A stretch of 64,000 nt of DNA from the NCBI RefSeq assembly GCF_011745625.1, contig NW_027191456.1, positions 744,001-808,000 on the forward strand. Reading direction: 5' to 3'. Positions 1-64,000 of the stretch are shown here, piece after piece. Source of the stretch: Cladosporium halotolerans (lineage: Eukaryota). Position 1 is the stretch's first letter. The number at the start of each line of letters is the position of its first letter. The notes below the pieces were generated by a model that was not told the DNA's origin, did no database searches, and saw only the letters and a program-made list of their open reading frames with translations. Both the position numbers and the translations under genes were made by a program.

Positions 1-129
1 GCGTTTCAACCCTCGAGTACGTTGAGAGCGTGGCGGAGGCTCCGCGGAAGCGTGTAGTTCCGCGAGGATAGCTTGACCTCTGGCGGCGACTTCTGCAGGT
101 ACGACGGACTTCCTGGGTTGCTTCGACAT
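1..129 (-). CDS. 5' end of a possible gene running off the left edge (MSKQPRKSVVPAEVAARGQAILAELHASAEPPPRSQRTRGLKR...), unknown product
   Basis: ATG in ACAATG context at 129, open to the window edge, with a C/T-rich leader upstream on the minus strand. No recognisable motif. Confidence 0.3.
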   Translation of the reverse strand, partial: MSKQPRKSVVPAEVAARGQAILAELHASAEPPPRSQRTRGLKR

Positions 130-876
130 TGTGCTGTGAGCGTTGTTAGTGGCGCTCAAGCATGAGGCGTTGATTTGGACTTACCTTGGTTTGAGAAGGA
201 TAAAGGTTGGTGTGGTTCTCTGTGGCGAGCGGAGGTAAGAGTTGTGGTGGGAGAGAACGAGTGAACAAGATCTCCTGAGATAAGCAAGTGCGCATGGATC
301 GGGTGGTGCTGAGCGTCCCCACCTTTATGTGAACTGAAGTGAAAGCAAGCAACAACGTCATGTGAAGAGTTTACGACACACTATTCAGAATCTCACGTGA
401 TTATGCATCAAAGCGGGCTTCATGATTCACCTGAAGAGCAAATGGGCACTCTCACATTGCCACGGGTTCGTCACGACATGGCCACTGATGTCAGCCACTC
501 ATCCTCGTGGTACGAAAACGGTACGCCAAACTTGACTGATCGAGCATCGACTAGATTGAATAATCATCTCGCACCAAAAGTCGCTTGAAACCCTTCAATA
601 CAGTAGGAAAAGTGTACCCCGAAGCTTTCGCAATCGTGTCCGAGTGTACCGTTGTCAAGCAATTATGCGCTTCAGAGATGATTTGGTCACTTCCCACTAA
701 TTCCAGCAAACAGAATAGCAAGAAGAAGGATTTTATTTAATTCCCATAGAATGAGAGATCTGGTCGGGCTCATTAATGAGAAATTTTAGACCCCCAACCG
801 CGACGTCTGTTGGCTTGAGCGCTGCCGAACTTGGAGTTTGCTTTTGACGGAATCTCAGCCATACTTAAGGCGCTGC

Positions 877-3322
877 TCATCTGCCTGGTACAGTAAAGCT
901 TGTCGAAAGCATTGTCCTCGAAAGGCTGGGTGTGGCGTTTGCTGAGGCAGAAGTCAGACGAGACGATATGGGAGGTGAGGACGCCAACGCCAGCGCCATG
1001 CTCTGAGAAATGGTGTCCTCCGTGCCAATGCACACCGGGCGAGAGATGTTAGCAGGAAGATTGGCGTAAAGATTTGACTCGCAGTCTCCCTCAAGCCATG
1101 GATTCCAGCGGTTCAGATCATCGAGGGTGATGTCAGCGTCCTGGATTAAGTCGCCGCAACTGTAGTCTGTGGAATCTGACCTCAGCATGCTGCAGGTAAT
1201 ATATCTTATGCTCATACAGAGACCTACCGTGCTTCCCGCCAACATCGTACCATATGGCTGTAAAACAGATACAACGTTCATCCGTGCCTGGAACAATGTT
1301 CCTGTTATCTGTCGAATCACAAAGCGTGTCTGGCTGGGGAGCTGAGAACCGTTAGCATTCCCTATTGTCACTATGCGGCTCAGAAGCCCCTCTTGACCCA
1401 CCGTCTATATGGATCAGCTCCACACAGTAACGGAACCCTGGATCAGCCTGACAATCGGTCAAGTTGCGCGACAAGCTAGGGTTCCACTGTAGCAGCTGCT
1501 CGGTCGTGATCTGATAGTTGAATGCTATTTGTTCGCAGTCCCTTCCGCGAGCATCGTCAAAAGTTTCATATGTGTCACATTCTTGCTTCGTTCCAGGTGC
1601 TCTCGGTAGTGACGAAGCGGGAGCGGTGAATAGGAAACCTGGGTCATTTGTCTTTGTTGCTACAGTGGCGTTGAGAGTCGGGAAAGTCGCTGGAGGCACG
1701 GTAATTCTTGCACTTCCTCGAGACCTCGGATATCCGACGTAAGTAGCTATGTCTCCGATAGGCGCAACACAGTAAGCCAGACCGAGCACGAGGTTGGTGC
1801 AGTCTTTATCGACGGTGGGATTGAGGAAGAGAAAGTCGGACAAGGATATGCCGCGAGCCATAGTCACCTTGCTACAAGTGTCGCCCTCGACGATCTGGAG
1901 AGGAGTGGTGTCAGCAGAAGCATTAAGAGAGACCGCCGGTATAAGCGAACATACATTATACCACTTCCCGCAAGTCTTATTCGATTCGTCAGGTGCATTC
2001 GTGGGTCTTGACAAGACCGAGCTAGGCGTTGGAGAAGAGACAGAAGTAGTACTATCATTATCGATTGAGGGGCCCTGTGGTGCAGTCGCTGGGGGTCTAG
2101 TAATTAGTGTCAGCTTTAAATCTGCTGCAAATGTTTGAGCGGTACACGCGCACCCTATGCAGAAGTTGTAGCCAATGAAGTTGACAGCATTCTGACAAAG
2201 CGAGTTCAGATTTGGGTTCCACGAAATGAATCGAGGTATGGATACACCGTCCAGGGTGGATACAATGCTCGCACAGGTATCTGTCGGTCGCCAGGCGTGG
2301 ATCTCGCATTTAGGAGGCGGACACAGTCTGGAGCCTACCGTAGATGCGAAGTTCTGGCAGTAGATGTCGAGGTTGTTGTGATATAGCAAGTTGTACGTCG
2401 AAACGTTCATGGCCGAGGATAATGAGATGCAATTGTCACTTTCCAAGACTTCGTAAGAGCCCGAGCAGTTCTATGTGTTGCAGTCAGCAAATGAGTTGAG
2501 TCATATGCTGTCAACTCTTTCCTACATACCTTGTTAGGGATATCAATGGGGCCAGGGCCAGTCGTGTTCGTAGGCGTTAGCTCGTATGGGGCCGGTTTTG
2601 ACCAAGCGTAAGTTGAGGAGTTGCATGTTTCCTCGAGAGAAGTGAAAGCATCCGCCAGACTATCGTCATACCCAAAGGGACTGTTAAGACGCATCGATAA
2701 GCTTCCCAGATAGCAATCCGAGCATCTTTGCGTCGTATTCAACCTCAACTCGGACCATGCAAGTAGCTGTGGATCGCAGTAGTCCCCCGTGAAGCTGTTT
2801 TTAGAAATGTTAGCTTATCAACAGACAGTGATGTAACCGAAGGCCTCAAACCTGTCTTTTCGGCATGATACGTTGTATGTGTGAAGATAGGTGTCCACAA
2901 AAAATGTAGCTATCGAACATGTCAGAATGACCAAGTAGCGTAGGTTTCGAAACCCTCAACTCACCAGGGTAGCTCAAACCATTCAGAGTCACCGTGTCAG
3001 TCTTTTGCTGACAAGCGTTCTCGATAGTGGACTTTGCTTGCTGGAGTGATTTCATACAATCTCCCACACATACGGCGTTGATACTCTCTTCGTCGAGGAA
3101 GTTGCCACTATGCTCGATTAGCTGTGAGTTGAATTTCGTCACGTTGAGGCAAGGTTACCGCTGGCTCAAAGAGTAGAGCTTGTAATGACAAGAGACACTA
3201 GCGTTAAGCGCTGCGCGGCAAGACGTGCTGATGTTGGGATAGTTGAAGGATAAGGAGGCTCCTTGGAGCTGCTGGGATTGCGCGAATGATGCGCAGGCTA
3301 CAAGCCAAGCTAGTACTTGCAT
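877..3322 (-). CDS. Secreted multi-LysM (CBM50) protein, about five fungal-type LysM domains, multi-exon
   Basis: Signal peptide MQVLAWLVACASFAQS from ATG 3322. Splicing at GT-AG sites joins ORF fragments 2846-3142, 2407-2748, 1352-2446 and 877-1401. LysM signatures: ESDNCISLS..NNL, TDTCASIV..FISWNPNL, EGDTCSKV..FLFLNPTV, DCEQIA..LLQWNPSL, SCGDLI..LNRWNPWL. Confidence 0.9.
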
Positions 3323-3700
3323 GATGATAATTCTGGCCGGAGGGATATCTTGTGCGTGTGGTGGTGACGACCCTTTCTGCGCAGGTAAACGTATTTAAAG
3401 CGTTGGTCTGTACTTGGTGACTGGTCAGAGGCTGGAAAACACGCCATTCAATGATAGAAACATCACCGTTGTTGTGGCACGACTCCCGATATTCACTGAG
3501 GAAAAGGGGCAAACATTCCCTGATCACTCGGCAAATACAACCCAGTTAATGATGGTTTCTGTTGCTTCTTTATTGCTATAAGAACTGCAATACCTGTGAT
3601 TCCACCCTTAAAAGCAACCATAAATCCATCTATACCCGATCTCCTCTTAACACATCCATACCGGCACCACTTATACCTCAAACCATCAAAGGCAGCAGGC
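3323..3700. promoter_or_regulatory. Short divergent promoter shared by the LysM and chitinase genes
   Basis: About 380 bp between two divergent ATGs, with a TATTTAAA element at ~3392. Confidence 0.55.
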
Positions 3701-6700
3701 ATGCCGCCACGGCAGCTTTTCCTCATGGCGAAGTGGCTCACTGGAATCGTGTTGTTCACTGCAGTTGTGATCCTCCTCCACGGAACATCGCGTCCTATCA
3801 CGAGCATCAACGCCAAGGGTTCCCAGAATCAACAGCTCTCAGTTCAGACCAACAAGTATCAACCTGAATCTTTCAATGAACTACTGTTCCCAAGAGACGA
3901 TTCGACTTGCGGCCCTAAGAAGCCATGCAGTAACCACGCATGCTGTGGGCCCGAAGGCTTTTGCGGATTTGGCCCCAGTTACTGTGGTAAAGGGTGTACT
4001 TCAAATTGTGATGCTCACGCAGAGTGTGGCGAGTTTGCTCAACAGCCGAACGATACTTGTCCTTTGAACATCTGGTGGGTACATCGAGTCCGAAACGGAG
4101 TGGTAGGTTGTCGGTTTACCAACACTAACGCTTTGGTAGCTGTAGCGAGTTCGGGTTCTGTGGAACCAGCGAAGACTTTTGTACTGGCAAGTGTCAGTCA
4201 AATTGCGTACTTGCACCAAAGCCTCCTCAAGAATTCTCACGCCTTTCCATCCTCGAAAACAGAGTCATCGGTTACTACGAGTCGTGGAGTGCCCGCAAGG
4301 AATGCCACAAAGTTGCGCCAACGAACTTACCTCTTGATGCCTTGACACACGTCAACTTCGCCTTCGCCTATATCGATCCAACGTCGTACGAAATCGTGAC
4401 GATGGATTCATCAACTCCCTCAAGCTTGTTCCAGGACACCGTGGACATCAAGATTATCAAGCCCGACATCGAAGTCTGGTTGAGCATTGGCGGATGGACA
4501 TTCTCTGACAATGATACCATCACCCAACCAATATTCGGCAACATTGCCTCGACTGCCTCTAGAAGAAAGCGTTTCGCAGAGAATCTAGTCGCGTTTCTAA
4601 GAGACCACGGCTTTGACGGAGTCGACATTGATTGGGAATACCCTGGCGCTCCGGACCGCGGAGGGAGGCCTGAGGACACTGACAACTTTGTCAAGCTAAT
4701 CCAGGCCATACGGAAAGCTTTCGATAAGAGTGGCAGTCGTTTAGGACTGACGTTCACTGCGCCCTCTTCGTACTGGTACCTTCGCTGGTTCGATCTTGCC
4801 AGCCTTGTGGCGCATGTAGATTGGATCAACCTGATGACCTATGACCTCCACGGCATATGGGACTCTGACAACTCGATTGGTAGTCAAGTGCAAGCCCACA
4901 CAAACCTGACCGAGATCAAGTCAGCAGTCGAATTGTTCTGGCGCGCGAAAATTCCACCAAGCAAGCTCGTGTTGGGGTTCGGGTTTTATGGGAGATCGTT
5001 TACCTTGTCAAACCCATCGTGCACGGAGCCGGGCTGTCCTTTTAGCGGTGCCTTAGATCCTGGACCATGTACGGATGAAGGAGGCATACTTGGATTCTAC
5101 GAGATTGAAGAGATTCTCAAACAAGCGAAAGGCCAAGGGAAAAGCGGCGGCATCGACATCATCCACGATAAAGCCAGCGCTGTTAAATATTTCGTGTTCG
5201 ATCATGATCAGTGGGTTTCGTACGATGACAAGGATACTTTCAAGCAGAAAGTCGAATGGGCAAACGACATTGGATTTGGCGGTGCCATGATCTGGGCTTC
5301 CGACTTGGACGATGATACTTACACTGCTCACTCAGCACTCTTAGGGCGCGATGTCCGGCCAACTCCTGAACTTCCGCTCCAAGAAGAGATCGTGGTGGCT
5401 CCTCAAGCTGTCATTACACAACTTTCGAGCTTTAACGGCCAGAACTGCTTTGCGTATCAGGATGATTGTGTGGATCTGGACGACAACAGTGCCGTACAGG
5501 CCGCCTGCGGAGATGGGTATACACCAATTGGGTGGGACGATGCTAAATGCGGTAAAAAGAATTGCCATTGCGGCAAGCCGATCTGCTGTCCGATAAACGA
5601 GGCTCCCAAAGGTTGTATTTGGCGAGGGCAAAAGACTGGAAAAGGCACAGGGACCGACTGTAACGCTCAATGCGATAAAGGAGAAATCAATGTCCAGGCT
5701 ATCCTTTCCTCTTGGGGAGGCGGATATCTGAATGATGGCGACACCAACAAGTGCGGACGGGGTGCTAAAGCTTTCTGTTGCCCGGTTCCGTCCGTGAACC
5801 TTACGCTGGGCGGATGTCAATGGAGTGCCTGCAGGGCGGACTGCCCTGACGGAAAGCATTCTGTACTCGAAAAGTTGGACGACTGCAACATTGGCCAGCA
5901 AAAGTTCTGTTGCAACAGCCCAGTCCCTGGATATCCTCCCGTGCTTTCTGATTGTTACTGGAACAATGGGGAAGGAGGCCTGGATTGTGCAAATGCAGTC
6001 TGCAATCCAAAAGAGCTCGAAGTTGACAGAGCAGTGTTCGGCGGCTCGAAGAACGGCGGCTGCAGTTGGGGTCGTCAGAAAGCGGCATGCTGTATCCTCA
6101 ACCGTGCTCCACCACCGCCGCTCTTCTGCCATCGCGAGAGACGCCCCGCATTTCCTGCAGAGATCGAGGTTTTCGAGAGACCAAACAATGTACGCCTTGA
6201 TACCAACATCATGTTGTCGAACGGGAGGCTCTTGACCATCATCACGGCCAACTACCCCGCAATCAGAGATCTTTTCACCGCTCCCAATTCTTCTCAGGTA
6301 TCTCGACAGCTCTTCCGGCTGATCTCAGCCTATTGCACCGGCTCAGGACTCTTGGTACAACAATTGCCTTCAATTTTCACTAATCTGGTGGGCCTACACA
6401 CCGAGCATCCACTCGATAAGCAGATCGGAGAGCTATTTGTGGAAGCCATGGCTTCAGGCCGCCTCAGGAATAAGCTTTCTCTCTTGGGGCCGATATCACA
6501 TATTCTTTTCGAACGCTGGCATGAGGTCATTCCGGCCCTTGGAACCAAGCCCGCCATCGGTGGGTCCAATGGACCGCGTCCCGGTACTATTAACGACAGG
6601 TTCTTTTTTGCCTTCGGCGGAGACGGCTACTTGCGCCCCTTCCTCGCGACTGATGCTATACTCAACGGAGCCAAGGGCAAGTTGATGGAACTGGCATCGC

Positions 6701-7152
6701 CGAGGGCTATCAAAAAGATCACACAACTCGCGCGAGCGGCTGTTGCATCGGACACTACGGCAGCAGCCGAAGAACTGCTAGGTGAGATAAAAATCGGACC
6801 CACCCTCTTTGAGTATTTCAACAACGATCACTTTGCGGAGCGCTTGAATATGGTGCTGGAAGAAGTGTATACTCAACTCGAACACGTTGAGGAAGTCTTG
6901 GGCATATCAAACATCAGTCAATGGTGGTTCAATTTCATCGAAGACTATCTTGCACAGATCGAGGAACACGCTCAATGGTGGTTTGGCGAAGCCATCGCGG
7001 CGGCGATCTTACCGTACCAGGAAGCAGCAGACAGAGGTCGTAACCTTGCAACACGTCAACAAGTCGAGGCCGTGTTACAAGCCTGGGATCAACTCCCAAA
7101 GCTAACTTTCCCACCACGAAACTGGTGGACTGCCGACAAACGTCGGGTATGA
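3701..7152 (+). CDS. Subgroup C (killer-toxin-like) GH18 chitinase: N-terminal hydrophobic segment, two CBM18/hevein domains, GH18, Cys-rich repeats and an unknown C-terminal domain
   Basis: Hevein motifs CSNHACCGPEGFCGFGPSYC and CPLNICCSEFGFCG, the second restored by intron 4075-4139 (GTGGGT..CTAAC..TAG). GH18 motifs LTHVNFAFA, LSIGGW, intact catalytic FDGVDIDWEYP, MTYDLHG and GAMIWASD. The start could alternatively be ATG 3725. Confidence 0.93.
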
Positions 7153-7633
7153 TCTTCTAGAACGACTGCACGCCAGAGCACCGGGCAACCGGCCAGCCAC
7201 CAAAGTCTTCAGGTTCAGGCTGCCAGCAAAGAGCTCCCTCAAAAGTCCAGTTGAGATGTCAGTGCGCCAGACACGGCTTCATTAATGCATGAGAGCATTA
7301 CAGGCGTTTGTCTTCTGTTTTTCTTGCCCAGTTCTTAGTATAATGTCTGATAGCCAATCCATCTAATCGACTCTGAAACATTTGGCCAGCTCTTCGCGCT
7401 GCCTCTTGGGATCGACGGTTGGCACGTCCCTCTCTCGGGCCTTAGGGTATTGTCCTTCGTTAAAACAATTTCATTCATTTTCGCATTTGGTATCATCACT
7501 TCTATAACAAAGAAAACCCCATCATCATCATCATCACCACCCCAATTTCTTTTCCCATCCCCTCCTCGTCTCCAAGGGCAGCGAAACTCCGTCCAACCCA
7601 CCCCGCCACCTCTTTCCTTTCAACACCCCCCGC

Positions 7634-10231
7634 TCACTCCTTCGTACAAATCCAAGTACTAGCATACATATTGACCCGATCCGTACACTCGCCGACCCTC
7701 TCCCTGCTCGCGACCCTCTTCGCCGCGAAACCGCCCTGCTCAAAAACGCCCACGTACCAGGGCCTCAGCCCCGCGCTCCGGAGCAGCACGCGGCCACCCT
7801 TCTTCAGCGCGCGCCGCACGGCGGCGACTTGCGCGGGGGCGTCGGGCGCGCCGGGCGTGAACCAGTCCATGCTGTCCATGAGGACGGCGATGGTGAGGCT
7901 GTCGGGCTGCATGCGGGCGAAGACGTCGGCGAGGGAGTCGGTGTGGATGCGGAGGTTGGAGAGCGGGGAGGAGGGCGAGGTGGGGTGCGCGGAGAGGCGG
8001 GCGTGCGAGTGCGGGGTGAGGTAGGTTGGGTGGCAGGCGGGGGTGTAGTGGCCTGGGAAGGCAGGGTCAGTATGGGGGATGTGGGATTTTTCTTTTTCGG
8101 TTTTCCTTTTGGGGAAGGGGAAGGGGATGCACGTACCGAGAAGGCAGACGAGGTAGTAGTGGTTGTCCTCGCTGACGAGCGTCTGGTCCACGACGGGGTC
8201 GAGGGTCTGCACGCCGTAGTTCCAGATCGCCTGGCCGGACTTGGTGGCGCTGACGGGCCCCGCGGAGCCGTCGCCCGAGGGCTTCTGTGCGGCGGCCTTG
8301 ACGTCGCCGCTGTCGCCCATGCGCTTGAAGTCCTCCTCGATCATGGCGCGCTGCTCGCTGGGGACGCCGAGGGCCTTCCAAAGGAAGCGCTCGGAGCCGA
8401 TGACGAAGTAGGCGAGGAGGCGGGAGAGGAGGACGCGGCGGACGCGCTTGGTCCAGATCTCGCGCTGCTCGGCGAGGGTCTGCGCGGAGGCGAGCTGCAG
8501 CATGTCTTTGCGGATGCCGAGGAGTTTGCCGAGCCATTGGACGAGCTGGAGGGCGTGGCGGGAGCCGCCGGTGGAGTAGAGGCCTTTGCCCTTGGGGGAG
8601 AAGGTGGCGGGGCCGGCGTGGAGCCAGTAGTCGAAGGCCTGGCTGGAGAGGTGGGGGGAGAGGCGCTGGACGAGGAGTTCCTGGAACTTTTCGTGTTTGC
8701 CCTCGCCGAAGATCTTCCACATGTCTTGGTATTCGAGGCCGCGGTAGGCTGCGACCTTGAGTTCGAGGAGGTGGTTCTGCGCGGGGTTGAGGTCGACGGC
8801 GTGGATGCGCTTGGGGCGTTCGAGGGCGTAGGACAGGATGTTGTCGCCTGCGCTGGTGATGGCAAGAATAACGTCGTCGGATGTGATCTTGAGCAGGCGA
8901 GAGTCGACTCGAGAATCTTCCCAGGTGAAGGCGTAGATGTACTCGTCGTTGAATTGGCGGTGCTTTTGTAGGCTCTCATCATAGTAGATGCGGGTCTTGT
9001 TGTTCTGGTAGTAGGCTGCCGGGAGAGGGAGAGAAGCAGCCAGGTTGACGACGGCGGACTCGTAGGCTTTGCTGTGGCGCTCTGACAGAGCAGAATCGCG
9101 GCGCGGCTGGGGCTTGTTAAGAGACTTGGAGTGGACGTCCAGAGCGGAAATGAACGGGCTCTCCGTCACATCAGCGTCGAGTGCGGCAAGCTGCTGCATG
9201 CTGGAGCTAGTCTCGCGAGCACAGCCGACGAAAATGTAGTAGGGAATGCGGAAGCCGAACAGACGGCACCTGCGGTTGGTGCTAAGAATGGTGCCAAACT
9301 TGTACTCGATGTAGTCGCGTCTTGCCGAGTCCAAGTTGACACGGTCGAGCTCGAACCAGGTCCTCCAGAAAACGCGGGAAATCCACATGCAATGCCTGTC
9401 GATCGCTCCGCCCATGTAGTTGCGGCTCTGGAACTCGATCTGGTTCTGGACGTAGAAATCGACGACGCCGACAATGCCGCTGGTCGCGAGGAGGTTGCAC
9501 GCGCTGTCAATCGCCGGGTGGAACTCGGGGATCATGCTCAGGCTGTAGGACATGGTGAGGACGTCGGCTCCGACGGAATCACGTGCACTGTCTTCGTAGG
9601 CGGACTTTCCAATGCTGAACTGTGCCTTGTCGTCGTCGACGCCGACCTCGTAGTCGGAAAGTCTGAAACGGCGGGCGTCCTGGCAGACGACGTGGACGTT
9701 CTTCCAACCCAGGCGCTGGAAGCGCTGGCGCGCGACCTCACAAAGCGAAGTGCTCAGGTCGACGAGGTAGACGGCGTGGAAGAAGTCGGGCACGTCGAGG
9801 TAGTGCTGCATCTGCTCGATGTTCCAGCCGGTGCCGCCGCCGATGTCCACCCAGATGGGCTTGGGCGACATCTGGCCCGTCTTCAGCCTGTGCTTGGCCT
9901 GCGCGGCGACGAGCGCGAGCATGTCCTCGCGGCCCTGCAGCAGCCTCGTCCTGGTGGCATCGTAGATGGAGGCCTGGGCCTTGTAGAAGCTCTCGAGGGC
10001 GTCCTGCTGGCTGCCGCTGCCGTCGCCGGAGTGCGGCTTGAGGAAGCAGTTGTAGGCGAATTTGGAGTACTGGGTCCAGGCGTTGTAGGACTTGCGGAGC
10101 AGGCTGACTTCGGTGAAGGAGAAGATCACGTAGGAGGCGATGATGAGCACGAGGATGACGGAGGCGAGGCTGACCTGCGCCAGAGGCTCGGTGAGGGCGT
10201 GGTAGAAGGCGCCCAGGTCGAGGGTGGCCAT
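7634..10231 (-). CDS. BTA1: Betaine lipid (DGTS) synthase, fused BtaB-like methyltransferase plus BtaA-like 3-amino-3-carboxypropyl transferase
   Basis: N-terminal TM segment. Motifs QQDALESFYKAQA..YDATR, WVDIGGGTG (SAM binding), YIYAFTWED, ITSAGDN, AVDLNPAQNHLLELK, MDSMDWF and C-terminal DRVNMYAS. One intron at 8053-8136. Confidence 0.9.
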   Translation of the reverse strand: MATLDLGAFYHALTEPLAQVSLASVILVLIIASYVIFSFTEVSLLRKSYNAWTQYSKFAYNCFLKPHSGDGSGSQQDALESFYKAQASIYDATRTRLLQGREDMLALVAAQAKHRLKTGQMSPKPIWVDIGGGTGWNIEQMQHYLDVPDFFHAVYLVDLSTSLCEVARQRFQRLGWKNVHVVCQDARRFRLSDYEVGVDDDKAQFSIGKSAYEDSARDSVGADVLTMSYSLSMIPEFHPAIDSACNLLATSGIVGVVDFYVQNQIEFQSRNYMGGAIDRHCMWISRVFWRTWFELDRVNLDSARRDYIEYKFGTILSTNRRCRLFGFRIPYYIFVGCARETSSSMQQLAALDADVTESPFISALDVHSKSLNKPQPRRDSALSERHSKAYESAVVNLAASLPLPAAYYQNNKTRIYYDESLQKHRQFNDEYIYAFTWEDSRVDSRLLKITSDDVILAITSAGDNILSYALERPKRIHAVDLNPAQNHLLELKVAAYRGLEYQDMWKIFGEGKHEKFQELLVQRLSPHLSSQAFDYWLHAGPATFSPKGKGLYSTGGSRHALQLVQWLGKLLGIRKDMLQLASAQTLAEQREIWTKRVRRVLLSRLLAYFVIGSERFLWKALGVPSEQRAMIEEDFKRMGDSGDVKAAAQKPSGDGSAGPVSATKSGQAIWNYGVQTLDPVVDQTLVSEDNHYYLVCLLGTCIPFPFPKRKTEKEKSHIPHTDPAFPGHYTPACHPTYLTPHSHARLSAHPTSPSSPLSNLRIHTDSLADVFARMQPDSLTIAVLMDSMDWFTPGAPDAPAQVAAVRRALKKGGRVLLRSAGLRPWYVGVFEQGGFAAKRVASRERVGECTDRVNMYASTWICTKE

Positions 10232-11480
10232 GTTTAGAGGGGTAGCTGCCCAGCTCAGGTGCTGGATGAAGGGGAGAGGTCGAGAGGCGTGAGCGGGACG
10301 GGATGGGATGTAGGAGGCGGAGGAGCACAAGGAGGGAAGGAAGCAAGGGAGGAAAAGGCAACAGACCTCGAGCAGGCAGGAGGCCAGACACTTTATCGGC
10401 TGGCACGAAGGCCAGCTACGCCTCGACAGCACTCTCAACAAAACGCCGAACGGCTCGCCAGAGACGTCGTCTGGTGCCGATCGCGCAGCACGCGCGCCGC
10501 CAGCACGCATGACATCGCCGCCCGGGGCGCGCGACTCGACCCCACGGCGACGATGGGCTGAACCCCGCCAGGCGCAGAGGGCGAGGGATGCGGTATGCGG
10601 TATGGCAGGCAGAGGCATCGGCGGCCTATCAGCACGCCCACATGCCGCCGCACGCCGTCGCTGCCTCGACCCTGGGCGTGCCTGAGCCCGCACCGCGCGA
10701 GCCATCCCGCCGAGCGGACGCTCCCGACGAGGCCTGAGGGTGCTAAGGGCGCTGCGAACGCGCGGGCCAGACACGGACGAGACAGCTTGCCGTAGCGCGT
10801 GGGCCTCTCACGAGCGCGCAGGGCGGCCACGAGCAGCAGCCATAGGGGGATGGAGGGGCAGAGGGCAGAGGGCGCTGGGGGATGTGGGAGGGCTGCGTGT
10901 GGAGTGCTGCACGCAAGCCGACGGGCCCGCGCTAGCCCCGCGAGCCAATCGCCGCGGGGCATGAGCGGGCGTGCTGGACCTCACTTGCTGTCGCGCGCTC
11001 TGCCAGGAGGGCGCTCATGGGCGGTGTTTTGCCGGCGAGCCAGCAGAGTTTTGGCTCGTCGTATCGGTGGAATTGCATCTGGGTTATTCTCGGGTGCAGC
11101 AGGGTCGAAAGAGGTGAAGAGTTCCAATGCTGGGTCAGGGTCGTGGACGAGCGGCTCTTCGTCTTGAGACCCTGCACCTGGGCCGGGCTGCGCTGCTCCG
11201 GAGGTACCTGAGCAGCTATTTCCCCTCTGCCCCTTTGCTTTCTGCAATGCAAGACGCAGGAACAGGAACAGTACACACATCCGCCACTACAGCCTATCCC
11301 TGCACTCTCGATTGACAATTGTAACAACATGATGTAAGTTATCAAGCTTTTTCAGCAATTATCGTATGAATATCAGATTAGACCCGCTCATGCCCGCCAT
11401 GCTGAAGTTGCTCATTATACATAACCGCCCCACCTCCTCCGCATGCCTCAGGAGATCTCCGGAATGACGAGGCGCATCGC

Positions 11481-12302
11481 TTACTTCGCAGAGTACTTGG
11501 CCTTGCCAAAGTCCCAAGGGACGTACCTGCAAAAGGTGTCGTGTGAGCACATCGCTTCCAACCATGTCCGTCAACATATAGCAAAAACTCACCTGTACTT
11601 GATCATGCTCTGAATCTGCCTCCTCATGGTCAGGAACACCAGGATCAGCCAGTAGACGACGAGGACGGGCCAGAAGACGGGCAGGTTGAAGATCTCGCTC
11701 CAGCTGCACAGGAAGGCGATGCAGATGGCGCGCGTGGCCGAGTGCCAGAACTTGAACTCGGGGAGACGGCGAACGAACGGCTTGAACTCCTCGTCGCTCT
11801 TGGTCGGCAGAGACGACTGGCCCGCCGGCACGCCGTCTTCCATGTCCGTGTCCGTCTCCAGGCTCGGGTCGAATTTCGGCGAGATGAAAGCGAGGAAGAG
11901 GTTGAGGAGGTAGATGCCGAGGGAGTAGGCGACTGTGTAATGCAGTGTTAGTCGAGCTGCTGCTTTTGTTCAGGCTGTCGCATACGACCCCTGTGTTGGG
12001 CCTGCTTCTCTGGACGTACCAATGTACCAGCCTTGCGCGAACACTATGCGCAGGCCGAAAAGGAAGAAGACTGTCCCCGTCGCAACCCATCGGTATGCGG
12101 TGTATGGTGTGGACTTGTCCAGGTAGTTTTGGTACATCTGTCCGGTCATCGTCAGCCTTCACCCCTATTGCGCCGACACATCCCATATGCACAACTGCAC
12201 TACATGCCAAGCGGTATCCTCCCGCGCGTGACTAACCCTCTGGAATTTCGTCGTCTGCGCGCTCACGGCAGCGAAAGGCGTCTCGGGCTCCGGCGCATCC
12301 AT
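11481..12302 (-). CDS. RER1: Golgi-to-ER retrieval receptor Rer1, four exons
   Basis: Spliced product contains YLDKSTPY..RW, QGWYIVAYSLGIYLLNLFLAFISPKFDP, EEFKPFVRRLPEFKFW, PVFWPVLVVYW and MIKYRYVPWDFGKAKY. Confidence 0.95.
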
Positions 12303-12843
12303 CTTCGCTGCTGTTGCCTGTGATTTCCAATTCCGAGCTCTTCTATTCCAAACAGTAGCGGACTCGTAGGCGCTCTGACAGTCCAATGTGTAGTCAGACG
12401 GTGCGAAAAGCAGTTGTGGTTGTTGCGGCAGTCAAACGGTCGTCGAAAAGCCCCAAGGCGGGAGATCGGTGGGCGTTGGCGCTGAATGTTGAAGAACAGA
12501 TTGCGGCAACAGCTGTCTAGCCCGCGTGGCGTGGCTGCCGCGCGCTGTGGCTCAGCGAGATTCGAAGCCTCCAGCCATCCAGGGTCGAATCCGCCTTGCC
12601 CCTGGCTGACAGAACGCCGTGCCATGATGGGGTGGACATGCCCACGACTTCTGGCCACTCGTCCCCGTTCGACCTCGGCCTCCAGATTACGTCGGGTCGA
12701 TAGCAGCTGTCGGAGCTCTGGCCGTGGCTATCGTCGGCTTGCCCATATAACCCGACGCAACATGTAGCTCTCTATAACACCGCTCTACCTGCGAGCCATT
12801 GCAGCCACAACTCTCACCAAATCAACACCACACACCCGCCAGA

Positions 12844-13774
12844 ATGCTCGCCTCCCGCTTCAGGCCCTGCGCCTCGCAATTCAACAAGTTCATCGTCCCC
12901 CTCCGCGCCCGCTACTCCAGCGCAACCGAAGCGCAATATGAGTTCGTCAAAGTGACCACGCCCCGCCCAGGTGTAGGCATGAGTTCGTCCCCTCCCACTC
13001 CCACCCTTTAAGCCTCAACACCCAAACTCTTACAAAACCACAGTCGAGCTCCACCGCCCCAAAGCCCTCAACGCCCTCTTCACCCCGCTCATCGCCGACC
13101 TGAACCGCGCGCTCAAGTCCCTCGACTCCTCCCCCACCATCAACGCCATCGTCCTCACCGGCAGCCACAAAGCCTTCGCCGCCGGCGCCGACATCAAAGA
13201 AATGGCGCCCAAATCCTTCGCCGACGCCTACGGCGCCGACTTCATCGAGTCCTGGTCCGAGCTGCCGAACCTCATCAAGAAGCCCGTGCTCGCGGCCGTC
13301 AACGGGCACGCGCTGGGCGGCGGCGCCGAGCTGGCCATGATGGCCGACGTGCTGTACTGCAGCGCGGGCGCGAACTTCGGGCAGCCGGAGATCAAGCTGG
13401 GCGTGATCCCGGGCGCGGGCGGGAGCCAGAGGCTGACGCGGGCGATCGGGAAGAGCAGGGCGATGGAGCTGATTCTGACGGGGCGGAATTTCAGCGGGAA
13501 AGAGGCCGGCGAGTGGGGGCTTGCGGCGAGGGTGTTTGAGTCGCCGGAGGAGTGTGTGCAGGGGGCGTTGGACGCGGCGGAGACGATTGCGGGCTATTCG
13601 CGGATTGCGGTCAAGGCGGCCAAGGAGGCGGTTAATAAGAGTCAGGATTTGGGGATTAGGGAGGGCGTGGAGTACGAGAGGAGGATTTTCCATGGGTTGT
13701 TTGGGAGTGAGGATCAGAAGATTGGGATGAAGGCTTTCGCGGAGAAGAAGAAGCCGGAGTGGGTGCATAGGTAG
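12844..13774 (+). CDS. ECHS1: Mitochondrial short-chain enoyl-CoA hydratase (crotonase family)
   Basis: Arg-rich presequence and intron 12983-13043. Motifs LHRPKALNAL, AFAAGADIKEM, ALGGGAELAM and FGQPEIKLGVIPGAGGSQRL. Confidence 0.93.
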
Positions 13775-13921
13775 GTGAGGTGGTGGGAGCGTGAGTGTAC
13801 AATTATTAGAGGGAGAACGGAATATGACCAGACCAAGAATCAGAGGAAAGACACATTCCTCAAAACAATATCTCATTCCTACATGTCATCATATCATAAA
13901 CCTCGTAAACCAACAAACCCA

Positions 13922-14331
13922 TCACGTCTCCTTCCTAATTCCCAACTCCAAGTGATCCGCCCCGCCCGCCGTCTGGTTCTCAACCTGCTTAGCCGCATCG
14001 ACATTCGTGCCTCCGACTGTCTCACCCTTGCCTAACCGTACACATCAGTATTGACATCTCGAGTCAACAGGCTTCTTTCACTACTCACTCTTCCCCATCG
14101 CAGCGATGTCCTGCCCCGCCTGGTCGGACTTCTTCGACTGCCCGCCGCGCATGTCCATGCTACCGCCCATGGCGTTGCCGACGGCGTTGGAGATGCCTTG
14201 GAGGCCGCCTGGGAGGTGTTGTTTAGTCGGCGTGCTCTTAAAAGTTTTGGGAGTTGGGATGTCTGAGGGGGATGGCAAGGGGACGTACCGCTAGCGGAGC
14301 CTTTGAGGGCGTCGCGCATGGATTCGGTCAT
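13922..14331 (-). CDS. Small (90 aa) Gly/Ala/Ser-rich hydrophilic protein, three exons, unknown function
   Basis: Exons 14331-14289, 14208-14089 and 14031-13922. Introns GTACGT..CAG and GTGAGT..CTGAT..TAG keep the frame, giving 273 nt including the stop. Confidence 0.65.
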
Positions 14332-14853
14332 GGTTGCTTGCTTGGCTTGGTTTGGGTAAGGGTTTCTTTGATTGTTTGAAATGATTTGGAGTTTTTTTTT
14401 TAGTGTCAAACTGTCGTGGAGGAGGCAAGAGGAGTTGCGGCGGTTAAGAGGTCCTGCGTGGCGCGGCGGTCGTGGTCTGGTCCTTCCAAGGTCGGGTCAG
14501 ATGACGTAGGCCCTTGCCGCGTGTCGGTGATCGACGATAGCTAGGGGGATCTGTACGGCGTCGCTTGTAGAGTACATGCGAGCCTACAGGGTACGGCAGA
14601 GGTTTGTGAGACGTCGCATAATAAGGCACTGGTAGATTCAAAGGTCTGTGGTTGTTGATTTGAATAGGTCGTAAAGACTACGTAAGTAAGCTGGATACCT
14701 TACTACACCAACGCCTCGCTTGACTCTGCTCCGTCTGAAGACATTCTCGATGAATACTTTTGCCCTTCCAACTCAGCGACTCCTCAACACTTCCTTCCAT
14801 TGTCCCAGGTCGTCCCACCACCTTCAATTTGAACGTCTTCATTCCACCACTTT

Positions 14854-17105
14854 CTACAACTCCTTCTTACTCTCCCCCTCAGCAGCCTCCGTCGCCGCCC
14901 TAGCAATCAACCCAGCACCCACCTGCGCACTCTCAGTCCAATGCCTCTGACGCGCCCAGAAGCGTCCCTCCGGCGTCGAAGCGTGCAGACTACCAGTCCT
15001 AGCCTCCTCTTCCAGACTGGCACGAGTGATCTGGTCCGCCTTCTCGCTGATCGGCGGAAGTCTGTGAGTCTGGTCGAGCGACTCCTGGAAGTATTTCTGG
15101 CGGACGGCGAAGCGGTCCTTACGCTCCTTCTGCCTGCCAGGCGAGTCGATCTTGCTGATGGCGAAAGCGATGGCCCAGCGCAGGAAGAGGTAGAGGTGCT
15201 CGGAGAAGAAAATGGAGAGCAGCAGGGCCCAGCCCTTGATGGCGTGCGGGCTGCCGTCGGGCCCGACGCCGTCGTCGCTGTACAGGTACACGAGCGCAGC
15301 CATGGTGATGCTGCCGAGCCAGCTGAGGAAGCTCAGCGACTCGAGCCAGGGCCCAATGGTGTCGGCGCGCCAGGGCGTGGGCCGCTGCATCTCGACGCAG
15401 ATTTTGATCGCGTCGGCGCGCAGCTCGATCCAGTTGTTGACCAGGAAGCTAACGGGGACCAACGGCCAGACGACGCTAAACAGCGCCAGGTAGCCGAACT
15501 GCAGGACCATTTCGCGGAGGTCGGTGGTCACGTCGTAGACGTCGAGCTCGGCTTCGGAGCGGATTCGGTAGAGGAATTCTTTCTCTTCCGGCACGTCGTC
15601 GATGGAGACGGAGGGTCTGGCGCCGCCGTTCTTCTGAGCGCGCTTCGATTGCATCTCCTTGAATTTCATGAAACCTTGCCTCTTCAGGTAAGGGACGATG
15701 ACCTCCATAGCGAGGTTTACAATCTGCGCCGTAACGGTGAAGTAGATAACTTGCTTTCGAAGGCGAGACGGGTTGATCGTCCATGCGCTGGTGGGTGGCG
15801 ACTCGAGTTGCTTGTCGTCTTCGGCGAATGGCTTGACGGTCAAACTGAAGACGTCCAGGTAGGGCACGATGAGGGCGCCAAACGGAACGTAGACGAATGC
15901 CGTCAGAAGCACTGGAAGGTAGGAGGTGATGAAGTTGAGAACGAAGATCTTCCTTGTCATCGACTTCTCATACGCTGAGTCTGTTTCGTAGTTTTCGTAC
16001 TCGCTGATTTGAGTGGCGATCTTGGTGAGAATTCCATTCAGGAGAGGCAGGCCAGTGGTGAGTAAGACCGTCGGAAGGAAGACCAGCACGGACTTGAGCG
16101 GACCATTGTAGACCTCGCTGATGAAGATCTCAATGCCGAACGCTGTCGCGATCAAGGTGCCGAGTAGGATGACGGATAGGATAATGAATGGTCCCTGCAG
16201 CAGCTGCCTCTTGAGACGTTCAGTGGGAGAGAACACGTATTGGGTCTCGCCAGTTACTGGGTCAGTGACCTCTTTCTCATGTTTGAAGTCCTTCCGCTTC
16301 GTCTCGATGTTGCTGACACCGCGAACGCCCCAGCGTACGGCAAGATCAGCCTCCTCGTGCTTCCAGTATTCAACAAAGACAATGCACCAGATTCCAGCAA
16401 AGATGGCGAAGATCGGGCTGTTTGCGCCGAGGAACAACCAGGCACCCAGACCCAACGCAGCTGGCACAGCGAGGAAGGTAAAGTAGGATTGAGTGAAGGC
16501 GAAGTAAAAGGCAATTTTCTCGCCCAAGCGGTTACGGATCTCATCCAAATCCTCAGACGTCAAGAGGTACTGTGTGCTCCACTTCTTGATCCATTGCTTG
16601 TTGTAGGTGTGGTCGTGCAGGGCGAAGATGCTCTCCACGTTCTCCCATTCTCCCTTCTTGGGAGTAATTCCGGCACCGCCTTCGACCACAGGGTTTGTCA
16701 TGAGCTGGTGGATGATGCGCAGACGCTCGGCTTCGGTCAATGGTTCCCTTTCCAGAGACTGTTTGACCTCTTTCTCCGGCGCGGCACTTCTCACGCCATG
16801 CATCCAGTCGCGGACACGGCTGCGGTAGATCTCGCCGAACATGTGCTCCTCGCTGGCCACCTTGACGAATACGAGGAGTGAGTGGTTCTCGCCATTGCGG
16901 ACTTCAGTCGCAAGGCCAACGGTCGCAAGAGCTTTGGCGAGCTGCTGGAAGCGTTGCTCGGCCTTTTCCTTGTCTGGGGAAGTCAGCTCCCGCCCATTCT
17001 AAATCAGCCAGATCCATTGGCTCTAAACTTACCGGTGCTCGCAAAGCGAAAGACTACGACGTAGTCCACGCCCATGTTGGTCAAGATCCCCTGACTCTTA
17101 GCCAT
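14854..17105 (-). CDS. IST2: Anoctamin/TMEM16 family Ca2+-activated lipid scramblase or channel
   Basis: Intron 16974-17032. Motifs VDYVVVFRF, IRNRLGEKIAFYFAF, YENYET, NLAMEVIVP, DLREMVLQFGY, NNWIELRAD and RADTIGPW, plus multiple TM segments. Confidence 0.93.
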
Positions 17106-17728
17106 GGTGATCAAGTCGCCTGGGACGAGTTGACTCGCAACAAGCTGGCTGAAGCTCCTAGCAAAGCGGTTCTTGACTGCAAGGTTCGCAGGTTTAGCGG
17201 AAGTGGTGCTACTTGTGGTATTGTCGTTGTTAGGGACCGATAGGGATGCCTTCGGCGTCGAGGCCTGTGACCCAGGGGTTGTGAGTGAAGCCACAATTAT
17301 CGCCAGCAAGCCGCCGCCTCTGTGTTGAGGCCAGCGAAATAAGACGAGGGGCAGGTACTGAAGAAGCTCCGACGCCTCTTCCCACGTCAGCTGCGGTTCG
17401 TCAACCAAGTTTCGAGCGTGCACTGCAGCTGCCGCGGGACACAGCGTCACCGCGGCCGTGTGGAAAACGCTGACGACGTCACACTGCATGCCGATCGCTG
17501 CCCCAAAGATGCCACCCCACTACAGCTGTTGCTTGCCTGAGCTGCGGCCACCGCCAAATGTTGCTGTGGTATCGAGTCGAATGAGGTTCTAATCAATTGC
17601 CGTCAAAATATCGATGGGTTTTCGGAATTCAGCCATTGGCGATCACTAAAAATTACCGGCGGCCAGACAACAATGCCAACGACCTCCGCGTGAAATCTCG
17701 CCCACCAGCACAACAAAGGCCGACAACA

Positions 17729-18730
17729 ATGGCATCCCTCCTCGCGCCAACCTCACCCTTCGACCGGCCCTCACTCGCCTACACCCTCCTAACTCAACCT
17801 CTCCACCTCGTCCTCCGCCTCCTCTCCCACCTCCTCACCTCCCTCCGTCCTCCACCCAACCGCCACCCGCGCCCCATCCGCCTCGTCTGCATCTCCGACA
17901 CCCACTCCCTCGATCCCGGCGCCATCCCCCCCGGCGACATCCTGATCCACGCCGGCGACATAACCGCCCACGGCACGCCGTCCGAACTCCAAACCGCAAT
18001 CGACACCCTCTCCGCCCTCCCCCACCCGCACAAATTCATCATAGCCGGCAACCACGACACCTACCTCGACCCCAGCAGCCGCGCCACCCTCTCCGCCTCC
18101 GACGCGGCCTTCCCCCCCAAAAACCTCTCATGGCGCTCCCTCACCTACCTCCAGCACACAACCACAACCCTGCACCTGCCCTCGCACAACCGCACGCTCA
18201 CCCTCCACGGCAGCCCGCAGACGCCCCTGCCGGACCCGACCTTCGCCTTCACCTACGCCCGCGGCCAGGACGCCTGGGCGCGCACCGTGCCGCTGTCGAC
18301 AGACGTCCTGATCACGCACACGCCGCCCAAACACCACCTCGACCTCCCCGCCGCGCTCGGCTGCGAACACCTGGCGGCCGAAGTCGCGCGCGTGAAACCG
18401 CTGGTGCACGTGTTCGGGCACGTGCACGCCGCGCGGAGCGATTTCGAAGGGCGGGTGACGGGGGCGCGGGAGAGGGTTGTGTGGGGCGCGGGGCAGAAGG
18501 CGCTGGAGAGCGGGCTGGCGAGGCGGGCGCGGGGGTGTGTTTGGGATGTGTTGAATTTGGGGCTGTGGTGGGATTTGGGGCGGGTGGTGTACTATGGGGT
18601 CGGGGCGGTGTTGTGGGAGAGGGTTTGGGGCGGGGCGAGCGGGGAGGCGAGCACGGTTATGGTGAATGCGGCGATGATGTGGGAGGGGAGTGGGCGGTTG
18701 GGGAATGAGGCGCAGGTGGTGGAGGTTTGA
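17729..18730 (+). CDS. Calcineurin-like metallophosphoesterase (MPPED/239FB-like)
   Basis: Motifs VCISDTH, LIHAGD, IAGNHD, LITHTPP and HVFGHVH. Confidence 0.9.
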   Translation: MASLLAPTSPFDRPSLAYTLLTQPLHLVLRLLSHLLTSLRPPPNRHPRPIRLVCISDTHSLDPGAIPPGDILIHAGDITAHGTPSELQTAIDTLSALPHPHKFIIAGNHDTYLDPSSRATLSASDAAFPPKNLSWRSLTYLQHTTTTLHLPSHNRTLTLHGSPQTPLPDPTFAFTYARGQDAWARTVPLSTDVLITHTPPKHHLDLPAALGCEHLAAEVARVKPLVHVFGHVHAARSDFEGRVTGARERVVWGAGQKALESGLARRARGCVWDVLNLGLWWDLGRVVYYGVGAVLWERVWGGASGEASTVMVNAAMMWEGSGRLGNEAQVVEV

Positions 18731-19169
18731 GTGGGAGAGATGGTTGGACAGGCGTGGCGTTTGGTGTTGGCAATCTGTGATATAGCATACAACTACAGGA
18801 AAGGAACGCTCAACGTGTCTAGGCTGCCCGTGGAGATCTTAGCCCGGGACCATGCTGCAACCGGACGTCTTGGGAAGCCGCAGCCGGGGAACGTATTGTT
18901 AGAATAAAACACCCAAAACCCAAGATGACGCTTTTCATATCTCAATCTGTGCAACCTGCCTTTCTTCCCCACTCACTACCATCCCCGGAGGTTCGTATGC
19001 TTTTGCGGACGAAATCAAAGATGGGTATCATTTGTCGTGGTAAACGAGTGTCGTCGATCGGTAGGGAATCTTCAGGCTGTTTAGTATGTGTTGCACAAAA
19101 ACGCCTTCAAATTAAGTCTTCTCCTCGCGGGTAACCCTTCTTTGACAGGGAAATAAGAAAGGATGTTAT

Positions 19170-20958
19170 TCACCAGTAGGGACGGGCATCGTAGCCGCGG
19201 TCATAGCCACCACCCCTCCTGTCACCCCTCGGGCTCGGCGGACGGCCGTAAGGCTCGCGGCCGTGGCCGTTCATGTAAGGATCGGCGTCGTAACCGCCGC
19301 CACCACGCGGAGGCGGGCCCGGCGGAGCGCCGTAGCGGTCGTCGACGTAGCGGCGCGGCGGAGGGTAGTCGTCAATCGGGGGAGGGCCACCACGGCGAGG
19401 CGCGGGGCCGTAGCGGTCCTCACGAGGGTCGTCGTAGTAGCGAGGGGGCGGGGAGCGACGACGGTAGTCGTCACGGCGAGGGCTGTAACCACGAGGAGGT
19501 CCGCGGCGGTCATAGTAGTCGTCCATGGGCGGGCCATGGCCATAGCCGTATCCGCGGCCACGGTAGCCAGGGGAACGAGAGCGGTAGCGAGGCTCGCGAG
19601 GACGCGGAATCTCTGATTGAGGCTGCGAGGGTTTAGTATCAAACGTCGGCTTTTGAGCAGGATACACTCACGTCAGAGACACATGTCACGGGAGCACCCT
19701 TGAAGTCGTGCTGATCAAGCTTCTCCACAGCAGTCGCGAGGTCGGCTGCCGTCTCGTATTCAACGAAACCCTTGCCACCAGAGCCCGTGGTGTCACGGTC
19801 ACGGCTGACTTCACTGTAGACCACGTCAAGACCAGATTGGCGCGCAAAATCCTTCAGGTCCTGTCCATTCGTTAGCATTTGAAAAGATGACTAATACCAG
19901 GCAGTTGAGATAGAGTGTAGAATCTCATCAGAGCCCGGGCAGGGTACCCTTGATGCAATCTCATCTCATGGATCATGTACGTACCTGCCAGCTGGTCTCA
20001 AACGGAAGCCCGGTGATCGTCATACGATGAACGGTGCGACGCGGACGAGGAGCCATGCGTTCCTGGTAACCAGGACCGTCACGGGGACGAGTGCTACCAC
20101 GAGCGAACTGGACTACCAGACGCTCGCCCATGAATTCAGAGCCATCTAACCAGCGATATATGTCAGTAACGGAAAGCATTGTCAGGGATGGATGGCAATG
20201 CTGTTGTAATTCGCGCATCCCATTTGCGTTAGTGAGCAACACTGCCATGAGAAGCACTTACGGAAAGCTAAGAATAAGTCAGCATCTTTATCCAACGAAG
20301 ACAGCACAGGGGTCTGAGACACCTGCAAGGTGAGGTGGCAGTAGGGCTGAGACTTACCTGGCACGACATCACGCGCATCCATCGCATCTTTGTACTCGAT
20401 GAAGCCAAAGCCATTCATGAGCTTGATCTCGGTGATCTCGCCAGTGCCATGGGTGTTGAAGTGGTTCTCAACATCGGCCTTGGTAGCTACAGTGCACGAG
20501 TTCCAGTTAGCGAATTCCGTGGGAGTTGAGTGAAGGCTTGCGAGCCCAGGCTCCAGCTCCGACCGCGATGAGACCAATGCCAGGGAAAGAATGTGTAAGA
20601 GGACGGGACAGTACGACGGGTCAAAGTGAGACTGAAGACGAGGCGCCGATGACGTGCAGGATGAGGCAAGGGAATCAGCCAACGGAAGCCGGTCATGTCC
20701 ACGTCCACACTTCCTGGGCATGCGACGCCGGCGTGTCCTGGTATGCGCGATGGTGCCAACGCAGGGGAGGAAGGGTGCGGAAAGCCATATCGGAAGATCT
20801 TCAAGAAAGCGTACCGTTGCGCGGGAGGTTGCCAAGGTAGAGGCGCTGTCGAGAGAACGTTAGACGGCCAGTTCGAGGGCGCAATTCCTTGCGGGAGTGA
20901 AAGATCTCTTCTCTTTGTGGGCACTAACAGTATCGGGAGCTTTGCCTTCGGGCTCCAT
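19170..20958 (-). CDS. SR-family pre-mRNA splicing factor (RRM, pseudo-RRM and Arg/Pro/Asp/Tyr-rich tail), Srp2/Npl3-like, seven exons
   Basis: Spliced product MEPEGKAPDT-RLYLGNLPRNATKADVE..GFGFIEY..VVPAFHGSEFMGERLVVQFA..SWQDLKDFAR (pseudo-RRM hallmark)..GFVEYE, followed by an RSRSP tail. Confidence 0.9.
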
Positions 20959-21469
20959 GGTTACGGGTGTCCTGTCCTGTAACGGGCGTCCTTCAAAGCG
21001 TGGAGCTTCCTGTCCTTCCTTGTGGGTGTTAGGGGCCAGCCTTATCGAGTGAGTGGCTGGAGGTCAAGCGCAAAGATGAGGCGACAATGTTGCACCAGTC
21101 CGTGGATGGCCAGTGACGGGTTGTGCAGATGCGCGGCACACGAGTTGCAGATGCAATGACGAGGTGGAGGTGATGAAAGCGGTTGCGGAGAAGGCAGGGC
21201 GGCGACGGTTGCGCCGCGCCGGCGCCAAGACGCCAGAAGTCGTGACAGGTTTAACAGACATCTGGCAGCCCGCTGAATCCCTGTAGCGAGACGATGGCTC
21301 TGAGGAAGCGTTGCGAGCAACGCGATTCAGCACACGTAATGCTACGCTGGATATCGATACATGCGAAAGCACATTACATAGTTTTACCGAGGATCACTAG
21401 ATTTCTCGATGATCGATAATGCATCGGTCCGTCGTATGCGTGGCGTTTGACCTCGGAAAGGCGAAGCAG

Positions 21470-21516
21470 CCAATGAGTGAAGCAGCATTTTTGTCCAGAT
21501 AAGCCGAGCGGCCAAT
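21470..21516 (+). promoter_or_regulatory. Two CCAAT boxes in the divergent SR / ETF-QO promoter
   Basis: AGCCAATGA at 21468 and GGCCAATCT at 21510, about 150-190 bp upstream of the ETF-QO ATG. Confidence 0.45.
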
Positions 21517-21663
21517 CTTGCCTCTCACGATCTTAGCCGAGGAGCTTTCCACTACGCCGGGCATGACGGTATGAGTGCTCGCTGTACCCGACCACTTCTC
21601 CTCGCCTTGTGTTTCTCGCCTTGAGCTGGCTCGCGAGCCTCACCTTTTCCTTCACCCGAAATC

Positions 21664-23682
21664 ATGTCAGTCCCCAGCATGCTATCGGCTACTGTGAGGC
21701 GGCGCGCCTTGCAGTCACCTGCAGCTTCCGCCAGCGCATTCGCCGCCGCAAAGCCCTCCGCCGTGAGCAATGCTCTGGCCTCCAGATGCCTCGTGAGAGG
21801 ATACCGACCAGCACTCGTTACAGCTGGCCAAAGACGCACATTCACGGACACCCCTCGACGACGATTTGCCACACCGGACAACAACTTTGATCCTTCTACA
21901 TTCGAGCGAGAGGTGGACGAGGTGGACGTCTGCATTGTTGGTGGCGGACCCGCAGGCTTGAGTGCCGCCATCAAGCTTAAACAACTCGCGAACGAGGCCG
22001 GCAATGAGGACTTCCGCGTGCTCCTTCTGGAAAAGGCCGGCGAGCTGGGAGACCATATTGTCAGCGGCAATGTCGTCGAGCCGTCCGCGATCAACGAACT
22101 CATCCCCGACTGGCTTTCAGAGGACAACCCGAACCGCTTCGAGAACGCCACGCCCGCATTGGAGGACCGCATGCGATTCCTGACCAAGAACAAGTCCTTC
22201 CCGATCCCTAAGCCGCCTGAGATGAACAACCACGGCAATTACATTATTTCATTGAACGAGTTCACAAAGTGGCTTGGCGAGAGGGCAGAAGAGGTGGGCG
22301 TCGAGATATACCCTGGCTTCGCGGCGTCCGAAGTCTTGTACACACCGCAGGGCGAGGTTAAGGGCGTTGCCACAAATGATCTGGGTATCTCCAGGTCCGG
22401 TCAGCCCAAAGACAGCTTCGAGCGCGGTATGGAGTTCCACGCTCGGTGTACACTCCTCGGAGAGGGCTGCCACGGTAGCTTGACGAAGCAGGTGACCAAG
22501 AAGTACGACCTCCGCCGCGACAGCCAGCACCAGACCTATGGCCTCGGTATTAAGGAAGTTTGGGAGATCGACCCGGCGAAGTTCCAGAAGGGTCTTGTTG
22601 TACACAGCATGGGTTACCCGCTGCCCAACGACACATACGGCGGCGCCTGGATGTACCACTTTGGCGACAACCTAGTCTCGATCGGTCTTGTCGTTGGCCT
22701 TGATTACCCCAACCCCTGGCTAGCACCGTACGGCGAGTTCCAGAAGATGAAGCACCACCCGCAGTACTCCCAATATCTCGAAGGTGGCAAATGCATCTCC
22801 TACGGCGCGCGCGCACTGAACGAGGGCGGCTTCCAGTCCATCCCCAAATGCGCCTTCCCCGGCGGCGCTCTCATCGGCGACACCGCAGGCTTCCTCAACG
22901 TCCCCAAGATCAAGGGAACGCACACCGCCATGCGCTCCGGCATGCTCGCGGCCGAAGCCGCCTACGACGCTCTGAAAGAGACCTCCGACACCGGCAACGC
23001 GGTCTTCCTGTACGACTACGAAGACAAGCTGCGCAACAGCAGCATCTGGAAGGAACTGAAGGCTGTCCGCAACATGCGCCCGTCCTTCCACACGCCGCTC
23101 GGCATCTGGGGCGGCATCGCGTACTCCGGCCTCGAGGCCTACCTGTTCCGCGGCAAGATGCCCTGGACGCTCAAGCACGGCAAGCCCGACCACGCGCGCA
23201 CCAAGCTCGCGGACGAGTGCGAGAAGATCGAGTACCCCAAGCCCGACGGCAAGATCAGCTTCGACATCATGACGTCCGTCAGCAGGACGGGCACGAACCA
23301 CGAGGAGGACTCGCCGTGCCATTTGAAGGTCGCCGACTGGGATAAGCACGCGGAGCTCGAGTGGCCGAAGTACAAGGGCGTGGAGAACAGGTTCTGCCCC
23401 GCTGGTGTGTACGAGTATCCTGAGGATGAGAGCAAGGAGCTCGGCGTGCGGTTCCAGATCAACTCGCAGAAGTGAGTGCTCCTTACGTTGTTTGCGTTGA
23501 GACGCAGTCGCTGACTGAATCTCTTAGCTGCATCCACTGCAAGACTTGCGATATCAAGGTACCGGACCAGGACATCACGTAAGTTCGATCGATTCGAGAT
23601 CAAAGCCCGGACGACTGCTAACATTATCACTAGCTGGACTACCCCTCAGGGAGGCGAGGGCCCCAAGTACACCATGACCTAA
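21664..23682 (+). CDS. ETFDH: Mitochondrial electron transfer flavoprotein-ubiquinone oxidoreductase
   Basis: Presequence, FAD motif DVCIVGGGPAGLSAAI, FLNVPKIKGTH and RFCPAGVYE. Two 3' introns restore NCIHCKTCDIK (4Fe-4S) and the end PQGGEGPKYTMT. Confidence 0.96.
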
Positions 23683-23754
23683 GCAAAATACCCATCCACC
23701 GTCAGTGTCTGGCTGTCGCGTGCTGATTCTGACTGTACATATTCGTGCATATTG

Positions 23755-23990
23755 TGTATATCAAGACACTGAATCATTGAGTGAACATTCAATCTTACCA
23801 TCAGACGTGCTCATGTACTTATGCACCCGCGTGTGCATCAACACACTGAATTTATTGAATAACACCAGCGATAAGATGTGCTTATATACTCTTGCGCCCA
23901 TACGCTCATGTTTGCATCAAGACAGTGAATCAAGTGAATGGCTTCCAGCCTTAAAACTGTGCTCATGTTCATTTCCATACACTGAACCCA
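23755..23990. repeat. Degenerate AT-rich tandem repeat, about three copies with a 77-79 bp period
   Basis: TCAA(G/C)ACA(C/G)TGAAT starts at 23761, 23838 and 23917, each followed ~40 nt later by GTGCT(C/T)AT. Confidence 0.6.
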
Positions 23991-24955
23991 CTATAATAAA
24001 CCCCAGCCATGAGACGCGTGCGCAGCGACTAGCCAGTACTGAATCCCAGGGATGCAAGACAACAACGGTATAACTCTACCTAAGTAATATCATTCACACT
24101 TGTCACAAGACTCGAGCAACTCGATTATCAATAGCCTACCCCGAGACTCCTAACCCGCAGCGACGACACCTGTCACTTACATGCGCCCCAATAGGCAGGT
24201 ACCCTGGCTCCTTTCACATGCAAAGCCAACCACGGCACGTGAGGCGCAAACTCGCCTGCGACATCCCCGAACAGCAGGCTGATTGGACAGCGGGCAGCAA
24301 ATAGCGTTTGCAAGCGCCATCAAGAACCGGCAGCAGGAGGGACAGGTGGCGGCTTTCCCAACGCGCGCCCGCGGATCCGCGACACGTCTGAAATTTCTGG
24401 GCGCCGCCCTCCTGGCAGCCCAGCCAACCCCAGCGACCACACCGGCCTTCTTCGATATCCCGCCAGCGGACGGAACATGCGTTCGCATGGCGCCGTTGTG
24501 CGTGGCGCGCGTCGGCCGTGGATGCGACCAGGTGCGTGGTGTCCGACTGCTTGCTTGCTTGCTTGCGGGCCTGCGTGCAGGCTGCCTCAGGCGGGCTTCC
24601 AGGCTCTTCCATCGTCGCTGCTGCTGCCCACGGCCCCTGGCCGCGACGGAGATGTGACTCACTGCGCCCGCCTCGCCTTCCTCGCACCTCCCTGCCGCCG
24701 TCGCCGCCTCCTTCCACTACTGTCTCTCTCCCTCTCTCTCCCGCCGCACACTGCTGCCCTCGCGGTGTGTCGCCGGTTTGCCTCCGCTGCGACGGCGCAG
24801 AGCCCCGGCACTCATGGCCGCTGCTGACCCGCCGCCCGCGACCGACGCCGTGCTGGCTGGCTGCCCGGCTGGCTGGCGTGGTGATTAGATGACGCATAGG
24901 GGCGCGCGTTGTGGAGAAATTTCACGCCCGGCGGGCCGTGCACGGCTGCGCGCGG

Positions 24956-25008
24956 CCAATCAGCGCGCCGCAGCCCCAGCGACGGCTCGCCCGCGCGCCG
25001 CCTATAAG
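24956..25008 (+). promoter_or_regulatory. CCAAT box and TATA-like element of the TBP gene
   Basis: GGCCAATCAG at ~24954 and TATAAG at 25003, followed by a pyrimidine-rich leader and a probable 5'UTR intron at 25441-25648. Confidence 0.5.
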
Positions 25009-25718
25009 TACGGCCGCTGTCCCCCGACTTTTCGCGCTGCCAGCCCTCCCCGACCGCCTGCCCTCGTCCCGCGACGCTCCTCACCCATCCACTCCGTAGC
25101 TTCGAAATCAAGACTTTTCCTAACCACGGAGCCCCATTTCTTTCGATTGTGCCCTCTCGCGGTGCATTTCACTCTCTAGAAGGGGACCAAAGCGCGCATT
25201 TGGATTGGAACAGCGCCCGCGACCGAGCAGTCGAGCCAGCAGTCACGTGCGCCCGCTGAGAGCCTCCGCGCCTGCGACCGCGCTCTCCACCCAGCCTTGC
25301 GCGCATCGCGACCAGCCCCGGCCGACTCACTCCAACCCTTTAATACTGAAGGCATTGCCGGCAGCGCCTTCACCCGCCACCCATCACCGCGCCGACCTCG
25401 TCGTCGCCTCCGTCGCGCCCACCACCAGTACCACTCTGCAGTGAGTGAGGGAGACATTCGCTTGTTCATCTCCCACTTCTGGTACGACCCAGCTTCACAT
25501 CACACACACACAACACACCTAGCGTCATCGCTATCGTCACGCGCACGAGCTCCGCCTCGCGACACTCGCCGGCGCATCTGTCATATCGCACCTCGTGCTC
25601 TGACTCTCCAGTCTCTCGTCAGACTGACCCGCGCGCGACCTTCACCAGTCGTCGCATCCTTCATTCGATCGTCCTTTGAGCCTCATCACTCAAAGGCAAT
25701 CACATCACCGTCGTCATC

Positions 25719-26640
25719 ATGGATCCCTACATGACCCACCCGGCCACCGCGCAGCAGGCGAAGGACTTCACGGCCGCCGGCACGCTCTCCGGCTACTCGG
25801 GCGGCGCAGCGGGCCACCTTACTCCGCCTTCATCTGAGAAAGATGGACAAGCACAGCAGGCGAACAAGAACGGCGTTCCGAACGGTCAGTCGCAGGGAGG
25901 TAATGCCGCGCAGCAAGGCAACGGGGTGACTCCCGCTACTCCCGCCACTCCGGCTGCGACGCCTGGCGCAGGCCAGGGTGTCAGTGGAATCGTCCCGACG
26001 CTACAGTGAGTATTGCCTTTGTCATGTGTGTACGCTTGAGGACTCGAGTGTTGACAGTTTCACAAAGAAACATCGTCGCTACGGTCAACCTTGACTGCCG
26101 TCTTGACCTGAAGACCATCGCTCTGCACGCCCGTAACGCTGAATACAATCCAAAGGTATGGGCGCAGCAGCCTTGACGGCATGCGACCCTGAGCTAATAT
26201 CTTCCCAGCGTTTTGCCGCCGTGATCATGCGTATCCGTGAGCCCAAGACCACCGCACTCATCTTCGCCTCAGGCAAGATGGTCGTGACTGGCGCCAAATC
26301 TGAGGACGACAGCAAGCTTGCGTCTCGCAAGTACGCCCGTATCATCCAGAAGCTCGGATTCAACGCGAAGTTCACGGACTTCAAGATCCAGAACATAGTG
26401 GGTTCTTGCGACATCAAGTTCCCCATTCGCCTTGAGGGCCTGGCCAGCCGTCACCACATGTTCAGCTCTTACGAGCCCGAACTCTTCCCGGGTCTCATCT
26501 ACCGCATGATGAAGCCCAAGATCGTCCTGCTCATCTTCGTGTCCGGCAAGATCGTCTTGACCGGCGCCAAGGTGCGCGAGGAGATCTACCAGGCCTTCGA
26601 GCTCATCTACCCCGTGCTCTCCGACTTCCGCAAGACTTGA
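25719..26640 (+). CDS. SPT15: TATA-box binding protein
   Basis: [48 protein letters not shown] and [13 protein letters not shown] after removal of two introns. Confidence 0.98.
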
Positions 26641-28665
26641 AACAAGCCTTGACGTGCTCGTCGTGACCCACAACCAACAGGCATCCTGTACCATCATCAT
26701 CGAACACGACTTGTACCACCAAAAGAATACCCACCAGAGGTTTTGATGCCGGCCTCTCTGACCAAACGGCGATGCCTGTCTTGTCAACTCTTTCCTGCCT
26801 GCTGCGCTGTTCACGACATCACCCAGCCAGCATCCGCAACACGAGAGAAGCAACAGCTCGACCCGGTCGAAGCTTTTTCCACAACAAAAGAGATTCTTGA
26901 TTTTTCCTGCTTTCTTGCATGGCGAGGTGTTCCCGGCGTTGAACTATCACCCCTTTCTTCTGCTTTCCTCTTCCGGGGCCTCAATGAAGCGAATGAGGCT
27001 TTTCCAATGGGCGGGTTTTTCAGACTTCCGGAAAAGAACGTTTTTTTTCCCTTCACCTTTTTCGTCGTTTCTCAAACACAACAAACATCAACTAGAATCA
27101 ATCGTGTCGCTCGCCCAATTGCCCTCTTGAAGGGTATGCAAACGGGCAAGCACACAATTCACTCGCAAGCAGCGGGACGCGATCGCCCCCGCTCGCTCGC
27201 TCAACTTCAAAACTCCAAAAACCAAACATACAAAAAACTCTCACAAAACTGCTTGCTTGCTCGGTCAGAGAAAGGAAAGGAGGGAAGCGGAGTAGTCGTT
27301 CGTGGGCGCTTTAGGGGGACTGGGGCTGGGTTTCGGAGGGATCGGGTGGGTTTCTGTCGGGTTTGGTTTCCGTCTTTTCTCTTTTCACCACTCGCGCGCA
27401 GTTGCAGTTGCAGGTGCGGTCGGTGTTTGTGCCTTCGTATACCCCCCTGGTAGGGCTGCTGTTTTTCTGAGAAGGGGTTGGGGATGTGGGCTACCTGGGA
27501 GGATGGAGTGGAAGGGTGCGCGGTTCAGGGGGGGTCGTGGGGTGAGAGAGTATGGTGTGGTATGGTAGGGTATGGTATAGATTGAGGGAATGGAGACTTT
27601 CTTTCTTGCCAGGACGGTTCTCGGATTTCATTCCATCACTGCCCAACCCCCTGTCGTGAAGCCTACTTGCTGTTGCCCGTTTCACCACATCCGGTCATCC
27701 AGAGGTCATCCTCATCAGTTCTGCGAAGACGAATCTCAGATGAAGAGGTCTTGTTGATTCCAGACACAGGCGCTGTTGTGCTGGGCGTTAAGGTAGCTGC
27801 CGGCGTGTGTTCTGGCCATTAGCATCGGGCCGAGTTGAGCATTGGCAGTCGGGTCGCGCAATGCCGTTGTCTTGTTGAGTGTATACGGTATGCGTCTGTC
27901 TCCCCGCCACTTGCACAATGTGTTCCTTCGCTTCGGACGTCAGCTGCACAACAGTCGATGAACGTCTCTCCGTAGTCTCACCACCGCCACGATCACCGAT
28001 TCTGATCACCCTCCTGCCGAGAACAAATCTCACCGCGGCGCTTTTTCACCTCTGGCATGCATTGCTCATCACGATACTCGCAGCCCGCACTGCACAAACA
28101 GGGCAACCAGCTCAGGCTCACGCCGCCCGCCGAACGAATCGCAGCGCCGCCTTCAGTCAGACGCCACTCGAATGGCTTCGCGTGGCTTGCACTGGGGGCC
28201 TGAGAAAACACTCTGCAGGGTCTTTGCCGTTACGCGACGGATGTTTCTACAGTAGGTACTCCATCGAAACATCACGCCACGGCCTGAATCGTGATCGCCA
28301 GGGCTCAGCGCCGGCCCGGCTTACAGCACGGTGGCTTGTCTTCACTGCCGTGCTCGCCTGACGCTTGCATTGCAGGACTGCGCGGGCGGGCGGGTCGAGT
28401 GTAGACGGCGATGTAGCTGCAGCTCGGCCGGCGACCGATACGGCGCGCAGGACGAGATCTATCGAGCGTGCGAGGGGGAGAGGGGAGGGCGAGGCACTCG
28501 CGCGCCGGTCTCCTGATGACATGTTTGTGAGAGGGGAAGCGATACCAATCCATACATATATCATAGCAAGCCGCGCGAGCCCGTAAACCGCTCGCTGCAT
28601 CTTCATTTTTCTTCGAGGAACTCGTCTATCACGCCCACCCTTTCAGAGCTATACCCAGCCAAGCC

Positions 28666-29297
28666 ATGTCCTACCCAACGACCCAAGCCTTCATCCACGC
28701 CGGCTCCTGGGGCCCCGCCACGCGCCAGCACCCGCTCATGGCGTGGATGGAGCAGTACACGCGCGAGTTCGACCGCAGCCGGGGGTTCGCGGACGCGAGC
28801 GCGAAGCCCGAGGCGTGGATGACGGAGGACTTCACGTGAGCCTTCGCGTTGCAGAAAGAATGAAATCGGCCGCAGTGTTTTTGGCCACTGACTTCCTTCC
28901 TCCCCCCAACAGTGTTCAAATGAGCGACGGCAAGCGCTTCGGCGGGCTGCGCGCGGCGGTCGCGGCACTCGTGGAGAAGTACGCGCCTTTCACGGGCGGC
29001 CACAAGCACGATCCGACGGAGCTGGTGGTGTGGCGCGATGGGGAGGATTGGGTGATGTTCGGGCACGCGAGAAGCTATCTTGGTTTCGAGGGCGTGGAGA
29101 GGGAGGTGAGGGATCCGGAGGGGGAGATGTGGAATGTTTTCCTCGAGGCTACGTATCGGTTCGTTTATGTGGAGGACGCGGCCGCCGAGAAGGGGTTTAA
29201 GCTGAAGGAGACGAGGATTTTTGCCGATCCGATGCCCGCGGTGGCGTTGATGTTGCAGAAAGGGTTGGCTACGCCGCAGCAGTTGGGGCTGGCTTGA
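28666..29297 (+). CDS. Fungal hypothetical protein of ~185 aa, possibly SnoaL/NTF2-like
   Basis: ATG 28666 (MSYPTTQAFIHAGSW..HPLMAWMEQYT), and a GTGAGC..CTGAC..CAG intron joins to ORF 28743-29297. Strong coding-like codon bias. The fold is a guess from the helix-then-strand pattern and the end FKLKETRIFADPMP. Confidence 0.7.
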
Positions 29298-29418
29298 TGG
29301 GTTGGTGATGGGTGTTGGTGGTGGTGTTATTGTTGTTGTTGTTTGTTGATTTGAGCTGTTGTTGCTGATGAGACTGAGTGTACTGTTTTTGTAGCGCTCG
29401 AATTGTAGGTCAATCTGT

Positions 29419-30612
29419 TCATTCCACGTACAGTCTCCACAGCATGCGGTCGATGTCGATGTCCTCCATAGACACGCGATGTTCGCCACGTATATCGAAC
29501 CATTGGTCCAAGTCGTCGTCGCCTGCCCATTCGGCAGTGAGCCCTCGATTCGTACGCATTACAGCTTCTGCCAGAGACATACTGCCTGGCTGCGGCCTTT
29601 CAAGAGCAGCGTGTTCTGCCCATATTCTTTCTAATAGGTCATCATCGTCGCTCAATGTCGAGCGCGCCAGCTCTTCTCTCAGCATATCCATTCCCGTCCG
29701 TGTTTCATTGGTTCGTGCATCCGCAACGCTGGCTTCGTCTTCTTCGAACAAGCCTCTCACGTTCTCCAGTGGATCGGCGTAGCTGTCGTTATCGGAGTCG
29801 TCATCGGAGTCCGAGTCGTCTCCTCCATAATGGTCATCGTACTCTGCATAGGGATCTCCAGGCTGGTTGTACCTCGGACAGCCTCCTTTCTCCCAATGGT
29901 CGCTGTCACCGTCCGCGGTTTTCCCGCAAATAAAGCAGAAACCGGTGCCGCACTAGAGTATATTAGTATGACTGTTTTTCGAGACCAAAGAAGTTCGGTC
30001 AAGACGTACTTGGCAAGTCATGTGATTGCAAGCTTCTGCGAGCTCAATGCGGCGGCCACACTGTCGATTGGGACACTCTTGCCAATCGCGACCTCTCTTA
30101 AGCCCGGCGAACGCTTGAGCACGCTTCTCATTCGTTCGAGATTTTCCTGAACACACATGCTGCAGCATGGTTGCAGCATTGCTAGAGAATTCGTCACAGA
30201 CCATGCAAGTCGCATTGGTGCACTTCTCGCACCTCGCAAGAATCAAAGCGTTCGGTCCAGTAAGCCTCTGTCGTGGACCAAGGTAAGTGCCGCAGGGCTC
30301 AGTAATCTTTCTACCTCCCGAGTCATCATGCGAAATCATATGCTGGCAGTACACGCGCCTACTCGGCGGCATCTTGTACTCGAGCTCCTTGCGCTTGTAG
30401 TTCTCGATGTACTCCTTCGAGAAGATGTGGCTGAACTCGCTCGGGTGCATTGAGCCGGCCCAGGTGGGCGGGTACTCGTGCTCGAACTCGAGCGCTTTGT
30501 CGAACATCTTGCGCACGCACGCGACGCATACGAGGCTTTCGTCGATGTTGATGCTGGTGTAGTCGTTCCAGCTCTCGCAGCAGCAGTCGCAGCTCCAGGA
30601 AGGCGGTCCCAT
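29419..30612 (-). CDS. RBR/IBR-domain E3 ubiquitin ligase-like protein with an acidic C-terminus
   Basis: IBR RVYCQH..CGTYL..CEKC...TCMVC. RING2 WQECPNRQCGRRIELAEACNHMTC, then an intron (GTACGT..CTAAT..TAG), then CGTGFCFICG..HW...CPRY, joining ORF 29419-29760. Confidence 0.85.
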
Positions 30613-31149
30613 TTTGGAGGGTTTTTGGTCAGATGTGTGTTCGGATAAGGCTCACGTCCGTACTTCGGTATTCGAGGGTGTGTCACCAGTGATTAGCGAG
30701 CGCGGGTGCGACGATGTTGAACCGCTGCCAGCCTGCGCGCGAAATAGTGTTGGAATGCTAATGAGCTGTGTTCTGAACTGACTGATATTGTAAGTGAAGC
30801 ACAGAGCCACCTTCTTGCAAGAAACACAAGGCAGATTCACGAGCTGAGGTAGTCAGTGCATCTTGCCTGAGGTAGAAAAAAAGTGGGGCGTTTGTGACGA
30901 CGTCGAGCTCAAGGCAGCAGCACCGCATGTGACAAAACGAATCACCGCCGCCACGTGTGCCTGCATGTATCCGGCTCAGCCTCAGAATTTAAACTCATCG
31001 CACATCTCATTGGACGAAGTAAAATACTGCGAAGGCCGATTCAGTGTATACGGACAAGCTGTCGCTTTATCCAGTCATAGTCAAATGTTAAGCCGCATTC
31101 CAAACTCCATCGCGACGTACCAATGTTCCATGCTATCTTGAGACTTGAC

Positions 31150-32136
31150 TCATGAGAAATCCTCGCCCTTCTCCTCTATGCCTTCCTTGACCCTCAGGAG
31201 AAGAGTAGTCTTCCACTTGTCCAGCTTGGTCAACTGGTCAAACTGAAACAGTTTGTCGGCGAACTTCTCCTGGTCGCCCTCCTCCGCTGCTTCTGACAGA
31301 TCTACAAGCAGCTGGTGTTCCCTCGTCTGTGTGAAGCTCGGGTCAAGCTCGCGGTACGACTCTAATGCGCGGTTTGTCGCGACCATGTCTCCAGAAGCCA
31401 AGTGGCAGATGCCGGCCTTGAGCAAGTACTCTTTGACAGACCACTTCATCAGATTGCTGTTGATACTCGATTGTGAGATGCGCTCGTAGTTGGAGATCGC
31501 TTTTGTGTAGTCGCCCTCTAGCGCGCACAGGTCGGCGAGCTTCAGGTAGAGCTTGTTTGCCAGTCTGCGTTTAAGTCAGCTTGAAAGTACGCCGAACGAA
31601 ATTCGATCCAACCTACGCTTCGGCGTTGTCATTTTCATACCACCCAGCAGCGGTCTCGTATGCTTCCATCGCTCTCTTCTGGTCGCCAATCTCCAGCTCA
31701 TACAGCTCAGCAAGGTTCTGCTTGTGGCCAGCTGCTCTTCTGAAGTTGCCCCTCAGGGTATAGTGACCGATCGCTTTCTCCAGACATCTCGCTGCGTCCT
31801 CAGGCTCGTCTTTACGGTACGACTTGAACGCATCTGTGAGTGTGTTTGCGGCGTCGTCCGGCTCGTTCAGCTTGTCCATCTGTATCGAGGCTGCCTTCTC
31901 AAAGCACTGGCCGGCTTCCTTGTTTGCTTTCTGCATGCGAAAGGCGTTCGCAGCCTGGGTGTAGAGCTCGCACGCATTTTCGAACTTCTCTGAGCGTCCA
32001 CCGAAGAATGAGAAGCCACCGCTGGCGCCAGAGAGGGCCTTGTCGGCCTGAAATATTTATCAGTGGGTTGTTCCTTGTGCGGGGGAAAGAGCTTGTGTCT
32101 TGCCTTTTGGAGCAGCGCTCTCGGATCTTGTGCCAT
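31150..32136 (-). CDS. SEC17: Alpha-SNAP, vesicle fusion protein
   Basis: MAQDPRALLQKADKAL..GFSFFGG..AANAFRMQK, GNFRRAA, KWSVKEYLLKAGIC and LDKWKTTLLL. Two introns, the first GC-AG. Confidence 0.96.
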
Positions 32137-32342
32137 GTTAGCTAGTGATGCTTTCGCTTCTGTGAGGTCGAAGTGCCGGAGAGCTGTGCGAAAACAAGTC
32201 TTCAATCTTTTCAGACCTCGACGGGCGTTTGTTTGATATGCGATGGCGGCCACGCAGTCAGGCTGGCTGACGTAGCGCTAACAGATCGCGCTAAGCCCCG
32301 CGCTCGTCAGACCTGCCGGATTCACGGCACTTTCGAAAGTCG

Positions 32343-32357
32343 ACGCGCCAAACGCGT
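32343..32357. promoter_or_regulatory. MCB-like cell-cycle elements (ACGCGC and ACGCGT) upstream of MMS22
   Basis: A perfect ACGCGT at 32352-32357 and a near match at 32343, about 235 bp upstream of a replication-repair gene. Confidence 0.45.
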
Positions 32358-32590
32358 CTCCAAAGTCGTGAACGTCGAGAAGTTGCTTGAAGTGTAAGCA
32401 CTCGGCGTGGAGCGCACGATTTTCAAAGCCCACGCTTTCGATATAACGATTTCACGACTTTCTGGTTCTGTAATGCGTGCAAAGAACAACACACATCGAC
32501 ATTTCTGCCTAATCGAACCGCTGAATATCTGAATCCTACCGACCTCCGAACTCCACACTCATGCCTTGGACGTGATGAAGAGCGGCGCAA

Positions 32591-35500
32591 ATGAAACGCT
32601 GGCAGACTCGAGGAGAGGTGCAGGACTCGGACGAAGAAGAGCTCAGTCTCGACGTCGATTCTCAAAGTTCAGGCCATGCTCAGAAGCGAATCAAGATCGA
32701 CCAGCAGCAGAAGAATGACACACAAGATGAAGATCATGCACGGTCGCCGGGCAGTGCAGGTCAATTGCCAGAGTCTGTCGAGCCAGTGAGCCTCCCCAGG
32801 CTCTCACTCGGTGAGGTTGAAGGCCATGGATCGGTCCAGCGCAATGTCTCTGGGCCTCCACAGGAGAAGGACGATGAGCCCGGATGGACAACACAATCGC
32901 ACGAAAGCGTCTATGGACGGGTGACGAGATCTGTCCAGCAAGGGAACCATGAGGCAAAAGGCCTGGTTCCAGTCATTCCGAGGACAGAGCAACATGCAGT
33001 GGGACTCGAAGATGTGCCAACGGCGTACGACGATATTTCATCGAGCGCACCGATGGCCCGGGAAGAGACTGTGTCTCTTGAGCAAGCCCCAGCATCGAAA
33101 GATGCCGCGGCCGGTGAGATACCGACGGTGGATCAAATATCAGCTCAAGAACCCGCAAGCGTAGCGTCGTCTCCATTGAGTGAGCTTAGCGATCCACCCG
33201 ACTCGCCGCCCACGTTCTTGGACCTTGCCGCCGACAGCGCTAACAGGCTCCTACCGATTATGAATAATCAGTCTTCGCATGGAGATCATTCTGGTGACGT
33301 GTTCGAGCTTCCTTCCTTGTTACTCACGCAAGGTGCTCGTCGTTCCCTACGAGCAAGGCAGGAGAAGCAGCTTCATCCTTACATGTATGACAAAGCACAG
33401 TATCAAAGGCAATGCCGCGAGCGCGGTTTGAGACCTGTGCGGCTGATGGAACAGATGGCGAATGAGACACAGGATGCATCACTCAATGACGAAAGCATGC
33501 AGCCTTCGAGTTCAGCCACACGGCCCAGCAGCTCTTCGTCACACATCGGCAGCCTCGTTTCTTCGGGACTTCCACCGGATGATTCCTTCGATATCAATTT
33601 AGGATATGCACCACCACACAATGCCGAGGAGGAGCTTCCAGACATCGATAGGCTGCTGAAGAGTCGAGCGACCGCCGGCCGACTCAGAAGTCGGAAGCGA
33701 CAAAAGGTCTCGCACGGTACCAAGACCAGAAGAGATGCAGCCATTCAACTCATCCACCAAGACGACTTCTCAGTTCCCCCTTCTCCGCCGCTCAGCTCGC
33801 ACGGCTCAATGCCAGAGACGCAGCATGCGCCGCAAGGATTCCGACTTCCTCGTCGATTCTCGCCTTTGCCCCTGCCTACACCGCAGATTTCCTCCGACTT
33901 GAGGCCATCTCATGGTGGAGATACCGCGGCCCTGTCTGAAGATGACACACCACCACGAACGTCACGCAGATTACGGAGGGTCCGTTCTGCCGTCACGATT
34001 GGCACAGACACATCAGCGGAATCCGAGTCTCAATCAGAAGATGACCAAAGACTTCTGCATCGAGAGCAACGACGGATCAAAGGCGTACTCCCTGCTTCGT
34101 GGCTCAACATTGACCGAAAGTCAAGCCCTCTGCCGCCGGCTCAAACTCACGACCGCGTCGGAAACAAACCAGGGCCTCAGGCCACACCGCAGAAAGGTGT
34201 GGCTCGGATGATACACAGAACCACTCAAAACGGCACCCGTCCAAACGTTCTTGAGATTTCGGATGGCGGCGAAGGATCCGAATCCGACAACCCAACCCCT
34301 ACCGTACCCCAGCAAATGCCGTCTCATACAGTGTCCAACGTAGCTCGTGAAGCCTCTGTGGACAGTGATGAAATGGAAGTCGATTGGTTTGACCCGATGT
34401 TGGCTGGGCAGCCGCGAGACCGAAATGCATCAAGGAACAAAGGGAAGCGGCACCCGCGTATCACCGAAGCATTGAAGCACAATTTGGTGCCAGATTTCTC
34501 TGAAGAGCGCAATGGCCTCAAACAAATGCATCGGTCAAAACGCTCTGGTACCAAACGGAGACCAAATGCGAACCCTTCCAGCAAGCAACGCAGAAGAGTG
34601 CCTCAGCTTGGAATACTGGATGCGCCAAAATCTCCTTCTGCAGTTGGTGGTAAAGAGCCTCAGTTCGTTCGTCTTGCTGCACGACAAGCACGGCGTGGAC
34701 CGAACGGAGGAAGACACTCACCTTCGCACAAGATCGTTCGTCTTGCAACCCACGACGATACTGAAGAAGCGAATGCTACCCTGGAAAGCTGGAGAAGAGG
34801 ACGAATTGAACAGCGAAGATTCGCAGACACAAGCCGTGACCAACAACACTCTGATCATGGAGAGGCTCGGGGTCGTTCCTTACCTACGACACCATTTACG
34901 GATCTGGCGAATCGCTCGAACGATAGGTCGACAGCTTTGCTCTCAAAAGATGCTGTACTCAATTCGGCCGTTGCAGAGTCTCCTTCCACTTACGCTACGT
35001 CAAAGCCTCAAGGCGCGTTGGACCCAGCTCAGACTCCAGCCAAGCGGCAAAATCCGTCGAAACGGCGTTCCTTAGCAATACGCAGTAGCCACACTTTGCA
35101 ACGAAACTTGGGTTCCGGAAAGACCCAGCCAGGAGTTCAATATCGCGGAGCCCAGCTTGAGGCACAAGAAAGCGCATACCTGCAAGAAAACCGCTCGGTT
35201 GCTTTTCAACGCCGCATTCAGATCCTAACAGAGACTGTGGCACGACGGCCTGCAACCCCGGCACCAGGCGAACTACCGATTGAAAGATTTCTGCACGAGC
35301 CTTCCACAGCACCCACTGTCCGCGACGAATCAGGCGCCAGCGACTTACAACCGAGCGTACCAGCTGTTAGCAAGGCACGTGTCACCCGCAGGCCCCGGAA
35401 GCGCATCCCTCAACGCATTGAAGTCGACACCCGCGAATATCGTCAACCAAGCGAACCGTTACCGATCTCTTACCCTGAGCAGAACCCTGAGGATACTCGG

Positions 35501-38500
35501 TTGGTCGATTCAGAACGTGTCGTGCAAGGCCTTGGTCCGTCTGGAACGTGTTATGCGATTGACTTCGACATCCGCCATCTTCCGAAAAGCAGCTACTTCC
35601 ATCAAAGTACGTTTATTGGAAGTGGAGATCTCGCAGCGGCACTTGCTCTAGGCAAGAGACAATTTGATCGAAGCACTGGCAGTCTTCGTATCTCTATCAA
35701 TGGCAGTATGAGGGAATGGAGCGAGTGGTCTGAAGAGGTTGACGCCGCAATGGCTGACATCCCTACGGCAATATCTGCGATCATACAGCCCTCCGAAAAC
35801 ACATCATCGCCGCTACACAAGGATCATATCAACTCCGTGACGCTCAATGTAGACCACATGCTGCGTTCAACCATTCGGTACATATCAAGCTGCCTTTACT
35901 TCCTTGACGCGGTTGACAGGAAAAATTGCTGCCAGCGATTGATGCTGGTCGTTCAAGATCTACTGGAGATCCTGGATGACGTGCAAAGGTGGTCTACAGA
36001 CTTCCGCAATGTGCGACAGAGGACTTTGCAGTACGCCCTTGTGCTAGTTCGACAGAATGAGATCATTTCCGACAACGCACTCGTATTGGAGTCGATGCGC
36101 GGTGGCATTCGAGAACAAGTCGATAAAGTTGCTTCACGGCTTGCTGCCTTCTTTGTACCCGATCGGCTCAGTGATTTGCGTGATGCTTACGAGGAGCAAA
36201 GGATACTGTCAAAGAGAGAGGCTGGAATCAGAGATGATGACTCAACCATAGCTGGAATGGTGATTCTCCATCATTGCTTGCAAGCCCCTTCGAAGAGTCA
36301 GTCGGTGTTTTGGGCAGTCGTCAGGAAAGCACTTCGAGCGGATGCCTCGAATCTCAGTGACTCTAGGACGATCGACAACCTGTGGTACAGCATTTTCACA
36401 GTACTGCCCAGCCTTGAGATAGACTGGAGCGGGTTCGTACAAAGTAACCGTAACGAGGCTTCAGAGGTCGACTGGTCTTTGCCGAGGACCCTGGTCGACT
36501 GTTGTCTGGAGTTGTATCCTGCAAGCAGCAAGATCCATGGCTCTTCCATCAATGAGTATGTGCGGGCGAGTCTCATGCGCTGCTCCGGCCTCTTCGCTAC
36601 GTGGCACTGGTGGAAGTGCGAGTCTTTACTCAACCTAGTCTACGACTTCTTTGCACGTCGGAATCTGAGTTTGCTCGACAACGAAGAAGGGAAGGGCTCG
36701 CCTGACTTCCTCGATAACCTCAAAGATCTTGACAATATCTCGTTGGAGCTGGCGCCAGATGATCGCTCGTTCTCCATTTTCTTGAAGATGCTTGCTGGTG
36801 CACTGCGAACCTGGTCGGAACAAGCTGTGTATACGAATAAGAAGATTGGCGGCATAGCATGGCGCATGATCCCCAACCATGCTCGTATCTATCGCAAAGA
36901 TACAGAAGTCAGACAAGCAGATCTGGACGCTTTGCGGAATCACTTCGATTTGCTCTGCACTTTGTATTCCGCGTCGCCGCCAATGTACCGACTCCGCGTG
37001 GACATGCTGCGCAATTTAGTCGACCACTCAACCTCTCACCGCGAAGCATGCAGAATAAGTGTACGCGCGTGGTCTCGACTTGCAAGTTTCCAAGCGTCAA
37101 GAAGCGAGCCACTCGATGCCCTGGAACCTTTCGTTGAGTGGTTCAAGGATATGTTGCAAATCACCGCTGCGCAATATCGTCTTGCGCGTACCGAAGCAGA
37201 GCAGCAATACGCGGAAGCCAAGGCACAAGGAGACGTCGCGATCAACGATGAGCTGCTGGAGCGGACAATCGCTAGCAATCAACGGCAAATTGCGGCCACG
37301 CTGGTCGATCTCTTTGCTGCCTTTCGGCAAGCTGTTACATCAACAAGCACAATTGACGGATCGAGGTACCTTGTTGAATTCTGCGAACCATGGAAGGCAC
37401 TCGACTCATTTGATCTTTCCGAACGACGCTTGATCAGTGTTTACAAAGAAGCTCTCGATCTCGCCAAAGCCGCCATCGATACCCAGAGACGATATCGACC
37501 TCCTTCCCATGCTCAGGCTTCGAGTGAGGACAGCCAGGATTACGGCGACTTCAGCATATTGCAAGAGTTTGCCATAGGTCAAAATGCGAGCCAAAACAAT
37601 GAGGAAGCGGATACCGTTGCACTCATACACGACAGTGTGGCGCAATTGGTGTCCAATGCTTTTGGGTCAGAGACATCACCCGATGATGGCCTCCTCGCAA
37701 GGCTCATTGACGTCTGGATTGAGCTCGCCAAACATCTCACCTCCAAAGGCCTCCGTTCATGGAGCAACTTCGTCGATGATTACAGTCCAGGTGCCTGGTA
37801 TCAGCTTCGGGATATTGCGCAACATCGGAAGTTCACACCGTACATCCTCGCCAGAATCCTCGAAGCAGATCTGAACTCTTTCGACTCTCTCAAACAAACC
37901 TTCCTTTCTGCCTGGATGAAGTCGCTTGTGGAGCGGGAGTCGAACCTGAAATACCAGCACCTCATGACTGCGGCTCTGCTCAATGTACTCTCAGATGAGC
38001 CGCTGCTAGAGAACCTGCCATTTGTCAAGTCAGATTCGGCCACACACTACGAGGTTACTCTGCAAGAGCTCCGGCAGAGACGGCTCGGCCTCATTTCGAG
38101 CGTGCTTTCCAACATGTCTCAGCACTTTGATCAAGTGCATTTCCAAGAGCCTCGCTCGGTGCCGCAGTTCCGGCGGAGCTATAGTGACATCCTCCGACAA
38201 TTGATGCAAGCGATGAAATCCAATTACCAAGATCTTCAGCTATCACAGAGTGTCGAGTCAGCAGCCAGCGGCGTTCAAGGCGCCTACGTCGTCTTCGTGC
38301 AAGAAGTCGTGAGCTTCTTGCAACAATACACGCACGACATATGTCCCGTCGATCGGTTCTTCCTTGACTCTTCAGCATTCCCTCTGCCTGCTGCGGATCC
38401 GACATATGTGATCGGAAAGCTCAGGAGGTTCGTACCCAAACTTGCAGAGGAGAAAACGCGGAAGACACTGGTGACCTTCCTGCACACCGTGTCTGAGCGA

Positions 38501-39292
38501 GCTGCTCTCGACAACCAGCAAACGTACCTTGCCGATCAATTCTTCAAAGCAATGTCGGGGACAGACGAGTCGGGCGATCCAGAAGCGCCTTCTTTGAGGC
38601 ACATTGTCCTCACCTCTGTGTTTCCGGCTTACATCGAAACAGCACTGAAGAGTGCTTGCACATGGATCTTTGCCTTGCCGATGCTGGAGGCTAGTTCCAT
38701 GACAGTTGCCAACTTGCTTTACGACACGATCTTCGAGAATATCAACAGCATCGCGGCTGTTGTGGAGCAACTGGCTGCGATCTTGGGGGCGATCCAGAAG
38801 TCTCTTGCTTGGGTGCTCGTGCATTTGGACGTGCTGAACGCGCCACACGTTTTGAAGACGTTGAGTGTGATGGTCAGGCTTTGCGACGCCACTGTCGTCG
38901 TTTCGAATCACATACAGCGTTCGTCGGGGGTTGCAGCGCCGGTTCTAGAGCAATTGCGAGCCCTGCAAGCTCAGATGGCCAGACTGGAAGAGCAGTTGAC
39001 GGTCCCAGACGAGTTCGCCGACGTTTTCTTGGACGACCTCCAGCCCGACACCTTGACGACAAGTTGGCCGGAGACATTTGCTTTCACGGCGAGGCAGGTG
39101 CAGCAGTCCTCGACGAACGATTGGCACGCGGTTGGAGATCGTTTTTTCGTCCGACGTGGTAACAGCTCCAAGGAAGTCGTGTTGGACGTGGGTGCTTTTA
39201 GCGAGGAGAGGGATCAGCTGCTCGAGGCAGTGACTGCATTCCGCAGCAGCTGTGGCGCGCAGAGAAATCGACGCAGGAGGCGGAGGAATTGA
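32591..39292 (+). CDS. MMS22: Mus7/MMS22 family replication-fork repair protein, 2233 aa, single exon
   Basis: Starts MKRWQTRGEVQDSDEE. Motifs RRSLRAR..QLHPY, IKGVLPASWL, FHQSTFIGSG, SPDFL, LRNHFDLLCTLY, SHREAC and VDRFFLDSSAFPLP, recognised as typical of Pezizomycotina Mus7/Mms22. Confidence 0.85.
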   Translation: MKRWQTRGEVQDSDEEELSLDVDSQSSGHAQKRIKIDQQQKNDTQDEDHARSPGSAGQLPESVEPVSLPRLSLGEVEGHGSVQRNVSGPPQEKDDEPGWTTQSHESVYGRVTRSVQQGNHEAKGLVPVIPRTEQHAVGLEDVPTAYDDISSSAPMAREETVSLEQAPASKDAAAGEIPTVDQISAQEPASVASSPLSELSDPPDSPPTFLDLAADSANRLLPIMNNQSSHGDHSGDVFELPSLLLTQGARRSLRARQEKQLHPYMYDKAQYQRQCRERGLRPVRLMEQMANETQDASLNDESMQPSSSATRPSSSSSHIGSLVSSGLPPDDSFDINLGYAPPHNAEEELPDIDRLLKSRATAGRLRSRKRQKVSHGTKTRRDAAIQLIHQDDFSVPPSPPLSSHGSMPETQHAPQGFRLPRRFSPLPLPTPQISSDLRPSHGGDTAALSEDDTPPRTSRRLRRVRSAVTIGTDTSAESESQSEDDQRLLHREQRRIKGVLPASWLNIDRKSSPLPPAQTHDRVGNKPGPQATPQKGVARMIHRTTQNGTRPNVLEISDGGEGSESDNPTPTVPQQMPSHTVSNVAREASVDSDEMEVDWFDPMLAGQPRDRNASRNKGKRHPRITEALKHNLVPDFSEERNGLKQMHRSKRSGTKRRPNANPSSKQRRRVPQLGILDAPKSPSAVGGKEPQFVRLAARQARRGPNGGRHSPSHKIVRLATHDDTEEANATLESWRRGRIEQRRFADTSRDQQHSDHGEARGRSLPTTPFTDLANRSNDRSTALLSKDAVLNSAVAESPSTYATSKPQGALDPAQTPAKRQNPSKRRSLAIRSSHTLQRNLGSGKTQPGVQYRGAQLEAQESAYLQENRSVAFQRRIQILTETVARRPATPAPGELPIERFLHEPSTAPTVRDESGASDLQPSVPAVSKARVTRRPRKRIPQRIEVDTREYRQPSEPLPISYPEQNPEDTRLVDSERVVQGLGPSGTCYAIDFDIRHLPKSSYFHQSTFIGSGDLAAALALGKRQFDRSTGSLRISINGSMREWSEWSEEVDAAMADIPTAISAIIQPSENTSSPLHKDHINSVTLNVDHMLRSTIRYISSCLYFLDAVDRKNCCQRLMLVVQDLLEILDDVQRWSTDFRNVRQRTLQYALVLVRQNEIISDNALVLESMRGGIREQVDKVASRLAAFFVPDRLSDLRDAYEEQRILSKREAGIRDDDSTIAGMVILHHCLQAPSKSQSVFWAVVRKALRADASNLSDSRTIDNLWYSIFTVLPSLEIDWSGFVQSNRNEASEVDWSLPRTLVDCCLELYPASSKIHGSSINEYVRASLMRCSGLFATWHWWKCESLLNLVYDFFARRNLSLLDNEEGKGSPDFLDNLKDLDNISLELAPDDRSFSIFLKMLAGALRTWSEQAVYTNKKIGGIAWRMIPNHARIYRKDTEVRQADLDALRNHFDLLCTLYSASPPMYRLRVDMLRNLVDHSTSHREACRISVRAWSRLASFQASRSEPLDALEPFVEWFKDMLQITAAQYRLARTEAEQQYAEAKAQGDVAINDELLERTIASNQRQIAATLVDLFAAFRQAVTSTSTIDGSRYLVEFCEPWKALDSFDLSERRLISVYKEALDLAKAAIDTQRRYRPPSHAQASSEDSQDYGDFSILQEFAIGQNASQNNEEADTVALIHDSVAQLVSNAFGSETSPDDGLLARLIDVWIELAKHLTSKGLRSWSNFVDDYSPGAWYQLRDIAQHRKFTPYILARILEADLNSFDSLKQTFLSAWMKSLVERESNLKYQHLMTAALLNVLSDEPLLENLPFVKSDSATHYEVTLQELRQRRLGLISSVLSNMSQHFDQVHFQEPRSVPQFRRSYSDILRQLMQAMKSNYQDLQLSQSVESAASGVQGAYVVFVQEVVSFLQQYTHDICPVDRFFLDSSAFPLPAADPTYVIGKLRRFVPKLAEEKTRKTLVTFLHTVSERAALDNQQTYLADQFFKAMSGTDESGDPEAPSLRHIVLTSVFPAYIETALKSACTWIFALPMLEASSMTVANLLYDTIFENINSIAAVVEQLAAILGAIQKSLAWVLVHLDVLNAPHVLKTLSVMVRLCDATVVVSNHIQRSSGVAAPVLEQLRALQAQMARLEEQLTVPDEFADVFLDDLQPDTLTTSWPETFAFTARQVQQSSTNDWHAVGDRFFVRRGNSSKEVVLDVGAFSEERDQLLEAVTAFRSSCGAQRNRRRRRRN

Positions 39293-40142
39293 AGCGATAG
39301 TGATTCAGGCGGAATCGGAGGATCCTTGATCGCACGGAGGATAAAAATGGGAGTATTCGGTCCACTTTGTTCATTTTCAGCGCTTCTAGCGATGCATAAA
39401 TTATGGAGTTTTTACTTGCCAGCCACTACTTTCGGTGGTATCGGGATCTGCAAGGTAAGCTGCACTTGTATATCGCACTGCAGCGTACCAGTCATGCGAC
39501 TTCTACGGCGATCGTCGGCGACTAGCGCATCGAAAGAATAGCTGCCACACAGGATCAGAATACTTGTGTCCCATGTTCAAGGTCATATTATGACCATTTT
39601 CCAGAAGCTCAGTGAATTCCTCAGATATGCACCCTCAAGCAGCTTCCCGCTCTTGTGCATCATCGATACGTCTTGTCTGCGACCAGGGTGGCTGTCTACC
39701 CCGCTGTTGTGAGGATGGTGTGCCAGAAGCTCGCAGGAGCATGTGAAAACCTCCTTGCAATTGCTTTGAAAGTATGGAGTGATCCCACTTCCACTTCCCT
39801 TCTGTAAATGAGCGTTGAAGTGGAATGCATTGTTCGTCGTGTCGATCATCCGTTTGACAGGGGTAAAAGCATAGAAAGCGACGTCAACGTTGCGTGCCTT
39901 GGCTGTGCGACGAACAGGCTGGCTGTGGTACATGTACGACAGTATACCCTACATCTCACCGACACATATCATTTAGTCGGTTAGTCGTCACAAGGAAAGG
40001 GCCGAGCGAAGCAGGACTGTACGTTGGCTGAAAGTGCATTAGAATTCCATCAACACCCAGAACCGTCGAAACGCGAACAACGATCGATACAAACAACCAT
40101 TCGCCACTGCGACTCTTCGAGTTCGAACACATTCCGACCAAG

Positions 40143-41206
40143 ATGCCGCTCAAACCACGAACTCTAATCACAGTTCTAAGTGCTCTAGTACGTCAACCCC
40201 TCTCGCGACGCCAACTCCTCAAACAAACAGACTAAGCCAAACCAGTACCTCCTAACCCTCACCACCCTCGCCGCCTACGCCCTGCACAAATCCAACACCC
40301 TCTCCCTTCCCATTCCCCACATCCTCGCCGCCCTCGCCATCGCTCTCCCACCCCTCGCGGGCGTCGCGCTCGAAACCTCCACCTCTCTCCTCACCTCCGC
40401 CACAAACCGCAGCTCCCTCGCGAAACCCAACCCCCGCCTCTCCCCAGCCCGCGCAACCCTCGTCCTGCATTCGACCTTCGCCTTGCTCCTCGTCTATGAA
40501 ACGGCCCTTGCGACCCTTGCCGGCACGCACCTGCGTCCTTCCGTCTGCGCGCTGCGCGAAAAGTGGCAGGGCATGTTTCATGCGAAGGACGCGGCGGGGA
40601 TCAGGGCTGTGCAGGAGGCGCTGGGGTGCTGTGGGTTCCAGTCTGGGCGGGATATGGCGTGGCCGTTTCCCGGTCAGGGAAGGGATGCGGACGCGTGCGA
40701 GGTGAGGTTTGGGGGCGCGCCGCCGAGGTGTTTGGAGGGGTGGGAGGGGCAGGAGAGGGTGGTGGGCGGATTGTTGGTTGGGGTTGCGGTTGGGGTGTTC
40801 GTTTTGCAGGTGAGTACTTTTTTCGCGTTCGATTTTTCTTTTATTGAGTGCCTTGATGGTGAGAGTTCAGGATGAGGGAGCTGCTTTGGAATTTGATTGG
40901 CTTTGCGTTTGCTCGGGGTATCTAGACGCTAATGCTACATTGCAGTTACTTGTGGTCGCCATTCCCGCTCCAAGTGGCAGCCGCAGCTGGCTGCCGGCAG
41001 GAGTCCAATTGCCTGCTGATGGCGAGCGCCGTAGGCTCGAATACCGCGATGCGGAAGATGTCGGCGAAGACGACAGCTTGGCAGACGAAGTGCGCCGGCT
41101 GAATAGCGATTCGCAACTCGCCACAACGGTCGAGGGCACAAGGGAACGCAACGGTGTGTTGCTGCCGCGCGAGAACCAGTGGTCGCTGACATCGGAGGCT
41201 GCGTGA
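40143..41206 (+). CDS. Fungal tetraspanin (Tsp3-like), three exons
   Basis: Introns 40188-40245 and 40810-40944. Four hydrophobic segments and a large loop with C..W..MF..KD...IR.VQEALGCCG..DMAWPFP..AC..C. Confidence 0.8.
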
Positions 41207-41342
41207 AGCGCACATAGCGGCTGATCTGTGCGAGCTTTTCCTTGAATGGCGTTTAGGCGTCTGGATTGCTTCCGATTTGGAGGATCAGGCAGGCCCCGGC
41301 ACGCCAATTATCTCTAGCACGTTCCGCTGTACGATAGGTTGT

Positions 41343-43031
41343 TCATCCAGCTTTCTTGCCGAACCTTGCGAGCGCGGGGCCCAGTGCCGCAACCTTCTTG
41401 CCCTCCTTTGCCTCCTTGGCTCTCTTTCTCTGTTCTTCTCTGAGCTCCTGCACACGCGCTCTGTGCTCATCCACCACGTTCTTGTTGCCCTTCTTGCGCA
41501 TGTATTTTCTGATGGAGCTGTTCTTGCCCCTTCCACGGTTCTTCAGATCTTCGACCCTCTCCCTTTCAGCTTCGACGCCAGACTTTCTGTCAAGATCCTT
41601 TTCAGCTTGGCGCTGCTGGTTTGAAGCAGAGTCGAGGGAGCCGACAAAGTCAGGGTTGAGCGAGATCATCTCAGGCTGGAGCTTGTTCAGCAATTGCCTG
41701 ACCTCGCCCTCTTGTCTCTGTTTGGCGTTCTCGTAGGGGTTAACTTCCAGGGCATCAAAGTTGGGTTCGCCAGCACCAGGAACAATAATCGAGCTGAAGC
41801 CTTGGTTGTGGCCGATGCCCAGAATATCCTCATACGGACACCATCTCACTCGCTCGATGTTCTGTCCCTCGCCACCCCATGCCATGTAGGGTGATTGTAC
41901 CTTGACTTGGTCCGCCCTGTGCTTCGTGAAAAGGTCCTGCCAGATCGTGGTCTGCGTTCCCCATCCGACAGCAGTGAGATTGCGATCGCTGATTGCGACA
42001 CTCGCACCCGGGCGGCGCAAGAAGTATTCGTTGACAGGCTTGAAGTTTCGCACGTCCCAGACTGCCATCTTCGAATCCTGGCCAGTCGAGACCATGTACC
42101 GTCCTTCCCTGTCCATAGCCAATGAGCGTACGGGTCCGCGGTGGCAGAGCATCTTAGCGAGAGGTGTAGTGCTGTTGGGAGACCAAAGTGAGACAGTGCC
42201 GTTCTGGTGGCCCACGTGAAGGATGGCGTTCCAAGGGTTCTGTCCAAAAGCTGTGGGGGTACCCTGCTTGGTGCCCACCTGCATTACCAGCTTGCCAGTG
42301 CTGGTGTCCTGCCACTTCAGCCAGCCAGCGTTGCCAATGGTTGCAAGAAGGAAGTGATAAGGGAGGAATTCCATGTTGGTGACTTCGACGTGCTGATCCA
42401 AGTTGTGGAGTTCCACACCACGATGATCGTAGATGTAAACGTTCTTCTTCTGCGCGACAGCAAAGTACTGGTTGTTGTGGAGCCACTTGGCGTCTCTCAC
42501 GGTCTCACCCAGTTGCAGCTCGCAACCAAGCTTTCCGCTTCTCCAGTCCATAGTGGCGACATGGCCCTTCCTACCAGCGAGGAGCAGGTCCTTTCCGTTC
42601 CGTGTATAGTCGAAGACGTACGGTCCAAGCTCATTCAGGTTCAATTCAAAGCCCTTCTTCGCGGTCTCCACTCCCACATCGCTTACAATGTCGCTCTGGC
42701 GAACTTTGTACGTCTTTTCCAGCTCGTGCTCGGGCTGCAAGAAGCCAGACGAATTTTCCAACAAGATCTCCGCGTCTTTGGCCTTGAGCGCAGCATCTTT
42801 GTACCGATCCTCCAATGCGCGAAGGTTTGCGCGCAGCTTCTTGTCCTTGACACTCTTTGTCTGGATTGCCTTGCCGCGGCCATACTGATCGTTGGCCTCG
42901 GCCTGTCTCTTCTTCAAAGCAGCTTCCTCCGGGTTCAAGGCGGCGGTGGGAGGCTTGCGAATGCCTCTCTTGTGAATCTTCACGCCACCGTTGGCGTTGA
43001 CCAAGTCGCTCGTCTCCATCTCGGCGGCCAT
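41343..43031 (-). CDS. UTP7: U3 snoRNA-associated WD40 protein of the SSU processome
   Basis: LGPY..DYTRNG, FLPYHFLLAT, GHQNGTVSLWSP and the BING4CT motif SIIVPGAGEPNFDALEVNPYE..QRQEGEVRQLLNKLQPEMI. Confidence 0.95.
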   Translation of the reverse strand: MAAEMETSDLVNANGGVKIHKRGIRKPPTAALNPEEAALKKRQAEANDQYGRGKAIQTKSVKDKKLRANLRALEDRYKDAALKAKDAEILLENSSGFLQPEHELEKTYKVRQSDIVSDVGVETAKKGFELNLNELGPYVFDYTRNGKDLLLAGRKGHVATMDWRSGKLGCELQLGETVRDAKWLHNNQYFAVAQKKNVYIYDHRGVELHNLDQHVEVTNMEFLPYHFLLATIGNAGWLKWQDTSTGKLVMQVGTKQGTPTAFGQNPWNAILHVGHQNGTVSLWSPNSTTPLAKMLCHRGPVRSLAMDREGRYMVSTGQDSKMAVWDVRNFKPVNEYFLRRPGASVAISDRNLTAVGWGTQTTIWQDLFTKHRADQVKVQSPYMAWGGEGQNIERVRWCPYEDILGIGHNQGFSSIIVPGAGEPNFDALEVNPYENAKQRQEGEVRQLLNKLQPEMISLNPDFVGSLDSASNQQRQAEKDLDRKSGVEAERERVEDLKNRGRGKNSSIRKYMRKKGNKNVVDEHRARVQELREEQRKRAKEAKEGKKVAALGPALARFGKKAG

Positions 43032-43393
43032 CTTTTCCACAAGTCGGTCCAGTCCAAGCGGGTAGAGCAGCGGCGACTTTCCAAAAAGTTCAGCGACAGG
43101 TCCAAGCCGCGGTCGCTAGACTTTCCCAATGGAGGCGGATGGAGATTTAAGCTCTCGGATCGCGCCTCCACTCGCCGGGCGCCGCAGCCGTGAGGTTTTA
43201 GCCTGATTGGCATAGCTGCGGTGACTGCGAGCTCGGACATCAGAGTGGACGTTTTCCCATGGGGCGGCGACCGAAATGACAACACTCGTCACCGTCCATT
43301 GACTCTTCTGCTCCACAGCTCAGTCACTTGAAACCTCTTTCATCTTCCTCACCTCCCTCCGCACACATACCGGTCCGACACGCCTCATTCACA

Positions 43394-44739
43394 ATGCTGT
43401 CTAAGACTGCTTTCCAGCGCGCCGCCGCGGCCAACTCCCGCAACCTCGTCACCAAGCAGACCCTCCGCGCCGCCTCTGCCTGGTCGCAGGTGCCCCAAGG
43501 TCCTCCCGATGCCATTCTCGGTATCACCGAGGCCTTCAAGAAGGACTCCAACCCCAAGAAGATCAACCTCGGTGTCGGTGCCTACCGTGATGACAAGGGC
43601 AAGCCCTACGTGCTGCCCTCCGTCAGAGAGGCCGAGCAGCAGGTCGTCAAGAAGAACCTCGACAAGGAGTACGCTGGCATCACCGGTGTCCCCGACTTCA
43701 CCAAGGCCGCCGCGCTCCTCGCCTACGGTCCCAACAGCGCTGCCGTCAACGAGGGCCGCGTTGTCATCACTCAGAGCATCTCCGGCACCGGCGCCCTCAG
43801 GATAGGTGGTGCCTTCCTTGAGCGTCACTATCCCGGCGCAAAGGCCATCTACATCCCGACCCCTTCGTGGGCCAACCACAAGGCTGTCTTCACCGACTGC
43901 GGCCTCGAGGTCAAGCAGTACCGCTACTACAACAAGGACACCATCGGTCTCGACTTCGATGGCATGGTTGAGGACATCAAGAAGATGCCCAAGGGCAGCA
44001 TCGTTCTGCTGCACGCTTGCGCGCACAACCCGACCGGTGTTGACCCCACCGAGGCGCAGTGGAAGGAGATCAGCGACGCCGTCAAGGAGGGCGGTCACTA
44101 CCCCTTCTTCGACATGGCCTACCAGGGCTTCGCTTCCGGCGACACCAACAAGGACGCCTTTGCGCTCCGCTACTTCATTGAGCAGGGCCACCAGCCCTGC
44201 CTTGCCCAGTCTTTCGCCAAGAACATGGTACGTTAAATCCAAAACAGCCCGCAGCAGCACCACCGCAAGGAAAGCTAACAACCCTCCAGGGTCTCTACGG
44301 CGAGCGTGTCGGCGCCTTCTCCATCGTCACCGAGTCCCCCGAAGAGAAGGCCCGCGTCGACTCGCAGGTCAAGATCCTCGTGCGCCCCCTCTACTCCAAC
44401 CCGCCCGTGCACGGCGCGCGCGTCGCCAGCACGATCCTCAACGACGCCTCGCTGAACAAGCAGTGGCTGGGCGAGGTCAAGGGCATGGCGGACCGCATCA
44501 TCGAGATGCGTGCGCTGCTCAAGAGCAACCTCGAGAAGCTCGGCAGCAAGCACGACTGGAGCCACATCACCAGCCAGATCGGCATGTTCGCCTACACCGG
44601 CCTGACCGCCGAGCAGATGACCAAGCTGGCCGAGGAGCACTCCGTCTACGCCACCAAGGACGGCCGCATCAGTGTCGCTGGCATCACTAGCGAGAACGTT
44701 GGCCGTCTCGCTGAGGCCATCTACAAGGTTAAGGGTTGA
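43394..44739 (+). CDS. AAT1: Mitochondrial aspartate aminotransferase
   Basis: Presequence, [17 protein letters not shown] and [11 protein letters not shown]. The PLP-lysine motif QSFAKNMGLYGER spans intron 44228-44289. Confidence 0.96.
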
Positions 44740-45414
44740 ATTGATTGAGGACGGGACGTACATCTGCGTTCGTAGCAAGGGCGGAAACAGCTAGGGAGCT
44801 GTTTTGTTTCTTTGCCTTCCAGGATAAAAGTGTACTATATGGCTCATTCCGCGCTTGGGCGAGCAGTATGGCATTAGTCTGTAGCATCATCTTAACGACT
44901 TCTCTTTTCCTCCCGCTCTAGGGAGGAAATCATCACCATTCATCTCTTCCGTCTCTTCCTTCTATCACTTAACATTCGTGAATAAGGCAACCCTATCCAG
45001 GGGACATAATTTAACAAGACGAAGCAAACATACGGCTCGACCCCCTCCGTGTCAACCACCCAATTCTTAACTGCCGCGCGAACATCACTCAAAAAGCCAA
45101 GAGCGAAAAGGTCAAGAGTGGTCGTGGTATATTCGGGAGCAAAAAGAACGCGCGCTTATGACTTTCCTTTCTTCCCTCGTCTTCGCCCACGAGGAGCGGG
45201 AGCGGCAAAAAAACACTGCACAGGAAGGACTAACAACCTGCGCCGCCACTCGACCGCCAGAACAACAACACCATCGTCATCGACACTATCGAGCCGATAC
45301 CCCATGCTCTCTCTCCTCCCTCACATTTCTCCTCCGACCACGACATCAAATCCCCAATCAATCCTCCAGCCCTCAACAATCCCCCCCTAACAAAAAACAA
45401 TAATTCCAACCCAT

Positions 45415-46348
45415 CTAAGCCGGCTCGTAAAACTGCCTCAGCCTCTTCTCGACGTCCGCGAACTCGTCCTTGGCCTGCTTGATGATCTTCTTCAGGCTCT
45501 CGAGGCACTTGTCCTCGTCGGGCTCGTCTTTGGAGCCGTCGGCGGACTCTTTGGCGCCCAGGTGCTGGATCTTCTCGCAGCTGTCTTTGACCTTCGTCAT
45601 GCCCAGCGTCGCGCTCGAGCCCTTGAGGAAGTGGCCGAGGGAGGAGAGTTGGGCGAGGTCGCGCTTTTCGCTGGTGGGAGTAAGTAAGGGAGGAGGCGTG
45701 ATGGGGGTTTTTTGCCTTTCTTCTTTTGCTGGATGTACTTACAGATTCTGGTCCATCTTTTCGAAGGTCTGCTGGGCTTGGGAGAAGAAGTCGTAGACGA
45801 TGGACTTGGAGAATTCGCGCTCTTCTTCGTCGTCGTCCATTTCTAGGATCTGGTGTTACACGTGAGTTGGTTTCTGTTCAGGCATGGCAGGCATGTTCCA
45901 TAGGCTAGATTTCCCACTTACCTGCTCGAAAGTGTCCGGGTCGATGTCGCCGTGGAAATCGGGCAGGCCGGAAGGGCCGGCGGAGCCATCCTCAGACTGC
46001 GGTGGTCGGATCGTGTTAGCTCATACTTTTCGCGAATTCGGGGCTTGGAGTCAAGAAAAGCTTCGTTCAAAGGTTCTACAGTCGTAGTTTCCCAAGATAT
46101 TCGAGACGAGAGGGCGCCAGGCGCAAAAAGCCAGCGAGTCGCGAATTTTCTCATCTTGATCTTTGATCAGAGACGTGTTCCCCTCAACAGCTTCTCCGCG
46201 GCTCGCATTGGCTTTCTCGAGCCTGCGCCCTGACTCGCCCAGATCTCCAGCTCTTTCCTCTTTTTCTGTGAAATGCACCTACGTTGTGGGGAGAAGGGGA
46301 ACGAGCAGACTGTACCTTAGCATCGGCCTGCTGCGTCGGAGGAGCCAT
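45415..46348 (-). CDS. YPD1: Histidine phosphotransfer (HPt) protein of the two-component/HOG pathway, four exons
   Basis: TFEQILEMDDD..EFSKSIVYDFFSQA and LSSLGHFLKGSSATLG (phospho-His). The first exon MAPPTQQADAK is inferred across a 319-nt intron at 45997-46315. Confidence 0.92.
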
Positions 46349-47524
46349 GGTTGGACGCTGGGTTGTGTCTGCTACGAATTCTTTCTGCTTTCTCTCTTTC
46401 TTTTTAGCGGCGCGCGCACGGCGAGCTCTGTCTCGGGCTGTCTTTTTGCGACTGTTCGGCGGCGGGGGATTGCACTGGCGGTCGGTCCAGGTACCGAGAA
46501 GAGGTTGAAGCCCGATGATGTCAGACGGGGTTGTCGCGTGCGGAGTGAGGAGGAAAAGCGTTCGCCTGAGCTGAAGCTGGGCTGAGCTGAGCTGGCGGAT
46601 TGCGATGGTTCGTGTCGAGCCGACGGGAGAGCGTGGTGACGGTGGTGGGTTGTTGGAGGTGGCGGGTGGCGGCGTGTAGAGACAGGTGGGAGGGTAGGGC
46701 GTTATTCAGAGGTAATCGCTTGGCGGGTCCGGGTGGGGATGAGTCGACTCGCGGTGATGTGTTTGGGTGGCAGCGGTGGTGATGCTCGGCGGGGTGGTCG
46801 GATGGCGGGCGCAGAATTCGCAGGCGATGGATGGGTGGTGGAGGGGCGGGCGCTGGCGGGGTGTGCTTTGGACTCGGGATCGCGAGCAGGGCGTCTTCCG
46901 CGCACGAGGCACTGGGGGTGAGGCTGCCGTGGCTGCCACGGCGGATTTTACGTAGCAGCTCGGGCAGGGACTCGTGCGACTGTCGGTGGTGGTGGGGATT
47001 ATTGGCGGCAACGACACAGGGCGGCGCGCGACGGTGGAGCCCGAATGCTGCTGAGCTGTGCGGTATAAGGTAGCTCTCGCCTGCCGCCACGCCTGCCCGC
47101 GCACATGGCCGCCATTGCTCTCGAACCATAATGAAATAAGGACTCTGCCTGCATATTTATTGCAATCAATCTGTCGATCTGTCCTCCCTCTCCTGCCCAC
47201 ATGCGTTTGCCGTCGTTCGTCCGTCAAGCCATCGCTCTCCCCACCCTCGCCTGCGACGCCCAATATGCGCCGTCAGCCTCCCACGCGCGCACACTCAGCC
47301 AGCAGCGTCATATCGCATGGCTGAATCTCGCGACGTCATCCCCACCCAGAAGCGAAGCGGTGCCGGGACTGATCGCCGCCTCGTGTCGCCCTTGGCCGTG
47401 TCTAGACCTCAGCATCCCCTCACTTGCCCACGCGAAAGAGGGAAGAGAACCTCTCGCGACGGCAACGGCATCGCCCACACACAGCCGTTCCCTGAGCCTG
47501 CCCTATGCACACACCACCCCAACA

Positions 47525-47542
47525 TCTCTCTCTCTCTCTCTC
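47525..47542. repeat. (TC)n microsatellite
   Basis: About nine TC units in intergenic DNA. Confidence 0.7.
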
Positions 47543-48457
47543 GCAGATATCTCGCGAAGAAGACAGGAAGGAAGAGAGACCCCGCAGCAGCCCATCCCAT
47601 CCCCGCCGCATCCAACCGACGACACTCGCACGTCAGTCCGTCTCCACCGCGCCGCGATCATCGCCGCCGCAGGAGAACCTCGTGCCTGGCGAACCGTTCA
47701 CCCAAACGTGACGCGAATCGGTGCGCGAAACCTTACCTGCGCGCCCAGCTAGGGCACACTCGCGCTTTGCCGCACTCTTCTCTCTGCGGGGAGCGGTTGA
47801 GAAACGCACACTCTGGCGCACTTCTAGAACGCGCAGTAGCTCTGGTGGTGTGGTGCGCTTGCCCGTTTCGAAGCGAGGGGCGCGTCCGAATCGGTGTCTT
47901 TGCCGGGCGTCTTGGGGCGTTTGCATCCACCTTTTGTGGGTGCATGCTTCGGATCAAGCCGATGCGTGCGCGGTCGGCTGCAAGGTGAGGGTAGGTAAGG
48001 TAGGTTTGGTGGGAGGTGTGGCGGGGTATGTAGCTCTGCGGCATGTGTATCGGCTCACTACTTGCGTGTGTTGTGGATGCGTCCGTAAAAGGCCTTACTG
48101 TCGCTCTTTACAGGTGGGCATTATTGAACGGTGGTCGCCTTTTTTATTGGTACTTACGACAACATCAGAATGTGAGGCGATGCAATGGCCGATTCAGAAA
48201 TCATGTTGAAAAAAATAGAAAGATGCATGCTGTACCACAATGCCCTTATCTCGCAAACGCAAACCATACATATTTCCAGGTCAACACCTGCTTTGCTGCA
48301 AACCGTAGTGTATACATTGTGCCCTTCGCCAGCGATATCGTCCTCTTACAAGACCGCATGAAACCACACATATCCCTATAGTATGCGCCCCGCGAAGGTA
48401 GAAAAAACGTAGTCTTCTTCAGCCTTTCCTTCCCTGTCTCAACCGTCTCTTTTCCAA

Positions 48458-49511
48458 TCATCCTCTTTGCCCGTCCCGCAGCTCGCGCCAGCGGGACATC
48501 AGAGGCTTCATCTCCTCCTCGCAGTTGCGCGCCGCATCGCGCGCGCAGCCGTGGAAGTTGGCGACGAAGTCGCCTTCCTGGTAAATGCCTGCGTGCACGA
48601 ATCGTCAGCACACATCCAACAACGCATTCCGCCAGCCGCGCGAAAAAAGAAAAAGGAAAAAGGTATAAGCAAGACTCACCTTCACCACTCGACCCAGTAT
48701 CCCTCGTGTAAGAGTTCAACACCCTCTGCGGCACGAGCGCCAGCTTCGCCAAGACCGTCCCGTGCCACTGCACGATGTGCTCTAGCGCGTGGCCCTCGGC
48801 CTTCTGGAAGTTGTAGCTGCGGTACAGCGGGTCGAACCAGGCGTCGAGGAAGAACTTGGCCCAGTCCGTGTTGCGGATCAGCAGGCTGCCGCCGGCCAGC
48901 CCGTCGTGGTCCTGCGCCAGCACGAAGTCCACGCGCTCGCCCTTCAGGTGCGAGAACGTCTTGATCACGCTGTCCGGCGGCACGACGGGCTTGTCGACGA
49001 TCATGAGGCTCTCGAGCTTGGAGGGCGTGAGGACTTTGTCCGAGAGGGGCTCGCGCGTGTTCATGATTAGGGCCGTGGGCGTGAGGTAGAAGAGCCATTG
49101 GGTGTGAGGGTGCAGGGTCAGGGCGTGTCGGAGGGCCGGGACGGTGGCCCAGGTGGAGGGGACGTTGGGCATGAGGTCGTAGTCTTCGGTGCTGGGGAAG
49201 AAGGTCTCGTAGCCATGGCGCTGGGCGTAGTCGCGGCGGTTTTCTTTGATGTCGTTCGCGTGAGAGGGGCTTAGTGAGGGGTCGATGGGTGTGACGATGA
49301 CGACCTTCGAGGTGCCGGGTGGAGGATTGCGGTCGGGTGGTGTGGGCGAGGACGGGCGGAAGAGATATATGATAAAGACGAAGAGGGCCAGGCCGCTGAG
49401 GAGGTACGGGAGGAGGTTTCGCAAAGAGCGCCGGCGGTGGAGTGTCGAGGCGCGCGCGGATGTGTATGCCTGCGGCTGTGAGGTCTTGCGCGGGTATGGA
49501 AACTGCATCAT
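48458..49511 (-). CDS. GT34 family alpha-1,6-mannosyltransferase subunit (Mnn10/Mnn11/Gma12 family, Mnn11-like), type II membrane protein
   Basis: N-terminal TM, ENRRDYAQRHGY, PVVPPDSVIKTF, FFLDAWFDPLYRSYNF and LEHIVQWH. Intron 48589-48679 is followed by YQEGDFVANFHGC. Confidence 0.88.
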
Positions 49512-50009
49512 TGTAGTTCACGCCGTTGGGTACGGCGGAGATAGTGTATGCGGATTGCTTGCGCAAGAGCGCAATGTGGCCTCAAGGCGTGGGTGCCGAA
49601 TGCGCAGCAGTCGCTCGGTGGTCGTGGTGTCTCGTGTCCGCTTCGTCTGGCTCGTGTTCAAGGCTCCATCTCCTCAGCCCGCGATCTCTGAATGCGATTG
49701 TCTTCCAAATGCCCCAAGTCAAGTGTCCCTGTCTGTACCTGCAGATGCGAACACACGCTCCTGGTTTCCAAGCTTTTTTCCTTCCAGTGCTGACGAGCTG
49801 AAGAGCAACAACTTCCCGAAATTAGCACTCCTCCAAGAACAGATAAGCAAACGCAGGGTGCAAGGAGAAGGTTAAGGTGCGGTCCTTGCCGCGTTGTGGA
49901 TCTTCCCCAGGTTCCCACGTGCCTGCAGCTTTCTCTTGCCTCGACAATTCCATCCCAAAAGTTCGCCTGTGTCCTCTCCGTACCGAAACACTTGCCTGAC
50001 TTAATCTTT

Positions 50010-52103
50010 ATGCTGCCTTCGCTCAGGCACTCCACGCGAGTAGCACGTGCCGTCGCTCCGCACCGATGGCTTGAGCAGACCTCGCCTGGCAGTCTTCGGC
50101 TGCTCTACCGTCAGCCACGATGGGTTGAAGGAGGCCGGAGCCTTTTTTGCCAAACCTTAGGCCGTCGCCAGCAGGCGAAAGCAGACCTATCTACTAATGC
50201 TCCTCTGTCGGAATCGCACCTGGAGCCGGCCCGGAAAACGCCTGAGGGACACAAACTTCCTATAGTCTGTCCAGGATGTGGCGCACCAAGCCAAACGGTG
50301 GATGCAGAATCGGCAGGATACTATGGCGAGAAGAGACGGAAAACAATCATCGCGAAGCTGAGACGAAAAGAGGAGGATGAGGTCTTCGAGAAAGCAATTC
50401 AGAATGGCGCATTACAAGTTGAAAGGGGTGCATCCACAACAGAACAGAACCCAATCGGTCAAGAAGTCGCCCAGAGGTGCGATCGCTGCCATTTTCTTCA
50501 GCACCACGGCATGGGAAACTCAATCATCCATCCGACTATGCAGTCAATACAATCTATGATAGAAGAATCGCCGCATCGCCACAACCACATCTACCATGTT
50601 CTGGACGCCGCCGACTTTCCCATGTCTCTCATCCCGAAACTCACAGATTCCCTCGACTTACCACGCATGCGAACACAAAACCGTCGCTCAAAAAGACTCA
50701 GATATGTCCGCGGCCGTGTGGCAGAGGTTAGCTTTATCATTACCCGAAGTGACCTGCTGGCGCCGCAAAAAGAGCAGGTGGACAAGATGATGCACTACTT
50801 TCAAGAGTGCTTGCGCGACGCGCTGGGTAGATCGGGCGCAAAGGCACGCCTGGGTAACATCAGATGCGTGTCTTCGAAGAGAGGCTGGTGGACGAGGAAC
50901 GTCAAGGAGGACATCTACAGGCAAGGAGGAGCAGGGTGGATGGTTGGAAAGGTCAACGTGGGCAAGAGTGCGCTGTTCGAGAGTGTCTATCCTAAAGGCA
51001 GGGGCCAGCGGAGGGTCGACGCTGAGACAAGGTTCGATGTTGATAAAACACTTACGAGCAACTCGGCGGCATGGGGAAGCGGTGAGGTTGATCCGTTCGA
51101 GGAAGCAGACCCGGATCTAAAGGAGCAAAATTCTGTCTTGAACAGCGAGGAGAACCCTGTGGAGAGCGAGCAGCTGGAGAGCGAGCAGCTGGAGAGCGAG
51201 CAGGAAGCGGTATTCAACGACGAGCAGGCACAGGAGCCCGAAGAAGACGACCTGTTCGACGAGGACGACAGTGGATCCCTCCTACCACCCGCCCAGCCCG
51301 AAACCGCATACCCAGAAATGCCCCTGGTCTCGTCACTACCGGGAACAACAGATTCGCCCATCCGTGTGCCTTTCGGTCGCGGTAAAGGCGAGCTTATCGA
51401 CCTTCCCGGTATCCACCGCAGCTCGCTCGACACGCACATCAAGCCCGAGCATCGCAACGGCCTCGTCATGGAGAGCCGCGTCACCCCAGAGCAACACTCG
51501 GTCAAACCAGGCCAATCACTCCTTCTCGGAGGCGCCATCCGCATCACTCCCAAGACAGACGACCTCGTCTTCCTCATGTACCCTTTCCTCCCTCCGGCAC
51601 TGAACCCGCACGTCACCGCCACCGACAAGGCAATCGCTATCCAGACCGGTGTGCATCCCGAGACGTCAGAGCCCTATTCCGGCACCGTGCCCTCCATCTC
51701 CACCGACGCAGCGAAGCAGTCCATTTCCAGCGCCGGTACCTTCAAACTCGAATGGGACGTGACGAAACGCCGCGCTGGACCCGTCACCAGCCGCTCGGAC
51801 GGCAAGATGAAGTCCGAGAACCTGCCCTTCACCGTCTACGGCGCCGACTTGCTCATTGAGGGCGTCGGCTGGGTGGAGCTCGTCGCGCAGGTGCGTCGCA
51901 GGCGTGACGCGGCCGATCCGTTTGCTGAGACGCCTGGTCTGCCGGAGGTTGAAGTCTTCAGCCCTAAGGGCAAGTTCGTGGGCATCAGGCGGCCGATGAA
52001 CGCGTGGCTGCTGGGTGGGCAGTTGAAGAAGCCGGTGCATGCGCAGAGGCCGAGGCCGAGGCAGACTGTTTCTTTTCAGAAGAGGAAGTCTGGGGGGAGG
52101 TGA
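50010..52103 (+). CDS. GEP3: Mitochondrial circularly permuted GTPase (YqeH/NOA1 family) for mitoribosome small-subunit assembly
   Basis: Zn finger CPGCG..CDRCH, VLDAADFP, G4 ITRSD preceding G1 GKVNVGKS, G2 PGTT and G3 DLPG. Confidence 0.9.
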   Translation: MLPSLRHSTRVARAVAPHRWLEQTSPGSLRLLYRQPRWVEGGRSLFCQTLGRRQQAKADLSTNAPLSESHLEPARKTPEGHKLPIVCPGCGAPSQTVDAESAGYYGEKRRKTIIAKLRRKEEDEVFEKAIQNGALQVERGASTTEQNPIGQEVAQRCDRCHFLQHHGMGNSIIHPTMQSIQSMIEESPHRHNHIYHVLDAADFPMSLIPKLTDSLDLPRMRTQNRRSKRLRYVRGRVAEVSFIITRSDLLAPQKEQVDKMMHYFQECLRDALGRSGAKARLGNIRCVSSKRGWWTRNVKEDIYRQGGAGWMVGKVNVGKSALFESVYPKGRGQRRVDAETRFDVDKTLTSNSAAWGSGEVDPFEEADPDLKEQNSVLNSEENPVESEQLESEQLESEQEAVFNDEQAQEPEEDDLFDEDDSGSLLPPAQPETAYPEMPLVSSLPGTTDSPIRVPFGRGKGELIDLPGIHRSSLDTHIKPEHRNGLVMESRVTPEQHSVKPGQSLLLGGAIRITPKTDDLVFLMYPFLPPALNPHVTATDKAIAIQTGVHPETSEPYSGTVPSISTDAAKQSISSAGTFKLEWDVTKRRAGPVTSRSDGKMKSENLPFTVYGADLLIEGVGWVELVAQVRRRRDAADPFAETPGLPEVEVFSPKGKFVGIRRPMNAWLLGGQLKKPVHAQRPRPRQTVSFQKRKSGGR
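51160..51203 (+). repeat. 15-bp coding tandem repeat (TGGAGAGCGAGCAGC, ~3 copies; ESEQL) in the acidic insert of GEP3
   Basis: Directly visible, with near-perfect copies. Confidence 0.85.
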
Positions 52104-52235
52104 GGTGGCCCGGACGGATTGAGGGAAGTGTACAATATATTCACGAGTTGTCATGATAGGAGCTTGTAAGATAGGAAATGTTCGATGTACAATAGCACGC
52201 TAAAAAGAAATTTATGGCCAGGCAATTGGCAATCC

Positions 52236-54137
52236 TCATCTATGCAACACGACAGGCGTTGCTGTTGATATCCCCACTTCCGCACCATCATCCTCAGACA
52301 TCTCGTCCGGCTCCCGTTTCAAGAACGCCGCGCGCTCCTCGTCCACGAACGACATTCTCTTGCCATCGATGCTCTCGTTCGCCCCCCGTCTCCAGCCAGG
52401 CATACACACCAACATGCCGATGACAACGAGCATCCCTCCAACACCCACAATCGCCACAACAGCACTCGTCGCCCCCAGCGACCCATCATCCACCTGCTCT
52501 TCCTCGGGCTCCTCCGCACCCTTCACCAGCTCCGCCTGAGCCGCAGCCTCAGCCTCAGCCTCATCACCCACCGGCCCATGAACATACCACATTGTCTCCC
52601 CCTCCGCAACATCCACACTCACACTCGCGCCCAACTCCGCGCCATCAGCACCCAACGCAACCGCCCGTACCCACCGCTGAATCCGCTGATTCGGCTGCAG
52701 CGCATAGTGCGACTCGAACCCGTCCTTCGGCAGGTGCGCAAACGTCGTCCACACGCCCTCCGCTTCCGCACCACTTCCAGTCCGCAGCTCCCACGCCCGC
52801 ACCTCCGTCGCGCCTAGCCACGAGACATAGAAGACGCCATCACGCAGCACCAGGTCCACGGGCGCGGAAGGCCACCCCGTCCAGCGGTTCTTGAACGCGC
52901 GGTACGTTTGCACGTCGCCGGAGCCGACGCTCGCGGAGGCTTCGAAGAAGGCGTCGCAGAGCGCAACGCCTTCGGGCGAGAACTCGGTGACGACGCCGTT
53001 GAAGCCGTAGCCCAGCAGGACGTTGCCGGACGGGAGCGTTTGCATGCTGCCTTGCGAGATGCTGAGGATGTCGAGGGCCGGGTGCAGGTAGGTCTGGGTT
53101 AGGGCGGCGGTGGGCGGGGACGCGGAGGTGTTGAGGGTGATTTTTGCGCCGGCGGATTTGCTGTCGATCTGCGTGAACCAGTCCGCGCGGTTGTCGAAGA
53201 AGGTGATGGCGGTGAAGTCGTCGGCCCACTGGGTGTCGTGCTGGCCGGCGAAGGTTGTCGCCGCGCCACCGGAGAGGTCTGTGAAGTTATTGTTCTTGCC
53301 GCCCAGGCGCCAGAGGATCTCGCCGGTCGTGCCGGACACGCACATGATGCTGCGCGTGAAGCGGCCGGAGACGAGGTAGTTGCCCGCGGGGTCTTTGTCC
53401 ACGGTGTTAATGTGGTAGAAGTCCCAGGGCCGGCCTTTCATGCCGTCGGCTTGCTCGTTGATGTCCAGGTATGCTTCCTCCCACGCGACGTGCTCTGAGG
53501 CACGCCATTGGAAAATGGCTTCGCCGGTTTCGAGATCGATCTCTTGGAATAGCGAGTCCCAGATTTCGCCTTGGACCAGGTCGGGGTTGAGGCGGGAGAG
53601 ATCGGCTTCAATTATTTCGTAGATGGTGATGAGCGCGGTGTTGTCCGGCGTGATGCGGAAGTCGTGCAGGTCTGCGTCCAGGTTGTTTGCGGCGTCTATC
53701 TTCTTGAATTCGTCGTAGTGTTCGTCCAGCATGTAATAACTTCCTGCGCCGTGGCCACCAACAGAATCGTCTCCGGCCCAATAGGTGATGTATGGTTTGC
53801 CTCTGTATTCCTGCACCTGTAGGTTGTATACTTCGCCAATGCGGTGGTCTACGGTCCAAATGAGTGATCCAGTAGCATCCAAGACGTATGGCCTGGATTC
53901 AGCGACGTTGCCGCGTAGGGAGACGAACAGGAGAGATCCATCGTCGCAATTGGTGAACGGTTTCATGAAATTCGGTCGCGGTGCCTCGATGCCATCCCTG
54001 CTGAAGAAGGTTTGATGCGGGTAGGAGCCGTAGTCGCCGTGGTTGTAGTGTCCATCGTTGACGAAGGCCTGTTGATCAGCCAGACAGATAGCCAACCAGC
54101 TGAAAGCTACTAAACAAACGAAAAATAGAGAGTACAT
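52236..54137 (-). CDS. Arylsulfotransferase (ASST-like) beta-propeller with a signal peptide and a C-terminal TM anchor
   Basis: VQEYRGKPYITYWAG, DLHDFRIT, FQEIDLETG..FQWRASEH, DFYHINTVDKD, GQHDTQW, SQGSMQTLPSGNVLLGYG and YRAFKNRWTG. Confidence 0.88.
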   Translation of the reverse strand: MYSLFFVCLVAFSWLAICLADQQAFVNDGHYNHGDYGSYPHQTFFSRDGIEAPRPNFMKPFTNCDDGSLLFVSLRGNVAESRPYVLDATGSLIWTVDHRIGEVYNLQVQEYRGKPYITYWAGDDSVGGHGAGSYYMLDEHYDEFKKIDAANNLDADLHDFRITPDNTALITIYEIIEADLSRLNPDLVQGEIWDSLFQEIDLETGEAIFQWRASEHVAWEEAYLDINEQADGMKGRPWDFYHINTVDKDPAGNYLVSGRFTRSIMCVSGTTGEILWRLGGKNNNFTDLSGGAATTFAGQHDTQWADDFTAITFFDNRADWFTQIDSKSAGAKITLNTSASPPTAALTQTYLHPALDILSISQGSMQTLPSGNVLLGYGFNGVVTEFSPEGVALCDAFFEASASVGSGDVQTYRAFKNRWTGWPSAPVDLVLRDGVFYVSWLGATEVRAWELRTGSGAEAEGVWTTFAHLPKDGFESHYALQPNQRIQRWVRAVALGADGAELGASVSVDVAEGETMWYVHGPVGDEAEAEAAAQAELVKGAEEPEEEQVDDGSLGATSAVVAIVGVGGMLVVIGMLVCMPGWRRGANESIDGKRMSFVDEERAAFLKREPDEMSEDDGAEVGISTATPVVLHR

Positions 54138-55026
54138 TATAGGAAATACGAGCGAAAGGCAAAAAGCAGAAAGAAGGCGGATCACGCCATCATGAATGAA
54201 CAAACCTGGCAGGGTCCCTTTTGGAATGCCTACAAGGAGCGCTCAGGGAGCGATACCGCGCAGGGCCACGCATCACAATCTTGCCGAACCCACGTCCACG
54301 CGGCAGCGCACAGCGTCGCGCGAGCCATGTCGACGCTACGACGACCCTTTGGTGTGTCGGTCCGCAAGGGCAAAGGCGACCAGGCCGATTTAGGGTGTGT
54401 CGCGTGCCTGCACAGATGCGTACGCGTGTGCGCCGAAGGAGCCGACTCCACTGCGGTCGTGGCCGGCGAATCAGAGGCGGCTGGAGATGGGGGCTTTGGA
54501 GACGCCGGGTGCACCACTCTGGAGTTCACCCTCACACTCCTTCAGCCCAGCCGGCAAAAACAGTCTTGGGGGGCTGGAGGAGAGATATCGGACACGCCCG
54601 GGCGCTTGAGATGCCTCCACTGGGGAAATCAGTATTGATTGCGCGCCTGTATCTTGACGTAGTACCAAGGCGCATGTGAGCTATGCACTCTTCGGCGAGC
54701 TATCCATCCGTGCCATTTTCTCTAGGGCTGAGGTCAGAAGGGCCGTCGAATACGTCTCTCTCCTGCACCTCTCGGCTCCATCGGCCGCGTATGTCTTCAG
54801 CCCTGAACCCGCCCTGAACTCGCACCTCAAGCCAAGGAGCCTCCCATACGCTGGTCCCACCTCACACTGTCGAAGAACAAGCCTGCCATCCATGCGAAGC
54901 CCGCTACGACTTGTGGTCAAAGAAAAACAAAAGCCTGTTATCCTTGCGAACCATCGTTCTGAGCTGCTGGGATCCGGTTTCGTGATCCATGAGGGGAAAT
55001 GCTTCATCCCGGTGAAGCATTCATCC

Positions 55027-56216
55027 TCAGCCCTTGAAGCTCGACTCCATCTGCTCTCCATGGCGTCTCTCCATGCTACCTCTGACCATTGCCACATACA
55101 TCATCGCCTCGATTTTCAACCCCTCACGCCTTCTGACTAGCTCTGACCGTTCCTCGGAACCTAACACCTTGAAGTCGCGGGCGGCCCTTAACATGCGGTC
55201 GACGAGCGTCGTTTCAAGCCGCAGCTTGCTGAGGCGGCTGGCGGCGTGGCTCGCTTGGTCCATGCTATGAAGAAGGTCAGCCACAGTACGCGTGGGTGTT
55301 CATTCTCGGGCAACGTACCACTGGTAGATGACATAGTCATCAATCTTCTCTAAGGCCACGAGTCTCTCGACGGTCTGCCAGCCTGCCGGCCCCAGCGCGA
55401 CGGTGTCCAGCCCTTGGTGATAATTCTTCAGCTCCTCTTGGGTCCAGTTCGCTGATCTCGGGGCTTTACGCCTCTCAGCGACGCGATCGATGAAGTCGAC
55501 TGAGTCTTTGATCTTCTTGCGCCTCTCGTCGGAGGTCTTGCGGTCGTTCTCCGGGCGTGCGCACAGGCGACAAGTGCAGGTAAAGTTCCAGCGGAACGAC
55601 AGGGCCTCTTGCCTCGCCGCTGTTGTGTCGAGCGCGTCAACGTAGTTGACCAGTATTTCTTCGCCGGCCGCGATATCCTTGGTCGCCACGACCTGGCACC
55701 ACTGCAACCTCAGTCAGCCCTGCGCTCTCGCCCTCAATGGTAAGTTCAACTCACATATTCCCCATCCTCCAGCCTGCCCACCGTCCGCACGGCATTTGGC
55801 GCACACGAGTGGTTAAACCTCGCCGCCTCCTCGAAGACCGCCACCCACTCCCTCGGCCCCTTCCCTCTTTCGGCGACCCCGTTCAAAATCAGCACCTCCC
55901 TCAACCTCTCCGCCACCGCCCGATCCTCCCCCTGTAACCCGTCCTCGTCCACCACCATCCCCTCCCCGCCCTGCAGGGCCAACAAGCGGTTGACAAACCG
56001 CACCATCTCGCCGTCGTCTTCCGTCGCCGCGCCCCCCAGCGCCCGGGCCACCATACTGCGCGCGCTCCCGGACCCCAGCAGCGCCGCGCGCAACTCCACG
56101 GCCCAGAGCGCGCGCTCATCCGCGATCGTGGCGCCCTTCTCGATGGGCGCGAGCGCGAAGATGCCCTGGCCGTGGAGGGCCGAGGCACTCACGGCGACGG
56201 TGGAGGCGAGAGACAT
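55027..56216 (-). CDS. SET-domain lysine methyltransferase (fungal SMYD/Set5-like), three exons; 3' end less certain
   Basis: HGQGIFA..I.KG, ARFNHSCAPNA, ATKDIAAGEEILVNY and post-SET WNFTCTCRLC. Two canonical introns keep the frame. Confidence 0.85.
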
Positions 56217-56808
56217 GCTGGCGGGCGGGTGTCTTCTCGGCGTCTTTTGTGCTGCTGTCTGGTGTTGTGTGTTTTGAGAACGGAGCGTGGGCCGGCGAGA
56301 GTGTCTGTGAGGTGGCGTTAGCGGATTTGTTCGTGGCGCGAAACGATCGGTGGAGGGCGCATTTACGTGGTCAGGTTGTCTTGCGGTGGGAGGGAGGGAG
56401 GAGGGAGCTGCGCTGGGAAGATATAGAGGGAGGCGCTGGCGCTGGCACTGGCATGTGACAGCGCAGAAGCCTAAGATTGTTTGGGCAGTGAAAGAGGGAG
56501 GTGAAATTGGTTTCAGGTGAAAGAAGTCGATCTTCTTAGGTTGCTTTCTAGCGTGTGACACATTTTGTAGTACGGGCGTGGATGGTATTACCTCCTGTGT
56601 GCAGTCACGATAGGCAGTGGAAGCCTTTGCCTCTCAGGATGGTTACGCGAAGTTAAAAACGCTTGCGAAAGGTATCACCTCAAGTTTGGCCAGCATACGT
56701 CCAGAAACCCAACAATGCGTCACCACTTCCAAGCAAACTCCGCAGGCCAAAGTCTGGACGCGGAGGAGACGAACTCCAACCTCCACCTTCATCCCTGAAC
56801 CACATCCC

Positions 56809-57786
56809 TCAAGACGACGGCGGCGGCCCCTCAAACCACCTCCCAAACCACCCCACCGCCTGCGCCTCCGCCCTCTTCCCCCTCTCCGCCTCCTCCAAGT
56901 CCTCCTCATCCGCCCTAACCGCAAACCCATGATGCGCCCCCTCGTACATCACAAACTCATGCTCGACGCCCTCCTCGCGCGTCTTCGCCGTCTTGCCCTC
57001 CAGCACTTTCCGCGTGGCCGCCGCGTCCTCCGCGCTCATCTGCTGATCGATCTCCGCCGCCGCGCACGAGAGCGGGAGGACGACTTTCTCGATGTCGCCG
57101 GGGTACTTGAGCATCGAGGGGTGCGCGATGAAGCCGCAGTCGAGCAGGCGGCGGCCGGCGTCGGTGCGAGTGGAGTCCCAGCAGAGCTCGACGACGTACT
57201 TCCCGCCCCAGCAGAAGCCCGCGGCGCCTATGGGAAGCGGGTTTGCGGCGCGGAGGGATTGGAAGAAGGAGAGGATCTTGGGGCGCGCGACGGCTTCGCG
57301 GCAGTAGATGAGGAAGGGGACGAAGTAGCGCGCGAGATAGAGCGCGTGGCTGATTTTGTAGAGCTGGTTCCAGAAGCCGGTCGCTGAGAGGGCCTTGAAG
57401 CTGATCATTACGTCGGCGGGCATGACAAAACCTGGAGGGTGAGTTTGTTAGTGGGAAGGGGATAAGTTTTGGTGTTTTGTGCTGGGTTACCGTTCATGAA
57501 GTCCGGGAGGATCTGGGAGCTGGTCAGCGGCTTGATCAGATCCATTGTTCGACCGGACATCTGTACTCACCACGCGAAAGTTGCCGTTTTTCGCGTACTC
57601 GTCGGCCAGGATGCGGTTGTTCGGCAGCTCCCATCCAAAAGCATCCGGAATGATGACGACGACGCCTTTCGGTGAGTCCGTCGGAGGCTCGGCGATGTAG
57701 CAATCGAGGCCGTGAAGCTTGTCAACACGGCCTTGCGGCGTCCCTGTATGGAGCGAGCCCGTCGCGCAGCATTGTTTCAAGCTCAT
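56809..57786 (-). CDS. Dienelactone hydrolase family protein
   Basis: CCATGSLHTGTPQG, IPDAFGW, nucleophile GFCWG, AEID and YEGAHHGFAVR. Two introns flank a 22-nt exon. Confidence 0.9.
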
Positions 57787-58383
57787 TGTCACTGGAGGGA
57801 GGTTTGTGTTCTGAGGGAGGCTGCTCGTATATGAAAGGGAGCGTAGGTGGTGGTAGGAAGCAGTTGATGACAGTACGGCTGAAAGCTTTCGAGGATCATC
57901 AGTTCATGCAGGCAGCCTTGCCACACGCGGCACTCGCTTACTGCTGCTGGTTACTTGTATATGTATGTATCAGGCTCCGATGTCGTTACGACGCATCTAC
58001 AGCTCCCGGATATTGTAGCTCTAAACGCCGGCTGCGAGCCGGCCAATGATTGCTCCGCGCGAAGTCGGCAATCGTTTGATGCTTTTGATGACCTTCTAAG
58101 TTCCGAGTAACGCCTCACTCGAGGCCAAGCGGCCTCGTACGATCTCCCACGCGCATTTTGAGACGAATAGTCAAGTGAGGCTGGCCAAGAACTGAGGTGA
58201 AGATAGAGCCCACTGCGTCCGCGCGGGCCGGCCAAAGTTTGGGCAGCCAGAGCCAGCCAGCAGGCGAAGGGACCCCAGTCACACGCGACCATCGAACGAC
58301 GGCTTTGCAAATTTGTCCGTCGATGAGGTGAGGCCAGTCAACCACTTGTAAACTCCATTCGATCGTTTACCGATATCGTAAAA

Positions 58384-59319
58384 ATGGTAGGCCCATGTCC
58401 AAATATAATGGACAAGTTGCGATTGTATTATTTCTGTACTAACATTGCCATGCAGGTGCACGCCGACTCGTCCAACTTCGCCGCGGGCGTTGGCAAGAAA
58501 GAAGCATACGAGCAAGTCATCGAGCAGGCGACCGCCTTGTTCGACGGTCAACGAAACTGGGTATGCATTCCAAAAAATAAAAAAATAATAAAACAAGAAC
58601 AGTCATCCCCAGAAAACAAGATAAAACCATCCCCCAGAACAAACATTATACACAAACTACTTGTCAAAAGCTAACCATCCCGCCACAAACAGGTCTGGTA
58701 CGCCTCCTGAAAAACCCCCTCTCCGAACTTCCCTCAAACCCCAACAATACTAACCCACCACCCTCCCAAAAAGCAACACCTCCAACACCGCCTCCCTCCT
58801 CTGGCACGCCCTCCACGCGCTCCCCCGCCCCAGCTCCGCCGTCAACTGGGCCGGCTTCTACGTCCTCGACCCCAGCGCCTCCTCCACCGGCAAGCAACAA
58901 CTCATCCTCGGCCCCTTCCAAGGCAAAGTCGCCTGCCAAACGATCGCCTTCGGCCGCGGCGTCTGCGGCGCCGCCGCCGCGAGCGGGCGCACGCAGCTCG
59001 TGCCGGACGTGGAGCTGTTCCCGGGGCACATAGCGTGCGATGGGGAGAGCAGGAGCGAGGTCGTCGTTCCGATTTTAGTGGAAGGCAAAGTAAGTGTGGG
59101 CGCTCTCTTGTGTCGTTCGGGGTTGAGTTTTTTCGCACGCTTCGGTGATGGAGTAGCTTTCGCGTTCGAGGGGGAAGAGCCGAGCTGACTTTTTCTTTCC
59201 TTGGATAGGTCGTGGCGATTATTGATATCGACTGCGCGGAGCCGGACGGGTTCGACGAGGTGGATAGGGAGTATTTGGAGCGGTTGGCGGGGATTCTGGG
59301 CGAGGGGTGCGATTGGTAG
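58384..59319 (+). CDS. GAF-domain free methionine-R-sulfoxide reductase (fRMsr, YKL069W-like), five coding exons
   Basis: Spliced MVHADSSNF..QRNWVCNTSNTASLLW..VNWAGFY..LGPFQGKVACQTI..GRGVCG..FPGHIACDGESRSEVVVPI..IIDIDC. Confidence 0.92.
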
Positions 59320-60217
59320 GGTGAGGCGTGTGAGCTGCACGGGTAAAGAAAGGAAGGGCAATGGAGTCGATGGCATGACAACTTTGCCGGCGCATTTCTT
59401 GGGCGCTTTTGTCTGACTCGGAATCACGGGAAGTGAAACGATGTAATGAAGATGAAGTGTGATGGAAAGCCACAGTCAATCGCTGTGTGGACATTTTCAT
59501 TCTCGTGCTCTAGAGCAGGTCGGAGATTTCTCCAACACTCAAAAAGTCTTTGACAGGCATCATGAGATAGAAGGCCTCCTCCGAGTCTATGTATCGAAAG
59601 AGCCCAACTACGCCACCTCCAGCTTTCCTCTTCCGCCGCAATCTATTCCTAATCTAGAAAAGGATGAATGTCTCCGAAAGTCAGGAGAAAGAGCGGAAAT
59701 GCGAGGCTGGTATCCTCGAGTGATGAAAAGAAGAGAAGTAAAGATGTAACGAAGAAAAAGGTACAGCGAGCGGTTATCCGTCGACCCTATCGCGCGCCTG
59801 GGTTCGCGAGTTTGTGTCATCGATTCAAAAAGATGCGTCAAACGAAGAAACGAGAAGGGGATATTTCGTATGCGTGGGTGAGGCGGTATAAACCCGTCGC
59901 CTCCCTGTGACCAAACAAAAAAAGAGCAACTGCCTGAAAATGCAAGTCGAGGGTGATAAGTATGCCCGTGGTGTAAACGCCGGGACATGCCGGTCCAGTG
60001 TGTTCGTGCGGCCTCGCGCGCGGGACGAGTCTTTGTTTGGCTCTGCGAGGGTCGCTTTCTTTTTGCTTGGCATGTCGAATCCAACGCCTTCGCTTTGTAA
60101 ATCAGATGGGAGGAAATGCTTTTGCGATCCAAGGGTGCAGATTGAGAGGTGCGAAAGGAATAGGCCGTGGGATGGTCGCGTCGGTTGGGTGGGTTTGTCC
60201 AGGTACAACGACGGCGC

Positions 60218-60796
60218 TCATCGGCTCGTCGGCCTCGGTCCATTGTTCGCCTGGCTTGACCTTGTGCTGTTCCGACGATTCTCCTCACGTATCAGCCTCT
60301 CGACTAAGTCGTTTGGCTCTCCATTGCCCGTCTGCCTCGCGCCCGCGACGAGGTAGCCGTCCTGCTGCTCGAGCTCCAGCGGCGTGACAGGACCGGGGCT
60401 GCCTAGCGGGGCCAACCGAGGGCTCACGGGCTTCTCGTCCGCCTTGCCATTGGATCTGGCGGCTGTGGCGACGGTTTGGTGATGGTACATGAGCAGGTGC
60501 TTTTGCGCGTCCGAGTACATGCGTTGGTGGGCGCGCGGCGAGACGGGCGGGTTGGCGATTCCCTCGTCGGGCGTGGCTTGCATGCTGCTGTGGGCTGAGG
60601 GGTAGTTGGCGGGGTGGAATCGGGGAAGCGAAGGCAGCTTCAGAGAGTGGGTGTTGGCTCGACGGGAGCCATTGCCTTGTCTTGGGTTGATGGTGCGAGG
60701 CGAGGGTGGCTGCAAGGTATCGAACCGCGAAGGCTCGTAGCGGGGCGATAGAGGTGAGGTGGGACGCATGGCGGGTGAGGACCGGGGCGAGGGCAT
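60218..60796 (-). CDS. Ser/Pro-rich fungal hypothetical protein of ~192 aa
   Basis: First in-frame ATG at 60796. Short motifs LKLPSLPRFHPANY and SPRLAPLGSPGPVTPLELE look conserved within otherwise disordered sequence. Confidence 0.7.
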   Translation of the reverse strand: MPSPRSSPAMRPTSPLSPRYEPSRFDTLQPPSPRTINPRQGNGSRRANTHSLKLPSLPRFHPANYPSAHSSMQATPDEGIANPPVSPRAHQRMYSDAQKHLLMYHHQTVATAARSNGKADEKPVSPRLAPLGSPGPVTPLELEQQDGYLVAGARQTGNGEPNDLVERLIREENRRNSTRSSQANNGPRPTSR

Positions 60797-63700
60797 CCTC
60801 GACGTGGAGGCTGAACGGAGAGGCGAGCGACCCGGGGACAGGCCTCGTGAGGGAGCCACCTTGGGGAGGAGGGTGGGTGAGGGCGGCGGTAGTTGAGGAA
60901 TGGTGGGCGACGTTGGCTGTGGTTGTCGGATTGTCGTGGGAGGAGTGAAATTCAGGCGGTGGCCAAGGGACGCAAATAGCAGTTGTGGAGGAAGTGGATG
61001 TCAAGGCCGTTCTGCGGGCGTGGGGCGAGCCGAGTTTTTGATAGATGCCGGCCGAGAGGAGTGGAGGATCGAGGGGCTATACTGCGGCAGTGGAAGGGAC
61101 GTTGGCGGGGTGGAAGCTAAGCAGCAGGCACGGGGGTGGCGACAGAGGCGGCGCGGTGGGAGCGGTAGTTAGGCGACGGCTAGTGGTGACGGCGCGCGAG
61201 GTGGTGATGGAGATGGGCAAGGGAGCAGCAGCAGGTGCAATAGCATAACTAATAAGTTGGCTAACGGGCGGGCAGGTGGGGTGTGAATATGACACGCGAG
61301 CTGGGCTGCCGGGGCGGGCGGGCGTAGGCCAAGCAGGGCAGGCGGGCAGTGAACATTAGTGATGCAGGCGCTCGAGGCAGCGAGCCCGACAGAGGGCAGA
61401 CTACTGCGACTGGGCGTCTGGGTCGAGTGCGGCGTGCGCCATTCGCCTGATCAGTCAATCATCAGTCGGAGCGCGCGGGCTCGTCAGGATCCGCGGAATC
61501 ACGCAGCATCGACGCTTGCCCGAGCCACGACCGCCGCCGGCATTCGTCCACCCACCAGTGCCACTCTGCTGCCACGCTCGAGCCGCCGGTACGAGCCTAT
61601 TCTTGCCGTGCCCTGCACCCGCGCGGCGGCGGAGTCTCGTGCGAATGATTATCCAATACTAGTACTGTAATGCTCATGGGTAGCTGCGGCGCTGGGCGCT
61701 GCTCCACGCCGCGTCTCGTCTCATCTGACGTGCGATCATCGACACGATCGCACCCGGCTCCGCCTGAGACCTCTCGACGACGTTGTTTGGCGCCGCCTCT
61801 GCTGTCTCACGCAGACCCTGACGACGCAGGTCTGCAGCGCACCAGCTGTAGCCGGCCAATTGCACCGCCGTGCCTGTCGCCGCATGGCGCCATGTGACAC
61901 TACTGCGAATGAGATGCGCCGGCCTGCCGTGGAGGCTGCTGCCCTGCCCTGCCTGCTCGTCCGGCTGCTCCTACGCGAGGGAGGCGTGCTCGCGGCGTGC
62001 TCACGGCGTGCACAACTCCTGCGCTGGGCGTCCATCCGGCGGCGCGGCAGCGCATCAGCGTGTGCAAATGGAATGCATCCGCTCACGTCGCGGCAGCCTT
62101 CGCGCCTTTCGTCACAGACGCCACAAGCGGCCTCCCGCTCTTGCGGCTGCGAAGCGTAATTCGCATCGGAGGCTGGCTGGCCGGCAAGGTAGGGCACCGC
62201 GGTAGGCTGCCGCAAAGGCGCAACTCTAAGACTCAGACAGCGTGGGGCTAGGACAGACACAGGCGGCATGGATACCAGAGCCTGCGCCCGCGTCCGCCCA
62301 GCGACCCGTGCCCTGCCGAAGGCCACAACAATGACGCCTGCAAGACGTCTTCACGCCGCGACGTGCAGCGACAACGCGGCGTGATCTTCGCGAACAAACC
62401 TTCACCACGCTACCACGTCCACCTGGAGCAGCAGTGGAGGGGAAAGGGTTACGCAGGTTCGCGCGGGGTGTCAGACGCTGCTAGCTGCTAGTCGTGCTCG
62501 CCGTCGCCGTTGCGCTGTTCGCACGACTCGATTCGTCCTCTGCGCGAATCTGCTGCCCTCGCATGTCGCACCCCACGACATTTACTCCGACCGTGTCACT
62601 CCGTCTCGCGCCGCGCATCCGACGTCAAGCCAGCCAACCACCGCCGCCCAGCTGTCCGTCCGGGCGTTCGAAGCCTCAATGCTCGCTACCAAGTCTACCC
62701 AGCATTCTTCCCAACAGCATGCTCCTCGCAGTCGCGCGCCGCCCAGGGCGCCTTTTAGCCTGCGACGATGACGGCACCTGCAGGCGAGCCTTTTGGCTTC
62801 TTCGACTGCAAGCCACCGATCGGCCGAAGATCACCGCGGATGGCAAACCCTCTGCGCGCCCCATTGTTCCGCGGCCTGCCTGCCTTTGCGCTTAGCAGAC
62901 GCACTTATTACACGTGAGTTTCGCCCGAGTGGGGGCGATAGGACGAGCGAGACGAAACGAGGGGCACGTCGTCACAGCCGTCCATCATCTTCGTGTTATG
63001 CCTATCGCGATCAAACGCCGTGCCCGCATCCCTTCCCTTAACGGGCAGCAAGCTATAGCCAGTTTGCTGTGCTGTGAGAGAGACCCTCACCTCCCCTACT
63101 TTCGATGCACAGGGCAGATCAGCAGCAACCAGCGCACGCATCCTTCCTCGCCTATAGTCGAATCCTCTTTGACTAAAAAATTCCAAACCGCGCCTAATCT
63201 CCCTTTTCGTCTTGGCGCAAGCATCAAACCCAACGGCTCCGAAGGTCTCCTCTCATTCTCTCGCTGCCTCACACACAGCACGCAGCGGCCTGCTGCTGCA
63301 CGCCTTCCCCACGCCTACCATCGCTTCAACGGCCAAGGCAGCGCGCAGTGCCGTGCTTGCCGGCGTGAGATCTTGGTTTTGGGAAATATGCAGGCGGTCT
63401 GATCCTTCCGCGGGGCAGGAGTTGGGTCGCACGCGCTGAGAGGCGTCCGGTACCGTGATTTTCTGTTGCACAGTGCTGTCGGGAGTCGGAAGTCGGGTTG
63501 AGGCTGGCGTTCGCCTGTTTTGGATGTGTTGCACCGCCTCTTGTCTTTGTGGTGTGTGAAAGCGGGTAGGTTGAGATCCGGAGATGCATATATTATTGTG
63601 TACCTTGGTAGTGTGATCGCTCTGTTATTATTATCGTTGATGGAGTGTTGTTGAGGTCTTGGAACTCTGATCATCCGTTTTGATGGCTCGTATTCGTTTC

Positions 63701-63801
63701 GCTCGCGCTGTGAACCAGAATCCGTTCAACGCTCCAAAGCGATCTATCTGTTTACTGTATCTCTTCTATTTTCATATCATCGTGACTCTAAATCAGGCCG
63801 T

Positions 63802-64000
63802 TCAGGCATCAACAACACCATACGGCGTCGCCTGCGCCGTCTCCAGGTCGATGTACCCGTACTTCTCCATCTTCGTGTCAGCGCTCATGCCCTGGAACCA
63901 CGTGCCCATATCCTTCTTGAACGCCTCCATATTCTCCTCCTTGCTCAGATCGATCGGCTCCTGATCCTTGCCCATCTGCCTGATCTGCGTGCCCGCCGCA
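63802..64000 (-). CDS. 3' end of a gene entering from the right edge (...MEAFKKDMGTWFQGMSADTKMEKYGYIDLETAQATPYGVVDA*), product not identified
   Basis: Stop-free frame with strong G/C third-position bias ending in TGA at 63802-63804. Confidence 0.7.
   Translation of the reverse strand, partial: AAGTQIRQMGKDQEPIDLSKEENMEAFKKDMGTWFQGMSADTKMEKYGYIDLETAQATPYGVVDA

Follow-up and report, generated by a model that had tools for sequence, protein, structure and literature searches.

The C-terminal tail of the killer-toxin-like chitinase WHR41_02173, an annotated protein of 1128 aa from Cladosporium halotolerans, is almost certainly a fixed and conserved domain rather than an exchanged tip, and in subgroup C-I chitinases at large this tail constitutes a fungus-wide, unnamed module that is probably catalytic. 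We interpret it as a processed enzymatic module delivered by the chitinase, a composite reading to which we assign a probability of about 0.45. For two decades group C chitinases have gone by the name killer-toxin-like, and a link to actual toxins, the products of separate ribonuclease genes adjoining the chitinase gene, has emerged only recently and only for subgroup C-II. A tail that in C-I-type relatives (112/120) is a confidently folded domain with an invariant E-H / R / N-x-x-K set and a conserved protease site offers a concrete object to test and, should it prove to be a toxin or some other enzyme with antifungal action, would represent a widespread weapon in fungal competition and a candidate for biocontrol.

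The gene lies in the window analyzed here (64,000 nucleotides of contig NW_027191456.1, positions 744,001 to 808,000), to which all coordinates refer. Codons 6133-7152 specify the last 339 residues of the protein, and tail residues are numbered within these 339. The features of the gene and of its upstream neighbor are as follows.

877 to 3322 (approximate limits), minus strand: divergent neighbor, a multi-exon gene for a secreted LysM protein (open reading frames; signal-peptide-like start at 3322; Pfam LysM)
3701 to 4074, plus strand: exon 1, running from the start codon through a hydrophobic stretch (signal peptide or anchor) and the first CBM18 into the first half of the putative second CBM18 (DNA reading; the spliced product equals the annotated protein)
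3908 to 4009, plus strand: first CBM18 (Pfam Chitin_bind_1)
4075 to 4139, plus strand: single intron of 65 nt, GTGGGT ... CTAAC ... TAG (DNA reading; excision reproduces the annotated protein)
4258 to 5310, plus strand: GH18 catalytic domain with DGVDIDWEYP (Pfam PF00704 and motif reading)
5446 to 6129, plus strand: Cys-rich region with 28 Cys, protein residues 561-788 (Cys positions; median identity to homologs 52%)
6133 to 6189, plus strand: predicted disordered linker; basic sites RERR at 6133-6144 and FER at 6175-6183, both with Pro directly behind (pLDDT; site positions)
6190 to 6702, plus strand: predicted basic alpha/beta lobe of the C-terminal domain (AlphaFold models of pLDDT 91.6 and 90.4; conservation; pI)
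Within this lobe, plus strand: near-invariant residues C68 (6334-6336), E91-H92 (6403-6408), R156 (6598-6600), G162 (6616-6618), N178 (6664-6666) and K181 (6673-6675) (homolog rows)
6709 to 7092, plus strand: predicted acidic helical bundle lobe, with helices 193-206, 209-229, 232-256, 261-300 and 308-319
7150 to 7152, plus strand: stop codon, behind a protein terminus (...ADKRRV) without nearby Cys

From its N-terminus, the protein is laid out as a signal peptide or anchor, two CBM18 modules, the GH18 domain, the Cys-rich region, the basic linker and a domain with one Cys, the frame being open from 4342 to 7152 on the plus strand. The GH18 assignment is backed by PF00704 (E 4.3e-70, residues 1-323 of the queried frame) and by the DxxDxDxE motif, here contained in DGVDIDWEYP. 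The first CBM18 matches Chitin_bind_1 at residues 105-138 of the exon-1 frame with an E of 2.5e-5 and 24.9 bits, below the cut-off of 27.8, and the precomputed domains of the protein comprise only PF00704 and PF00187; a second CBM18, the first half of which would be encoded in exon 1, is suggested by its Cys pattern. Upstream of the tail the protein holds 47 Cys, against one in the last 339 residues, in agreement with the initial annotation, which had described a nearly Cys-free C-terminal domain behind a Cys-rich part. The upstream neighbor carries LysM matches at E 1.3e-8 and 5.7e-8, the downstream neighbor is a DUF3419/methyltransferase gene on the minus strand, and the sole frame in the gap between 7153 and 7633 is an 88-aa GTG frame on the opposite strand. 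No immunity-like gene adjoining the chitinase gene is visible among the open reading frames and Pfam matches of the flanking genes, and neither a gamma-toxin nor an immunity gene was recognized in the inspected part of the locus, where the LysM and DUF3419/methyltransferase genes are the neighbors.

As judged by its domain structure and by homologs that all lack LysM, WHR41_02173 looks like a "killer-toxin-like" chitinase of GH18 subgroup C-I, a subgroup of Pezizomycotina enzymes reportedly described as such by Seidl in 2005. The homologs share 44-63% identity with it and come from Eurotiomycetes, Sordariomycetes, Dothideomycetes, Leotiomycetes and lichen fungi. C-I chitinases are defined as secreted proteins of high molecular weight that combine CBM18 and GH18 and lack LysM (Karlsson and Stenlid 2008, PMC2614207); Pfam and the precomputed domains likewise place a CBM18 at the N-terminus of WHR41_02173 and no LysM in the same protein. 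It is thus an ordinary-looking member with no structural difference from the others, adjoined by a gene for a LysM-only protein. Published descriptions of these chitinases, as far as their accessible portions extend, list only CBM18 or LysM and GH18 (PMC2614207 among them), and a search of open full text, main articles only, returned no description of their C-terminal domain. The addition made here is that the roughly 340 residues after the Cys-rich region form a delimited and conserved domain that looks like an enzyme and is accompanied by a processing site conserved as well.

The initial annotation had proposed a polymorphic toxin, with a swappable toxic tip attached to a constant part that targets chitin, and on that account the C-terminal domains of GH18 homologs were expected to be exchanged. 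No such exchange was found. The same C-terminal domain is present in 112 of 120 GH18 chitinase homologs, and the other eight are short or partial models with tails of only 3-106 aa. Pairwise identities of the GH18 domain and of the tail are strongly correlated (rho 0.82, a value reached in 0 of 999 Mantel permutations), and the nearest neighbors by one and by the other agree in 43 of 50 cases, so that the tail co-diverges with the GH18 domain. These are the invariant C-termini that the proposal itself had named as contrary evidence, and we regard a variable tip as extremely improbable. Two observations do favor it, namely a basic processing site that coincides with an abrupt change in composition at the boundary, and a tail that evolves faster than the rest: identity to homologs is 33% in the tail against 63% in the GH18 domain and is lower in the tail in 45 of 45 comparisons, corresponding to a divergence about twice as fast. 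The congruent distances, the near-universal homologous tail and the lack of a visible adjoining immunity gene weigh against it. WHR41_02173 resembles bacterial polymorphic and colicin-type nuclease toxins in having a targeting part, then a processing site and lastly a domain that looks like an enzyme, but it differs from them in that the tail is not exchanged between relatives, no separate immunity gene is recognizable beside the chitinase gene, and the acidic helices stand in the same chain as the basic lobe. Throughout the Pezizomycotina this chitinase lineage carries the tail as a fixed component, and the tail is also found on a few secreted proteins without a chitinase.

AlphaFold yields a two-lobed model of the whole tail (pLDDT 91.6, pTM 0.88) and a similar level of confidence for the N lobe alone (pLDDT 90.4, pTM 0.80). 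On these models, the tail would be an autonomous domain of about 310 residues in which a basic alpha/beta lobe packs on an acidic helical bundle. The earlier suggestion of a separate domain is supported by the prediction, which sets a folded domain behind a disordered basic linker, and that of a helical C-terminal part is confirmed by it, the helices being placed at 193-319. The basicity of the N lobe (pI 9.6) is typical of the family (median 9.3), and its juxtaposition with an acidic helical bundle is reminiscent of a nuclease in complex with an immunity protein that is itself acidic and helical. Searches for known relatives returned nothing informative: Foldseek and VIA-align detected no structural match among solved or viral structures, Pfam matched 0 families on the tail, and Pfam and NCBIfam produced nothing recurring on 20 family members at E <= 10. 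The best hits against the PDB were unrelated proteins by sequence (E 0.45) and TetR-type regulators on the helical edge by profile (E 0.44). The tail represents a new domain family, probably with a new fold, even if it is not a toxin.

Relatives of the tail are numerous when the search is deep enough. An exhaustive search of 1.84 billion representatives recovered 125 relatives at E <= 1e-3, while word-indexed protein searches retrieved only WHR41_02173 itself. Named members belong to Aspergillus, Beauveria, Rhynchosporium, Fusarium, Cercophora, Apiospora, Cercospora, Lojkania and Pyrenula. The Lojkania protein (L. enalia CC78DRAFT_543121, 832 aa) joins a signal peptide to the tail domain and lacks GH18, and a Cercospora beticola protein of 391 aa (CB0940_10340) consists of a hydrophobic N-terminus, the motif IVERG and the tail domain. 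Bacterial relatives were absent from 5 genomes and then represented by one match among 401 Actinomycetota genomes; that match (E 0.003 per genome) spans 46 positions with 3 stop codons and is treated as chance. In the protein atlas a cluster of Actinomycetota proteins lies near the tail, with a score of 0.89. The family is unnamed and apparently restricted to fungi.

Two motifs stand out in the translation of the tail, LHTEHPLDKQ, with its E-H pair at 6403-6408, and FLATDAILNGAKG, with an NxxK unit at 6664-6675. Among tail relatives, 51 of 52 rows retain E91 and 52 of 52 retain H92, while N178 and K181 are each found in 86 of 87; among chitinase homologs the corresponding figures are 104/108, 105/108, 110/110 and 110/110. 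The conservation of EH and NxxK is far above chance. The lone Cys of the tail, residue 857 of the protein, is retained by 43 of 44 tail relatives and by 103 of 104 chitinase homologs. In the AlphaFold model H92 ends the strand 88-91, and N178 and K181 open the helix 175-185, which directly follows the strand 171-174.

Between the Cys-rich region and this domain, AlphaFold assigns pLDDT values below 50 to tail residues 1-11 and of 61 to residues 11-20. The RERR motif noted at first sight is indeed encoded at 6133-6144 and corresponds to the upstream, second of two conserved sites, standing 37 residues ahead of the YP anchor, within the second dibasic peak of the family (35-44 residues upstream). 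FER, 24 residues ahead of the anchor, occupies the main slot of the family, typically LEKR, which here reads FER-Pro. Among homologs, 63 of 94 carry a dibasic site with P1 15-30 residues before the YP anchor, against a background of 5.4% for randomly chosen slots in these proteins; of these, 53 match the pattern [LIVF]x[KR]R, with a further 10 being monobasic (xxR[GA]). Proline at P1' is unfavorable for kexins. The proposal of Kex2 processing at RERR is hence upheld as to a Kex2-type site conserved at the boundary and weakened by the fact that both sites precede Pro in WHR41_02173. Judging from these patterns, proteolytic separation of the tail is fairly probable across the family, and it is less certain in WHR41_02173 itself, where it appears possible but somewhat doubtful, because Pro follows both basic sites.

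The invariant residues and their arrangement suggest that the tail is probably an enzyme. That it is a nuclease of the His-Me finger (HNH) type, as the initial annotation supposed, is a tentative and rather unlikely proposition, resting on motif order, secondary structure, the basic lobe and weak language-model neighbors, and it is still only a lead. What stands of that idea is that EH and NxxK are near-invariant and placed as a His-Me finger would have them; the fold and family matches do not follow. In predicted secondary structure, E91-H92 provides a [DE]-H pair at the end of a first strand (88-91) and, by position, N178 would be the metal-binding Asn/His in the first turn of the helix (175-185) after the second strand, so that the predicted order, a strand ending in His, a later strand and a helix directly after it, is compatible with HNH. 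In the protein atlas, the nearest clusters with a name belong without exception to HNH types (GmrSD_C 0.79, DUF1524 0.78, GH-E 0.77 and AHH 0.75), with scores of 0.75-0.79 that lie within the range reached by shuffled sequences. Likewise, hhalign comparisons were insignificant with both GmrSD_C (probability 0.78%, P 0.07) and HNH_4 (probability 0.34%, P 0.17); in both, the best segment places P169...N178xxK181 onto the N...NxxK unit in the same register, and the results mostly restate the NxxK motif. No significant sequence-profile match to a described HNH family emerged from Pfam at E <= 10 with 20 members or from hhalign with the two families, and Foldseek, VIA-align, Pfam, NCBIfam and the PDB profile search gave no match to a beta-beta-alpha-metal fold.

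Compared with His-Me finger domains (GmrSD_C/DUF1524, PF07510, and HNH_4, PF13395), the tail shares N-x-x-K-[GS] at the start of a helix after a strand, [DE]-H at a strand end, a basic lobe, and a distance of 9 residues from the middle-Asn position to the helix Asn. It differs from them in a 77-residue insertion between the His strand and the second strand, in a Pro in place of the middle Asn, in lacking zinc-binding cysteines, and in that its family is secreted and fungal. The spacing from EH to N, first put at about 85 aa, measures 86 residues, a His-to-Asn distance exceeding that of any HNH family we know of, and the remark that the middle Asn is not evident agrees with the Pro found there in 71 of 88 members. 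Other catalytic assignments were also considered: a papain-like Cys-His-Asn triad (C68, H92, N178) was set aside, with C68 in an inter-strand loop and N178 in a helix of the AlphaFold model, and both the R-S-E motif of ADP-ribosyltransferases and the GxSxG motif of lipases were rejected on spacing.

If the tail is indeed a processed enzymatic module, the precursor would enter the secretory pathway, where a Kex2-type protease may cut the disordered linker at the conserved basic sites, and the chitin-binding and GH18 part would carry the module to chitin walls. An active site could then be made up of E91-H92, R156 and N178-x-x-K181, the likeliest chemistry being that of a metal-dependent phosphodiesterase (nuclease) akin to His-Me fingers but highly diverged, with the 77-residue insertion inside its hairpin. 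A different reading, in which the tail assists in cell-wall work as an accessory enzyme or binding module, is not toxic and does not enter target cells, seems unlikely though not remote. Its target would be a further component of wall or membrane in addition to chitin, in processes such as remodelling, autolysis or nutrition. It would be congruent with vertical inheritance together with the chitinase (112/120; rho 0.82), with the lack of any visible immunity-like neighbor and of a nuclease fold or family match, and with invariant E-H, R, N and K residues that could suit many hydrolytic chemistries. Against it, the tail also occurs alone on the secreted Lojkania and Cercospora beticola proteins, which have no carbohydrate-active domain, its low identity relative to GH18 (33% against 63%) fits a changing target better than housekeeping, and the closest named atlas clusters are nucleases and not glycosidases.

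The comparison with zymocin of Kluyveromyces lactis brings in another alternative. In zymocin, a GH18 protein that binds chitin serves as the alpha/beta precursor and is processed into two chains (bioRxiv 10.1101/2024.10.25.620242; PMC13442484), a disulfide joins the beta chain to the gamma toxin through a Cys near the chitinase C-terminus (bioRxiv 10.1101/2024.10.25.620242), and toxin gene clusters hold C-II chitinases with LysM, with none found in Dothideomycetes (Heneghan, Salzberg and Wolfe, bioRxiv 10.1101/2024.10.25.620242). WHR41_02173 resembles zymocin and the C-II chitinases in being a precursor with a chitin-binding module and GH18. In the secretory pathway, proteolysis divides the zymocin precursor into a chitinase chain at the N-terminal side and a second chain of ~30 kDa at the C-terminal side, a cleavage site is predicted here, and both C-I and C-II chitinases have been proposed to act in antagonism between fungi. 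By analogy, the tail might be the counterpart of zymocin beta, a processed subunit without catalysis of its own that serves in delivery or uptake, is joined by a disulfide via its lone Cys to a separately encoded toxin and aids membrane crossing. The two-chain architecture of zymocin, the conserved Kex2-type site, the single near-invariant Cys (43/44; 103/104) and a LysM-only neighbor gene, as reported for toxin clusters, all speak for this counterpart. We nevertheless consider it improbable, since the clusters reported so far contain C-II chitinases with LysM and none was found in Dothideomycetes, while WHR41_02173 lacks LysM; since the reported beta-gamma disulfide uses a Cys near the C-terminus, which WHR41_02173 lacks and which none of 51 homologs has within its last 15 residues; and since the invariant E-H, R and NxxK of the tail look catalytic rather than structural, a further difference from zymocin.

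A more specific form of the processed-enzyme interpretation would make C-I chitinases single-chain counterparts of zymocin, with a payload in cis, namely a divergent His-Me nuclease lobe restrained by the acidic bundle, which would be released by Kex2, tethered by Cys and delivered to chitin-walled competitors. Taken in full this proposal is improbable, but if true it would explain the absence of a toxin gene beside C-I genes, and a fungus-wide family of antifungal toxins would become directly testable. As for the tether, the lone conserved Cys may weakly suggest that the cleaved tail stays disulfide-bound to the chitinase part; the Cys total of WHR41_02173 (47 + 1) is even, a hint blunted by noisy parity across the family, in which a hand count gives an even total for 15 of 22 complete models.

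The stretch at 6133-7152 is the fixed, unnamed C-terminal module of a killer-toxin-like chitinase of C-I type, whose gene was modelled from the plus-strand frame 4342-7152 (936 open codons), the frame upstream of it and the sequence at 3560-4420. Splicing yields exactly the recorded protein WHR41_02173 of Cladosporium halotolerans (1128 aa).

Genes at the chitinase locus
877-3322, minus strand: secreted LysM protein, encoded by a multi-exon gene divergent from the chitinase gene (signal-peptide-like start at 3322, LysM matches in the 1352-2446 frame)
3701-4074 and 4140-7152, plus strand: exons of the chitinase gene, from the frames and a reading of the DNA
between 4074 and 4140, plus strand: its only intron, 65 nt (GTGGGT...CTAAC...TAG), from a reading of the DNA
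7634-10774, minus strand: gene with a 1046-aa frame (DUF3419, E 2.9e-147, and a SAM-methyltransferase domain)

From its hydrophobic N-terminus, the chitinase runs through two CBM18-like Cys knots (the first matched by Pfam Chitin_bind_1, E 2.5e-5), a GH18 domain (Pfam E 4.3e-70) containing DGVDIDWEYP and a Cys-rich region some 230 residues long to the C-terminal tail studied here. Translation places RERR, LHTEHPLDKQ and FLATDAILNGAKG exactly where the initial annotation had located them, and bears out its nearly Cys-free stretch behind the Cys-rich region, with a single Cys in the last 339 residues against 47 upstream. A Pfam scan of this tail returned zero families.

The tail is a real domain family, confidently folded in prediction. 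Searched exhaustively with phmmer, 1.84 billion cluster representatives yielded 125 relatives at E <= 1e-3, 44 of them at <= 1e-10; all named members come from Pezizomycotina, and many relatives are exon-sized fragments on short contigs, with match ends clustering at identical profile positions. The literature searched, which fell short of key reviews and bioRxiv supplements, holds no description of the domain. With these relatives as alignment, AlphaFold2 (pLDDT 91.6, pTM 0.88) predicts a disordered start (residues 1-11, numbered within the tail), an alpha/beta N lobe (20-190) and a bundle of long helices (193-319), and the N lobe modelled alone keeps its secondary structure (pLDDT 90.4). With a pI of 9.6 (median across the family 9.3) the N lobe is basic, and the helical lobe, at 4.4 (median across the family 5.1), is acidic. 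These opposite charges lie within 6190-7092, the split being repeated in the family medians, and their arrangement recalls, by analogy, a nuclease gripped by an acidic helical inhibitor.

The initial annotation had suggested that the protein may be a polymorphic toxin with a variable toxic tip, a reading that fails on the annotation's own refuting condition of C-termini invariant across homologues. Of 8000 candidates scored against a query made of the GH18 and Cys-rich part (residues 150-790), 1965 matched at E <= 1e-3. The 120 best of these 1965 (44-63% identity) were then scanned with a tail profile, which detected the domain at E < 1e-5 in 112. The remaining eight (655-857 aa) are short or partial models, since just 3-106 residues follow their query-aligned part. 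Pairwise identities of GH18 and tail are likewise congruent (rho 0.82 over 50 proteins with both parts complete, attained by 0 of 999 permutations), and in 43 of the 50 the closest protein by GH18 is also one of the three closest by tail. The tail diverges faster, being the least identical part in 45 of 45 homologues (median identity to the query 33%, against 63% for GH18 and 52% for the Cys-rich part). As a module it is separable from the chitinase, being also present on proteins without GH18: P0115 of Lojkania enalia (832 aa) combines a signal peptide and a different, Cys-containing N-terminal part with LEKRG, the domain and a Lys-rich tail, and P0116 of Cercospora beticola (391 aa) passes from a hydrophobic N-terminus through IVERG to the domain. 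In some chitinase homologues (P0129, P0198, P0250 and P0252, of 1476-1612 aa, and the fragment P0110), an extra, apparently beta-rich stretch of some 500-600 residues separates the tail from the Cys-rich region; a Pfam scan of P0129 and P0110 found no family in it.

Conservation of tail residues in two alignments
Residue; tail family; chitinase homologues
C68; 43/44; 103/104
E91; 51/52; 104/108
H92; 52/52; 105/108
R156; 74/80; 102/110
G162; 87/88; 109/110
N178; 86/87; 110/110
K181; 86/87; 110/110

EH and NxxK, the pair on which the nuclease-like reading had been founded, are near-invariant across both alignments and are therefore a family signature. The invariant polar residues suggest an active site, and the module is probably catalytic; toxicity, like nuclease chemistry, may be regarded as a candidate property. 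The His motif occurs in two flavours, EHP[IL]D.Q in ordinary chitinase fusions, including the window protein, and EH[IV].ELQT in long-form chitinases and proteins without GH18 (seen in P0115, P0116, P0110, P0129 and P0077).

A His-Me-like nuclease would be the single likeliest chemistry of the tail, albeit a doubtful one. In the AlphaFold2 model, H92 ends a predicted strand and N178-x-x-K181-G starts a helix directly after another, matching the order of a beta-beta-alpha-metal motif. The nearest named atlas clusters to residues 12-192 are all of HNH type (GmrSD_C 0.79, DUF1524 0.78, GH-E 0.77, GmrSD_C/HNH_4 0.76, AHH 0.75), with scores of 0.75-0.79 that lie within reach of shuffled sequences; a further atlas query brought up these families as well. 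GmrSD_C and HNH_4 alignments, built from Actinomycetota genomes, read [DE]H ... N-L ... N-x-x-K-[GS], in which 7-9 residues separate the two Asn, and tail P169 stands 9 residues ahead of N178. The best hhalign segment against each sets P169...N178xxK181 on their N...NxxK in equal register, at probabilities of only 0.78% (P 0.07) for GmrSD_C and 0.34% (P 0.17) for HNH_4, and such comparisons depend in part on the motif itself. Against this reading, PDB sequence and profile searches with the tail found no relative, Pfam and NCBIfam scans of 20 family members at E <= 10 found no recurring family, and sequence-library and PDB searches reveal nothing recognisably related to the N lobe. The long EH-to-NxxK spacing and inconspicuous middle Asn already remarked upon also hold, as the HNH hairpin would need a 77-residue insertion and the middle-Asn position is Pro in 71 of 88 family members.

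Kex2-type processing, the other element of the initial proposal and placed there at RERR, is better supported for the family than for this protein. Most homologues carry L-E-K-R-[GA] just ahead of the first strand of the domain. Counting from Y41, the Tyr of a conserved YP, a dibasic P1 residue lies 15-30 residues upstream in 63 of 94 homologues, and 58 of all the dibasic sites tallied lie in the 20-24 bin. As background, 17-residue slots placed at random in other regions of these proteins contain [KR]R at a rate of 5.4%. The main slot, 15-30 residues before Y41, matches [LIVF]x[KR]R in 53 of the 94; among those that do not match, 10 show a monobasic xxR[GA] at that place. A second peak, 35-44 residues upstream, holds a conserved KR/RR, often xKRD, and the two sites suggest a short acidic spacer excised at both ends. 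Cleavage of the linker, and with it proteolytic separation from the chitinase part, is thus well supported by sequence evidence across the family. The window protein has FER in the main slot and RERR at the second-site position (37 residues before Y41), each followed by Pro. Kexin-type proteases disfavour Pro at P1', so that its own cleavage is less well supported.

Delivery of a separately encoded toxin is the zymocin precedent. A single chitin-binding GH18 precursor gives rise to both the alpha and the beta chain of zymocin, and a disulfide joins beta to a gamma ribonuclease encoded by a separate gene (bioRxiv 10.1101/2024.10.25.620242; PMC13442484). The nuclear toxin clusters of filamentous fungi are described in bioRxiv 10.1101/2024.10.25.620242 as involving LysM-bearing C-II chitinases, with C-I chitinases lacking LysM and no toxin clusters found in Dothideomycetes. 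By domain structure alone, the window chitinase fits C-I, defined in PMC2614207 as having GH18 together with chitin-binding type 1 modules. Unlike C-II chitinases, it has no C-terminal Cys for a gamma link, and 51 of 51 relatives are Cys-free over their final 15 residues. The lone conserved tail Cys and the odd number upstream (47) hint at an inter-chain disulfide, and only hint, because by hand count the Cys total is even in just 15 of the 22 most complete models. The divergent LysM gene agrees with the pairing of a chitinase with a LysM-only gene that bioRxiv 10.1101/2024.10.25.620242 describes for group C chitinase loci. On the other side, G+C climbs to 0.60-0.73 over 7634-10774, against about 0.50 across the chitinase. 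The DUF3419 and SAM-methyltransferase pair encoded there resembles a betaine-lipid synthase.
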